A stretch of DNA of 64,000 nucleotides from Escherichia coli (GTDB lineage: Bacteria; Pseudomonadota; Gammaproteobacteria; Enterobacterales; Enterobacteriaceae). The first letter of the stretch is position 1, and every line of letters starts with the position of its first letter. Where the stretch lies: assembly GCF_044324785.1 (NCBI RefSeq), contig NZ_CP172127.1, one strand, 5' to 3'. The position numbers and the translations under genes are program-made. A model generated the notes under the pieces. That model did not search any database and had not been told where the DNA came from. It saw only the letters and a list, made by a program, of their open reading frames with translations. Positions 1 through 64,000 of the stretch are shown in pieces.

Positions 1-287
1 TAGATGTCTCTAAGGCCGGGATCAGCAAAACGTTTACTACCCGCAACCAGTTGACCAGTAACCAAAGTATTCTTATGAATCTGGTGGATGGGCCGTTCAA
101 GAAATTGATCGGTGGCTGGAAGTTTACGCCGCTGAGTCAGGAGGCGTGCCGTATCGAGTTTCATCTCGATTTTGAGTTTACCAATAAGTTGATTGAACTC
201 GCCTTTGGCCGCGTGTTTAAAGAGCTGGCGGCTAATATGGTCCAGGCTTTTACGGTTCGGGCGAAAGAGGTTTACAGTGCCAGGTAA
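1..287 (+). CDS. ratA: Ribosome-association toxin RatA (SRPBCC family), C-terminal part; gene begins upstream of the window
   Basis: Open frame from position 3 to the stop at 287; translation ends ...[12 protein letters not shown]; position immediately upstream of ratB and bamE as in E. coli. Confidence 0.8.
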
Positions 288-567
288 AATTGCCGTTGAG
301 GTGGCTTATGCGCTACCTGAGAAGCAGTACCTGCAGCGCGTGACGCTGCAGGAGGGCGCGACGGTTGAAGAAGCTATTCGCGCCAGTGGCTTGCTGGAAT
401 TGCGTACCGATATCGATTTAACTAAAAACAAAGTCGGCATTTACAGCCGTCCGGCAAAACTGAGCGATAGTGTGCATGATGGCGATCGGGTGGAGATTTA
501 TCGCCCTCTCATTGCCGATCCGAAAGAGCTGCGCAGGCAACGAGCAGAAAAATCAGCGAATAAATAA
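277..567 (+). CDS. ratB: RatB / YfjF, UPF0125 family protein (96 aa), GTG start
   Basis: GTG at 277 preceded by AAAGAGG Shine-Dalgarno; translation [22 protein letters not shown]...; overlaps ratA stop; the ORF-track TTG at 193 is probably an over-extension. Confidence 0.75.
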
Positions 568-574
568 CAGACAG

Positions 575-604
575 AAAAAAGGTGCTCATTGAGCACCTTT
601 TTTA
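575..604. terminator. Bidirectional rho-independent terminator between ratB and bamE
   Basis: AAAAAAGGTGCTCATTGAGCACCTTTTTT: perfect hairpin flanked by an A-run and a T-run. Confidence 0.8.
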
Positions 605-628
605 ACGTCTTTGAGAGCAACTTTATTA

Positions 629-970
629 TTAGTTACCACTCAGCGCAGGTTTGTTATCAATGTTGGTCAACACACCGCTACTGTTAAAGGTCAGCGTCAG
701 CGTTTGCTGCGTTACACCTTCATGACCTGGTTGCTGGCGGAAGACATAGAACCAGGTATTCGTACCAAATGGATCGGACATCAACGGTGTACCCAATGCG
801 TACGCAACTTGTTGTTGCGTCATGCCAACGCGTATTTTGGATACGTCGTTAGCGGTCAGATAATTCCCCTGGTTGATATCAGGACGGTAAACCACTCGCT
901 CCAGAGTGGAACAGCCTGCGGTCAACATCAATAGTACTGCTGCTGCAGCAGTCAGCGTTTTACAGCGCAT
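629..970 (-). CDS. bamE: Outer membrane protein assembly factor BamE (SmpA), lipoprotein
   Basis: 113 aa, signal peptide with lipobox LTAGCS, recognised sequence and position. Confidence 0.9.
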
Positions 971-1118
971 AGTGATTTGATTCCTTTTCGGGCCCGAGCA
1001 GTACGTGGCTCATCTGTAATATGCCGATGATAATAGACCTTTCATCACTTTAAAACCTTTTGCTTTCCGGTCTTACGGCGTTTTGCTGTTTACTCTGACC
1101 GTGAAGCAGGAAAAAAGT

Positions 1119-2780
1119 TTACGCCGCAAGTAGTTCTTTCGCATTCGCCAGTGTGTTACGTGTGACTTCACTGCCACCAAGCAGGCGCGCCAGCTCTTGT
1201 AACCGCGCTTTTTTATCCAGGGATTGCATATGCGTTTCTGTCATCGCACCATCGGTTTCTTTGCTGACAAAATAGTGTTGATGACCACATCCCGCGACTT
1301 GTGGCAGGTGGGTAACACACATCACCTGAGTTGATTCGCCGAGTTGACGCAGCAGTTTGCCAACAACTGCCGCTGTTGGGCCGCTAATCCCTACATCCAC
1401 TTCATCAAAAATCAGTGCCGGGGTTTCCATTTTACGCGCCGTGATGACCTGAATTGCCAGTGCGATGCGTGACAATTCACCACCGGATGCGACTTTGGCA
1501 ATAGGCTGCATTGGCTGACCTGGGTTGGTGGTCACCCGAAACTCAATACGATCAGCGCCGTCAGCGCCCAGGTGATGCTCGTCAAATTTAACATCAATCG
1601 TAAACTGCCCATGCGGCATAGAGAGTGCATGCATACTGTCGGTGATCAGCTGTGCAAGTTCTTCTGCATAGTGCTGGCGTTGCAGGTGTAATGCGTGCGC
1701 GGTTTCCAGTGCCTGCTGATGATGTTTCGTTACCGCCAGCGCGAGCGTTTCTTGTGAGTCGGCCTGATCGTCCAGTTGCTGCTGTTCTTCCAGTAGCGAC
1801 TGGTAATACTGTGGCAATGCCTCAGGGCTGACGTGATGTTTACGTGCCAGCGAAATCTGTTTTGAGATGCGCTGTTCAAGTTCAAACAGTCGGTTGGGAT
1901 CGAGATCCAGACGATCGCAGTAGTGGCGCAGTTCATCGCTGGCTTCAGCAATCTGGATGGTAGCTTCTTCCAGCATATCAAGTACGCCGGACAGTTTGCT
2001 GTCCATGCCAATCAATTCGCTCACCAGTTGTTTAGCCGTGTAAAGCTGACTTTGCAGGTTTGCGTCTTCACCGTCGGCCATTACTGCCAATGCATTCTGG
2101 CTGGTAGTCAGCAATTGACCGCTGTTCGCCAGACGTTTGTACTCTTCGTCGATTTGCTCAAACTCTCCGGGCTGCGGATTAAATTCGTTAAGTTCTTTTA
2201 ATTGGTATTGCAGCAGTTCCGCACGGGCGGCGCGTTCCTGACTTAACTGTTGATGATGCGCGAGGTCACGGCAGCTTTGATGCCACAACTGATAACGTGC
2301 GGTCATTTCCTGGAGCAGAGAGGTTTCATTGGCATAGCCATCAAGCAGGAATTTTTGGTGCTCGGGTTTGGTGAGTAACTGATGGGCGTGCTGACCATGG
2401 ATCTGAATCAACAACTGGCCCAGTTCGCGAAGTTGTGACAGAGGAACAGCTGTACCGTTGATAAAACCTCGTGAGCGACCATCGCTACTGATTACGCGAC
2501 GAAGCAAACATTCATGACCGTCTTCAAGCTGGTTTTCTTCCAGCCAGCGCAGGGCCGCTGGCGTATCTTTCAGAGAAAAACGGGCGCACAGGTCGGCACG
2601 AGCAGCGCCGGTACGCACCATGTCGGCTTCAGCGCGACCACCGAGACAAAGGCCGAGGGCATCTATTGCAATAGATTTACCCGCGCCGGTCTCGCCAGTT
2701 ATTACGGTCATGCCGCTATGAAAATCAATCTCAAGCTCACGAACGATAGCAAAGTTGCTGATGGTCAGTTGTGCCAACAT
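1119..2780 (-). CDS. recN: DNA repair protein RecN
   Basis: 553 aa, Walker [12 protein letters not shown]-like coiled coil; LexA boxes upstream. Confidence 0.95.
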
Positions 2781-2806
2781 AGTTGTTTTCCTGTATGAAA
2801 AACCAT

Positions 2807-2848
2807 TACTGTTATTGTGTACAGTATAAACTGGTTTTATATACAGTA
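2807..2848 (-). promoter_or_regulatory. Two tandem LexA (SOS) boxes in the recN promoter; a third weaker half-site lies at 2791-2806
   Basis: TACTGTTATTGTGTACAGTA and AACTGGTTTTATATACAGTA match the CTGT-N8-ACAG consensus. Confidence 0.8.
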
Positions 2849-2865
2849 AAGAGGCTGGCGTAAAA

Positions 2866-3744
2866 TTAGAATAATTTTTTTGACCAGCCGAGCTTGGTGC
2901 TTAATGTATTGAAATAACTGTAATCTTTCGGATGAATCAGATTCAGATGGTAATCACAGCGACGAATCAGGACATCTTCGCCCTCCTGAATCGGCAGTGC
3001 TATCTGGCTGTCGCAACTGATTTCCAGGTCGTTACGGCGATGCGAAAAACGCAGACGGATCGTGCTGCTGCTGTTTATAACCAGTGGTCGTGCTGACAAC
3101 GTATGCGGGAACATGGGCACCAGGGTAATCGCATCCAGAGACGGTGTCAGAATCGGACCTCCCGCTGAGAGGGAATAAGCGGTGGAACCTGTTGGCGTCG
3201 AAATAATCAGGCCATCGGAACGCTGAGAAAACGCAAAGATCTCGTCGATATACACTTCGAACTCAATCATATGCGCCACTTTGCCAGGGTGAAGTACCAC
3301 TTCGTTAATCGCCGTGCTGATGCGTTTCTGGCAATCTTGCTGACAGACTTGCGCTTCCAGCAAAAAACGTTTTTCGCTGATGTAGTGGCCTTCCAGCACA
3401 TCGGCTAACTGTTGCTGGGCGTTATCGGGATCAAGGTCGGTCAGGAAACCCAGGTTGCCACGGTTGATTCCAATAACTTTAATATCGTAACGGGCGAGCG
3501 TGCGCGCCGCGCCCAGCATATTACCGTCGCCGCCAACGACAACCGCGAGATCAGCCTGTTGCCCAATCTCCGCGAGCGTGCCAGTTTTCACATTCTTCAG
3601 TTGCAGTTCGTGAGCGATTTGTTGCTCAACGATGACCTCGTAACCTTTTGTGCACAGCCAGCGGTAGAGCATTTCATGTGTTGTCAGTGCAGTGGGGTGC
3701 CGTGGGTGTCCCACAATGCCAATACACTTGAAATGATTATTCAT
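2866..3744 (-). CDS. nadK: NAD kinase
   Basis: 292 aa, GGDGN motif, recognised sequence. Confidence 0.95.
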
Positions 3745-3792
3745 TTTTCCGAGGTCCTTGTTGCGAAGATTGATGACAATGTGAGTGCTTCC

Positions 3793-3819
3793 CTTGAAAC
3801 CCTGAAACTGATCCCCATA
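3793..3819 (+). promoter_or_regulatory. Sigma-32 heat-shock promoter of grpE
   Basis: CTTGAAA, 13 nt spacer, CCCCATAA: close match to the sigma-32 consensus CTTGAAA / CCCCATnT. Confidence 0.8.
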
Positions 3820-3833
3820 ATAAGCGAAGTTAG

Positions 3834-4460
<627 letters not shown>

Positions 4461-4480
4461 TTTCTGTTTTCGTAATAATT

Positions 4481-4514
4481 CACGGCCCTGCATGCGAATG
4501 CAGGGCCGTTTTCG
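4481..4514 (+). terminator. grpE rho-independent terminator
   Basis: CACGGCCCTGCATGCGAATGCAGGGCCGTTTTCG hairpin followed by a T-run. Confidence 0.8.
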
Positions 4515-5777
4515 TTACTCCGCCACACTCTCGCGCAGCGGTTTCACAGGAAAAACTTTTACCTGCTTAATCATATTGTCCTGTACGTCGAGAATGTCGA
4601 TGTCGTACTCGCCAATACGTACACGGGTGCCCGCGACCGGGATCTCTTCCAGTGCCTCAAGAATGACGCCATTAACAGTGCGGGCATCATCTTCCGGTAG
4701 ATGCCAGTTAAAGGCTTTGTTGATTTCCCGCACGTTGGCGGTGCCATCAATAATCACTGAACCGTCGTTTTGCGGCGTGACCTCTTCGGCAAGTGTTGGC
4801 GACATGGACGTGGTGAAATCGCCGACAATCTCTTCCAGAATATCTTCAACCGTCACCAGCCCCTGAATGTCTCCATACTCGTTGACGACCAGGCCGACTT
4901 TCTTTTTGTTGCGCTGAAACTTTACCAACTGCGTGCTGAGCGGCGTACCTTCTGGCACAAAATAGATCTCGTCCGCAGCACGCAGCATCGTCTCTTTGGT
5001 GAACTCTTTTTTCTCCGACATCAACCGCCAGGCTTCACGTACTCGCAGCATACTGATGGCGTCGTCCAGCGAATCACGGTAGAGCACGATGCGCCCGTGA
5101 GGTGAGTGGGAGAGTTGGCGCAGAATCGATTTCCAGTCATCGTTGATATCAATACCGATAATTTCACTGCGCGGCACCATGATGTCATCAACGGTCATTT
5201 TTTCCAGATCGAGCACCGACAGCAGCATATCCTGATTGCGACGGGAAATTTGTGAGCGCGATTCGTGCACGATGGTGCGCAACTCTTCTTTGCTTAAAGA
5301 GCCGCTAACAACGATATCGGTTTTGATGCCCATCATGCGCATTAACATGCGGGTAATAGCGTTCAGCAACCAGACCAGCGGCATCATCAAAATTTGCAGC
5401 GGAGCCAGCAGAAAACTACTCGGATAAGCGACTTTTTCCGGGTACAGCGCGGCAATGGTTTTCGGCAATACCTCAGCAAAAACCAGTACGACAAAAGTCA
5501 GCACACCAGTCGCAATTGCCACGCCCGCATCGCCGTACAAACGCATCCCAACAATAGTGCCGAGCGCGGAGGCAAGAATATTGACCAGGTTATTGCCGAT
5601 TAACACCAGGCTAATCAGGCGGTCTGGCTTACGCAGCAATTTTTCGACGCGTTTGGCCGAGCGATTACCCTGTTTCGCCATATGTCGCAGACGATAGCGG
5701 TTGAGGGTCATCATTCCGGTTTCGGACCCGGAAAAATAGGCTGAAATGACCACCATGATGATCAGAATAATGATCAA
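4515..5777 (-). CDS. yfjD: Inner membrane protein YfjD (CorC/CNNM family: DUF21, CBS pair and CorC_HlyC domains)
   Basis: 420 aa ORF with N-terminal transmembrane segments; true start may lie slightly upstream at a non-ATG codon. Confidence 0.85.
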   Translation of the reverse strand: MIIILIIMVVISAYFSGSETGMMTLNRYRLRHMAKQGNRSAKRVEKLLRKPDRLISLVLIGNNLVNILASALGTIVGMRLYGDAGVAIATGVLTFVVLVFAEVLPKTIAALYPEKVAYPSSFLLAPLQILMMPLVWLLNAITRMLMRMMGIKTDIVVSGSLSKEELRTIVHESRSQISRRNQDMLLSVLDLEKMTVDDIMVPRSEIIGIDINDDWKSILRQLSHSPHGRIVLYRDSLDDAISMLRVREAWRLMSEKKEFTKETMLRAADEIYFVPEGTPLSTQLVKFQRNKKKVGLVVNEYGDIQGLVTVEDILEEIVGDFTTSMSPTLAEEVTPQNDGSVIIDGTANVREINKAFNWHLPEDDARTVNGVILEALEEIPVAGTRVRIGEYDIDILDVQDNMIKQVKVFPVKPLRESVAE

Positions 5778-5821
5778 CGTAGTAGTAGAAATGTGTTCCA
5801 GGGGAAACTCCTTTTCTGGGT

Positions 5822-6613
5822 TTAGCTGATTAACTGCTGGACAATTCGGCTGCCGAAGTAGGCTAGTGTCAGAATGACTGCACCCGCAACGTTAAACCAG
5901 ACGACGCGGCGTCCACGCCATCCTTCATGATAATGTCCCCACAGCAGCACAATATAGACAAACCACGCCACGATAGAGAGCACGGCCTTGTCGATATTTT
6001 CCATGCTAAATAAGTTGTGCATGTAGAACAGGCCAGTGCAAAGAGTGAGCGTTAGCAGCACCACGCCAATCTGCGTGATGTGGAACATTTTACGCTCGAT
6101 ACTCATCAATGGCGGCATTTCCTGGTTAAACGCCAGCTTCTTGTTCTTCAGTTGGTAATCAATCCACGCCAGTTGCAGCGCGTACAGGGCGGCGATAATC
6201 AGCGTGGCATAGGAAAAGAGCGATAAGCCAATGTGCACCAGCATCCCAGGCGTAGCTTCCAGATGGGTGATGTATTCATTGGGCATGAAGGTCGCCAGCG
6301 CCAGGTTGATAAGCGCAAAGGCATAGACAATGGGTAGCAGCAACCAGCCACGATTGCGAGAAGCCACAATGGTCATTACCGTACAGATCATCAAACTGAC
6401 CAATGAACCAACATTCAGCAGGCTGAGGTTTTGTCCGCTATCACCGTCGGGAAGGATGCGGGCTTCCAGAGCGATTGCGTGGCAGATCAGCGCGATGACC
6501 GCAGAAATAATAGCCATGCGCCGCCAGCCGCCGTTTTTTTGCAGCAGACCGGGAACAATCAGCGCAAGACTGACGGAGTAGGCGACAAGCGCGAGCAGAG
6601 CAAAAACGGGCAT
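5822..6613 (-). CDS. ypjD: Inner membrane protein YpjD (cytochrome c assembly CcsA-like family)
   Basis: ORF track gives 288 aa; start chosen at the internal Met (MPVFALLALVAY...) giving 263 aa; polytopic membrane protein. Confidence 0.8.
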   Translation of the reverse strand: MPVFALLALVAYSVSLALIVPGLLQKNGGWRRMAIISAVIALICHAIALEARILPDGDSGQNLSLLNVGSLVSLMICTVMTIVASRNRGWLLLPIVYAFALINLALATFMPNEYITHLEATPGMLVHIGLSLFSYATLIIAALYALQLAWIDYQLKNKKLAFNQEMPPLMSIERKMFHITQIGVVLLTLTLCTGLFYMHNLFSMENIDKAVLSIVAWFVYIVLLWGHYHEGWRGRRVVWFNVAGAVILTLAYFGSRIVQQLIS

Positions 6614-6779
6614 AGTAATGTCGACAGTTTGAGCAATAAGAAAGAGAAGCAGTATAGCGTTAGGTGAACGCTGCTCCAACCGTTGCATAACAACAAAGAC
6701 GCCTTCATGTTATACTGCGGCAAAATACTGATGATGTGTCGCGATTGCGGCCAACCGTTTCCACCCCAGGCGAGAGACA

Positions 6780-8141
6780 ATGTTTGATAATTTAACCGAT
6801 CGTTTGTCGCGCACGCTGCGCAATATCAGTGGCCGTGGACGCCTCACTGAAGACAACGTAAAAGATACGCTGCGCGAAGTGCGCATGGCGCTGCTGGAGG
6901 CGGACGTCGCTCTGCCGGTAGTGCGTGAGTTTATCAATCGCGTAAAAGAGAAAGCGGTTGGTCATGAAGTTAATAAGAGCCTGACGCCGGGGCAGGAGTT
7001 CGTCAAAATCGTCCGTAACGAACTGGTTGCGGCGATGGGCGAAGAGAACCAGACCCTGAACCTGGCTGCGCAACCGCCTGCGGTCGTGCTGATGGCGGGC
7101 CTGCAAGGTGCCGGTAAAACAACCAGCGTTGGTAAACTCGGTAAGTTCCTGCGCGAGAAGCACAAGAAGAAAGTGCTGGTGGTTTCCGCCGACGTTTATC
7201 GCCCGGCGGCAATCAAACAGCTTGAGACGCTGGCAGAGCAGGTGGGCGTTGATTTCTTCCCTTCTGATGTTGGTCAGAAGCCGGTAGATATCGTTAACGC
7301 GGCGCTGAAAGAAGCCAAACTGAAATTCTACGACGTGCTGCTGGTGGATACCGCTGGTCGTCTGCACGTTGACGAAGCGATGATGGATGAGATCAAACAA
7401 GTCCATGCGTCGATTAATCCGGTTGAAACCCTGTTTGTGGTTGACGCCATGACCGGTCAGGATGCGGCCAATACGGCAAAAGCATTCAATGAAGCGTTAC
7501 CGCTTACCGGTGTAGTGTTGACCAAAGTGGACGGCGATGCCCGCGGTGGTGCGGCGCTCTCTATTCGTCACATCACTGGCAAACCGATCAAGTTCCTCGG
7601 TGTTGGCGAGAAAACTGAGGCGCTGGAGCCGTTCCATCCGGACCGCATCGCGTCGCGTATTCTAGGCATGGGCGACGTACTGTCGCTGATCGAAGATATC
7701 GAAAGCAAAGTTGACCGCGCGCAGGCAGAGAAATTAGCCAGCAAGCTAAAAAAAGGCGACGGCTTCGATCTCAACGACTTCCTTGAGCAACTGCGCCAGA
7801 TGAAAAATATGGGCGGCATGGCCAGCTTGATGGGCAAACTGCCGGGCATGGGGCAGATCCCGGATAACGTCAAGTCACAGATGGACGATAAAGTGCTGGT
7901 GCGTATGGAAGCCATCATCAACTCGATGACGATGAAAGAGCGCGCTAAGCCAGAAATCATCAAAGGTTCGCGTAAGCGTCGTATCGCTGCCGGTTGCGGT
8001 ATGCAGGTGCAGGACGTTAACCGCCTTCTGAAGCAGTTCGACGACATGCAGCGCATGATGAAGAAAATGAAGAAGGGCGGAATGGCGAAGATGATGAGAA
8101 GCATGAAGGGTATGATGCCGCCGGGATTTCCTGGTCGCTAA
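6780..8141 (+). CDS. ffh: Signal recognition particle protein Ffh
   Basis: 453 aa, SRP54-type GTPase motifs GLQGAGKTT and DTAGR, Met-rich C-terminal domain. Confidence 0.95.
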   Translation: MFDNLTDRLSRTLRNISGRGRLTEDNVKDTLREVRMALLEADVALPVVREFINRVKEKAVGHEVNKSLTPGQEFVKIVRNELVAAMGEENQTLNLAAQPPAVVLMAGLQGAGKTTSVGKLGKFLREKHKKKVLVVSADVYRPAAIKQLETLAEQVGVDFFPSDVGQKPVDIVNAALKEAKLKFYDVLLVDTAGRLHVDEAMMDEIKQVHASINPVETLFVVDAMTGQDAANTAKAFNEALPLTGVVLTKVDGDARGGAALSIRHITGKPIKFLGVGEKTEALEPFHPDRIASRILGMGDVLSLIEDIESKVDRAQAEKLASKLKKGDGFDLNDFLEQLRQMKNMGGMASLMGKLPGMGQIPDNVKSQMDDKVLVRMEAIINSMTMKERAKPEIIKGSRKRRIAAGCGMQVQDVNRLLKQFDDMQRMMKKMKKGGMAKMMRSMKGMMPPGFPGR

Positions 8142-8199
8142 ATGACCTTATGCGACAGAGTTATTAACTGCTGATTGCATTTTCTCCAGAAATCAGTAA

Positions 8200-8526
<327 letters not shown>

Positions 8527-8544
8527 TCTGTCACGGTGGTCATG

Positions 8545-9093
8545 ATGAGCAAACAACTCACCGCGCAAGCACCTGTTGATCCCATCGTTTTGGGAAAAAT
8601 GGGTTCGTCTTACGGTATTCGTGGGTGGCTCAGAGTGTTTTCTTCCACCGAAGACGCCGAAAGCATTTTTGACTATCAGCCCTGGTTTATCCAGAAGGCG
8701 GGTCAGTGGCAGCAAGTCCAGCTGGAAAGCTGGAAGCACCACAATCAGGACATGATCATCAAGCTGAAAGGCGTTGACGATCGTGATGCGGCGAACCTGC
8801 TGACGAATTGTGAAATTGTCGTGGATTCATCGCAGCTGCCTCAGCTTGAAGAGGGTGACTACTACTGGAAAGACCTGATGGGCTGCCAGGTAGTAACCAC
8901 TGAAGGCTACGATCTCGGTAAAGTCGTCGATATGATGGAAACCGGATCTAATGACGTTCTCGTCATTAAGGCAAACCTGAAAGATGCGTTTGGTATCAAG
9001 GAACGTCTCGTACCGTTCCTCGATGGGCAGGTTATCAAGAAAGTCGATCTCACTACTCGTTCAATCGAAGTAGATTGGGATCCTGGTTTTTAA
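8545..9093 (+). CDS. rimM: Ribosome maturation factor RimM
   Basis: [20 protein letters not shown]...; start is one of the tandem ATG codons at 8542/8545. Confidence 0.9.
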
Positions 9094-9123
9094 ACCACCG
9101 GATAAACGGTAAAAGACGGCGCT

Positions 9124-9891
9124 ATGTGGATTGGCATAATTAGCCTGTTTCCTGAAATGTTCCGCGCAATTACCGATTACGGGGTAACTGGCCGGGCAGT
9201 TAAAAATGGCCTGCTGAGCATCCAGAGCTGGAGTCCTCGCGACTTCACGCATGACCGGCACCGTACTGTGGACGATCGTCCTTACGGCGGCGGACCGGGG
9301 ATGTTAATGATGGTGCAACCCTTGCGGGACGCCATTCATGCAGCAAAAGCCGCGGCGGGTGAAGGCGCAAAGGTGATTTATCTGTCACCACAGGGACGCA
9401 AGCTTGATCAAGCGGGCGTCAGCGAACTGGCAACGAATCAAAAATTGATTCTGGTGTGCGGTCGCTACGAAGGTATAGATGAGCGCGTGATCCAAACCGA
9501 AATTGACGAAGAATGGTCAATCGGCGATTACGTTCTCAGTGGTGGTGAGTTACCAGCAATGACGCTGATTGACTCCGTTTCCCGGTTTATTCCGGGAGTA
9601 CTGGGACATGAAGCTTCGGCAACGGAAGATTCCTTTGCTGAAGGATTGCTGGATTGCCCGCACTATACGCGGCCTGAGGTGTTAGAAGGGATGGAAGTTC
9701 CGTCAGTGTTACTGTCGGGCAACCATGCCGAGATACGTCGCTGGCGTTTGAAACAGTCGCTGGGCCGTACCTGGCTTAGAAGACCTGAACTTCTGGAAAA
9801 CCTGGCTCTGACTGAAGAGCAAGCAAGGTTGCTGGCGGAGTTCAAAACGGAACACGCACAACAGCAACATAAACATGATGGGATGGCGTAA
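9124..9891 (+). CDS. trmD: tRNA (guanine37-N1)-methyltransferase TrmD
   Basis: 255 aa, recognised sequence; rpsP-rimM-trmD-rplS operon order. Confidence 0.95.
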
Positions 9892-9929
9892 GCCCCCGAG
9901 ATATCAGTTTACCCAGGATAAGAGATTAA

Positions 9930-10280
<351 letters not shown>

Positions 10281-10306
10281 GGTTTCGCTTAAGCGACATC
10301 CTGTTA

Positions 10307-10339
10307 AGAAGGGCTGGCCAATTGGCTGGCCCTTTTTTT
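10307..10339 (+). terminator. rplS operon terminator
   Basis: GGGCTGGCCAATTGGCTGGCCC hairpin followed by TTTTTTT. Confidence 0.75.
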
Positions 10340-10356
10340 ATCTGTTTGCTCGTGTT

Positions 10357-10839
10357 TTAAGGGGTAGTAATCACCACTGCGACGCGGCGGTTCTCGGCGC
10401 GGCCCTGGGCGGTCTTGTTACTGGCTATGGGATATTTTTTTCCTAAACCCTGTGTGGTGAGATTGCTGCGCGGAATTTGTCCACCTATAGCCCATGCATC
10501 GGCCACAACATTCGCCCGTTTCAATGATAAGGCTTCGTTGTAACTGTCTTCACCATAGTTGTCGGTGTGTCCATCCATACGGGCATGCGTTAGCCCTGTC
10601 GAGGCCAATTTGGCTGCCATGGTTTGGATCTGTTGCTGGCTTTCCGGGAGCAATTTGTAGTCATTTTTTGCGAACAGAATGGCATCTGATAAGCCCAGCG
10701 ACCAGTCGCCGGCGGATTCAGTAAATCCATAAGATTGCATAGCGGCGACTTGCTCAGGAGTAAACTTTCCCTGAGGGGACTGGCAGCCAGTCAGTATTAG
10801 TGAGGTGAAAATCAGGGGTGCTACCAGGTGCTTTATCAT
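10357..10839 (-). CDS. yfiB: OmpA-like outer membrane lipoprotein YfiB (Pal-like), activator arm of the YfiBNR module
   Basis: 160 aa, lipobox LTGCQ, C-terminal OmpA domain. Confidence 0.9.
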   Translation of the reverse strand: MIKHLVAPLIFTSLILTGCQSPQGKFTPEQVAAMQSYGFTESAGDWSLGLSDAILFAKNDYKLLPESQQQIQTMAAKLASTGLTHARMDGHTDNYGEDSYNEALSLKRANVVADAWAIGGQIPRSNLTTQGLGKKYPIASNKTAQGRAENRRVAVVITTP

Positions 10840-10854
10840 ATCGATATATCCTTG

Positions 10855-12081
10855 TTATCTCACCAGCTTTTCGGCACGCTGGTGTTTGGCCTGATACATA
10901 TTGTGATCGGCCAGCTCTTGTAATTTTTCCGCAGAAGCGTGCGCAATGGTCATTGCGTAACCAATGCTTAATGTCATGGTGGTCTGATGGCCATTATGAA
11001 GATCAAACGGGTGATTAAAGATTTGTGTCAGTGCTGAGCATATCTGCTGCACTTCAGATTCCGACTGTACATCATAGAGCACCATCGCGAATTCATCGCC
11101 GCCCAGGCGGTATGCTTTATGTCGCAGCCCGCCAAATTCAGCTAACCGTTTTGCGATTTCAATCAAGACTCTATCGCCCGTCGCATGACCCCAGGTATCA
11201 TTGATATATTTGAAATTATCGCCATCAAGAAATAGTAACGCCGACGTTTTTCGGGCATCGGAATTGTTCATCAACGTGTTGATGCCGCTACGAAACGCTG
11301 CGCGGTTAGCCAGCCCGGTTAATGGGTCATGTAGCGCGGTACGTAGAAGCTGCGCATTTTTGGCCTGTAAACGAAGCTGCCACTCTTCCATTTCATCCAG
11401 CAGACTGTTGAAGTCGAGTGCGAAGCGGTGAAACTCAGCGATACGTTCTTCCGAAACTCGCCGGGAAAAATTGCGGTTGGAACGTACGTCATGCACGACA
11501 TCGGTGATATTTTTCAATGCTTCCACCAGACCATTGTGCAAATGACGGGTGAGGGTAATTGCGATGCCTGATGCCAGCAGAATACAACCGGTCAGTACGG
11601 CGAGCGAAAACCAGATAAAATGGCTGATTGAACTGTCGCGAGCGGTTAAGCGTACTTCGCCAATGGTTTCACCATTGTGACGAATCGGCTGAATGATGGG
11701 GGCAGGGAAGAGCCAGTGGCTTATGAAATTACTGAAAGTATCGCCTGGATCCTTACGGGTGTAATGCCAGGATGCCAGAATATTTTGCTGCTTATCACGC
11801 ACTTCTGCAGTTGAAAATTGCCCTTGCTGCCCCAGCGCTGCCAGTGTTTCAGTTGCTGCAGGGCCATCGGCAAAAACGACCGCTGCTTCCAGACTGTAAG
11901 TCATTGTTGCTGCTGTCAGTGCCAGGTTTTTTTGCGCGTACTGTTTCAGGGTCAGCACCGAGGTCACGGAAAGCAGCAACCAGATCAGCATCATAGTGAT
12001 AAATATGCTGGTCATACTGATGTTGCGTAATGCTCTTTTAAACGTGGGGCGCTTATTAAGAGAATTATCGTTATCCATCAT
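10855..12081 (-). CDS. dgcN: Diguanylate cyclase DgcN (YfiN): periplasmic sensor, HAMP and GGDEF domains
   Basis: 408 aa, membrane N-terminus and GGDEF domain with RLGGDEF active-site motif. Confidence 0.9.
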
Positions 12082-12589
12082 TTTTCTTCCGTGCGAGCAT
12101 TAAGACATCCGGGTTGACCTTTACACCGCTACGCGATAAGGCATCCAGGTTTACGGCAAATCTGACGTCATTATTGTGGATGATCAGACAAAAGGCGCTA
12201 CCAATAATGCACTCGGTATTTTGTTCGGCAATTAATAATAACGCCTTTGACGGATATTGTTCGGTTAATTCCATCTGGAATGTCGGTGACTCGTTGCCAA
12301 AATAAAAACCATTGCAGCCTGAAATCATCGCCTCTTGTTGAGTGTGAATGATGACAGGCAGATAAGGCAAAGATGTCGCGGCATTCTCTTGTAGGGCGGT
12401 ACTAAAACGTGAAGATGAAAAGATACATAACTTTGGTGGCCCTGATAGCGCAGGCCAGCGGGTGTAACTGACAATACCGGAAACCATCATACGCACGTTT
12501 TTCGCAACGTCAGAAGGTTCCTGAGCGAGTATTGGTGCTCCCGTCAGCAGGAGAATCAGCAGTAAGAACAGTCGGTGAGAAAAACGCAT
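12071..12589 (-). CDS. yfiR: Periplasmic repressor of DgcN, YfiR
   Basis: 172 aa with signal peptide; overlaps dgcN start by 11 bp (yfiRNB operon). Confidence 0.9.
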
Positions 12590-12738
12590 TCAGGGATCCT
12601 CACCATCTTCGCTCGAAATGCATCGATATTTTTTAAGAATGCTCATTAAAATATCATTCTTTCATGCGGTCGTCATCAATGTGAGAAATAAAACACAATG
12701 AGTAAAATCTCATGCTTAATTTATTTGCGGGGGTTTAA

Positions 12739-13104
12739 TTAATTTAATCGTATTGTGCTGGCATTTTCATCAGCCCCTTTTTGCCATACTTCATGCAGTT
12801 GGCTGGCATTTTCAACATTGTTGCAGCTGGCAGGAAAGCTTTTACCGGAAAGTCCTCGGGCATAAGTAAAATCGGTCTGGCAAGTTTTCTTTTGTCCTTC
12901 GGCATATCCTTTAAGGTATAGACTGCGATCCGCCTGTGAATCGCTAAATGCATCGTCATCTTTTATGGCGTTGCCCGATATCGCATCTTCCATACCGACA
13001 TCATACCAGTCGGTGCTGGTCAAGGTTGGCGCGTGAGTATAAGGATCAATCTGACATCCGCTAACCAGTAAAGCCAACAAGGGGGCGATAAACTTTTTCA
13101 TCAT
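12739..13104 (-). CDS. yfiL: Putative lipoprotein YfiL
   Basis: Signal peptide with lipobox LVSGCQ; start chosen at the ATG preceded by GGAG (MMKKFIAPLL...); the ORF-track start at 13143 is an over-extension. Confidence 0.75.
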   Translation of the reverse strand: MMKKFIAPLLALLVSGCQIDPYTHAPTLTSTDWYDVGMEDAISGNAIKDDDAFSDSQADRSLYLKGYAEGQKKTCQTDFTYARGLSGKSFPASCNNVENASQLHEVWQKGADENASTIRLN

Positions 13105-13149
13105 TTCTTTCTCCTTTTTCAAAGCATAGCGGATTGTTTTCAAAGGTGG

Positions 13150-13219
13150 TGTAAATTTATTTATACATAAACAAGGGTTAAAAGCGCGAATAAATTGCTT
13201 ATGTAAAGAAAAATGTACG
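13150..13219 (+). promoter_or_regulatory. TyrR boxes in the aroF promoter region
   Basis: TGTAAATTTATTTATACA (13150-13167) and TGTAAAGAAAAATGTACG (13202-13219) match TGTAAA-N6-TTTACA. Confidence 0.8.
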
Positions 13220-13313
13220 AAATATGGATTGAAAACTTTACTTTATGTGTTATCGTTACGTCATCCTCGCTGAGGATCAACTATCGCAAACGAGCATAAA
13301 CAGGATCGCCATC

Positions 13314-14384
13314 ATGCAAAAAGACGCGCTGAATAACGTACATATTACCGACGAACAGGTTTTAATGACTCCGGAACAACTGAAGGCCGCTTTTCCATTA
13401 AGCCTGCAACAAGAAGCCCAGATTGCTGACTCGCGTAAAACCATTTCAGATATTATCGCCGGGCGCGATCCTCGTCTTCTGGTAGTATGTGGTCCTTGTT
13501 CCATTCATGATCCGGAAACTGCTCTGGAATATGCTCGTCGATTTAAAGCCCTTGCCGCAGAGGTCAGCGATAGCCTCTATCTGGTAATGCGCGTCTATTT
13601 TGAAAAACCCCGTACCACTGTCGGTTGGAAAGGGTTGATTAACGATCCCCATATGGATGGCTCTTTTGATGTAGAAGCCGGGCTGCAGATCGCGCGTAAA
13701 TTGCTGCTTGAGCTGGTGAATATGGGACTGCCACTGGCGACGGAAGCGTTAGATCCGAATAGCCCGCAATACCTGGGCGATCTGTTTAGCTGGTCAGCAA
13801 TTGGTGCTCGTACAACGGAATCGCAAACTCACCGTGAAATGGCCTCCGGGCTTTCCATGCCGGTTGGTTTTAAAAACGGCACCGACGGCAGTCTGGCAAC
13901 AGCAATTAACGCTATGCGCGCCGCCGCCCAGCCGCACCGTTTTGTTGGCATTAACCAGGCAGGGCAGGTGGCGTTGCTACAAACTCAGGGGAATCCGGAC
14001 GGGCATGTGATCCTGCGCGGTGGTAAAGCGCCGAACTATAGCCCTGCGGATGTTGCGCAATGTGAAAAAGAGATGGAACAGGCGGGACTGCGCCCGTCTC
14101 TGATGGTAGATTGCAGCCACGGTAATTCCAATAAAGATTATCGCCGTCAGCCTGCGGTGGCAGAGTCCGTGGTTGCTCAGATCAAAGATGGTAATCGCTC
14201 CATTATTGGTCTGATGATTGAAAGTAATATCCACGAAGGTAATCAGTCTTCCGAACAGCCGCGTAGCGAAATGAAATACGGCGTGTCTGTAACCGATGCC
14301 TGCATTAGTTGGGAAATGACCGATGCCTTGCTGCGTGAAATTCATCAGGATCTGAACGGGCAGCTGACGGCTCGCGTGGCTTAA
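13314..14384 (+). CDS. aroF: DAHP synthase, tyrosine-sensitive
   Basis: 356 aa [25 protein letters not shown]... Confidence 0.95.
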
Positions 14385-14394
14385 GAGGTTTATT

Positions 14395-15516
14395 ATGGTT
14401 GCTGAGTTGACCGCATTACGCGATCAAATTGATGAAGTCGATAAAGCGCTGCTGAATTTATTAGCGAAGCGTCTGGAACTGGTTGCTGAAGTGGGCGAGG
14501 TGAAAAGCCGCTTTGGACTGCCTATTTATGTTCCGGAGCGCGAGGCATCTATGCTGGCCTCGCGTCGTGCAGAGGCGGAAGCTCTGGGTGTACCGCCAGA
14601 TCTGATTGAGGATGTTTTGCGTCGGGTGATGCGTGAATCTTACTCCAGTGAAAACGACAAAGGATTTAAAACGCTTTGTCCGTCACTGCGTCCGGTGGTT
14701 ATCGTCGGTGGTGGCGGTCAGATGGGACGTCTGTTCGAGAAGATGCTGGCACTCTCGGGTTATCAGGTGCGGATTCTGGAGCAACATGACTGGGATCGAG
14801 CGGCTGATATTGTTTCCGATGCCGGAATGGTGATTGTTAGTGTGCCAATCCACGTTACTGAGCAAGTTATCGGCAAATTACCGCCTTTACCGAAAGATTG
14901 TATTCTGGTTGATCTGGCATCGGTGAAAAATGGACCGTTACAGGCCATGCTGGCGGCGCATGATGGTCCGGTGCTGGGGCTACACCCGATGTTCGGCCCG
15001 GACAGCGGTAGCCTGGCAAAGCAAGTTGTGGTCTGGTGTGATGGACGTAAGCCGGAAGCATACCAATGGTTTCTGGAGCAAATTCAGGTCTGGGGCGCTC
15101 GACTGCATCGTATTAGCGCTGTCGAGCACGATCAGAATATGGCGTTTATTCAGGCACTGCGCCACTTTGCTACTTTTGCTTATGGGCTGCACCTGGCAGA
15201 AGAAAATGTTCAGCTTGAGCAACTTCTGGCACTTTCTTCGCCGATTTACCGCCTTGAGCTGGCGATGGTCGGGCGACTGTTTGCTCAGGATCCGCAGCTT
15301 TATGCCGACATTATTATGTCGTCAGAGCGTAATCTGGCGTTAATCAAACGTTACTATAAGCGTTTCGGCGAGGCGATTGAGTTGCTGGAGCAGGGCGATA
15401 AGCAGGCGTTTATTGACAGTTTCCGCAAGGTGGAGCACTGGTTCGGCGATTACGCACAGCGTTTTCAGAGTGAAAGCCGCGTGTTATTGCGTCAGGCGAA
15501 TGACAGTCGCCAGTAA
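14395..15516 (+). CDS. tyrA: Chorismate mutase / prephenate dehydrogenase (T-protein)
   Basis: 373 aa, recognised sequence; 10 bp downstream of aroF. Confidence 0.95.
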
Positions 15517-15523
15517 TAATCCA

Positions 15524-15551
15524 GTGCCGGGTGGCGTGTTTCACCCGGCAC
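15524..15551. terminator. Bidirectional terminator between convergent tyrA and pheA
   Basis: GTGCCGGGTG...CACCCGGCAC inverted repeat. Confidence 0.75.
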
Positions 15552-15558
15552 GATTTCA

Positions 15559-16719
15559 TTATGCCGGATCGACTGGTACCACATTCTCGCTTGGGTAACA
15601 GCCCAGGACTTTCATCGAGCGAGTGATTTCACCTAGCTCTTTCAACGCCTGTTGCATTTCCGCTGATTCCAGATTGGCCTGAATATCCAGATAAAACATC
15701 TCTTCCCACGGGTTTCCGTGAATCGGGCGTGATTCCAGACGGGTCATAATCAGATTGTGGTTGCGCAGTACCAGCAACGCTTCAACCAGCGCACCAGCTT
15801 GTTGGCCGGTCGCCATTAACAACGTCGTTTTCGCCGGAACCTGGTCAGAAACGTTAATGGCTTTACGTGCCAACACCACAAATCGGGTGAAGTTTTGTCG
15901 CTGATTCGCTTCAATACGCTCCAGTACTTGCAAACCGTACAAAGTGCCGCCAGCTTCGCTTCCCAACGCAGCAATATGCGGTGATTTTGCCTGTGCAACC
16001 TTTTCCATTGCCGCAGACGTACTTTCGGTATATTCAATCTTCCAGTGCGGATAACGATTAAGGAATTTGCTGCATTGCTGGAATGGCTGCGGATGGCTGT
16101 AGACCGTATTAATGGTGGATAAATCAGTAGTGCCGGAGACCAACAAACAATGATCGATAGTTAACGTCATCTCGCCAACAATCGACAAACTGGTATGTTG
16201 CAGCAGATCGTAAACGTCGTTTATGGCACCGGAGCTGGTATTTTCAATCGGTACGACGGCATAGTCGGCCTGGCCGGTTTCCACCTGATTAAAAATATCG
16301 GCAAATTTGGCGCAGCCACTTTCAATGAATTGCTCAAAGTGACGGGCAGCGTACTGACGAGCGGCAAGATGTGAATAGGAGCCTTTGGGGCCGAGAAAAG
16401 CAATGCGGGCAGAGTGTGGATTAATTTTATTGAGATGTTGCTGGAGCAAAGCCTGCTGAGTTAATACGGAATCTTCAATGATGAGCTGGAACAGGCGAGT
16501 AATGTAATGGGCGTCCAGATGGTGCGCTTTACCGAGCGTAATTAATCTTTCCAGTAAATCGCGTTCACGATCAATATCACGTACCGGGCGATGCGAGAGC
16601 AGTTTGGCTTTTCCCACCTCGACGGCCAGTTCGCGCCGCTCTGCCAGTAATGCTAATAATTTTTCATCCAGCGCGCTGATTTTCTCACGCAGCGCCAGTA
16701 ACGGGTTTTCCGATGTCAT
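15559..16719 (-). CDS. pheA: Chorismate mutase / prephenate dehydratase (P-protein)
   Basis: 386 aa, recognised sequence. Confidence 0.95.
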
Positions 16720-16740
16720 AGTGTTGCCTTTTTTGTTATC

Positions 16741-16776
16741 AATAAAAAAGGCCCCCCGATTTGGGAGGCCTTATTG
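16741..16776 (-). promoter_or_regulatory. pheA transcription attenuator (terminator hairpin between pheL and pheA)
   Basis: Minus strand reads CAATAAGGCCTCCCAAATCGGGGGGCCTTTTTTATT. Confidence 0.85.
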
Positions 16777-16818
16777 TTCGTCTTCGCATTCTGTTTCACA
16801 CGACGAAACGCCTCCCAT

Positions 16819-16866
16819 TCAGGGGAAGGTAAAAAAGAATGCGAAGAAAAACGGTGTGTGTTTCAT
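16819..16866 (-). CDS. pheL: pheA leader peptide (15 aa, seven Phe codons)
   Basis: Minus strand ATGAAACACACACCGTTTTTCTTCGCATTCTTTTTTACCTTCCCCTGA = [15 protein letters not shown]. Confidence 0.9.
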   Translation of the reverse strand: [15 protein letters not shown]

Positions 16867-16920
16867 GTTTGTTTCCTTAAGTGACTTCAGTACAGTACCC
16901 GTACTGTTTTCACGCTGTCA

Positions 16921-16950
16921 ACAAAAAACGCGCCCGAAGGCGCGTTGGCG
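16921..16950 (-). terminator. raiA terminator
   Basis: ACGCGCCCGAAGGCGCGT hairpin followed by a T-run on the minus strand. Confidence 0.7.
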
Positions 16951-16969
16951 ATACACTCAATATAAAGGA

Positions 16970-17365
<396 letters not shown>

Positions 17366-17534
17366 TCAAAATGTGTGATGGAAATCTCATAATTTTGTCA
17401 CTTTTTGTCAACGAATCTTTTTTGTGAGAAATCGCAGGAAGAGATGTTTTTTTACTTGAGGAATATCTCAAAGCGAGCCATATTTGATGAGATCGATAGT
17501 GACTAAATCGCTTCAGTTTCACAACAAACAGAAT

Positions 17535-17567
17535 AAAAAAACGGCAGCTCAAGGGCTGCCGTTTTGT
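17535..17567 (-). terminator. bamD terminator
   Basis: CGGCAGCTCAAGGGCTGCCG hairpin flanked by A- and T-runs. Confidence 0.7.
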
Positions 17568-17581
17568 GTTTCAGGTTTCTG

Positions 17582-18319
17582 TTATGTATTGCTGCTGTTT
17601 GCGGCGATGATTTTCGCTACTTTTTCAGCTTGCGCATTCATTTGCATCTGACGGTATGCATTTTCCATCAGCGGCAGCGCATCACGCGTAGCCTGGGTAT
17701 CCGGGTAGTCGCGCAACATGCCTTCTACGCGGTTAACGACGGCAACCCATGCGCCACGTTCTGTATAGTACTCGGCCACGGAGTATTCATATTTCGCCAG
17801 ACGATCTTTCAGGAATACCAGACGTTTGGTGGCATCGGTGGTGTACTGACTGTTCGGATAGCCGCGCACCAGTTTGGAAAAGTCACTAAACGCAGCTCGT
17901 GCATGTTGAGGATCGCGATCGCTACGGTCAACGCCAAAGAACCCTTGCAGCGCACTGTCATCCAGCGCCATATTGGTCAGGCCACGCATGTACATGACAT
18001 AATCGATATTCGGATGGGTCGGGTTAAGGCGAATAAAACGATCGATGGCAGCCTGTGCTAACGGCAAATCGGCGTTTTTATAGTAGGCGTAGATGAGATC
18101 CAGCTGCACCTGCTGCGAATACGGACCAAACGGATAGCGATTATCTAACGCTTCCAGTTGCGTTATTGCCTGTCTCCAGTTACCGTCCTGCAGCTTTTGT
18201 TGTGCAGTCGCGTAAATTTCATTTGGCGGATTATCAGGTACTTCTTCCTTTGACCCCGAGCAACCCGCCAAAAACAGGCTTAGTGTGGCGGCTGCCACCA
18301 GATATTTCATGCGCGTCAT
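17582..18319 (-). CDS. bamD: Outer membrane protein assembly factor BamD (YfiO), TPR lipoprotein
   Basis: 245 aa, lipobox LAGCSG. Confidence 0.95.
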
Positions 18320-18453
18320 GACGTTTTGACTTTCCTCAAAATGTAATACGGGAGATTCTCTGTTCCTGCTCCCGGTTAAGACCAGCTACAATAGCACACT
18401 ATATTAAACGGCAAAGCCGTAAAACCCCAACGATAAACGAAGAAGCAGTATAT

Positions 18454-19434
18454 ATGGCACAACGAGTACAGCTCACTGCAACGGTGTCCGAAAACCAACT
18501 CGGTCAACGCTTAGATCAGGCTTTGGCCGAAATGTTCCCGGATTATTCACGTTCGCGAATAAAAGAATGGATCCTCGACCAGCGCGTGCTGGTTAACGGC
18601 AAAGTTTGTGATAAGCCGAAAGAAAAAGTATTGGGTGGCGAGCAGGTTGCCATCAACGCTGAGATTGAAGAAGAAGCGCGTTTTGAACCGCAGGATATCC
18701 CGCTGGATATTGTCTATGAAGATGAAGATATCATCGTCATTAATAAACCACGCGACCTGGTGGTACATCCTGGCGCGGGTAACCCGGATGGCACGGTACT
18801 GAATGCGTTGCTTCATTATTATCCGCCCATTGCCGATGTACCGCGTGCGGGCATCGTCCATCGTCTGGATAAAGACACCACCGGCCTGATGGTTGTGGCA
18901 AAAACCGTTCCGGCTCAGACGCGTTTAGTCGAATCTTTGCAACGGCGTGAAATTACTCGTGAGTACGAAGCGGTGGCGATTGGTCATATGACCGCAGGTG
19001 GCACGGTGGACGAGCCAATCAGTCGCCACCCGACCAAACGTACCCATATGGCGGTGCATCCGATGGGCAAACCAGCGGTGACTCACTATCGCATCATGGA
19101 ACACTTCCGTGTGCACACGCGTCTGCGGTTGCGTCTGGAAACTGGACGTACGCACCAGATCCGCGTGCATATGGCCCATATCACTCATCCGCTGGTGGGC
19201 GATCCGGTTTATGGTGGCCGTCCGCGTCCGCCAAAAGGTGCTTCGGAAGCGTTTATCTCCACGCTGCGTAAGTTTGACCGCCAGGCGCTTCATGCAACCA
19301 TGCTGCGTCTTTATCACCCGATCTCCGGTATCGAAATGGAATGGCATGCGCCTATTCCAGAAGATATGGTGGAGCTGATTGAGGTGATGCGCGCCGATTT
19401 CGAAGAGCATAAGGATGAAGTGGACTGGTTATGA
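18454..19434 (+). CDS. rluD: 23S rRNA pseudouridine(1911/1915/1917) synthase RluD
   Basis: 326 aa, S4 domain plus RluA-family catalytic HRLD motif. Confidence 0.95.
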   Translation: MAQRVQLTATVSENQLGQRLDQALAEMFPDYSRSRIKEWILDQRVLVNGKVCDKPKEKVLGGEQVAINAEIEEEARFEPQDIPLDIVYEDEDIIVINKPRDLVVHPGAGNPDGTVLNALLHYYPPIADVPRAGIVHRLDKDTTGLMVVAKTVPAQTRLVESLQRREITREYEAVAIGHMTAGGTVDEPISRHPTKRTHMAVHPMGKPAVTHYRIMEHFRVHTRLRLRLETGRTHQIRVHMAHITHPLVGDPVYGGRPRPPKGASEAFISTLRKFDRQALHATMLRLYHPISGIEMEWHAPIPEDMVELIEVMRADFEEHKDEVDWL

Positions 19435-20162
19435 GTAAGCTGATTGTCCCGCAGTGGCCGCTGCCAAAAGGTGTTGCGGCCTGTAGCTCTACCCGTATCG
19501 GCGGCGTGAGCTTGCCGCCTTACGACTCTCTCAACCTTGGCGCTCATTGTGGTGATAACCCGGATCACGTTGAGGAGAATCGCAAGCGACTTTTTGCTGC
19601 GGGCAATTTGCCTTCTAAACCGGTCTGGCTTGAGCAGGTACACGGCAAAGATGTGCTTAAGCTTACTGGTGAACCTTATGCCTCAAAACGAGCAGATGCC
19701 TCTTATAGCAATACGCCCGGCACGGTTTGCGCAGTGATGACTGCCGACTGCCTCCCCGTGCTGTTTTGCAATCGAGCGGGAACGGAAGTCGCCGCCGCTC
19801 ATGCTGGCTGGCGTGGACTGTGCGCTGGCGTGTTGGAGGAGACGGTTTCCTGTTTTGCTGATAATCCGGAAAATATTCTCGCCTGGTTAGGGCCGGCAAT
19901 TGGTCCACGCGCGTTTGAAGTGGGGGCGGAGGTTCGCGAGGCGTTTATGGCAGTAGACGCCAAAGCGAGTACAGCTTTCATTCAGCATGGTGATAAGTAT
20001 CTGGCGGATATTTATCTCCTTGCCCGGCAGCGTCTGGCGAACGTCGGTGTCGAACAAATTTTCGGCGGCAACCGTTGTACATATACGGAAAATGAGACTT
20101 TCTTCTCTTATCGTCGCGACAAGACCACTGGTCGTATGGCAAGTTTCATTTGGCTGATATAA
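19431..20162 (+). CDS. pgeF: Peptidoglycan editing factor PgeF (YfiH)
   Basis: 243 aa; start overlaps rluD stop by 4 bp. Confidence 0.9.
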   Translation: MSKLIVPQWPLPKGVAACSSTRIGGVSLPPYDSLNLGAHCGDNPDHVEENRKRLFAAGNLPSKPVWLEQVHGKDVLKLTGEPYASKRADASYSNTPGTVCAVMTADCLPVLFCNRAGTEVAAAHAGWRGLCAGVLEETVSCFADNPENILAWLGPAIGPRAFEVGAEVREAFMAVDAKASTAFIQHGDKYLADIYLLARQRLANVGVEQIFGGNRCTYTENETFFSYRRDKTTGRMASFIWLI

Positions 20163-20224
20163 CCTAAAGAATCAAGACGATCCGGTACGCGTGATTTTCT
20201 TTTCACATTAATCTGGTCAATAAC

Positions 20225-20253
20225 CTTGAATAATTGAGGGATGACCTCATTTA
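20225..20253 (+). promoter_or_regulatory. Sigma-32 heat-shock promoter of clpB
   Basis: CTTGAAT, 13 nt spacer, CCTCATTTA. Confidence 0.7.
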
Positions 20254-20291
20254 ATCTCCAGTAGCAACTTTGATCCGTTATGGGAGGAGTT

Positions 20292-22865
20292 ATGCGTCTG
20301 GATCGTCTTACTAATAAATTCCAGCTTGCTCTTGCCGATGCCCAATCACTTGCACTCGGGCACGACAACCAATTCATCGAACCACTTCATTTAATGAGCG
20401 CCCTGCTGAATCAGGAAGGGGGTTCGGTTAGTCCTTTATTAACATCCGCTGGCATTAATGCTGGCCAGTTGCGCACAGATATCAATCAGGCATTAAATCG
20501 TTTACCGCAGGTTGAAGGTACTGGTGGTGATGTCCAGCCATCACAGGATCTGGTGCGCGTTCTTAATCTTTGCGACAAGTTGGCGCAAAAACGTGGTGAT
20601 AACTTTATCTCGTCAGAACTGTTCGTTCTGGCGGCACTTGAGTCTCGCGGCACGCTGGCCGACATCCTGAAAGCAGCAGGGGCGACCACCGCCAACATTA
20701 CTCAAGCGATTGAACAAATGCGTGGAGGTGAAAGCGTGAACGATCAAGGTGCTGAAGACCAACGTCAGGCTTTGAAAAAATATACCATCGACCTTACCGA
20801 ACGAGCCGAACAAGGCAAACTCGATCCGGTGATTGGTCGTGATGAAGAAATTCGCCGTACCATTCAGGTGCTGCAACGTCGTACTAAAAATAACCCGGTA
20901 CTGATTGGTGAACCAGGCGTCGGTAAAACTGCCATCGTTGAAGGTCTGGCGCAGCGTATCATCAACGGCGAAGTGCCGGAAGGGTTGAAAGGCCGCCGCG
21001 TACTGGCGCTGGATATGGGCGCGCTGGTGGCTGGGGCGAAATATCGCGGTGAGTTTGAAGAACGTTTAAAAGGCGTACTTAACGATCTTGCTAAACAGGA
21101 AGGCAACGTCATCCTGTTTATCGACGAATTACATACCATGGTCGGCGCGGGTAAAGCCGATGGCGCAATGGACGCCGGAAACATGCTGAAACCGGCGCTG
21201 GCGCGTGGTGAATTGCACTGCGTAGGTGCCACGACGCTTGACGAATATCGCCAGTACATCGAAAAAGATGCTGCGCTGGAGCGTCGTTTCCAGAAAGTGT
21301 TTGTTGCCGAGCCTTCTGTTGAAGACACCATTGCTATTCTGCGTGGCTTAAAAGAACGTTACGAACTGCACCACCATGTGCAAATTACTGACCCGGCAAT
21401 TGTTGCAGCTGCGACGTTGTCTCATCGCTACATTGCTGACCGTCAGCTGCCGGATAAAGCCATCGACCTGATCGATGAAGCAGCATCCAGCATTCGTATG
21501 CAGATTGACTCAAAACCAGAAGAACTCGACCGACTCGATCGTCGTATCATCCAGCTCAAACTGGAACAACAGGCGTTAATGAAAGAGTCTGATGAAGCCA
21601 GTAAAAAACGCCTGGATATGCTCAACGAAGAACTGAGCGACAAAGAACGTCAGTACTCCGAGTTAGAAGAAGAGTGGAAAGCAGAGAAAGCATCGCTTTC
21701 TGGTACACAGACCATTAAAGCGGAACTGGAACAGGCGAAAATCGCTATTGAACAGGCTCGCCGTGTGGGTGACCTGGCGCGGATGTCTGAACTGCAATAC
21801 GGCAAAATCCCGGAACTGGAAAAGCAACTGGAAGCCGCAACGCAGCTCGAAGGCAAAACTATGCGTCTGTTGCGTAATAAAGTGACCGACGCCGAAATTG
21901 CTGAAGTGCTGGCGCGTTGGACGGGGATTCCGGTTTCTCGCATGATGGAAAGCGAGCGCGAAAAACTGCTGCGTATGGAGCAAGAGCTGCACCATCGCGT
22001 TATTGGTCAGAACGAAGCGGTTGATGCGGTATCTAACGCTATTCGTCGTAGCCGTGCGGGGCTGGCGGATCCAAATCGCCCGATTGGTTCATTCCTGTTC
22101 CTCGGCCCAACGGGTGTGGGGAAAACTGAGCTTTGTAAGGCGCTGGCGAACTTTATGTTTGATAGCGACGAGGCGATGGTCCGTATCGATATGTCCGAGT
22201 TTATGGAGAAACACTCGGTGTCTCGTCTGGTTGGTGCGCCTCCGGGATATGTCGGTTATGAAGAAGGTGGCTACCTGACCGAAGCTGTGCGTCGTCGTCC
22301 GTATTCCGTCATCCTGCTGGATGAAGTGGAAAAAGCGCATCCGGATGTCTTCAACATTCTGTTGCAGGTACTGGATGATGGGCGTCTGACTGACGGGCAG
22401 GGGAGAACGGTCGACTTCCGTAATACGGTTGTCATTATGACCTCTAACCTCGGTTCCGATTTGATTCAGGAACGCTTCGGTGAACTGGATTATGCGCACA
22501 TGAAAGAGCTGGTGCTCGGTGTGGTAAGCCATAACTTCCGTCCGGAATTCATTAACCGTATCGATGAAGTGGTGGTCTTCCATCCGCTGGGTGAACAGCA
22601 CATTGCGTCGATTGCGCAGATTCAGTTGAAACGTCTGTATAAACGTCTGGAAGAACGTGGTTATGAAATCCACATTTCTGACGAGGCGCTGAAACTGCTG
22701 AGCGAGAACGGTTACGATCCGGTCTATGGTGCACGTCCTCTGAAACGTGCTATCCAGCAGCAGATCGAAAACCCGCTGGCACAGCAAATACTGTCTGGTG
22801 AATTGGTTCCGGGTAAAGTTATTCGCCTGGAAGTTAATGAAGACCGGATTGTCGCCGTCCAGTAA
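20292..22865 (+). CDS. clpB: Disaggregase chaperone ClpB (857 aa); internal GTG at 20736 is the ClpB-80 start
   Basis: [18 protein letters not shown]...; two AAA+ modules with Walker A GEPGVGKT and GPTGVGKT; the ORF-track start at 20280 is 4 codons too long. Confidence 0.95.
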
Positions 22866-22869
22866 TGAT

Positions 22870-22899
22870 AAAACGAGCCCTTCGGGGCTCGTTTTTGTC
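22870..22899 (+). terminator. clpB terminator
   Basis: AAAACGAGCCCTTCGGGGCTCGTTTTTGTC. Confidence 0.85.
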
Positions 22900-22979
22900 T
22901 ATAAATTAGACGGAAAAGACTATGTTTAAGATGTTTTGCCTGAAAAATGAGCGAACGATAAAGTTTTTATATTTTTCGC

Positions 22980-23007
22980 TTGTCAGGCCGGAATAACTCC
23001 CTATAAT
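22980..23007 (+). promoter_or_regulatory. rrnG P1 promoter, with A/T-rich UP element immediately upstream
   Basis: TTGTCA, 16 nt spacer, TATAAT; upstream AAAGTTTTTATATTTTTCGC. Confidence 0.85.
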
Positions 23008-23098
23008 GCGCCACCACTGACACGGAACAACGGCAAACACGCCGCCGGGTCAGCGGAGTTCTCCTGAGAATTCCGGCAGAGAAAGCAAAAATAAATGC

Positions 23099-23126
23099 TT
23101 GACTCTGTAGCGGGAAAGCGTATTAT
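23099..23126 (+). promoter_or_regulatory. rrnG P2 promoter
   Basis: TTGACT, 16 nt spacer, TATTAT. Confidence 0.85.
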
Positions 23127-23163
23127 GCACACCCCGCGCCGCTGAGAAAAAGCGAAGCGGCAC

Positions 23164-23176
23164 TGCTCTTTAACAA
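23164..23176 (+). promoter_or_regulatory. rrn leader boxA antitermination element
   Basis: TGCTCTTTAACAA. Confidence 0.8.
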
Positions 23177-23307
23177 TTTATCAGACAATCTGTGTGGGCA
23201 CTCGAAGATACGGATTCTTAACGTCGCAAGACGAAAAATGAATACCAAGTCTCAAGAGTGAACACGTAATTCATTACGAAGTTTAATTCTTTGAGCATCA
23301 AACTTTT

Positions 23308-24849
<1,542 letters not shown>

Positions 24850-24934
24850 CCTTAAAGAAGCGTTCTTTGTAGTGCTCACACAGATTGTCTGATAGAAAGT
24901 GAAAAGCAAGGCGTCTTGCGAAGCAGACTGATAC

Positions 24935-25010
24935 GTCCCCTTCGTCTAGAGGCCCAGGACACCGCCCTTTCACGGCGGTAACAGGGGTTCGAATCCCCTA
25001 GGGGACGCCA
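24935..25010 (+). tRNA. gltW: tRNA-Glu (UUC) in the 16S-23S spacer
   Basis: GTCCCCTTCGTCTAGAGGCCCAGGACACCGCCCTTTCACGGCGGTAACAGGGGTTCGAATCCCCTAGGGGACGCCA. Confidence 0.95.
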
Positions 25011-25194
25011 CTTGCTGGTTTGTGAGTGAAAGTCACCTGCCTTGATATCTCAAAACTCATCTTCGGGTGATGTTTGAGATATTTGCTCTTTAAAAATCTG
25101 GATCAAGCTGAAAATTGAAACACTGAACAACGAAAGTTGTTCGTGAGTCTCTCAAATTTTCGCAACTCTGAAGTGAAACATCTTCGGGTTGTGA

Positions 25195-28099
<2,905 letters not shown>

Positions 28100-28191
28100 A
28101 CAACGCCGAAGATGTTTTGGCGGATGAGAGAAGATTTTCAGCCTGATACAGATTAAATCAGAACGCAGAAGCGGTCTGATAAAACAGAATT

Positions 28192-28311
28192 TGCCTGGCG
28201 GCCGTAGCGCGGTGGTCCCACCTGACCCCATGCCGAACTCAGAAGTGAAACGCCGTAGCGCCGATGGTAGTGTGGGGTCTCCCCATGCGAGAGTAGGGAA
28301 CTGCCAGGCAT
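28192..28311 (+). rRNA. rrfG: 5S ribosomal RNA (rrnG operon)
   Basis: TGCCTGGCGGCCGTAGCGCGGTGG...GGGAACTGCCAGGCAT, 120 nt. Confidence 0.97.
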
Positions 28312-28323
28312 CAAATTAAGCAG

Positions 28324-28351
28324 AAGGCCATCCTGACGGATGGCCTTTTTG
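28324..28351 (+). terminator. rrnG operon terminator
   Basis: AAGGCCATCCTGACGGATGGCCTTTTTG. Confidence 0.85.
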
Positions 28352-28354
28352 CGC

Positions 28355-28410
28355 TGGTGCGGAATAAATGCCGGATGCGACGCTGGCGCGTCTTACCCGA
28401 CCTACGAAGA
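28355..28410. repeat. REP (repetitive extragenic palindromic) element
   Basis: GCCGGATGCGACGCTGGCGCGTCTTACCCGACCTACG, the typical REP signature. Confidence 0.7.
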
Positions 28411-28674
28411 GTTGCGGCGAGTGTAGATATCCGCATTATCCCCCCACATACGCCAGATTCAGCAACGGATACGGTTTCCCCAAATTGCCCACTTCCATAC
28501 ATCCTCCTTACCAGAAATCTATCCTTAAGCTCCTTAATAACCATTTTCCTGCTAACTAAATTCATGGTTAAGGTTGCATAATGATACGCAACAAATGTAT
28601 AACATTTTCTTTACCAAAAAAATAAACAACAGCGACCGACAAAAGCATCGGATTACGGCAGGAGACATAATGGC

Positions 28675-29973
28675 ATGGCTGAAAGTACTGTAACGGCAGA
28701 CAGCAAACTGACAAGTAGTGATACTCGTCGCCGCATTTGGGCGATTGTGGGGGCCTCTTCAGGTAATCTGGTCGAGTGGTTCGATTTCTATGTCTACTCG
28801 TTCTGTTCACTCTACTTTGCCCACATCTTCTTCCCTTCCGGGAACACGACGACTCAACTACTACAAACAGCAGGTGTTTTTGCTGCGGGATTTCTGATGC
28901 GCCCAATAGGCGGTTGGCTATTTGGCCGCATAGCCGATAAACATGGTCGCAAAAAATCGATGCTGTTATCGGTGTGTATGATGTGTTTCGGCTCACTGGT
29001 TATCGCCTGTTTGCCAGGCTACGAAACAATCGGTACCTGGGCTCCGGCATTATTGCTTCTTGCTCGTTTATTCCAGGGATTATCCGTTGGCGGAGAATAT
29101 GGCACCAGCGCCACCTATATGAGTGAAGTTGCCGTTGAAGGGCGCAAAGGTTTTTACGCATCATTTCAGTATGTGACGTTGATCGGCGGGCAACTGCTAG
29201 CTCTACTGGTTGTCGTGGTTTTACAACACACCATGGAAGACGCTGCACTCAGAGAGTGGGGATGGCGTATTCCTTTCGCGTTAGGAGCTGTGTTAGCTGT
29301 TGTGGCGTTGTGGTTACGTCGTCAGTTAGATGAAACTTCACAACAAGAAACACGCGCTTTAAAAGAAGCTGGATCTCTGAAAGGATTATGGCGCAATTGC
29401 CGTGCATTCATCATGGTTCTCGGTTTTACCGCTGCGGGCTCCCTTTGTTTCTATACCTTCACCACTTATATGCAGAAGTATCTGGTAAATACTGCGGGAA
29501 TGCATGCCAACGTGGCGAGTGGCATTATGACAGCCGCATTGTTTGTTTATATGCTCATTCAGCCACTTTTTGGTGCCTTGTCAGATAAGATTGGTCGCCG
29601 AACTTCGATGCTTTGCTTCGGTTCTCTGGCTGCTGTTTTTACCGTTCCGATACTCTCAGCATTACAGAATGTATCTTCTCCTTATGCCGCTTTTGGTCTG
29701 GTGATGTGCGCCCTGCTGATCGTGAGTTTTTATACTTCAATCAGTGGAATACTGAAGGCTGAAATGTTCCCGGCCCAGGTTCGCGCATTAGGTGTTGGTC
29801 TGTCGTATGCCGTCGCTAATGCGATATTTGGTGGCTCAGCAGAGTATGTAGCGTTATCGTTAAAATCGGTAGGAATGGAAACATCTTTCTTCTGGTATGT
29901 CACCTTTATGGCAGTGATTGCATTCCTGGTATCACTAACATTGCACCGTAAAGGAAAAGGGATGCGTCTTTAG
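28675..29973 (+). CDS. kgtP: Alpha-ketoglutarate:H+ symporter KgtP (MFS)
   Basis: 432 aa [22 protein letters not shown]...; 12 predicted transmembrane segments. Confidence 0.95.
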
Positions 29974-30293
29974 TTACGGGTCAGTTGCCAGACGGTATAG
30001 CCGGTGCTTGCACCGGCGACATCCCAGGCCAAATCCTTCCAGCTCCAGCCGCTCCCTTCGGGGCGGCTATCCCAAAGCTCTTTTGACGCGCCCAGCCCAA
30101 CAGAGAACATCAGCCCGAAAGTGGCACTGCGATCGCGACTCATCCCCTGATGCTGTGCATATTCATTTCCGGCGGCGGAAAGCATCGCCGAGGCGATAAA
30201 GTGTTGAGCTTTATCCTGCCCGCTCCAGCTATCGTTAGCCATATGGCTGCATCCAGAAAGTAACAATAGCGAACAGACAAAAAGAATACGCAA
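29970..30293 (-). CDS. yfiM: Lipoprotein YfiM (107 aa), TTG start
   Basis: Lipobox LLSGCS; GGAGG Shine-Dalgarno 6 nt upstream of the TTG at 30293; the ORF-track start at 30314 is an over-extension; 3' end overlaps kgtP stop. Confidence 0.75.
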
Positions 30294-30338
30294 AACGTGG
30301 CCTCCAAAAAACAAACCCCGTACAGGACGGGGTTGTGA

Positions 30339-31694
30339 TTACAGGATGCGGCTAATTAATCGGTCGATGCGGATACGGCGCAAACGACGGATGAGTTTAC
30401 GAACCTTCACCGGATAATCGGCAATACTTTGCAGATCGCGATAGTGCTTAACGATGGTGGTATGCTCGCGGATCAGCTCCAGTTCTTTCTCTCGCTGTGG
30501 TGCAAGCTCCAGTTGCGGATCGTGGATCAAAATGGCGTTTTCCAGATCCAGACGCCAGGCGCGCGGGTTCAGGTTATTACCGGTGATCAACATCCACTTA
30601 TCATCAACCCACATCCCTTTCAGGTGATAGGTGTTGTCGTCATCTTTCCATAACCGAACCACTAACTGGTCAGTGTTGACGTAATACTGTAAACGGCTCA
30701 GGAAACGACGCAGATTGATCTCATAGAGATAAGGCAATGCGCCAATTATCTTGAAAGGTTCATCTTCCGGAATGTAGAAGTCATTCGCGGTTTTATCACC
30801 AACAATAATTTCGACCTTTTTCCCTTCGCGCAGCAACTGGATGATATTGCGCACAAGGATTGCTGGCAGGTTGAAGTATGGCGTACAGATGGTTAGTTTC
30901 TGCTCGGCACAAGGCATAAGGTGGAAAATGGTCTTGTTTAACAGACTCGATTTCCCCAGTCCCACTAGCGGCGTTACGGAAAGCTGATCGTTGTCGGCAT
31001 CGCCCTGGAAATGATAAGCGGCATCACGCAGCTCCTGGCGGAACAGGCGAATGTCGTTCTTGATTTCCGGGCTTTTTGGCCGATTAACATCATCCAGACG
31101 ATTAACGCCGCGGCCATTCATAATATTCTGTGTAACCCATTCAAACATAATGTCTGACATCTTACGGTTACGGATAAGATGATAACGGTCGTAGCGATAT
31201 TTATCGTGCTGATGCAGGTAAACATCGTTCAGGCTGGCACCGCTATAAAGTACGCTATCGTCGATGATAAAGCCTTTAAAGTGCAGAACACCAAGGGCTT
31301 CACGGGTATTGATTGGAACGCCATAAACCGGAACATCTACGCCCGGATTTTCCTGCGCCATGCGGCAGTACCAGTCAGCGTTAGTGTTAGATGCCGCAGC
31401 GCCAATGCGTCCACGTTGTGCACGATGCCAGTCGACCAGCACCCGCACATCCAGTTCCGGACGCTGCCTTTTAGCCTCATACAACGCGTTCAGAATGCCT
31501 TTGCCACCGTCATCCTGTTCGAGATACAGGGCGACAATGCAAATGCGCTGCTTCGCGCTGGCTATTTTTTCCAGCAGCGTCTCCCGGAAGTCGGCGGGAG
31601 CGTAAAAGAAATCGACATCATCAACTGATTGAGAAATCTTGGGTAGTTGGGCAAGGTGTTGTTGATGTTTATTACGCTTAAATTTTGACAACAT
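30339..31694 (-). CDS. pssA: CDP-diacylglycerol-serine O-phosphatidyltransferase (phosphatidylserine synthase), PLD family
   Basis: 451 aa MLSKFKRNKHQQHLAQLPKISQSV... Confidence 0.95.
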   Translation of the reverse strand: MLSKFKRNKHQQHLAQLPKISQSVDDVDFFYAPADFRETLLEKIASAKQRICIVALYLEQDDGGKGILNALYEAKRQRPELDVRVLVDWHRAQRGRIGAAASNTNADWYCRMAQENPGVDVPVYGVPINTREALGVLHFKGFIIDDSVLYSGASLNDVYLHQHDKYRYDRYHLIRNRKMSDIMFEWVTQNIMNGRGVNRLDDVNRPKSPEIKNDIRLFRQELRDAAYHFQGDADNDQLSVTPLVGLGKSSLLNKTIFHLMPCAEQKLTICTPYFNLPAILVRNIIQLLREGKKVEIIVGDKTANDFYIPEDEPFKIIGALPYLYEINLRRFLSRLQYYVNTDQLVVRLWKDDDNTYHLKGMWVDDKWMLITGNNLNPRAWRLDLENAILIHDPQLELAPQREKELELIREHTTIVKHYRDLQSIADYPVKVRKLIRRLRRIRIDRLISRIL

Positions 31695-31807
31695 CACAGT
31701 GCATTTCTTCTCTGTTCATTGAAGGGTCCTCTGTGCAATGCAGACGACATAAGCGGGCAATAATAACACCAGTCCCGATTAAGTGGTCAACATTTCCAGT
31801 ACCTTAC

Positions 31808-34468
31808 TCATGATTCCTCGCGCTGGGCAAGATTTAGCGTAAGCCCAACGATCCCCTCTTCGAGCTGGATATCAACGTTAAACCCGAGCTTGCGGGCCAG
31901 CGCCACCATGCCACGATTGTTTGGCATCGTAATACCATTCAGACGTTGTAGTCCGTGATCTCGCGTATAGGTAATCAACTTTTCCATTAAGCGTCGACCT
32001 AAGCCTAACCCTTTGAGATCCGAGCGAACCAGCACGGCAAATTCGGCATCGATGTTATCAGGGTCGGAGATCGCACGCGTGACGCCGAGGATCTCTTCCG
32101 TTTGATCAATACGTCGTACCGCTACAAATGCCATTTCCCGATCGTAGTCGATCTGCGTCATGTTGGCTAAATCTTCATGGGTAAATTCGTTGATCTCGCT
32201 AAAGTAGCGGTAATAAAGATCTTCTTTGGTGACTCGCGAAATGAACTGCTGAAGTTGTGGCTCATCTTCTGGCAAAATCGGGCGGAACAAGCAGCGTTCA
32301 CCGTTTTTCAATTCTACCCACTCTTCCAGCTGATGTGGATAAGGGCGCACTGCCAGCCGGCTCTCGTTATCGCCTTCAAACGGCGCGATATCCAGCGTGA
32401 CATCCAGCGCGGTAAATTCACTGCCAGAAGCCAGCAAAGGATGAATATCCAGACGTTGAATTTCCGGACAATCGACAATCAAGTTGGAAACCTGTACCAG
32501 AAGCTGGCTCAAGCCTGCAACATCCAATGGGCGTAGCGCACTGCGCGCACGAATCTTTTTACTTTTGATCCCCTGAATAACCAGATAGCGGGCCAGGTTC
32601 ATGTTCAGCGGCGGCAGTGCGACGACGGCTTGATCTTCAGGACGCCACTCCACACCGCCTTCACCCAGCATGATTAACGGCCCGAAAACCGGATCGTGCT
32701 CAACCACAACCCGCAACTCCTGAGCGCCAGCACGGTTAGCCATACTTTGCACCAACAGGCCGTGGACCCGCGCCTGCGGCCAGGCCATTTTTACGCGATC
32801 GAAAATAGCGTTTGCCGCTTGCTGGACTTCATTAGCTGTACGCAGGTAGAGCATTACGCCCTGAACTTCCGATTTATGTGGAATATCCGGCGAGCGCAAT
32901 TTCAGTGCCACCGGATAGCCAATCTGTTCGGCAATATGTACCGCTTCGGTGCTATCACTGGCAATCCAGGTAGGGAGAGTATTCATACCATACGCTTGCA
33001 GGATGGGCTGAACTTCATGGGTATCGAGCGACGTAGCCCCTTCGGCAATCGCCTGTTGCAACAGAAGATGCGCTTCTGCGGTATTGGAAGTCAGATTGCT
33101 GGGCAACGCCGGCGTTTCGCGTAGTTGCTTCTGATTACGCCGGTACTCGACCATATGCATAAAAGCAGTGATGGTTCCTTCCGGAGTACGGTAAGTCGGC
33201 AGCCCGGCTTCGCTGAATAAACGTCGTGCCTCTTGCGAGGAGTGCTCGCCGCACCAGTTCGTCAGCAAAGAGACATATTTGCTGCGGGGATGATGCTTTA
33301 CCGCTTCAATTAATACTTGCGCGCTTTCTGTTGCGGGAGCAGCGGCGCTGGGCGAATGAATAACCATCAGCGCATCAAAATCCTGGCTGTGGAGCAGAAT
33401 GTCCAGCGTTTTGACATAATGCTCGCTGCTGGCGTCATCGCGCAGATCGAGCGGGTTAGAGATTGCCACATGCCCTGGCAGTGCATCGCGCAGTTTCTGG
33501 CAGGTTTCTTCGCTTAGCGTTGCCAGCTTGCCATTACGTGACCATAAGGCATCCAGCGCCAGCGCGGCAGGCGCAGCACCGTTGCTGATAATCATCAATC
33601 GGTCGCCACGCAGCGGGCGCATATGGCTAAGGGTTTCCACCGCCGAAAACAGTTCGTGGGTGTCCTGTACCCGCAACAAACCGGCACGCTGAATAGCTGC
33701 ATCCCACGCCGGATCCATTCCTGCCGTGGTGTTCAACAGACGTTGAGCCGCCGGGCTACGTCCGCTTTTAATCACCAGAATCGGTTTATTGCGCGAGGCA
33801 CTACGGGCTGCCGAAACAAAGCGCCTCGCGTCGCTTAACTGTTCGAGATAGAGCAGGATGGCGCTGGTTTTACTGTCGCGCGCCAGATAGTCGAGCAATT
33901 CATCAACGTCGATATCCAGGCTGTCGCCGAGCGCAATAAAGTAGGAAAAGCCCATCTCACGCTGTTGCGCCCAGTCGAGGATGGTGTTGGAGACAGCAGC
34001 CGATTGCGAAATAAACGCCAGCTTGCCGCGTTTAATCGGCACAGGCGAAAAGCTGGCATTCAGACCTTGCCAGGGAGCCAGTAAGCCCAGACTGTTTGGT
34101 CCTAGCAGGCGCATGTTATGGCGCAGGGCGCAGGCGCGGAGATCTTCGTGTTGCGATGCCGGGGCGGAAAGAATAATGCAGGTTTTACAGCCTTTCTCGC
34201 CGAGCTCTTCCAGAAGAGCAAGATTACGGCTGGCATTGGTACATAAAACCGCAAGGTCGGGTGTAAAGGGCAAGCTGGCAATATCCGGCCAGGCCAACAC
34301 ACCCAACACCGCTTTCCAGGCTGGCGTCACCGGGAGTACCGGTCCGTTAAAGCCTCCCGCCAGCAGGTTACGCATCATCAGGTAACCTGCGCGATTGGGT
34401 TTCATCGACGCGCCAATTACCGCTATCGATTTTGGTCGCAGTAGTGCTTCCAGTCCTCGCTGACTCAT
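31808..34468 (-). CDS. patZ: Protein lysine acetyltransferase PatZ/Pka (YfiQ): CoA-binding, NDP-forming acyl-CoA synthetase-like and GNAT domains
   Basis: 886 aa, recognised sequence. Confidence 0.95.
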   Translation of the reverse strand: MSQRGLEALLRPKSIAVIGASMKPNRAGYLMMRNLLAGGFNGPVLPVTPAWKAVLGVLAWPDIASLPFTPDLAVLCTNASRNLALLEELGEKGCKTCIILSAPASQHEDLRACALRHNMRLLGPNSLGLLAPWQGLNASFSPVPIKRGKLAFISQSAAVSNTILDWAQQREMGFSYFIALGDSLDIDVDELLDYLARDSKTSAILLYLEQLSDARRFVSAARSASRNKPILVIKSGRSPAAQRLLNTTAGMDPAWDAAIQRAGLLRVQDTHELFSAVETLSHMRPLRGDRLMIISNGAAPAALALDALWSRNGKLATLSEETCQKLRDALPGHVAISNPLDLRDDASSEHYVKTLDILLHSQDFDALMVIHSPSAAAPATESAQVLIEAVKHHPRSKYVSLLTNWCGEHSSQEARRLFSEAGLPTYRTPEGTITAFMHMVEYRRNQKQLRETPALPSNLTSNTAEAHLLLQQAIAEGATSLDTHEVQPILQAYGMNTLPTWIASDSTEAVHIAEQIGYPVALKLRSPDIPHKSEVQGVMLYLRTANEVQQAANAIFDRVKMAWPQARVHGLLVQSMANRAGAQELRVVVEHDPVFGPLIMLGEGGVEWRPEDQAVVALPPLNMNLARYLVIQGIKSKKIRARSALRPLDVAGLSQLLVQVSNLIVDCPEIQRLDIHPLLASGSEFTALDVTLDIAPFEGDNESRLAVRPYPHQLEEWVELKNGERCLFRPILPEDEPQLQQFISRVTKEDLYYRYFSEINEFTHEDLANMTQIDYDREMAFVAVRRIDQTEEILGVTRAISDPDNIDAEFAVLVRSDLKGLGLGRRLMEKLITYTRDHGLQRLNGITMPNNRGMVALARKLGFNVDIQLEEGIVGLTLNLAQREES

Positions 34469-34499
34469 ACCGGTCTCCCGCAGAAGTGACCGAATGATT

Positions 34500-35198
34500 T
34501 TAAACGCTTTCTAACTGTTCTGCTGTGATGCTACCCAGATGTTGCGTTTTTCCTGCCAGATAGCGTGTTTTAAAGCGGGTAAAATGCTCGCCTAACCCTG
34601 CTGCCGCCCCGGTATCGCCGGCCATATCTAACAGTGCGATGGCTACCTCGGCAGTACAATATTGGCCTTCAGCCTGGGCTTCACGCAGGCGATAGGCAGA
34701 AAGCCGGGAAAGATCGACGGAAATGACGGGAAGATTATCCAGATACGGACTTTTACGAAACATTTTGCGAGCTTCCGGCCAGGTACCATCGAGCATGATA
34801 AACAGCGGTGGCTTACCGGCAGGTGGTGTGAAGATCACTTCCCGTTGCTCATCAGCATACGAGGCGGGAAAGACCACCATTGGCTGATAATCCGGGTTTT
34901 GTACCAGATCCAGCAAATCTTGCGAGGGTTCGGTACGCGACCATTGAAACGCAACGGTATCAGGCAAAATATCAGCAATCAGACGCCCGGTATTACTGGG
35001 CTTCATTGGCTCGGTGTCGAACATCAGCAAACAGAAGCGACTTTTTGCTTGTGCTGGGGTAATTGTCGAACAGAGACATAATTTCTCTGGCAAAAGACAG
35101 CGTTGGCAGCGAAGAACGCGATTACCGCGGGCAAGAAAAGGACGTGTTGCGCGCGCAATACGCTCGGCGCGTAACTGAAGAACAGCGTTTTCGGTCAT
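34500..35198 (-). CDS. yfiP: DTW-domain tRNA-uridine aminocarboxypropyltransferase YfiP (TapT)
   Basis: Start at the internal Met (MTENAVLQLRAERIARAT...) giving 232 aa; the ORF-track start at 35249 is an over-extension; DTW motif present. Confidence 0.85.
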   Translation of the reverse strand: MTENAVLQLRAERIARATRPFLARGNRVLRCQRCLLPEKLCLCSTITPAQAKSRFCLLMFDTEPMKPSNTGRLIADILPDTVAFQWSRTEPSQDLLDLVQNPDYQPMVVFPASYADEQREVIFTPPAGKPPLFIMLDGTWPEARKMFRKSPYLDNLPVISVDLSRLSAYRLREAQAEGQYCTAEVAIALLDMAGDTGAAAGLGEHFTRFKTRYLAGKTQHLGSITAEQLESV

Positions 35199-35235
35199 AA
35201 GAGAGCGTCGAAAAAACGCCATTGTCGCAGAGGAG

Positions 35236-35262
35236 AAAACGGGGCACAAGATGCGCCCCGGT
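35236..35262 (-). terminator. trxC terminator
   Basis: CGGGGCACAAGATGCGCCCCG hairpin with a T-run on the minus strand. Confidence 0.6.
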
Positions 35263-35266
35263 AAGA

Positions 35267-35686
35267 TTAAAGCGATTCGTTCAGCCAGCTATCGAACGGC
35301 GCTTTCGGTACTGCGCCATTAAGCATGTCGACAACCTGACCGTTTTTGAAAATCATGATCGTCGGTATACTACGAATTCCAAAGCGACTGCTCAATTCAC
35401 GTTCAGCTTCGGTATTCACTTTCACAAAGCGCACTTTACCGCTACGCTCTTGCGCGACATCTTCAAAAATTGGTGCGAAATTACGGCAGGGGCCGCACCA
35501 CGGTGCCCAGAAGTCGATCACCACTGGTAGATCATCTTTCAGCAATTTGTCGAGCGTTTCACCGGTCGCATTAATCACCTCTCCGTCAAACAAGTCGTGA
35601 CCGCAGCGTCCGCATTTTGCCGCATCTTCGATCCGATCGTCGGGAATGCGATTGATGGCCTGACAATGGGTACAAACGGTATTCAT
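35267..35686 (-). CDS. trxC: Thioredoxin 2 (N-terminal zinc-finger CxxC pairs plus WCGPC active site)
   Basis: 139 aa [30 protein letters not shown]...WAPWCGPC. Confidence 0.95.
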
Positions 35687-35892
35687 AACTAACCTCGGGA
35701 TGAGTAAGGAGACTTATCGGCAACGACGCCGGTATGTTTCTAATATGTTACATATTATCGGGGACATTGTTCCAGACAACAATCTGTTTTATTCAATAGG
35801 TATGATAGTCGCAGGCTTTGGTACGAAATCATGGCGAACCGCGCGGACTTCGGGTAATCTGCGCGCTTCGCGCAGCGCTGGTGGAGAAAAGC

Positions 35893-36930
35893 ATGAACGA
35901 TGAAATGAAAGGTAAAAGCGGCAAGGTCAAAGTGATGTATGTCCGCAGTGATGATGATTCTGATAAACGTACCCACAACCCGCGTACCGGGAAAGGGGGC
36001 GGGCGTCCAGGAAAATCTCGTGCTGACGGTGGCCGTCGCCCCGCCCGCGATGACAAACAGAGTCAGCCCCGTGACCGCAAGTGGGAAGATTCGCCGTGGC
36101 GCACGGTTTCCCGCGCGCCGGGTGATGAGACGCCGGAAAAGGCCGATCACGGTGGCATCAGTGGTAAAAGTTTTATTGATCCAGAAGTTTTGCGTCGTCA
36201 GCGTGCGGAAGAAACCCGCGTCTACGGCGAAAATGCATGTCAGGCACTGTTCCAGAGCCGTCCGGAAGCGATTGTTCGCGCCTGGTTTATCCAGAGCGTA
36301 ACGCCACGTTTTAAAGAAGCCTTGCGCTGGATGGCGGCAAACCGCAAAGCGTACCATGTGGTGGATGAAGCGGAATTGACAAAAGCGTCAGGCACGGAAC
36401 ATCACGGCGGCGTTTGCTTCCTGATCAAAAAGCGTAATGGCACAACTGTGCAGCAGTGGGTAAGCCAGGCAGGTGCGCAGGATTGCGTTCTGGCACTGGA
36501 AAACGAATCTAACCCGCATAACCTGGGGAGCATGATGCGCAGCTGCGCGCACTTCGGCGTGAAAGGCGTTGTGGTGCAGGATGCGGCACTGCTGGAGTCG
36601 GGTGCGGCTATCCGTACCGCAGAAGGCGGCGCAGAGCACGTTCAGCCGATTACTGGCGACAACATTGTTAACGTGCTGGATGATTTCCGTCAGGCGGGTT
36701 ACACCGTAGTGACAACTTCCAGCGAGCAGGGGAAACCGCTGTTCAAAACCAGTCTGCCAGCGAAAATGGTACTGGTGCTGGGTCAGGAATATGAAGGGTT
36801 ACCGGATGCCGCACGCGATCCAAACGATCTGCGCGTGAAGATTGACGGTACTGGCAACGTTGCCGGGCTAAATATCTCTGTCGCAACTGGCGTTTTGCTT
36901 GGTGAATGGTGGCGTCAGAATAAAGCCTGA
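35893..36930 (+). CDS. yfiF: Putative SpoU/TrmH-family RNA methyltransferase YfiF
   Basis: Start at [22 protein letters not shown] giving 345 aa; Lys/Arg-rich N-terminal extension and SpoU methylase domain. Confidence 0.85.
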
Positions 36931-36977
36931 TAAATCAGCCGGGTGGCAACGCTGCCATCCGGCGTTTTCCTGCAAAT

Positions 36978-37667
36978 TTACTCACTCTCTGCCGGTAATA
37001 CTGGCATCCAGTCAATCGGTTTCTCGCCACGTTGTTCCAGCCACTGATTTGCCAGCACAAAATGGTTGCAGCCAAAGAACCCGCGATGCGCAGAAAGCGG
37101 TGATGGATGCGGCGCTTTCAGTACGTGATGGCGTTGCTTATCAATAATCGCCCCTTTCTTTTGCGCATGTGAGCCCCACAACAAAAACACCACGCCTTCG
37201 CGATGCTGGTTAATCAGGCTGATGACTTTATCGGTGAAGGTCTCCCAGCCGAGGCTGGCGTGGGAATGCGCCTGACCTGCGCGAACCGTCAACACAGTAT
37301 TGAGTAGCAGAACGCCCTGACGCGCCCAGCTTTCAAGATAACCATGATTAGGGCGGGTGAAACCGGGAATAGTATTTTCCAGCTCTTTATACATATTCAG
37401 CAGTGACGGCGGTGTCGCAATGCCGGGGCGAACGGAAAATGCCAGACCATGCGCCTGTCCCGGTCCGTGATAAGGATCCTGGCCGAGAATCACCACTTTA
37501 ACGTCACCCAACTCTGTAAAGCGGAACGCGTTAAAAACATCCTTTTGTGGCGGATAGATAGTGACGCCGGACTGCCGCTCGCTGGCGACGGTCTGTAGGG
37601 TATTAAGAAAATAGGGTTGTTGCTTCTCTTCAGCCAGCACGTCATGCCAGGTTAATTCGTTTGCCAT
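36978..37667 (-). CDS. ung: Uracil-DNA glycosylase
   Basis: 229 aa [20 protein letters not shown]...[13 protein letters not shown]. Confidence 0.95.
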
Positions 37668-37850
37668 CTCGCTCTCCCGCGAATCTTCAATCCGCCTAGC
37701 TTAACTGCTTCTTTCTACAGAACAAAATCATGCTCATTTTTTAGACTTAAACGAGTGCAAAAAAATGTAAATTGGTAAAATTTCACACCTGCATAAGTTG
37801 ATGTAAAACAATAAAATCCATTTGCGACCATACTTGATGTGTGGTTTTTA

Positions 37851-37864
37851 TTGATTTAAATCAA
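37851..37864 (+). promoter_or_regulatory. FNR binding site in the grcA promoter
   Basis: TTGATTTAAATCAA, perfect match to TTGAT-N4-ATCAA, about 110 bp upstream of the grcA start. Confidence 0.8.
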
Positions 37865-37971
37865 AGATTCAAGGGTGTTTGAGGAGTATATATACACTCA
37901 AGCAACAATGGTTTTACCAATTGGCCGCGACAGGCTGAACAAATCAAATAATTTTGCCGGGGAGGCATCAC

Positions 37972-38355
37972 ATGATTACAGGTATCCAGATTACTAAAGC
38001 CGCTAACGACGATCTGCTGAACTCTTTCTGGCTGCTGGACAGCGAAAAAGGCGAAGCGCGTTGCATCGTTGCGAAAGCAGGTTTTGCAGAAGACGAAGTG
38101 GTTGCAGTAAGCAAACTGGGTGACATTGAGTACCGTGAAGTTCCAGTAGAAGTGAAACCAGAAGTTCGCGTTGAAGGTGGTCAACACCTGAACGTAAACG
38201 TTCTGCGTCGTGAAACTCTGGAAGATGCAGTTAAGCATCCGGAAAAATATCCGCAGCTGACCATCCGTGTATCCGGTTATGCAGTTCGCTTTAACTCTCT
38301 GACTCCGGAACAGCAGCGCGACGTTATCGCTCGTACCTTTACTGAAAGCCTGTAA
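37972..38355 (+). CDS. grcA: Stress-induced alternate pyruvate formate-lyase subunit GrcA (YfiD), glycyl-radical domain
   Basis: 127 aa [22 protein letters not shown]...RVSGYAVRF; the ORF-track start at 37954 is an over-extension. Confidence 0.95.
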
Positions 38356-38376
38356 GGCTTAAGTAGCAAGTTACTA

Positions 38377-38408
38377 AGCGGAAGAGGGCAACTTCTTCCG
38401 CTTTTTTC
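38377..38408 (+). terminator. grcA terminator
   Basis: AAGCGGAAGAGGGCAACTTCTTCCGCTTTTTT. Confidence 0.85.
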
Positions 38409-38409
38409 G

Positions 38410-38997
38410 TTAATAGAATATGCGTACCGCACAATAGACCAGCAACAGGGCAAGCACGATATTTAACTGGCGACCATACTGGCGAAACAATCGCTGAAAC
38501 AGATGCCCCGCCAGCGCCCAGCACACATTGCCAAACGTCCCAATCATCGCCAGCAAAACGCTGACGCCAACTACCCAGCTTAGCGCCTGCGTTTGCGGCA
38601 GGACAAACGTCGACAGTGCCGTAACGCCATACAAAATGATTTTGACGTTCACAAACTGCAAAGCAAAGCTGGCCCAAAAGCTGATTGGTTTTGCCTGAAG
38701 TCCGTCTTCCTTTGTTGGACTGGTAGCGATTTTCCACGCCAGCCAGACAATGTATGCCGCTCCTGCCCAACTCAACAGATGCACTGCTGCCGGGTCGATA
38801 ACAGCCAGTGAAAACGAAATTCCCGCACACAGCAACATGACGATTAAAAATCCCAGACTCATCCCTGCCAGCACGCGGGTACTCTGACGAAATCCGTGCG
38901 ATGTGGCTGAGCTAAGGGCGAGAATATTGTTCGGTCCTGGCGTCATGGCGGTAATCAGGGTGTAAGTCCAAAAAGCACTTAAAAGGGTCGGTGTCAC
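38410..38997 (-). CDS. eamB: Cysteine / O-acetylserine exporter EamB (YfiK), LysE/RhtB family
   Basis: 195 aa, six transmembrane segments. Confidence 0.9.
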   Translation of the reverse strand: MTPTLLSAFWTYTLITAMTPGPNNILALSSATSHGFRQSTRVLAGMSLGFLIVMLLCAGISFSLAVIDPAAVHLLSWAGAAYIVWLAWKIATSPTKEDGLQAKPISFWASFALQFVNVKIILYGVTALSTFVLPQTQALSWVVGVSVLLAMIGTFGNVCWALAGHLFQRLFRQYGRQLNIVLALLLVYCAVRIFY

Positions 38998-39099
38998 TTG
39001 TTATCTCCTCTGTTTTGGTAGACAGTACCCGACACGGAACATTTAAAAAAATGAATGTTTTTACATTCTAAATTCGATATTTTCGATAGGTTTGGAGTT

Positions 39100-39981
39100 A
39101 TGGATCTGCGCCGTTTTATTACGCTTAAAACCGTGGTGGAAGAGGGTTCCTTTTTGCGAGCTTCGCAAAAATTGTGCTGTACACAATCGACGGTGACTTT
39201 TCATATTCAGCAGCTTGAACAGGAGTTCTCGGTACAGTTGTTTGAGAAAATTGGTCGACGGATGTGCCTCACTCGCGAAGGAAAAAAGCTGCTGCCGCAC
39301 ATCTATGAACTTACCCGAGTGATGGATACGCTTCGTGAGGCTGCCAAAAAAGAGTCGGATCCGGACGGGGAACTACGCGTTGTTTCGGGCGAAACGTTGC
39401 TCTCTTACCGAATGCCGCAGGTGTTGCAGCGTTTTCGGCAACGTGCACCAAAAGTACGTTTATCGCTGCAGTCGCTGAACTGTTACGTGATCCGTGATGC
39501 ACTACTGAATGATGAGGCCGATGTTGGCGTCTTTTATCGCGTAGGAAATGATGATGCTTTGAACCGACGAGAGTTGGGTGAACAATCGCTGGTGCTGGTG
39601 GCTTCACCACAAATTGCAGATGTCGATTTTACTGAGCCGGGAAGACATAACGCCTGTAGCTTTATTATCAACGAACCGCAATGTGTCTTCCGGCAGATAT
39701 TTGAGAGCACGCTGCGACAGCGGCGGATCACGGTGGAAAACACCATTGAGCTTATAAGTATCGAAAGCATCAAGCGTTGTGTCGCGGCGAATATCGGGGT
39801 CAGTTACTTGCCGCGCTTTGCGGTGGCAAAAGAGCTTGAGAGCGGAGAATTAATTGAATTGCCTTTTGGCGAACAGTCGCAGACCATTACGGCCATGTGC
39901 GCACACCATGCTGGAAAAGCGGTTAGCCCGGCGATGCACACTTTTATTCAGTGTGTTGAAGAGTGTTTTTTGCCGGGATAA
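39100..39981 (+). CDS. yfiE: LysR-type transcriptional regulator YfiE
   Basis: Start at MDLRRFITLKTVVEEGSF giving 293 aa; N-terminal HTH; divergent from eamB. Confidence 0.85.
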   Translation: MDLRRFITLKTVVEEGSFLRASQKLCCTQSTVTFHIQQLEQEFSVQLFEKIGRRMCLTREGKKLLPHIYELTRVMDTLREAAKKESDPDGELRVVSGETLLSYRMPQVLQRFRQRAPKVRLSLQSLNCYVIRDALLNDEADVGVFYRVGNDDALNRRELGEQSLVLVASPQIADVDFTEPGRHNACSFIINEPQCVFRQIFESTLRQRRITVENTIELISIESIKRCVAANIGVSYLPRFAVAKELESGELIELPFGEQSQTITAMCAHHAGKAVSPAMHTFIQCVEECFLPG

Positions 39982-40016
39982 AAATAATGCCGGGCTTAAA
40001 CCCGGCATTGAAATTA
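39981..40016 (-). terminator. srmB terminator (between convergent yfiE and srmB)
   Basis: ATGCCGGGCTTAAACCCGGCAT hairpin with a T-run on the minus strand. Confidence 0.7.
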
Positions 40017-41348
40017 CTCTTCTGTCGTTTGCGGTGGCACGCCCGTTCCGCTTGGTTTACGGCGCTTACCAATATTTTTGGTGTCGCGATGGCGTTTTTT
40101 CACCCGCGGCTTCTCTTTCTCTTTAGCTTTTTTCTTCTCGGCACGTTTAGCCAGTACTTTCTTCGATGGCTTGCCGGTCTGCTTTTCGCTTGGCGCACGC
40201 GTTTTCGGGCGTAACTCATCAATAACGCGAGCTTTAATTGGCTCTTCAATATAGCGGCCTACTTTGCCCAGCAGCAGATGGTCATGAGCTTCAACCAGCG
40301 AAATCGCTGTTCCCTTACGACCGGCGCGCGCGGTACGTCCGATACGGTGCAAATAAGTATCACCACTGCGCGGCATATCGAAGTTAAAGACGTGGCTGAC
40401 GTCTGGAATGTCGATACCGCGTGCAGCAACGTCGGTGGCAACCAGTACGTTTACGCGGCCTTCGGTCAGACGTTTAATCGCTTCGTTACGCTTACCTTGT
40501 ACCATCTCGCCTTCGAGATAGCAGTTGTTGATGCCCGCTTCGCGCAGCCAGTTTGCCAGCTCATGCACACGCTCACGCTTACGCACAAATACGATTGAGC
40601 GAGTCGCTTCCGGCTGTTTTAACAGGTGCACCAGCAACGCGGTTTTATGTTCCAGGTCATCGGCGCGGTAATACCACTGATGAATTTTTTTGCGCTCACG
40701 GGTGGAGGGATGGGCAGAAACTTCCACCGGATCTTCCAGCAGACGCTCGGCAAAGTCCTGAATCGCATCGCCTTCCAGCGTTGCCGAAAAGAGCAGGGTC
40801 TGTTTACGCCAGCGAGTTTCGCCAGCAATATGTTCGATATCCTGAGCGAAGCCCATATCCAGCATACGGTCAGCTTCGTCGAGGATCAGCGTTTCAACTG
40901 CGCGGCAATCGAAGTTCTCTTCTTTTATGTATTGCAGCAGACGTCCGGTCGTGGCGACCACGATGTCCTGGTTTTCGCTGAAAACTTCTGCGTGGTTCAT
41001 ATAGGCCACGCCGCCGGTGATAGTGGCGATATCCAGATGCGTATGTTTCGCCAGTTCGCGGGCATGATCGGCCACCTGCATCGCCAGCTCGCGAGTTGGG
41101 GTGAGGATCAAAATACGCGGCGGACCGGATTTCTTACGTGGGAAATCGAGCAGGTGCTGCAACGCTGGCAGCAGATACGCCGCCGTTTTACCGGTGCCTG
41201 TCGGCGCAGAACCGAGTACATCACGGCCATCGAGCGCAGGCGGAATGGCGGCAGCCTGAATGGCGGTCGGGCGAGTGAAACCTTTATCCTGGAGGGCTTC
41301 CAGCAGGCTTTCGTCGAGTTCAAGTTCGGAAAAAGTCGTTACAGTCAT
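40014..41348 (-). CDS. srmB: ATP-dependent DEAD-box RNA helicase SrmB
   Basis: 444 aa; [14 protein letters not shown] and SAT motifs; basic C-terminal tail. Confidence 0.95.
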
Positions 41349-41479
41349 GTTCTACCTCTGTGTGGGGCGCTGATTATAGACGTTACGGCTGCAATCTTCA
41401 TCTGTTTGTATGGATATCGCTTCTCGGGTATTGTTCTCACCCGGTGCTATCGCCGTTTTTCCTGCAAGGTTTTATTTTC

Positions 41480-43833
<2,354 letters not shown>

Positions 43834-44121
43834 TTAATTTACTAAACACGGTTTGGTCAGCATAGCATCATGTTGTGCGAATAAACACCTGCTATTTTAA
43901 TATTTGTTACAGTTGCTAAACACGCTGACGCAGGGCGGCGAGAAAAAGAGAAGTTACTGGCTGGTGGAGGATTAGGTGGTGAAATAAAAAGGCCGTTGGG
44001 TTACTCTTCAGGCAGTTAAATGGGCATTTCTACACAGATAATGCGATGTTCAGATTCTGTAGACTTATAATGATAGATAATGATCCGTCTACAGCATGAC
44101 AAACAAAAACAGATGCGTTAC

Positions 44122-44149
44122 GGAACTTTACAAAAACGAGACACTCTAA
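44122..44149 (+). promoter_or_regulatory. Sigma-E-dependent (autoregulated) rpoE promoter
   Basis: GGAACTT, 16 nt spacer, TCTAA: matches the sigma-E consensus. Confidence 0.8.
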
Positions 44150-44231
44150 CCCTTTGCTTGCTCAAATTGCAGCTAATGGAGTGGCGTTTCGATAGCGCGT
44201 GGAAATTTGGTTTGGGGAGACTTTACCTCGG

Positions 44232-44807
44232 ATGAGCGAGCAGTTAACGGACCAGGTCCTGGTTGAACGGGTCCAGAAGGGAGATCAGAAAGCCTTTAAC
44301 TTACTGGTAGTGCGCTATCAGCATAAAGTGGCGAGTCTGGTTTCCCGCTATGTGCCGTCGGGTGATGTTCCCGATGTGGTACAAGAAGCTTTTATTAAAG
44401 CCTATCGTGCGCTGGATTCGTTCCGGGGAGATAGCGCTTTTTATACATGGCTGTATCGGATTGCTGTAAATACAGCAAAAAATTACCTGGTTGCTCAGGG
44501 GCGTCGTCCACCTTCCAGTGATGTGGATGCCATTGAAGCTGAAAACTTCGAAAGTGGCGGCGCGTTGAAAGAAATTTCGAACCCTGAGAACTTAATGTTG
44601 TCAGAAGAACTGAGACAGATAGTTTTCCGAACTATTGAGTCCCTCCCGGAAGATTTACGCATGGCAATAACCTTGCGGGAGCTGGATGGCCTGAGCTATG
44701 AAGAGATAGCCGCTATCATGGATTGTCCGGTAGGTACGGTGCGTTCACGTATCTTCCGAGCGAGGGAAGCTATTGATAACAAAGTTCAACCGCTTATCAG
44801 GCGTTGA
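44232..44807 (+). CDS. rpoE: ECF sigma factor sigma-E (sigma-24)
   Basis: 191 aa MSEQLTDQVLVERVQKGDQKAFNLLVVRYQHKV... Confidence 0.95.
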   Translation: MSEQLTDQVLVERVQKGDQKAFNLLVVRYQHKVASLVSRYVPSGDVPDVVQEAFIKAYRALDSFRGDSAFYTWLYRIAVNTAKNYLVAQGRRPPSSDVDAIEAENFESGGALKEISNPENLMLSEELRQIVFRTIESLPEDLRMAITLRELDGLSYEEIAAIMDCPVGTVRSRIFRAREAIDNKVQPLIRR

Positions 44808-44839
44808 CGATAGCGGGATACTGGATAAGGGTATTAGGC

Positions 44840-45490
44840 ATGCAGAAAGAACAACTTTCCGCTTTAATGGATGGCGAAACGCTGGATAGTGAGCTGCTTA
44901 ACGAACTGGCTCATAACCCAGAAATGCAGAAAACCTGGGAAAGCTATCACTTAATCCGTGACTCAATGCGGGGTGATACTCCCGAGGTGCTCCATTTCGA
45001 TATCTCTTCACGCGTGATGGCCGCCATTGAAGAAGAGCCAGTACGTCAACCGGCGACATTGATCCCGGAAGCCCAGCCTGCGCCGCATCAATGGCAGAAA
45101 ATGCCATTCTGGCAGAAAGTACGTCCGTGGGCGGCACAGCTTACCCAAATGGGCGTAGCAGCATGCGTATCGCTTGCAGTTATCGTTGGCGTCCAGCACT
45201 ATAATGGACAATCTGAAACGTCCCAGCAGCCCGAAACGCCGGTATTTAATACACTGCCGATGATGGGTAAAGCCAGCCCGGTTAGTCTGGGAGTACCTTC
45301 TGAAGCGACCGCAAATAATGGTCAACAGCAGCAGGTACAGGAGCAGCGTCGTCGCATTAATGCAATGTTGCAGGATTACGAACTGCAACGCCGACTCCAC
45401 TCTGAACAGCTTCAGTTTGAGCAGGCACAAACTCAGCAAGCCGCTGTACAGGTGCCAGGAATTCAAACTTTAGGAACGCAATCGCAGTAA
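44840..45490 (+). CDS. rseA: Anti-sigma-E factor RseA
   Basis: 216 aa MQKEQLSALMDGETLDSELLNELAHNPEMQKTWESYH... Confidence 0.95.
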   Translation: MQKEQLSALMDGETLDSELLNELAHNPEMQKTWESYHLIRDSMRGDTPEVLHFDISSRVMAAIEEEPVRQPATLIPEAQPAPHQWQKMPFWQKVRPWAAQLTQMGVAACVSLAVIVGVQHYNGQSETSQQPETPVFNTLPMMGKASPVSLGVPSEATANNGQQQQVQEQRRRINAMLQDYELQRRLHSEQLQFEQAQTQQAAVQVPGIQTLGTQSQ

Positions 45491-46446
45491 TGAAGCAACT
45501 TTGGTTTGCCATGTCATTAGTGACAGGTAGCCTGTTATTCTCTGCTAACGCCTCGGCCACTCCCGCGTCCGGGGCGTTATTACAGCAGATGAACCTGGCC
45601 AGTCAGTCACTGAATTACGAGCTGTCATTTATCAGCATCAATAAACAGGGTGTTGAGTCTCTGCGTTATCGACATGCACGCCTCGATAACCGTCCTCTTG
45701 CACAATTGTTGCAAATGGATGGCCCGCGCCGGGAAGTGGTACAGCGCGGCAATGAAATCAGCTATTTTGAACCGGGACTTGAACCGTTCACGCTTAATGG
45801 CGATTACATTGTTGATTCTCTGCCATCGCTCATCTATACCGATTTCAAACGCCTTTCTCCTTACTACGACTTTATCTCCGTCGGGCGCACGCGTATTGCT
45901 GATCGTCTTTGCGAAGTCATTCGCGTGGTTGCCCGAGATGGTACACGCTACAGCTACATCGTGTGGATGGACACCGAATCGAAATTACCGATGCGGGTTG
46001 ATCTCCTTGATCGCGATGGTGAAACGCTGGAACAATTTCGCGTGATTGCTTTTAACGTCAATCAGGATATCGGCAGCAGTATGCAGACGCTGGCGAAGGC
46101 AAATTTGCCGCCGTTGCTTTCTGTTCCTGTAGGTGAAAAAGCTAAATTCAGCTGGACGCCAACCTGGTTGCCACAGGGTTTTAGCGAAGTTTCCAGTAGT
46201 CGACGTCCGCTACCGACGATGGACAACATGCCTATCGAATCACGTCTCTATTCCGACGGATTATTCAGCTTCTCGGTAAACGTTAACCGCGCTACGCCAT
46301 CGAGCACCGATCAGATGTTGCGCACCGGGCGCAGAACCGTCAGTACAAGCGTACGTGATAACGCCGAAATCACCATTGTCGGTGAACTGCCGCCGCAAAC
46401 GGCGAAACGCATTGCCGAGAATATTAAGTTCGGGGCAGCGCAATGA
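45490..46446 (+). CDS. rseB: Sigma-E regulatory protein RseB
   Basis: 318 aa with signal peptide; stop/start overlap with rseA. Confidence 0.95.
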   Translation: MKQLWFAMSLVTGSLLFSANASATPASGALLQQMNLASQSLNYELSFISINKQGVESLRYRHARLDNRPLAQLLQMDGPRREVVQRGNEISYFEPGLEPFTLNGDYIVDSLPSLIYTDFKRLSPYYDFISVGRTRIADRLCEVIRVVARDGTRYSYIVWMDTESKLPMRVDLLDRDGETLEQFRVIAFNVNQDIGSSMQTLAKANLPPLLSVPVGEKAKFSWTPTWLPQGFSEVSSSRRPLPTMDNMPIESRLYSDGLFSFSVNVNRATPSSTDQMLRTGRRTVSTSVRDNAEITIVGELPPQTAKRIAENIKFGAAQ

Positions 46447-46922
46447 TCAAAGAGTGGGCTACCGTCGTCTCCTGGGAAAACGGGCAGGCGCTGGTTAGTT
46501 GTGATGTTAAAGCCTCATGCAGCAGCTGCGCTTCACGCGCCGGTTGCGGTAGCCGCGTGTTGAATAAACTTGGCCCGCAAACCACGCATACCATTGTCGT
46601 ACCCTGTGATGAGCCGTTAGTGCCGGGGCAAAAAGTGGAATTGGGGATCGCCGAAGGCAGCCTGCTTAGCTCCGCATTACTGGTTTATATGTCGCCGCTG
46701 GTGGGATTATTTCTCATCGCTTCGCTATTTCAGCTACTCTTTGCTTCAGATATTGCAGCATTATGCGGTGCGATTCTCGGTGGCGTTGGTGGATTCCTGA
46801 TTGCACGTGGCTGCTCTCGAAAGTTTGCTGCCCGGTCTGAATGGCAACCGATCATCTTAAGCGTGGCATTGCCGCCTGGCCTTGTGCGATTTGAAACATC
46901 TTCGGAAGACGCGAGCCAGTGA
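46443..46922 (+). CDS. rseC: Sigma-E regulatory protein RseC
   Basis: 159 aa, membrane protein with Cys-rich N-terminus. Confidence 0.9.
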   Translation: MIKEWATVVSWENGQALVSCDVKASCSSCASRAGCGSRVLNKLGPQTTHTIVVPCDEPLVPGQKVELGIAEGSLLSSALLVYMSPLVGLFLIASLFQLLFASDIAALCGAILGGVGGFLIARGCSRKFAARSEWQPIILSVALPPGLVRFETSSEDASQ

Positions 46923-47119
46923 TTTCACTGGCTTTGTTGCATTTTGCATAACAAATGCGAGGACGTTTCCAGATACCACAATCCATACGGTATGAACATT
47001 TCCTCGCCTCAATGTTGTAGTGTAGAATGCGGCGTTTCTATTAATACAGACGTTAAGCTCAGAACAGCGACTTCTAAAAGCCTGGTTAACCGGGCATTAA
47101 GGCACAATAATCATACTTT

Positions 47120-48919
<1,800 letters not shown>

Positions 48920-48934
48920 CCCTTAGGAGTTGGC

Positions 48935-49909
48935 ATGGCGAATATGTTTGCCCTGATTCTGGTGATTGCCACACTGGTGACGGGCATTTTATGGTGCGTG
49001 GATAAATTCTTTTTCGCACCTAAACGGCGGGAACGTCAGGCAGCGGCGCAGGCGGCTGCCGGTGACTCACTGGATAAAGCAACACTGAAAAAGGTTGCGC
49101 CGAAGCCTGGCTGGCTGGAAACTGGTGCTTCTGTTTTTCCTGTGCTGGCTATCGTATTGATTGTGCGTTCGTTTATTTATGAACCGTTCCAGATCCCGTC
49201 AGGTTCGATGATGCCGACTCTGTTAATCGGTGATTTTATTCTGGTAGAGAAGTTTGCTTATGGCATTAAAGATCCTATCTACCAGAAAACGCTGATCGAA
49301 ACCGGTCATCCGAAACGCGGCGATATCGTGGTCTTTAAATATCCGGAAGATCCAAAGCTTGATTACATCAAGCGCGCGGTGGGTTTACCGGGCGATAAAG
49401 TCACTTATGATCCGGTCTCAAAAGAGCTGACGATTCAACCGGGATGCAGTTCCGGCCAGGCATGTGAAAACGCGCTGCCGGTCACCTACTCAAACGTGGA
49501 ACCGAGCGATTTCGTTCAGACCTTCTCACGCCGTAATGGTGGGGAAGCGACCAGCGGATTCTTTGAAGTGCCGAAAAACGAAACCAAAGAAAATGGAATT
49601 CGTCTTTCCGAGCGTAAAGAGACACTGGGTGATGTGACGCACCGCATTCTGACAGTGCCGATTGCGCAGGACCAGGTGGGGATGTATTACCAGCAGCCAG
49701 GGCAACAACTGGCAACCTGGATTGTTCCGCCGGGACAATACTTCATGATGGGTGACAACCGCGACAACAGCGCGGACAGCCGTTACTGGGGCTTTGTGCC
49801 GGAAGCGAATCTGGTCGGTCGGGCAACGGCTATCTGGATGAGCTTCGATAAGCAAGAAGGCGAATGGCCGACAGGTGTGCGCTTAAGTCGCATTGGCGGC
49901 ATCCATTAA
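48935..49909 (+). CDS. lepB: Signal peptidase I
   Basis: 324 aa, catalytic GDNRDNSADSRYWG box. Confidence 0.95.
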   Translation: MANMFALILVIATLVTGILWCVDKFFFAPKRRERQAAAQAAAGDSLDKATLKKVAPKPGWLETGASVFPVLAIVLIVRSFIYEPFQIPSGSMMPTLLIGDFILVEKFAYGIKDPIYQKTLIETGHPKRGDIVVFKYPEDPKLDYIKRAVGLPGDKVTYDPVSKELTIQPGCSSGQACENALPVTYSNVEPSDFVQTFSRRNGGEATSGFFEVPKNETKENGIRLSERKETLGDVTHRILTVPIAQDQVGMYYQQPGQQLATWIVPPGQYFMMGDNRDNSADSRYWGFVPEANLVGRATAIWMSFDKQEGEWPTGVRLSRIGGIH

Positions 49910-50151
49910 TAGCCCATCTTCGTTCACGTTGTCGCCGTTATGGCGACAACGTGAATTATTTATGAGATAAATCTCCCGTGGCTAACGACATCCCCCGTCG
50001 TTGTGTATAGAATATTCCCCCGAAGTTTAAGGTTGGCACCTCCAGGTTGCCACGGCACACGAAACAGCGTTGGTCCCCATATACCGGTAAACTGAAACTG
50101 CAGCGAAGCAGTTAGCAGAGCCATGTATATCAGGTCTGTTTCGTGTGCTGA

Positions 50152-51764
<1,613 letters not shown>

Positions 51765-51775
51765 GAGTAACTCCG

Positions 51776-52504
51776 ATGGAAGGCTGGCAGCGCGCATTTG
51801 TCCTGCATAGTCGCCCGTGGAGCGAAACCAGCCTGATGCTGGACGTCTTCACGGAGGAATCGGGTCGCGTGCGTCTGGTTGCCAAAGGCGCACGCTCTAA
51901 ACGCTCTACTCTGAAAGGTGCATTACAGCCTTTCACCCCTCTCTTGCTACGTTTTGGCGGGCGTGGCGAAGTCAAAACGCTGCGCAGTGCTGAAGCTGTC
52001 TCGCTGGCGCTGCCATTAAGCGGTATCACGCTTTACAGCGGTCTGTACATCAACGAACTTCTCTCCCGCGTACTGGAATACGAGACGCGCTTCTCTGAAC
52101 TCTTTTTCGATTACTTGCACTGCATTCAGTCACTTGCAGGTGCCACTGGTACGCCAGAACCCGCGCTGCGCCGCTTTGAACTGGCACTGCTCGGGCATCT
52201 GGGCTATGGCGTCAATTTTACTCATTGTGCGGGTAGCGGCGAGCCGGTAGATGACACCATGACGTATCGTTATCGCGAAGAAAAAGGGTTTATCGCAAGC
52301 GTCGTTATCGACAATAAAACGTTCACCGGAAGGCAGTTAAAAGCGTTAAACGCGCGGGAATTTCCTGACGCAGACACACTGCGCGCCGCGAAACGCTTTA
52401 CCCGCATGGCGCTTAAGCCGTATCTTGGCGGTAAACCATTAAAGAGCAGGGAACTGTTCCGGCAGTTTATGCCTAAGCGAACGGTGAAAACACATTATGA
52501 ATGA
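51776..52504 (+). CDS. recO: DNA repair protein RecO
   Basis: 242 aa, recognised sequence. Confidence 0.95.
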
Positions 52505-52515
52505 TGAGGATTGTC

Positions 52516-53247
52516 ATGGCTGAATTACTGTTAGGCGTCAACATTGACCATATTGCAACGCTGCGTAACGCACGCGGTACTGCTTACCCGGATCCGGTGC
52601 AGGCGGCGTTTATTGCCGAGCAGGCGGGAGCAGACGGCATTACCGTGCATTTACGTGAAGATCGCCGCCACATTACTGACCGCGATGTGCGCATCCTGCG
52701 TCAGACGCTGGATACCCGCATGAATCTGGAGATGGCGGTGACCGAAGAGATGCTGGCGATCGCCGTTGAGACGAAGCCACATTTTTGCTGCCTGGTACCG
52801 GAAAAGCGTCAGGAAGTAACAACCGAAGGCGGCCTGGACGTCGCTGGACAGCGTGAAAAAATGCGCGATGCCTGCAAACGTTTGGCGGAGGCCGGGATCC
52901 TGGTTTCTCTGTTTATCGACGCCGATGAAGAGCAGATCAAAGCTGCGGCAGAGGTTGGCGCACCGTTTATCGAGATCCACACCGGTTGCTATGCTGATGC
53001 CAAAACTGACGCCGAACAGGCGCAAGAGCTTGCGCGTATCGCCAAAGCCGCGACCTTTGCCGCAAGTCTCGGTCTGAAAGTTAACGCCGGACACGGTCTG
53101 ACATATCACAACGTGAAAGCCATTGCCGCCATTCCTGAGATGCACGAACTGAATATCGGTCATGCCATTATTGGTCGTGCAGTGATGACCGGACTGAAAG
53201 ATGCGGTGGCAGAAATGAAGCGTCTGATGCTGGAAGCGCGTGGCTAA
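52516..53247 (+). CDS. pdxJ: Pyridoxine 5'-phosphate synthase
   Basis: 243 aa [21 protein letters not shown]...; the ORF-track start at 52501 is an over-extension. Confidence 0.95.
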
Positions 53248-53627
53248 TGGCAATATTAGGTTTAGGCACGGATATTGTGGAGATCGCTCGCATCGAAGCG
53301 GTGATCACCCGATCCGGTGATCGCCTGGCACGCCGCGTATTAAGCGATAACGAATGGGCTATCTGGAAAACGCACCACCAGCCGGTGCGTTTTCTGGCGA
53401 AGCGTTTTGCTGTGAAAGAAGCGGCGGCAAAAGCGTTTGGCACCGGGATCCGCAATGGTCTGGCGTTTAATCAGTTTGAAGTATTCAATGATGAGCTCGG
53501 CAAACCACGGCTACGGCTATGGGGTGAGGCATTAAAACTGGCGGAAAAGCTCGGCGTTATAAATATGCATGTAACGCTTGCCGATGAGCGCCACTATGCT
53601 TGTGCCACGGTAATTATTGAAAGTTAA
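53247..53627 (+). CDS. acpS: Holo-[acyl-carrier-protein] synthase
   Basis: 126 aa [19 protein letters not shown]... Confidence 0.95.
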
Positions 53628-53653
53628 AAATAATACCGTTCTCTTTATAAAGT

Positions 53654-53692
53654 AAAACCCCCGAACTGGTAAGGAACGGGGGTTTTACTTTT
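53654..53692. terminator. acpS terminator, bidirectional
   Basis: AAAACCCCCGAACTGGTAAGGAACGGGGGTTTTACTTTTT. Confidence 0.8.
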
Positions 53693-54048
53693 TAACTTTA
53701 ATTTTGTGCAGCACACGATTCCAACGGAAATGATTATGGATCAATTTCGTTATCCTGTACAAGCAACTTGCAATCTCTGACATAAAAAACGCGAGCCTTT
53801 ACGAAGAAATCGACATTGATGAAAAGATTAACGTGACCGCTTTTTGATAAGTACATTAAAATCGGTTTCGTTATTGGCAATTTTGCTGTGCTTTACACCA
53901 TGCCACTGAATTCCCCCATTGAAACGAGTGGTGTCGTCAAAGCTCTGGTGTGGAGTGCAGCACTCGATTCCAATAACTCGCACGTTCAGTTTTGGGGAGA
54001 TGTAAGGGCTAATCTGAACGGCTGCATTCCTTGTTTAAGGAAAAACGA

Positions 54049-54129
54049 ATGACTGATTGCCGATACCTGATTAAACGGGTCATCAAAATCATCATTGCTG
54101 TTTTACAGCTGATCCTTCTGTTCTTATAA
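54049..54129 (+). CDS. shoB: Type I toxin ShoB (26 aa hydrophobic peptide)
   Basis: ATGACTGATTGCCGATACCTGATTAAACGGGTCATCAAAATCATCATTGCTGTTTTACAGCTGATCCTTCTGTTCTTATAA = MTDCRYLIKRVIKIIIAVLQLILLFL*; absent from the ORF track because of size. Confidence 0.85.
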   Translation: MTDCRYLIKRVIKIIIAVLQLILLFL

Positions 54130-54146
54130 CATAAGGAAACGTACTT

Positions 54147-54186
54147 AAGGCGCGTCAGGTTAACCAGCCAGGCGCGCCTTTAATAA
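54147..54186 (+). terminator. Putative shoB terminator
   Basis: GGCGCGTCAGGTTAACCAGCCAGGCGCGCC inverted repeat followed by TTTAAT. Confidence 0.5.
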
Positions 54187-54322
54187 TTATAAATAAATGT
54201 CTGGGCAGATATTATATAAATTCATTTGGTGAATAATTATGCTAATGTCATCAATTAAATAAATATAATGGCGTTAAGGCTTCCCTGTAAAATAATTAAC
54301 ACTCTACCTCCAGAGTAGAATA

Positions 54323-54619
<297 letters not shown>

Positions 54620-54638
54620 TTATACGCGCATTCTTTAC

Positions 54639-55487
54639 TCAGACCAGTTTTTTCACCAGCGCTTCACTATGACGAATACGTTCTGGTGCCAGTTCCAGAT
54701 CCTGCTGAATCAGCGCAATGAACAGCAAATCCGTTAACATTCCCTGCGCGTGGCAAGCAGAGATTGAAGCACTGTTTGTCGCTTGTTCTTCGGCAATGGT
54801 ATACAGGCAATGAGAAGCACGCTGTTGCAGGGCATTGGGAGTAAAGCCGGTAATCGCCAGCACTTTTCCGCCCACTCGCAGCATCTCATCTGCCGCCAGG
54901 TTTAACTCGCGTCGTACACCGGTGTAGGAAATGGCTAATAACAGATCGTCAGGGGACGACGCCTGTACTGTAGCGAGTAGCGCATGCATATCGCGCACTG
55001 CGGCAGCATTGAAGCCAATCTTCATCAGCTTCCAGGCAAAGTTTTGCGCCACCAGACCCGAAGCGCCAATACCGGTCAGAATTATCCGCCGTGCAGAGCG
55101 CAACATTGCCACGCACTCATGCAGCTTCTCTTCACTATTAACGTTTAGCGTTGCGTACATGGCGGCAGTATTTTCTTTAATCAGTTTTTCGCCGACCAGC
55201 CGTAACGGATCATCACCGCGGATTTGGTTATGAATGGGCACGGAGGGAGATTCCGGCTGGCTTGCCAGCGCTTCACTCAACGCCAACTTAAGTGCCGGAA
55301 AACCTTTATAGCCGAGTTTTTGCGCAAACTTCACGACGCTGGACTGACTGACTCCGGCTTCGTTGGCCAGTTGCTGAGAGCTTAAATGGCGCGCCGTATC
55401 AGGTTGTAGCAGCAGATAATCCGCCAGTTTTTTATCACTCTGGGCAAGCCCCTGGTAACGCTGACGGATACGAAGTAAGCCGTTCAT
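54639..55487 (-). CDS. yfhH: RpiR-family transcriptional regulator YfhH (HTH plus SIS domain)
   Basis: Start at MNGLLRIRQRYQGLAQSDKKLADYLL giving 282 aa; the ORF-track start at 55559 is an over-extension. Confidence 0.8.
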   Translation of the reverse strand: MNGLLRIRQRYQGLAQSDKKLADYLLLQPDTARHLSSQQLANEAGVSQSSVVKFAQKLGYKGFPALKLALSEALASQPESPSVPIHNQIRGDDPLRLVGEKLIKENTAAMYATLNVNSEEKLHECVAMLRSARRIILTGIGASGLVAQNFAWKLMKIGFNAAAVRDMHALLATVQASSPDDLLLAISYTGVRRELNLAADEMLRVGGKVLAITGFTPNALQQRASHCLYTIAEEQATNSASISACHAQGMLTDLLFIALIQQDLELAPERIRHSEALVKKLV

Positions 55488-55695
55488 ATCTTTCCTCGCG
55501 ATGAAATAGTGGCGACAACAGGCAATATGAGACACACGCGAGTGAATTTTATATTCCATTGCCGCTAATTGCCATGAATTAAAAATTCCAGTTAGCCATG
55601 ATGCGGTCGATTGTTGCCGGAAAAGTGATGATCTATCTGTTAGGCTATGTAGTAGCGAAAATTAATCAGGATGTTTCAGTCCAGAGGAGTATGGT

Positions 55696-56331
55696 TTGGC
55701 AACTCACGAGCGTCGTGTGGTGTTTTTTGACTTAGATGGAACATTGCATCAGCAGGATATGTTCGGCAGTTTTCTGCGCTATTTACTGCGTCGCCAACCG
55801 CTGAATGCGTTACTTGTCCTGCCGTTGTTGCCGATTATAGCCATTGCGTTATTGATAAAAGGTCGTGCGGCACGCTGGCCGATGAGTCTGCTTCTGTGGG
55901 GATGCACTTTTGGTCACAATGAAGCGCGTTTGCAGGCGTTGCAGGCCGATTTCGTACGCTGGTTTCGTGACAATGTTACCGCCTTTCCGCTGGTTCAGGA
56001 GCGATTAACCACCTACCTGTTAAGTTCCGATGCTGATATCTGGTTGATTACCGGCTCTCCGCAGCCGCTGGTTGAAGCGGTTTATTTCGATACGCCCTGG
56101 CTGCCGCGGGTTAATCTTATCGCCAGTCAGTTTCAGCGTGGCTATGGTGGTTGGGTATTGACGATGCGTTGCCTCGGGCATGAGAAGGTCGCGCAACTGG
56201 AGCGTAAAATCGGCACGCCACTGCGGTTGTACAGTGGCTATAGCGACAGTAATCAGGACAACCCGCTGCTTTATTTCTGTCAGCATCGCTGGCGAGTAAC
56301 CCCGCGCGGTGAACTCCAGCAACTGGAATAG
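55696..56331 (+). CDS. pgpC: Phosphatidylglycerophosphatase C (HAD family)
   Basis: 211 aa, HAD motif FFDLDGTL. Confidence 0.9.
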   Translation: MATHERRVVFFDLDGTLHQQDMFGSFLRYLLRRQPLNALLVLPLLPIIAIALLIKGRAARWPMSLLLWGCTFGHNEARLQALQADFVRWFRDNVTAFPLVQERLTTYLLSSDADIWLITGSPQPLVEAVYFDTPWLPRVNLIASQFQRGYGGWVLTMRCLGHEKVAQLERKIGTPLRLYSGYSDSNQDNPLLYFCQHRWRVTPRGELQQLE

Positions 56332-56343
56332 AGTAAAGCATAG

Positions 56344-58445
<2,102 letters not shown>

Positions 58446-58610
58446 TTAGTTAATTCTCTGTGTCGTGCGCGTCCCAGCTTGAAAAAACGTAATAATAGTG
58501 AAAGGTTTACTCATAAATGAGCGGCATTTTGCGTAAACCTGCGCCAGTTGGCAACTTATTACAGCCATTGGCGGCACGCGTTGCTAATTCTCGATGGTGA
58601 TTTTATTTCC

Positions 58611-58626
58611 ACGCAAACGGTTTCGT
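58611..58626 (+). promoter_or_regulatory. PurR operator in the purL promoter
   Basis: ACGCAAACGGTTTCGT matches the PurR box consensus. Confidence 0.8.
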
Positions 58627-58702
58627 CAGCGCATCAGATTCTTTATAATGACGCCCGTTTCCCCCCCTTGGGTACACCGAAAGCTTAGAAGACGAGAGAC
58701 TT

Positions 58703-61700
58703 ATGATGGAAATTCTGCGTGGTTCGCCTGCATTGTCGGCATTCCGAATCAACAAACTGCTGGCACGTTTTCAGGCTGCCAGGCTCCCGGTTCACACTAT
58801 TTACGCCGAGTATGTCCATTTTGCTGACCTCAATGCGCCGTTAAACGATGATGAGCACGCACAACTTGAACGCCTGCTGAAATATGGCCCGGCACTCGCC
58901 AGCCACGCCCCGCAAGGCAAACTCCTGCTGGTGACCCCGCGTCCTGGCACCATCTCTCCCTGGTCTTCGAAAGCGACCGATATTGCCCATAACTGCGGGC
59001 TGCAACAGGTAAACCGTCTTGAGCGCGGCGTGGCTTACTATATAGAAGCCGGTACGCTGACCAATGAACAATGGCAGCAGGTTACCGCTGAACTGCACGA
59101 CCGCATGATGGAAACGGTCTTTTTTGCTTTAGATGATGCAGAGCAGCTGTTTGCACACCATCAACCGACTCCGGTCACCAGCGTTGATTTGCTGGGGCAG
59201 GGCCGTCAGGCGCTAATCGACGCTAACCTGCGTCTTGGCCTGGCACTGGCGGAAGATGAAATTGACTATTTGCAGGATGCTTTCACAAAGCTTGGTCGTA
59301 ACCCGAACGACATCGAACTGTATATGTTTGCCCAGGCGAACTCCGAGCACTGCCGCCACAAAATTTTTAACGCCGACTGGGTTATCGATGGTGAACAGCA
59401 GCCGAAATCGCTGTTTAAGATGATCAAAAACACCTTCGAAACCACGCCGGATCACGTTCTCTCTGCTTATAAAGATAACGCCGCCGTAATGGAAGGTTCT
59501 GAAGTGGGCCGCTACTTTGCTGACCACGAAACGGGCCGCTACGATTTCCATCAGGAACCGGCGCATATTCTGATGAAAGTCGAAACTCACAACCACCCGA
59601 CTGCGATTTCTCCGTGGCCGGGCGCGGCGACCGGTTCCGGCGGTGAAATCCGCGATGAAGGTGCCACCGGACGTGGCGCAAAGCCGAAAGCTGGTTTGGT
59701 TGGTTTCTCCGTTTCCAACCTGCGAATTCCTGGCTTCGAACAGCCGTGGGAAGAAGATTTCGGTAAGCCTGAGCGCATTGTCACCGCGCTGGACATCATG
59801 ACCGAAGGCCCGCTGGGCGGCGCGGCATTTAACAACGAATTTGGTCGTCCGGCACTGAACGGCTACTTCCGTACTTATGAAGAAAAAGTGAACAGCCACA
59901 ATGGCGAAGAGCTGCGCGGTTATCACAAACCGATCATGCTGGCGGGTGGGATCGGCAACATTCGCGCCGATCACGTACAAAAAGGCGAGATCAACGTTGG
60001 TGCGAAGCTGGTCGTTCTCGGCGGCCCGGCAATGAACATCGGTCTTGGCGGCGGCGCGGCGTCTTCCATGGCATCTGGTCAGTCTGATGCCGACCTCGAC
60101 TTTGCTTCCGTACAGCGCGACAACCCGGAGATGGAGCGTCGCTGCCAGGAAGTGATCGACCGTTGCTGGCAGCTTGGTGATGCCAACCCAATCCTGTTTA
60201 TCCACGACGTTGGCGCAGGCGGTCTTTCTAACGCCATGCCGGAACTGGTGAGCGACGGCGGGCGCGGCGGTAAATTTGAACTGCGCGATATCCTGAGCGA
60301 CGAACCGGGCATGAGCCCGCTGGAAATCTGGTGTAACGAATCCCAGGAACGCTACGTGCTGGCGGTTGCTGCCGATCAGTTACCGCTGTTTGACGAACTG
60401 TGTAAGCGTGAACGAGCGCCATACGCGGTGATTGGCGAGGCCACCGAAGAATTACATCTTTCTCTGCACGATCGTCATTTTGATAATCAACCCATCGATC
60501 TGCCGCTGGACGTGCTACTCGGCAAAACGCCGAAGATGACTCGCGATGTACAAACGCTGAAAGCGAAAGGCGACGCGCTGGCCCGTGAAGGGATCACCAT
60601 CGCTGACGCGGTGAAACGCGTGCTGCATCTGCCGACCGTGGCGGAGAAAACTTTCCTGGTGACCATTGGTGACCGCAGCGTAACCGGCATGGTAGCGCGC
60701 GATCAGATGGTGGGTCCGTGGCAGGTGCCGGTCGCTAACTGCGCGGTCACTACCGCCAGCCTCGATAGCTACTACGGCGAAGCGATGGCAATTGGCGAGC
60801 GTGCGCCGGTTGCGCTGCTGGATTTCGCCGCCTCTGCCCGTCTGGCGGTCGGTGAAGCGTTAACCAATATTGCCGCAACACAGATTGGCGATATCAAACG
60901 CATTAAACTTTCCGCGAACTGGATGGCAGCGGCAGGTCATCCAGGCGAAGATGCGGGCCTGTATGAAGCCGTTAAAGCTGTGGGCGAAGAGCTTTGTCCG
61001 GCGCTGGGCCTGACGATCCCGGTGGGTAAAGACTCTATGTCGATGAAAACCCGCTGGCAGGAAGGTAACGAAGAGCGCGAAATGACGTCGCCGCTGTCGC
61101 TGGTGATTTCTGCATTTGCCCGTGTGGAAGATGTGCGTCACACCATCACGCCGCAGCTTTCTACCGAAGATAACGCATTACTGCTGATTGATCTGGGCAA
61201 AGGCAATAACGCGCTGGGCGCAACGGCGCTGGCGCAGGTTTATCGTCAGCTTGGCGACAAACCGGCAGATGTACGCGACGTCGCGCAACTGAAAGGTTTC
61301 TATGACGCGGTTCAGGCGCTGGTAGCACAGCGTAAGCTGCTCGCGTACCACGACCGCTCTGATGGCGGCCTGCTGGTAACGCTGGCGGAAATGGCCTTTG
61401 CTGGTCATTGCGGCATTGACGCGGATATCGCCACTCTGGGTGACGATCGCCTGGCGGCGTTGTTTAACGAAGAACTGGGTGCGGTGATTCAGGTTCGAGC
61501 CGCTGACCGTGAAGCCGTTGAAGTGGTACTGGCACAGCATGGGCTTGCTGATTGCGTCCATTATGTTGGCCAGGCGGTTTCCGGTGACCGTTTTGTGATT
61601 ACCGCCAACGGGCAGACTGTATTCAGCGAAAGCCGCACTACGTTGCGTGTCTGGTGGGCAGAAACTACCTGGCAGATGCAGCGCCTGCGTGACAACCCGG

Positions 61701-62590
61701 AGTGTGCCGATCAGGAACATCAGGCGAAATCCAACGACGCCGATCCGGGCCTGAATGTGAAACTGTCGTTCGATATTAACGAAGATGTAGCAGCTCCGTT
61801 TATCGCTACTGGCGCGCGCCCGAAAGTTGCCGTACTGCGTGAGCAAGGCGTGAACTCGCATGTTGAAATGGCGGCAGCTTTCCACCGTGCGGGCTTTGAT
61901 GCTATCGACGTGCATATGAGCGACCTGCTGACTGGACGCACGGGACTGGAGGATTTCCACGCCCTGGTCGCGTGCGGTGGTTTCTCCTACGGTGATGTGC
62001 TGGGTGCCGGTGAAGGTTGGGCGAAGTCTATCCTGTTCAATGACCGTGTACGCGATGAGTTTGCAACCTTCTTCCACCGTCCGCAAACGCTGGCGCTGGG
62101 GGTATGTAACGGTTGCCAGATGATGTCTAATCTGCGTGAACTGATCCCAGGTAGTGAGTTGTGGCCACGTTTTGTGCGCAATACCTCCGATCGCTTTGAA
62201 GCGCGTTTCAGCCTGGTTGAAGTGACCCAAAGCCCATCGCTGCTATTGCAGGGGATGGTGGGCTCACAGATGCCGATTGCTGTGTCTCACGGTGAAGGGC
62301 GCGTGGAAGTGCGCGATGCGGCGCATCTGGCGGAGCTGGAAAGTAAAGGGCTGGTGGCACTGCGCTATGTCGATAACTTCGGTAAAGTCACTGAAACCTA
62401 CCCGGCTAACCCGAACGGTTCTCCGAATGGTATTACGGCGGTTACGACTGAAAGTGGTCGAGTCACCATTATGATGCCGCACCCGGAACGTGTTTTCCGT
62501 ACTGTCAGCAACTCCTGGCATCCGGAAAACTGGGGCGAGGATGGCCCATGGATGCGCATTTTCCGCAATGCGCGTAAGCAGTTGGGGTAA
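58703..62590 (+). CDS. purL: Phosphoribosylformylglycinamidine synthase (FGAM synthase, large single-chain form)
   Basis: 1295 aa [26 protein letters not shown]...; C-terminal glutamine amidotransferase domain. Confidence 0.97.
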
Positions 62591-62647
62591 GCCGTCAGTC
62601 CATTGGTTTTACAGCCGGATGAGGCATTAAGCACCAACCACTATTAT

Positions 62648-62674
62648 AAGCTCCCAACTTCGGGAGCTTTTTTG
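62648..62674 (+). terminator. purL terminator
   Basis: AAGCTCCCAACTTCGGGAGCTTTTTTG. Confidence 0.85.
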
Positions 62675-62788
62675 TGTCTGTAAATCACGACAATGGGTGG
62701 TTTACCGTGTCGCTTTCTGGCGACACTTAACTGATTGATTTTAATAGTATCTAATAAGTTTATCTTAAGTTGTCTCTTTTTAGCGACA
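62675..62788 (+). promoter_or_regulatory. Three GlrR (sigma-54 enhancer-binding protein) sites upstream of glmY
   Basis: TGTCTGTAAATCACGACA (62675-62692), TGTCGCTTTCTGGCGACA (62708-62725), TGTCTCTTTTTAGCGACA (62771-62788): all TGTC-N10-GACA. Confidence 0.75.
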
Positions 62789-62877
62789 CAGTGGCTGATT
62801 TACATTCAAATAGCGAAGAAGCCATAAATCCCTCAAAGCAGCGTATAATCAGTACGTTACCAAACTATTTTCTTTAT

Positions 62878-62900
62878 TGGCACAGTTACTGCATAATAGT
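62878..62900 (+). promoter_or_regulatory. glmY sigma-54 promoter (-24/-12) overlapping a sigma-70 -10 element
   Basis: TGGCACAGTTACTGCATAAT: TGGCAC-N5-CTGCA sigma-54 core with CATAAT -10 superimposed. Confidence 0.8.
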
Positions 62901-62904
62901 AACC

Positions 62905-63088
62905 AGTGGCTCATTCACCGACTTATGTCAGCCCCTTCGGGACGTGCTACATAAAATTCGAATGACGCACAACAAGGTGCCTGCCGTCCAACTTCTGATA
63001 TCAGCGTAGCTATATCAACCATCGGGCGAAACGTCGAGTTAGGCACCGCCTTATTCCATAACAAAGCCGGGTAATTCCCGGCTTTGTT
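62905..63088 (+). ncRNA. glmY: Small regulatory RNA GlmY (GlmZ decoy controlling glmS)
   Basis: Starts about 12 nt downstream of the sigma-54 -12 element at AGTGGCTCATTCACC; ends at terminator AAAGCCGGGTAATTCCCGGCTTTGTTGT; position between purL and glrK. Confidence 0.8.
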
Positions 63089-63146
63089 GTATCTGAACTT
63101 CCCCTCGGTTAGCATCAGGCTATTCGCGTCTGACGAGAGTAACACC

Positions 63147-64000
63147 TTGAAACGCTGGCCCGTTTTTCCCCGCTCATTACGACAACTGGTAATGCTGGCA
63201 TTTTTGCTGATTCTGCTGCCCCTGTTGGTGCTGGCATGGCAAGCCTGGCAAAGCCTGAATGCGCTTAGCGATCAGGCGGCGCTGGTTAACCGCACTACGC
63301 TTATTGATGCCCGGCGTAGTGAAGCGATGACCAACGCGGCGCTGGAGATGGAGCGTAGTTACCGTCAGTATTGCGTGCTGGACGACCCAACCCTGGCGAA
63401 GGTTTATCAAAGCCAGCGCAAGCGTTACAGCGAAATGCTCGATGCCCACGCAGGCGTGCTGCCGGACGATAAACTCTACCAGGCATTACGTCAGGATTTG
63501 AACAATCTGGCTCAACTTCAGTGTAACAACAGCGGTCCCGATGCTGCCGCCGCCGCACGTCTTGAAGCCTTTGCCAGTGCCAATACCGAAATGGTACAGG
63601 CCACGCGCACAGTGGTGTTCTCTCGTGGGCAGCAGCTTCAGCGTGAAATTGCCGAACGCGGGCAATATTTTGGTTGGCAATCGCTGGTGCTATTTCTGGT
63701 GAGTCTGGTGATGGTGCTACTTTTCACGCGGATGATTATCGGTCCGGTGAAAAATATTGAACGGATGATCAACCGGCTGGGGGAAGGGCGTTCTCTGGGC
63801 AATAGCGTTTCGTTCAGTGGACCGAGTGAGTTACGCTCGGTTGGGCAACGTATTCTTTGGTTAAGTGAGCGCCTGTCATGGCTGGAATCCCAACGTCATC
63901 AATTCTTAAGACATTTATCTCATGAATTAAAAACGCCGCTGGCGAGTATGCGCGAGGGCACTGAATTACTGGCTGACCAGGTTGTCGGGCCGCTTACGCC
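63147..64000 (+). CDS. glrK: Sensor histidine kinase GlrK (YfhK), N-terminal part; gene continues beyond the window
   Basis: Open frame from TTG at 63147 (KRWPVFPRSLRQLVMLAFLLILLPLLVLAW...) through HAMP and HisKA (LSHELKTPL) to the window end; absent from the ORF track because no stop is reached; an alternative ATG start lies near 63192. Confidence 0.8.
   Translation, partial: MKRWPVFPRSLRQLVMLAFLLILLPLLVLAWQAWQSLNALSDQAALVNRTTLIDARRSEAMTNAALEMERSYRQYCVLDDPTLAKVYQSQRKRYSEMLDAHAGVLPDDKLYQALRQDLNNLAQLQCNNSGPDAAAAARLEAFASANTEMVQATRTVVFSRGQQLQREIAERGQYFGWQSLVLFLVSLVMVLLFTRMIIGPVKNIERMINRLGEGRSLGNSVSFSGPSELRSVGQRILWLSERLSWLESQRHQFLRHLSHELKTPLASMREGTELLADQVVGPLT

What the first reader, a model, noticed from the sequence alone, without database searches (positions are those of the whole stretch)
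53693..54190. Type I toxin-antitoxin locus shoB/ohsC hidden in the acpS-yfhL intergenic region
The 695 bp gap between acpS and yfhL contains a 26-codon ORF (54049-54129) encoding MTDCRYLIKRVIKIIIAVLQLILLFL, a single-helix hydrophobic peptide that matches the ShoB toxin and is too short for the ORF track. In E. coli the shoB mRNA has a long 5' UTR and is repressed by the divergently encoded small RNA OhsC. I cannot place OhsC precisely from sequence alone; it should lie on the minus strand upstream of shoB, roughly 53700-53900, and may use the bidirectional acpS terminator at 53654-53692.
Basis: partly seen in the sequence, partly recalled or inferred. Interest (0 to 1): 0.5.

Follow-up and report, generated by a model that had tools for sequence, protein, structure and literature searches.

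The report
Known shoB/ohsC toxin-antitoxin locus
This is the well-known E. coli shoB/ohsC type I toxin-antitoxin pair, here in its minority allele, where toxin mRNA and antitoxin RNA have changed their pairing sequences together.

Summary
The 26-codon ORF at 54049-54129 encodes a peptide identical to E. coli K-12 ShoB, in the same acpS-yfhL gap, and RefSeq annotates it in essentially every complete E. coli genome. OhsC needs re-placing. It is a 77-nt RNA on the minus strand at 53649-53725 (Rfam RF02495, 101 bits, threshold 50), not somewhere in 53700-53900. Its first 20 nt are complementary to 53955-53974 in the shoB 5' UTR, 75-94 nt upstream of the start codon.

One point goes slightly beyond the literature I could read. 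The window carries the minority allele (about 31% of 5,426 genomes, including O157:H7). In this allele an 8-nt block of the pairing region differs from K-12 in both the antitoxin and its target. Six of the 20 pairs are changed on both sides. Among 65 loci where both sites could be typed, none mixes the two types. Predicted cross-pairing falls to near background. The difference sits in a roughly 400-bp island of 11-13% divergence.

Verdict: already known and ordinary as a locus. The possible two "specificity classes" are a modest untested lead.

The parts
53649..53725 (-). OhsC antitoxin sRNA (77 nt). The 5' end at 53725 is homologous to the annotated K-12 ohsC start.
   Evidence: Rfam RF02495 at 101.3 bits, threshold 50, full length 1-77. 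Aligns to K-12 b4608.
53649..53692 (.). Bidirectional terminator hairpin shared by acpS (+) and OhsC (-): 15-bp stem, 13-14-nt loop.
   Evidence: Inverted repeat I1. OhsC fold of -25.6 kcal/mol, z = -3.8. A weak mirror hit of the ohsC model on the + strand comes from this near-palindrome (also noted in PMC11264685).
53706..53725 (-). OhsC 5' seed, GUUGGAAUCGUGUGCUGCAC, which pairs with the shoB 5' UTR.
53733..53762 (-). ohsC promoter: -35 TTGTAC/TGTACA, -10 CATAAT, with 7 nt to the +1 at 53725.
   Evidence: Consensus scan. Same hexamers as PMC11264685 Table 2, where TTGTAC is the 33% variant and K-12 has TTGTAA.
53833..53862 (+). shoB promoter: -35 GTGACC, 18-nt spacer, -10 TAAAAT.
   Evidence: Consensus scan. 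Identical to the hexamers listed in PMC11264685 Table 2.
53869..54185 (+). Inferred full-length shoB mRNA of about 315 nt, with a 180-nt 5' UTR. Both ends are inferred, not mapped.
   Evidence: Position of the promoter and terminator. The length agrees with the ~320-nt full-length transcript reported for K-12 (PMC5668327, citing Fozo 2008).
53955..53974 (+). OhsC target site in the shoB 5' UTR, GUGCAGCACUCGAUUCCAAU, 75-94 nt upstream of the AUG.
   Evidence: RNAduplex -34.2 kcal/mol versus shuffled -16.4 +/- 2.2. Covariation across alleles.
54027..54042 (+). Predicted local hairpin in which UUCCUU pairs with the Shine-Dalgarno AAGGAA (54037-54042).
   Evidence: Predicted in the full-length form and in every 5'-truncated form; unpaired probability of the SD is 0.08-0.12. 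Prediction only. RBS AAGGAA as in PMC11264685 Table 2.
54049..54129 (+). shoB CDS: 26 codons plus stop, encoding a hydrophobic single-helix toxin.
   Evidence: RefSeq annotation under the match.
54147..54180 (+). shoB terminator hairpin followed by UUUAAUAAUU.
   Evidence: Inverted repeat I2. At least six alleles across 69 loci all keep a stable hairpin, most at -21.7 to -24.9 kcal/mol, with paired changes.

Best explanation
This is the chromosomal shoB/ohsC type I toxin-antitoxin module of Escherichia/Shigella, intact in this genome. shoB is transcribed rightward from the GTGACC/TAAAAT promoter as an mRNA of about 315 nt with a 180-nt leader. It encodes a 26-aa membrane peptide that depolarises the cell when over-made (published for K-12). 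OhsC is transcribed leftward from the CATAAT promoter and ends at the acpS terminator. Its single-stranded 5' 20 nt pair with 53955-53974 of the shoB leader, far upstream of a structurally sequestered ribosome binding site. The most likely mode of repression is inferred by analogy with IstR-1/tisB and OrzO/zorO. In that model the primary transcript is translationally inert, and 5' trimming of about 40 nt gives the active ~280-nt form and frees the leader segment that contains the OhsC site. OhsC binding there then blocks ribosome standby loading and creates an RNase III substrate. Shown here: identity of the toxin, presence, position and fold of OhsC, both promoter hexamers, the complementarity, and its co-evolution across alleles. 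Taken from the literature: toxicity, repression by OhsC, the two transcript sizes, RNase III cleavage in the duplex. Inferred: transcript ends in this strain, and the standby mechanism. The window carries the minority 'W' allele of the pairing region (CAC[A/U]CGAUUC instead of K-12 CAUGCACCCU). It has one fixed internal U-U mismatch.
For: The peptide is identical to K-12 ShoB. The neighbours are the same, acpS and yfhL. shoB is annotated under the match in RefSeq genomes, and the region is present in 5,425 of 5,426 genomes, never on plasmids. OhsC scores 101.3 bits with the Rfam model. The promoter hexamers equal those tabulated in PMC11264685. The seed-target duplex is -34.2 kcal/mol, against shuffled seeds at mean -16.4, sd 2.2, best -26.6. 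The repeat is expected 0.02 times by chance. Covariation: 20 pairs, 6 changed on both sides, 99% of cells paired versus 22-48% when the partner is slid. Among 65 typed loci, 36 are K/K, 29 are W/W and none is mixed. In 5,426 genomes the counts are seed W 1,693 and target W 1,694; seed K 3,086 plus a G-U variant 506, and target K 3,708. The SD is predicted paired in all mRNA forms, and target accessibility rises from 0.16 to 0.39 on 5' truncation. Literature: ShoB toxicity and rescue by OhsC, with ~320-nt inactive and ~280-nt active transcripts (PMC5668327); 19-nt 5'-end pairing (PMC3919570); RNase III cleavage site in the duplex region (PMC6212723); depolarisation (PMC8309996).
Against: No expression data exist for this genome, so transcript ends are inferred from consensus hexamers and hairpins. 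The standby-site mechanism has not been demonstrated for shoB in any strain; PMC5668327 and PMC4147584 say its regulatory elements are unstudied. The mRNA folds are single-sequence predictions. The W-allele duplex is weaker than the K-12 one (-34.2 versus -41.4 kcal/mol) because of a central U-U mismatch, and nobody has shown that it represses. The primary papers (Fozo 2008, Kawano 2005) were not available to me, so their data are cited second-hand.
Confidence: 0.95

Rival explanations
1. Leader-ORF coupling, as in hok/mok/sok. An upstream ORF (ATG 53900 to TGA 54052, 50 codons) ends in ATGA, overlapping the shoB start codon. shoB would be translated only by ribosomes finishing this ORF, and OhsC, whose target lies inside it, would repress by blocking its translation.
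For: The ORF exists and its stop overlaps the shoB ATG. It is intact with the same overlap in 69 of 74 loci. The OhsC target at 53955-53974 lies within it. [quoted passage not shown]
Against: There is no Shine-Dalgarno sequence before ATG 53900 or GTG 53888. The active ~280-nt processed form (PMC5668327) would start near 53905 and so lack that ATG. The substitutions seen among loci are nearly all amino-acid changing, including the whole W/K block (AACTL versus AALDS), so there is no sign of protein-level constraint. All loci are within one species, so an intact frame is weak evidence. No family match was found.
Confidence: 0.07
2. OhsC acts mainly by triggering degradation of the shoB mRNA (RNase III cleavage of the 20-bp duplex), not by blocking translation. 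The leader site is simply a cleavage handle.
For: An RNase III cleavage site was detected in the shoB/OhsC duplex region in K-12 (PMC6212723). The duplex of about 20 bp is of substrate length.
Against: For tisB/IstR-1 and zorO/OrzO, cleavage accompanies translational inhibition rather than replacing it (PMC4147584, PMC5668327). The W allele has a central U-U mismatch splitting the helix into 10 + 9 bp, which would make a poorer RNase III substrate, yet it is fixed in about 31% of genomes.
Confidence: 0.25
3. The locus in this genome is a silent or decaying remnant, and the complementarity is only a leftover of an old duplication.
For: Deletion phenotypes for shoB/ohsC are generally not observed (PMC11264685 abstract). 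The W duplex carries a mismatch.
Against: The ORF, RBS, both promoters and both terminators are intact. Six pairs changed on both partners while pairing was kept, which needs selection on the interaction. The shoB ORF bin shows 1 difference per 100 bp while the adjacent non-coding DNA shows 8-17.
Confidence: 0.03

Closest known systems
shoB/ohsC (ryfB/ryfC) of E. coli K-12 MG1655 (b4687/b4608)
   Same: Identical 26-aa toxin, with no differences between window and K-12 across the ORF in the alignment. Same position between acpS and yfhL. Same promoter -10 boxes, RBS, OhsC body and terminator, and the same geometry of 5'-end pairing to the leader.
   Different: An 8-nt block of the pairing region is replaced in both OhsC and the target, so 6 pairs are changed on both sides and one becomes a U-U mismatch. 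The ohsC -35 is TTGTAC rather than TTGTAA. There is 11-13% divergence over 53581-53980, and a rare terminator-hairpin allele.
tisB/istR-1 of E. coli
   Same: Divergent, non-overlapping sRNA. About 20-nt pairing through the sRNA 5' end to a site far upstream of a sequestered RBS. An inert primary transcript activated by 5' processing, and RNase III cleavage of the duplex (PMC4147584, PMC5668327, PMC7708055).
   Different: Unrelated sequences. tisB is LexA/SOS-controlled, whereas shoB/ohsC has reported CpxR boxes (PMC9600279). The standby site has been demonstrated for tisB but not for shoB.
zorO/orzO and zorP/orzP of E. coli O157:H7
   Same: The same divergent architecture and 18-nt 5'-end pairing. 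Closely related copies differ by a few seed nucleotides, and the sRNAs discriminate between them (PMC3919570). This is the best precedent for the W and K alleles being non-interchangeable.
   Different: Zor/Orz specificity variants are tandem paralogues in one genome. The ShoB/OhsC variants are alleles of a single-copy locus segregating in the species.
hok/mok/sok
   Same: A small membrane toxin, an inert full-length mRNA, and an upstream reading frame overlapping the toxin start.
   Different: Sok is a true cis-antisense RNA overlapping mok. Here the sRNA gene does not overlap the toxin transcript, and the upstream frame shows no sign of translation.

Membership tests
ShoB/OhsC type I toxin-antitoxin | 26-aa hydrophobic ShoB peptide | tested here: met
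   100% identical to K-12 b4687. Annotated as 'type I toxin-antitoxin system toxin ShoB' under the match in RefSeq genomes.
ShoB/OhsC type I toxin-antitoxin | OhsC sRNA (Rfam RF02495) encoded divergently and without overlap | tested here: met
   101.3 bits against a threshold of 50, full-length, minus strand 53649-53725, 143 nt from the inferred shoB +1.
ShoB/OhsC type I toxin-antitoxin | About 19-20 nt of complementarity between the OhsC 5' end and the shoB 5' UTR | tested here: met
   20 positions: 18 Watson-Crick, 1 G-U, 1 U-U; -34.2 kcal/mol, about 8 sd better than shuffled seeds. Six pairs covary across alleles.
ShoB/OhsC type I toxin-antitoxin | Conserved chromosomal context (acpS - ohsC - shoB - yfhL) | tested here: met
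   Alignment with K-12 and strain A10.
ShoB/OhsC type I toxin-antitoxin | Promoters and RBS with expression potential | tested here: met
   GTGACC/TAAAAT, TTGTAC/CATAAT and AAGGAA are present and equal the elements in PMC11264685 Table 2. This is a consensus match, not expression.
ShoB/OhsC type I toxin-antitoxin | Toxicity of ShoB on over-production and rescue by OhsC | not testable with these tools
   Published for K-12 (PMC5668327 and PMC8309996, citing Fozo 2008). Not known to me for the W allele pair.
Standby-site-regulated type I toxins (tisB-like mechanism) | RBS sequestered in structure, with the antitoxin site in a single-stranded upstream region exposed after 5' processing | tested here: inconclusive
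   Single-sequence folds predict a paired SD (unpaired probability 0.08-0.12) and target accessibility rising from 0.16 to 0.39 after truncation. There is no covariation or probing support for the mRNA fold.
hok/mok-type leader-ORF coupling | A translated upstream ORF overlapping the toxin start | tested here: not met
   The ORF and the ATGA overlap exist, but there is no SD, the start lies outside the processed active form, and the variation is non-synonymous.

The most novel reading that the evidence does not exclude
shoB/ohsC exists in E. coli as two old, non-recombining ~400-bp haplotypes: K-12 type in about 68% of genomes, and window/O157 type in about 31%. Their antitoxin seeds and toxin targets have co-switched, so that each OhsC no longer represses the other type's shoB. 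A recombinant within the locus would then de-repress the toxin. That would itself maintain the two forms as mutually incompatible 'specificity classes' and explain the island of 11-13% divergence with 32 fixed differences in otherwise freely recombining flanks.
Probability: 0.35. Interest if true: 0.4.

Novelty: already known. Interest (0 to 1): 0.15.

Why it matters
As a locus it does not add anything. shoB/ohsC has been characterised since 2005-2008 and is annotated in K-12 and by PGAP.

The small added value concerns the variable pairing regions. A 2024 survey noted that they vary widely and left open whether pairing potential is kept (PMC11264685, Discussion). Here the two regions vary in lock-step: every readable locus keeps a near-perfect duplex, and there are two major forms predicted to be poorly cross-reactive. 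This is natural compensatory-mutation evidence that OhsC-shoB pairing is under selection in the wild, even though no deletion phenotype is known. It also supplies a ready-made pair of alleles for testing antitoxin specificity.

Tried and rejected
1. Extended complementarity. RNAduplex of whole OhsC against the whole shoB mRNA gave a 70-nt 'duplex'. Beyond the 20-nt seed, the remainder is no better than shuffles: -20.3 versus mean -19.9, p = 0.43. Rejected.

2. Protein family search. NCBIfam gave no hit for ShoB or for the upstream ORF. The peptide is too short for Pfam. Identity rests on exact sequence and synteny.

3. Terminator scan. It found nothing because both hairpins have long loops or weak U-tracts. 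They were found as inverted repeats instead.

4. Search outside E. coli. A degenerate ShoB codon pattern over 100,044 species genomes hit only the E. coli representative and Escherichia sp. MOD1-EC7003. There is therefore no deeper phylogeny to test the mRNA fold. This agrees with the narrow distribution reported in PMC2887945, but relatives with amino-acid changes in residues 4-15 would be missed.

5. Upstream ORF as a mok-like leader. Considered and judged unlikely.

6. A 14-nt direct repeat near both promoters (53740-53753 and 53861-53874). It is not shared by K-12 and is probably chance.

7. CpxR boxes. A scan for GTAAA-N5-GTAAA found only one site, 53882-53896 on the minus strand, also present in K-12. 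I could not locate the published CB2.

8. Papers not held. Fozo 2008 (PMC2597788), Kawano 2005 (PMC549416) and Fozo 2012 were unavailable. I therefore cannot exclude that allele covariation was already noted there. A literature search for it was uninformative.

Full report
**What is in the sequence**

The + strand between acpS (53247-53627) and yfhL (minus strand, stop at 54323) is a 695-bp gap. It holds a 26-codon ORF, ATG 54049 to the stop ending at 54129. The ORF translates to MTDCRYLIKRVIKIIIAVLQLILLFL. The N-terminal half is charged (D3, R5, K9, R10, K13). Residues 11-26 are hydrophobic except for K13 and Q20.

A 26-codon ORF is not remarkable in itself, since 38 ORFs of at least 20 aa overlap this 2-kb stretch. 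The peptide, however, is identical to K-12 ShoB b4687. In the alignment, window and K-12 show no differences across the ORF. The neighbours are also the same.

A megablast of 53600-54400 finds the region in 5,425 of 5,426 complete E. coli genomes. It is always chromosomal, and shoB is annotated under the match.

**Where OhsC really is**

Rfam's ohsC_RNA model (RF02495) matches the minus strand at 53649-53725. The match is full-length at 101.3 bits, against a gathering score of 50. This is the position homologous to K-12 ohsC b4608.

The RNA has a largely open 5' region and a 15-bp terminator stem. It folds at -25.6 kcal/mol, z = -3.8 against shuffles. The guess that OhsC lies in 53700-53900 is not.

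The stretch 53726-53868 holds the two divergent promoters:
- ohsC: TGTACA, 17-nt spacer, CATAAT on the minus strand (53761 to 53733), ending 7 nt before the OhsC 5' end.
- shoB: GTGACC, 18-nt spacer, TAAAAT on the plus strand (53833 to 53862).

These are the hexamers tabulated for the locus in a survey of about 2,200 E. coli genomes (PMC11264685, Table 2). In that table the ohsC -35 TTGTAC seen here is the 33% variant, and K-12 has TTGTAA.

A + strand start near 53869 and a hairpin at 54147-54180 give an mRNA of about 315 nt. This agrees with the ~320-nt full-length shoB transcript reported for K-12 (PMC5668327, citing Fozo 2008). Both transcript ends in this genome are inferred.

**The pairing**

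The first 20 nt of OhsC are the reverse complement of 53706-53725. They are complementary to 53955-53974 in the shoB leader, 75-94 nt upstream of the AUG. In DNA this appears as a direct repeat with 2 mismatches; 2 matches were found in the window where 0.02 are expected.

The RNA duplex has 18 Watson-Crick pairs, one terminal G-U and one central U-U. Its energy is -34.2 kcal/mol. Shuffled seeds against the same mRNA give -16.4 +/- 2.2, with a best value of -26.6.

An apparent longer complementarity over the whole sRNA is no better than chance, p = 0.43.

**Two alleles that changed together**

The window differs from K-12 by an 8-nt block at both sites:

| Site | K-12 allele | Window ("W") allele |
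|---|---|---|
| ohsC seed region (+ strand) | GCAGCA-TGCACCCT-CAA | GCAGCA-CACGATTC-CAA |
| shoB target (+ strand) | GCAGCA-TGCACCCT-CAA | GCAGCA-CTCGATTC-CAA |

On the five distinct seed/target combinations I found, 6 of the 20 pairs are changed on both sides. 99% of cells are paired, against 22-48% when the partner is slid by 1-3 columns.

Both sites could be classified in 65 of them. Of these, 36 are K/K, 29 are W/W and none is mixed.

Allele-specific queries on the 5,426 complete genomes gave these counts:

| Site | W allele | K allele |
|---|---|---|
| Seed | 1,693 | 3,086, plus 506 with a variant that turns one A-U into G-U |
| Target | 1,694 | 3,708 |

These counts are matched totals, not per-genome linkage.

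Predicted duplex energies:

| OhsC seed | shoB target | Energy (kcal/mol) |
|---|---|---|
| W | W | -34.2 |
| K | K | -41.4 |
| W | K | -21.5 |
| K | W | -23.0 |

The two cross values lie inside the range of shuffled seeds.

The W form is carried by O157:H7 strains. It is therefore not rare or exotic.

[quoted passage not shown] It stated that sufficient pairing potential 'cannot yet be said' for this pair (PMC11264685, Discussion). The analysis here answers that point computationally. I could not read Fozo 2008 or Fozo 2012, so an earlier mention cannot be excluded.

**A divergence island**

Window versus K-12 shows 47 differences in 53645-54044. The 100-bp bin holding the shoB ORF has 1 difference, and the flanking genes have about 2 per 100 bp.

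In 27 loci with long flanks, all 32 fixed W/K differences lie in 53581-53980. Between-type divergence there is 0.11-0.13, and within-type diversity is 0.001-0.03. No flanking bin has a fixed difference, and in the flanks between-type divergence equals within-type diversity. Three loci have an unrelated right flank, which inflates diversity on that side.

Linkage over 250 bp is expected anyway. The informative facts are the identical block replacement at both partners and the sharp edges of the island. I do not know whether this reflects long-maintained polymorphism, selection against recombinants, or a single import.

**How it most likely works**

These points are taken from the literature on K-12:
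- ShoB over-production depolarises and kills (PMC8309996).
- OhsC abolishes this toxicity (PMC5668327).
- Only the ~280-nt 5'-processed mRNA is translated (PMC5668327).
- OhsC is predicted to pair through its 5' end (PMC3919570).
- An RNase III cleavage site maps in the duplex region (PMC6212723).
- CpxR binds two boxes in the intergenic region (PMC9600279).

My single-sequence folds predict the following. The SD AAGGAA (54037-54042) is paired with UUCCUU (54027-54032) in every form. In the full-length RNA, the 5' end (about 53884-53900) pairs with 53946-53961, covering part of the OhsC site. Removing about 40 nt raises the mean unpaired probability of the site from 0.16 to 0.39.

This fits a tisB/zorO-like scheme, in which OhsC competes with ribosome standby on the processed leader and marks it for RNase III. 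For shoB this remains an inference, and the reviews say so (PMC4147584, PMC5668327).

A hok/mok-style alternative exists on paper. A 50-codon frame from ATG 53900 ends in ATGA on the shoB start, and it is intact in 69 of 74 loci. However, it has no SD, its start would be lost in the active form, and its variation is non-synonymous. I give it low weight.

**Comparison and membership**

Every sequence-level defining feature of ShoB/OhsC is met: peptide, sRNA model, complementarity, synteny and expression signals. Toxicity and rescue cannot be tested here.

A degenerate-codon scan of one genome per species (100,044 species) found the ShoB N-terminal core only in the E. coli representative and in Escherichia sp. 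MOD1-EC7003, which is K-type. This matches the narrow distribution reported in PMC2887945.

**Verdict**

The finding is correct, apart from the placement of OhsC, and it describes an already known, annotated system. As a locus it is ordinary, and I score it low.

The residual interest is the co-switched pairing block. It is natural compensatory evidence for the interaction, and it hints at two non-interchangeable specificity classes that a four-way rescue experiment would settle.

Noticed in passing
window 53581-53980: The W and K haplotypes form a sharply bounded island of about 400 bp. It has 32 fixed differences and between-type divergence of 0.11-0.13, while no flanking bin has a fixed difference (27 loci). 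It covers the OhsC 5' part, both promoters and the shoB leader up to the target site.
   Followed up: partly
window 54147-54180: The shoB terminator hairpin has at least six alleles among 69 loci. Nearly all fold at -21.7 to -24.9 kcal/mol with paired changes, and they are not linked to the W/K type. The window's allele is rare, seen in 3 of 69 loci including the window.
   Followed up: partly
window 53900-54052 (+): A 50-codon upstream frame (54 codons from GTG 53888) has a TGA stop overlapping the shoB ATG as ATGA. It is intact in 69 of 74 loci, but it has no SD and only amino-acid-changing variation.
   Followed up: partly
window 54112-54114 (ShoB codon 22): A ShoB I22L variant (…QLLLLFL) is carried by 22 of 30 W-type loci and by none of the K-type loci. 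The window is W-type but keeps I22.
   Followed up: no
window 54262-54291 (-): The best promoter-like site in the gap (TTTACA, 18-nt spacer, TATATT; 10 of 12) points leftward and would read antisense into the shoB 3' end. Its -35 is not conserved in K-12.
   Followed up: no
window 53882-53896 (-): A CpxR-like box, GTAAAGCACAGCAAA (1 mismatch to GTAAA-N5-GTAAA), sits just downstream of the inferred shoB +1. It is identical in K-12 and may be the published CB1.
   Followed up: no
window 46000-60000: The best identity to any of 5,426 complete E. coli genomes is only 98.8% over 14 kb, and 98.3% in the shoB gap. The source may be a Shigella or a lineage absent from that collection. Its W-type core is nevertheless 98-99% identical to W-type gut E. 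coli contigs.
   Followed up: no
window 16742-63052 (several): Other Rfam hits above threshold: rRNA operon with tRNA at 23308-28309, StyR-44 at 25088-25187, RyfD at 20173-20311, Phe leader at 16742-16867 (-), AsrC antisense of rseC at 46407-47238 (-), rncO at 50022-50236, and GlmY at 62905-63052.
   Followed up: no
L013, L030, L036 (right flank, equivalent to window 54600-55780): In three metagenome loci, the sequence right of yfhL is unrelated to the window (about 48% identity). This suggests an insertion or rearrangement next to the locus in some strains. One RefSeq genome has an IS1 inside the region (H13).
   Followed up: no

What the first reader, a model, noticed from the sequence alone, without database searches (positions are those of the whole stretch)
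62675..63090. GlmY small RNA with overlapping sigma-54 and sigma-70 promoters and three upstream TGTC-N10-GACA sites
Between purL and glrK the sequence shows three evenly organised TGTC-N10-GACA palindromes, a textbook sigma-54 core TGGCAC-N5-CTGCA whose -12 region is superimposed on a CATAAT -10 hexamer, a structured transcript of about 184 nt, and a GC-rich hairpin terminator. This matches the glmY locus, which is activated by the GlrK/GlrR two-component system encoded immediately downstream. An AT-rich, IHF-like stretch near 62847-62860 lies between the sites and the promoter, consistent with DNA looping. The ORF track instead shows a 79-aa ORF (62770-63009) across this region, which I consider non-coding.
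Basis: partly seen in the sequence, partly recalled or inferred. Interest (0 to 1): 0.5.

Follow-up and report, generated by a model that had tools for sequence, protein, structure and literature searches.

The report
Known glmY small RNA gene and promoter

Summary
The observation and the interpretation both hold.

- **RNA identity:** Window 62905-63052 (+) matches Rfam GlmY (RF00128) at 147 bits against a gathering score of 33. The annotated 184-nt K-12 glmY maps to 62905-63088 with one substitution.
- **Synteny:** purL, glmY, glrK, as in K-12.
- **GlrR sites:** The three TGTC-N10-GACA palindromes (62675, 62708, 62771) are the only exact matches in 64 kb. Such clustering never arose in 4000 simulations.
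- **Promoter:** TGGCAC-N5-CTGCA (62878-62893) overlaps CATAAT (62892-62897) and lies 27 nt upstream of the RNA 5' end. The core is at a fixed position in 91 of 92 enterobacterial loci.
- **Structure:** Supported by covariation. 95.9% of cells pair, against 30-44% in slid controls.
- **79-aa ORF:** Not conserved and matches no family, so it is non-coding.

- Palindrome spacing is 33 and 63 bp, not even.
- A second IHF-like site at 62728-62740 (-) was missed. It is probably the published distal site that was shown to be essential.
- The sigma-70 promoter has no convincing -35. Its status rests on K-12 experiments on identical sequence.
- glrR lies outside the window.

All of this was published between 2008 and 2011. 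Novelty: already known. Interest: low.

The parts
58703..62590 (+). purL (phosphoribosylformylglycinamidine synthase), the upstream flanking gene
   Evidence: NCBIfam NF003672, 2274 bits against a cut-off of 783. Same position as in K-12.
62648..62675 (+). purL intrinsic terminator (8-bp stem, 6-nt loop, T-run). The T-run ends at the first base of ABS1.
   Evidence: Terminator scan.
62675..62692 (.). GlrR/QseF activator binding site 1 (ABS1), TGTCTGTAAATCACGACA, starting at -230
   Evidence: Exact palindrome. Identical in K-12. The literature reports ABS1 as dispensable and less conserved.
62708..62725 (.). GlrR/QseF binding site 2 (ABS2), TGTCGCTTTCTGGCGACA, starting at -197
   Evidence: An ABS2/ABS3-like pair 62-64 bp apart occurs in 83 of 89 distinct orthologous promoters. 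Reported as essential in K-12.
62728..62740 (-). Distal IHF-like site (probably 'IHF site 1' of the literature), AATCAATCAGTTA.
   Evidence: Perfect WATCARNNNNTTR. At the same offset from ABS2, the consensus is perfect in 68 and within 1 mismatch in 82 of 83 orthologous promoters. PMC3045617 reports two IHF sites flanking ABS3, with the distal one essential for sigma-54 activity. I could not see the figure, so equating this site with 'site 1' is inferred.
62771..62788 (.). GlrR/QseF binding site 3 (ABS3), TGTCTCTTTTTAGCGACA, starting at -134
   Evidence: Reported as essential in K-12.
62847..62859 (+).
   Evidence: Perfect consensus. At -54 to -60 it is perfect in 38 and within 1 mismatch in 67 of 89 orthologous promoters.
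62878..62893 (+). Sigma-54 core promoter TGGCAC-N5-CTGCA (GG at -26/-25, GC at -14/-13 relative to A62905)
   Evidence: Found at a fixed position in 91 of 92 loci.
62892..62897 (+). Sigma-70 -10 hexamer CATAAT (-13 to -8), overlapping the -12 element of the sigma-54 promoter
   Evidence: Sequence. CATAAT sits at this position in 53 of 91 loci and CATTAT in 24. The K-12 experiments are cited in PMC3045617. No good -35 element.
62905..63088 (+). glmY primary transcript, 184 nt
   Evidence: The K-12 b4441 annotation projected through alignment A1 gives 183/184 identity, with T62958 in place of A at nt 54. The 184-nt length is from PMC4152352.
62905..63052 (+). GlmY core, nt 1-148 (the processed, active form in the literature), with three stem-loops
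   Evidence: Rfam RF00128, 147.1 bits, E = 7.5e-34, full model 1-163. Covariation on 81 distinct sequences. The 148-nt active form is from PMC4152352.
63060..63088 (+). glmY intrinsic terminator: AACAAAGCCGGG, loop TAATT, CCCGGCTTTGTT
   Evidence: MFE fold. A stable hairpin follows the core in all 98 orthologous tails, with different stem sequences. The consensus scan missed it because the T-tract lies inside the extended stem.
63147..64000 (+). glrK (qseE) sensor kinase gene, TTG start, first 284 codons. It runs off the window.
   Evidence: 283/284 identical to K-12 GlrK. Same position in K-12 and in strain VCSW5.

Best explanation
The region is the glmY locus of an E. coli-lineage genome.

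Shown here from the sequence:
- A 184-nt small RNA gene (62905-63088) lies between purL and glrK.
- It has the conserved three-stem-loop GlmY core (nt 1-148), a short 9-nt linker with no complementarity to glmS, and an intrinsic terminator.
- Upstream are a sigma-54 core promoter, an overlapping CATAAT -10 hexamer, two IHF-consensus sites at -177 and -58, and three TGTC-N10-GACA palindromes at -230, -197 and -134.

Inferred from published K-12 work on sequence that is identical at every functional element:
- Phosphorylated GlrR (QseF), activated by the kinase GlrK (QseE), binds the palindromes.
- IHF bends the intervening DNA so that GlrR contacts sigma-54 RNA polymerase and drives open-complex formation.
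- A weak sigma-70 promoter using CATAAT starts at the same nucleotide and gives basal expression.
- The transcript is trimmed to 148 nt. It then acts as a decoy that sequesters the RNase E adaptor RapZ. This spares the homologous sRNA GlmZ, which base-pairs with and activates glmS mRNA when glucosamine-6-phosphate is scarce.
For: - Covariance model: Rfam GlmY at 147.1 bits against a gathering score of 33, full-length match.
- Annotation and synteny: 183/184 identity to annotated K-12 glmY, same synteny. GlrK is 283/284 identical. purL is confirmed. The locus is present in 5425 of 5426 complete E. coli genomes.
- Structure: 95.9% of cells paired against 30-44% in slid controls, 8 pairs with compensatory change, 0/500 shuffles reaching the covariation score. 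Fold z = -5.46.
- GlmY rather than GlmZ: the linker is 9 nt and reaches -5.1 kcal/mol with the glmS leader. GlmZ's 23-nt linker reaches -19.0 kcal/mol with 8 + 7 bp.
- Palindromes: the only 3 exact matches in the window, and their clustering was never seen in 4000 simulations.
- Promoter conservation: sigma-54 core in 91 of 92 loci. Both IHF sites are positionally conserved across genera.
- Sequence identity to K-12: no substitution relative to K-12 falls in any specified base of an ABS, an IHF core or the promoter.
- Mechanism from the literature: PMC3045617, PMC4152352, PMC6075780.
Against: Nothing contradicts this. The caveats are:
- The sigma-70 consensus scan finds no promoter here and the best -35 candidate matches 3 of 6. 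The sigma-70 component therefore rests on K-12 genetics, not on sequence.
- The sigma-54 and IHF motifs taken alone occur at chance frequency in the window. Their support comes from position and conservation.
- My orthologue set was collected with an exact 3' pattern, so helices 3, 4 and 6 are partly invariant by construction.
- glrR is outside the window.
- No transcript data exist for this strain.
- The strain is only 97.3% identical to K-12 locally. It carries 9 promoter-region substitutions, all in spacers or N positions.
Confidence: 0.97

Rival explanations
1. The RNA is the paralogue GlmZ (same Rfam clan), the base-pairing activator of glmS, rather than the decoy GlmY.
For: GlmY and GlmZ share fold and sequence: 101 identical positions in a 164-column pairwise alignment. 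A lower-scoring match to a family of the same clan overlapped the hit.
Against: - The best clan member is GlmY, at 147 bits.
- Synteny is purL/glrK, not aslA/hemY as for K-12 glmZ.
- The linker is 9 nt and has no glmS complementarity (-5.1 against -19.0 kcal/mol).
- K-12 glmZ has a sigma-70-only promoter without GlrR sites.
Confidence: 0.01
2. The 79-aa ORF (62770-63009, +) or the antisense 76-aa ORF (62915-63145, -) is a real protein-coding gene overlapping the sRNA locus.
For: - Both frames are open in the window and in K-12.
- 4 of the 7 substitutions relative to K-12 within the sense ORF are synonymous.
- The antisense frame stays open for 94 codons in a number of Escherichia and related loci.
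Against: - Neither ORF matches any NCBIfam family.
- The sense frame is cut to 57-67 codons in other Escherichia species and ranges from 13 to 146 codons across genera. The antisense frame ranges from 27 to 116.
- The sense ORF starts with TTG inside ABS3 without a Shine-Dalgarno sequence. Its first 45 codons lie upstream of the only known start site and downstream of the purL terminator.
- Conservation follows RNA pairing and protein-binding sites, not codons.
Confidence: 0.02
3. Only the sigma-54 promoter is real. The CATAAT overlap is a by-product of the sigma-54 -12 region (TGCAT) plus AT-rich sequence and has no sigma-70 function in this strain.
For: - The sigma-70 consensus scan finds nothing, and the -35 candidates match at most 3 of 6.
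- CATTAT or CATAAT occupies this position even in Yersinia and Serratia, where the literature detects no sigma-70 promoter.
Against: - In K-12, mutating this -10 abolishes the residual expression seen in glrR, ihf and IHF-site mutants, while the sigma-54 promoter stays intact (citing Reichenbach 2009).
- The window is identical to K-12 from -63 to +53.
- PMC6075780 describes the sigma-70 promoter as weak and responsible for basal expression.
Confidence: 0.04

Closest known systems
E. coli K-12 glmY (b4441; formerly sroF/tke1), Rfam RF00128
   Same: - Same position between purL and glrK.
- 183/184 nt identical.
- Same 5' end, terminator and fold.
- Same three GlrR sites, two IHF-like sites, sigma-54 core and CATAAT -10.
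   Different: - One substitution in an internal loop (nt 54, A to U).
- Nine substitutions in promoter spacers, six of them clustered at 62811-62841.
- None touches a specified base of a known site.
GlmZ (RF00083; K-12 b4456)
   Same: Homologous fold and sequence over the first two stem-loops and the core. Same Rfam clan, CL00011.
   Different: - GlmZ has a 23-nt linker that pairs with the glmS leader, which is absent here.
- It has a different genomic context.
- In E. coli it has a sigma-70-only promoter without GlrR or IHF sites.
glmY/glmZ promoters of Yersinia, Serratia and Pectobacterium (sigma-54 only)
   Same: Same sigma-54 core. Same ABS2/ABS3 pair 63 bp apart. Same distal and proximal IHF-like positions.
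   Different: - ABS3 lies 149-162 bp rather than 134 bp from the start site.
- The hexamer is mostly CATTAT rather than CATAAT.
- The literature finds no sigma-70 promoter there.
rpoE P2, the other QseF/GlrR-dependent sigma-54 promoter of E. coli
   Same: Same activator. Relaxed TGT-N12-ACA sites cluster upstream of rpoE in this same window.
   Different: It drives a protein-coding sigma factor gene, and there is no exact TGTC-N10-GACA site there. I did not locate its sigma-54 core.

Membership tests
GlmY sRNA (Rfam RF00128) | Covariance-model score above the curated gathering threshold over the full model | tested here: met
   147.1 bits against 33, model positions 1-163 of 163, E = 7.5e-34.
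GlmY sRNA (Rfam RF00128) | Conserved secondary structure supported by compensatory changes | tested here: met
   The Rfam structure projected on 81 distinct orthologues gives 95.9% paired cells against 30-44% when slid, and 8 pairs with changes on both sides. Caveat: the 3' helices are partly fixed by the search pattern used.
GlmY sRNA (Rfam RF00128) | Conserved synteny immediately upstream of glrK/qseE (in E. coli, between purL and glrK) | tested here: met
   purL at 58703-62590. GlrK N-terminus 283/284 identical to K-12. K-12 and VCSW5 gene maps.
GlmY sRNA (Rfam RF00128) | No complementarity to the glmS leader, which distinguishes it from GlmZ | tested here: met
   The 9-nt linker reaches -5.1 kcal/mol. 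GlmZ's 23-nt linker reaches -19.0 kcal/mol with 8 + 7 bp.
GlmY sRNA (Rfam RF00128) | 184-nt primary transcript processed to an active form of about 148 nt that binds RapZ | not testable with these tools
   The lengths fit: the annotation maps to 184 nt and the Rfam core ends at nt 148. Processing and RapZ binding need experiments.
GlrR/QseF-activated sigma-54 promoter | -24 GG and -12 GC elements with canonical spacing at the right distance from the start site | tested here: met
   TGGCAC-N5-CTGCA at 62878-62893, 27 nt upstream of the RNA 5' end. Found in 91 of 92 loci.
GlrR/QseF-activated sigma-54 promoter | Three TGTC-N10-GACA activator sites more than 100 bp upstream | tested here: met
   Exact sites starting at -230, -197 and -134. 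Chance clustering excluded.
GlrR/QseF-activated sigma-54 promoter | IHF site or sites between the activator sites and the promoter | tested here: met
   Two perfect WATCARNNNNTTR matches at 62728-62740 (-) and 62847-62859 (+), positionally conserved across genera. Actual binding was not tested.
GlrR/QseF-activated sigma-54 promoter | Cognate two-component system GlrK/GlrR encoded downstream | tested here: inconclusive
   The glrK 5' part is present. glrR lies beyond the window end and is expected only from synteny in K-12 and VCSW5.
GlrR/QseF-activated sigma-54 promoter | Transcription depends on rpoN, glrR and ihf | not testable with these tools
   Shown for K-12 in PMC3045617. The window is identical to K-12 from -63 to +53 and at all specified site bases.
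Overlapping sigma-70 promoter | -10 hexamer at -12 to -7 or nearby | tested here: met
   CATAAT at -13 to -8, matching TATAAT at 5 of 6 positions.
Overlapping sigma-70 promoter | -35 hexamer 16-18 bp upstream | tested here: not met
   The consensus scan found no promoter in 62500-63250. The candidates TTTTCT, TTTCTT and TTCTTT match TTGACA at no more than 3 of 6 positions (read). This fits the literature's description of the promoter as weak.

The most novel reading that the evidence does not exclude
The least ordinary reading my evidence leaves open concerns this lineage's promoter allele. It has nine spacer substitutions relative to K-12, six of them packed into 31 bp between ABS3 and the proximal IHF site (62811-62841). 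These could change DNA bendability or helical phasing enough to shift the balance between GlrR/sigma-54-driven and sigma-70 basal glmY expression. Alternatively, one of the two overlapping ORFs could encode a small protein. Neither has positive support. The substitutions lie in a spacer that varies freely among Escherichia species, and no insertion or deletion changes the phasing.
Probability: 0.03. Interest if true: 0.25.

Novelty: already known. Interest (0 to 1): 0.06.

Why it matters
It matters only as a correct annotation. [quoted passage not shown] The one practical point is that RefSeq records annotated by NCBI's PGAP pipeline list no feature here, and mechanical ORF lists show spurious 79-aa and 76-aa ORFs. 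Automated scans will therefore keep flagging this locus as unannotated. Nothing here opens a new question.

Tried and rejected
- **Consensus promoter/terminator scan:** it found neither the sigma-70 promoter nor the glmY terminator. The first miss reflects a genuinely weak -35. The second is a tool artefact, because the T-tract is inside the extended stem. I used the MFE fold instead.
- **Full-length RNA duplex folding of GlmY and GlmZ against the glmS leader:** it gave physically meaningless structures with energies no better than shuffles. I discarded it and replaced it with the linker-only test.
- **First-order Markov simulation for clustering:** it timed out. I replaced it with a composition-matched model and an analytic estimate.
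- **Crude T-run metric for terminator conservation:** uninformative (27 of 98), because folding 70-nt tails merges downstream structure. Only the finding that a stable hairpin is always present is used.
- **Literature not available:** Reichenbach 2009 and Klein 2016 are not held, and PMC3045617 has no supplementary files held. The exact published coordinates of the -35 element, the two IHF sites and rpoE P2 could therefore not be checked against mine.
- **RNAalifold on the MAFFT alignment:** it recovered only the invariant helices. The variable apical stems were mis-aligned, so I projected the Rfam structure instead.
- **Considered and rejected:** GlmZ identity; protein-coding ORFs; and the 62811-62841 substitution cluster as a regulatory site, since it is a freely varying spacer in which the window mostly carries the outgroup state.

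Full report
**1. What is in the sequence**

The interval lies between a 1295-aa ORF (58703-62590, +) and an ORF that starts with TTG at 63147 and runs off the window.
- The first ORF is purL (NCBIfam NF003672, 2274 bits against a cut-off of 783).
- The second is the N-terminal 284 residues of the sensor kinase GlrK/QseE, 283/284 identical to K-12 GlrK.
- K-12 MG1655 has the same order, purL, glmY (b4441, 184-nt ncRNA), glrK, qseG, glrR.
- The 556-bp intergenic region is found in 5425 of 5426 complete E. coli genomes.

**2. The RNA**

A scan against all Rfam families gives one hit in the region: GlmY_tke1 (RF00128) at 62905-63052 (+). It scores 147.1 bits against a gathering score of 33, with E = 7.5e-34, and covers the full model.

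Aligning the intergenic region to K-12 projects the annotated gene onto 62905-63088, with one difference. T62958 replaces A at GlmY nt 54, in an internal loop.

The 186-nt stretch folds to -66.7 kcal/mol, with z = -5.46 and 0 of 200 shuffles as stable. It ends in the hairpin AACAAAGCCGGG-TAATT-CCCGGCTTTGTT at 63060-63088.

The literature gives a 184-nt primary transcript that is trimmed at the 3' end to the active 148-nt form (PMC4152352). The Rfam match ends exactly at nt 148.

**3. Independent comparative test**

One pattern scan of the species-representative genome collection returned 95 GlmY-bearing stretches. They span Escherichia, Citrobacter, Klebsiella, Kluyvera, Enterobacter, Serratia, Yersinia, Pectobacterium, Dickeya, Brenneria and others.

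I projected the Rfam consensus structure onto a MAFFT alignment of 81 distinct cores. The results were:
- 95.9% of cells form standard pairs, against 30-44% when partners are slid by 1-3 columns.
- 8 of 38 pairs show changes on both sides, for example AU/UA at 41:40 and CG/AU at 42:35.
- No shuffle out of 500 reaches the covariation score.

The caveat is that the scan pattern fixed much of the 3' part, so helices 3, 4 and 6 are partly invariant by construction. The informative covariation is in helices 2, 5 and 6.

All 98 orthologous tails carry a stable hairpin after the core, with different stem sequences.

**4. GlmY or GlmZ?**

Both belong to Rfam clan CL00011. Three results point to GlmY:
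- The better-scoring family is GlmY.
- The context is purL/glrK rather than aslA/hemY.
- The single-stranded linker between the core and the terminator is only 9 nt (UUAUUCCAU). It reaches -5.1 kcal/mol with the 70 nt upstream of the glmS start codon. K-12 GlmZ's 23-nt linker forms the bipartite 8 + 7 bp duplex at -19.0 kcal/mol.

The RNA is therefore the non-pairing decoy type.

**5. The promoter**

*Palindromes.* TGTC-N10-GACA occurs exactly three times in 64 kb, at 62675, 62708 and 62771.
- Three matches somewhere in the window is not rare: 6 of 100 shuffles reach that count.
- Three within 114 bp is rare: 0 of 4000 simulations, with an expectation of about 1.5e-6.
- Relative to A62905 the sites start at -230, -197 and -134. 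The spacings are 33 and 63 bp, or about 3 and 6 helical turns. They are in phase but not evenly spaced.

*Sigma-54 core.* TGGCAC-N5-CTGCA lies at 62878-62893. The motif alone is at chance frequency in the window (5 found, 3.1 expected). Its support comes from elsewhere: it sits 27 nt upstream of the RNA 5' end and is present at that position in 91 of 92 loci.

*-10 hexamer.* CATAAT at 62892-62897 overlaps the GC of the -12 element. The same hexamer is found in 53 of 91 loci, and CATTAT in 24, mostly Yersinia and Serratia.

*-35 element.* The sigma-70 consensus scan finds no promoter, and the best -35 candidate matches 3 of 6. The sigma-70 component cannot be established from sequence alone.

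*IHF sites.* The consensus WATCARNNNNTTR occurs five times in the window, which is chance level (4.4 expected). Two of the five lie here, at 62728-62740 (-) and 62847-62859 (+), one on each side of ABS3. Both are conserved in position across genera:
- The distal site is perfect in 68 and within one mismatch in 82 of 83 promoters.
- The proximal site is perfect in 38 and within one mismatch in 67 of 89.

**6. What the literature says about this architecture**

PMC3045617 (Gopel et al. 2011), citing Reichenbach et al. 2009, reports the following for E. coli K-12 glmY:
- GlrR binds three TGTC-N10-GACA motifs more than 100 bp upstream.
- The CATAAT -10 overlaps the -12 element.
- Two IHF-like sites flank ABS3.
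- Mutating the distal IHF site, or deleting ihfA, ihfB or glrR, abolishes sigma-54 activity and leaves sigma-70 activity untouched.
- ABS2 and ABS3 are essential, and ABS1 is dispensable.

PMC6075780 calls the sigma-70 promoter weak and basal.

The window differs from K-12 at nine promoter positions: 62704, 62733, 62747, 62811, 62816, 62819, 62822, 62829 and 62841.
- None lies in a specified base of any site. Position 62733 is an N position of the distal IHF core.
- The sequence is identical to K-12 from -63 to +53.

The K-12 experiments therefore transfer by inference. I could not view the paper's figures or supplements or the 2009 paper, so equating my two IHF matches with the published sites 1 and 2 is inferred from the text's description 'flanking ABS3'.

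**7. The ORFs**

- The 79-aa ORF (62770-63009) and the antisense 76-aa ORF (62915-63145) match no NCBIfam family.
- The sense frame shrinks to 57-67 codons in other Escherichia species and ranges from 13 to 146 codons across genera. The antisense frame ranges from 27 to 116.
- The sense ORF begins with TTG inside ABS3 and has no Shine-Dalgarno sequence. Most of it lies upstream of the only known start site and downstream of the purL terminator.
- In an alignment of Escherichia promoters, conservation forms islands at the ABS, IHF and promoter elements, separated by variable spacers. There is no codon periodicity.

**8. Source**

Over 6.7 kb the window is 97.3% identical to K-12, and at most 95.4% identical to the cryptic Escherichia species. 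No complete E. coli genome exceeds 98.3% over 8 kb. The source is an E. coli-lineage genome that is not closely represented among the complete assemblies, but the locus is orthologous and ordinary.

**9. Verdict**

- The palindromes are unevenly spaced.
- A second IHF site was missed, and it is probably the experimentally essential one.
- The sigma-70 promoter has a weak or absent -35.
- glrR is outside the window.

The locus and its mechanism have been described in detail since 2008-2011. Novelty is 'already known' and interest is low.

Noticed in passing
window 43503-43922 (upstream of rpoE, whose ORF starts at about 44199, +): Four matches to the relaxed QseF/GlrR consensus TGT-N12-ACA cluster upstream of rpoE, at 43503, 43641, 43831 and 43905. 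Together with the three at glmY, 7 of the 17 such sites in the 64-kb window lie at the two published QseF targets (rpoE P2 is mentioned in PMC6075780). I did not find a TGG-N9-TGC sigma-54 core there, and the primary paper was not available.
   Followed up: partly
window 62591-63146, and RefSeq records H1-H20: RefSeq records annotated by NCBI's PGAP pipeline list no feature under the glmY region ('none'; only purL and qseE). K-12 MG1655 annotates glmY. This is an annotation gap, not a biological difference.
   Followed up: yes
window 62811-62841: Six of the 16 substitutions relative to K-12 in the intergenic region fall within 31 bp of the spacer between ABS3 and the proximal IHF site. The allele is shared with strain VCSW5. 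At most of these positions the window matches the other Escherichia species, so K-12 looks derived. The spacer varies freely among species.
   Followed up: yes
window 56000-64000: No complete E. coli genome out of 5426 reaches 99% identity over this 8 kb. The best is 98.3%. The source lineage is therefore not closely represented among complete assemblies, or this segment is mosaic.
   Followed up: partly
window 62915-63145 (-): The 76-aa ORF antisense to glmY stays open (94 codons) in the window, K-12 and a number of other Escherichia and related loci, but shrinks to 27-50 codons in 26 loci. It matches no family. The open frame is probably a side effect of RNA-level constraint.
   Followed up: partly
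L047 (CACSKA010000009.1, labelled Chryseobacterium sp. 18061), 1689-1836 (-): A contig labelled Chryseobacterium carries a typical enterobacterial glmY with the Citrobacter/Enterobacter-type promoter. It comes from the same isolate series as 'Citrobacter sp. 18056' (L080). A mislabelled or contaminated assembly is likely.
   Followed up: no
L046 (Candidatus Symbiopectobacterium sp. 'North America'): The 3' GlmY pattern is present, but the sigma-54 core and the conserved 5' GCTCATTCA anchor are missing. This may be a decaying glmY in a symbiont genome. The other Symbiopectobacterium locus (L062) is intact.
   Followed up: no
L049 and L050 (Brenneria sp. hezel4-2-4, scaffolds 14 and 15): Two scaffolds of one assembly each carry a glmY. 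The promoter features are the same and the core sequences are identical. This is either a duplication or an assembly artefact.
   Followed up: no
window 62503-62520 (+), inside the purL 3' end: A one-mismatch GlrR-like palindrome (TGTCAGCAACTCCTGGCA) lies 172 bp upstream of ABS1. One-mismatch sites are at chance frequency in the window (18 found, 22.5 expected).
   Followed up: yes
window 16742-53725: Other Rfam hits in the window:
- An rRNA operon, comprising 16S (23308-24849), tRNA-Glu (24935-25010), StyR-44 (25088-25187), 23S (25195-28099) and 5S (28194-28309).
- Phe leader (16742-16867, -).
- RyfD (20173-20311, +).
- AsrC, antisense to rseC (46407-47238, -).
- rncO (50022-50236, +).
- ohsC (53649-53725, -).

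All are expected for this E. coli chromosomal region.
   Followed up: no
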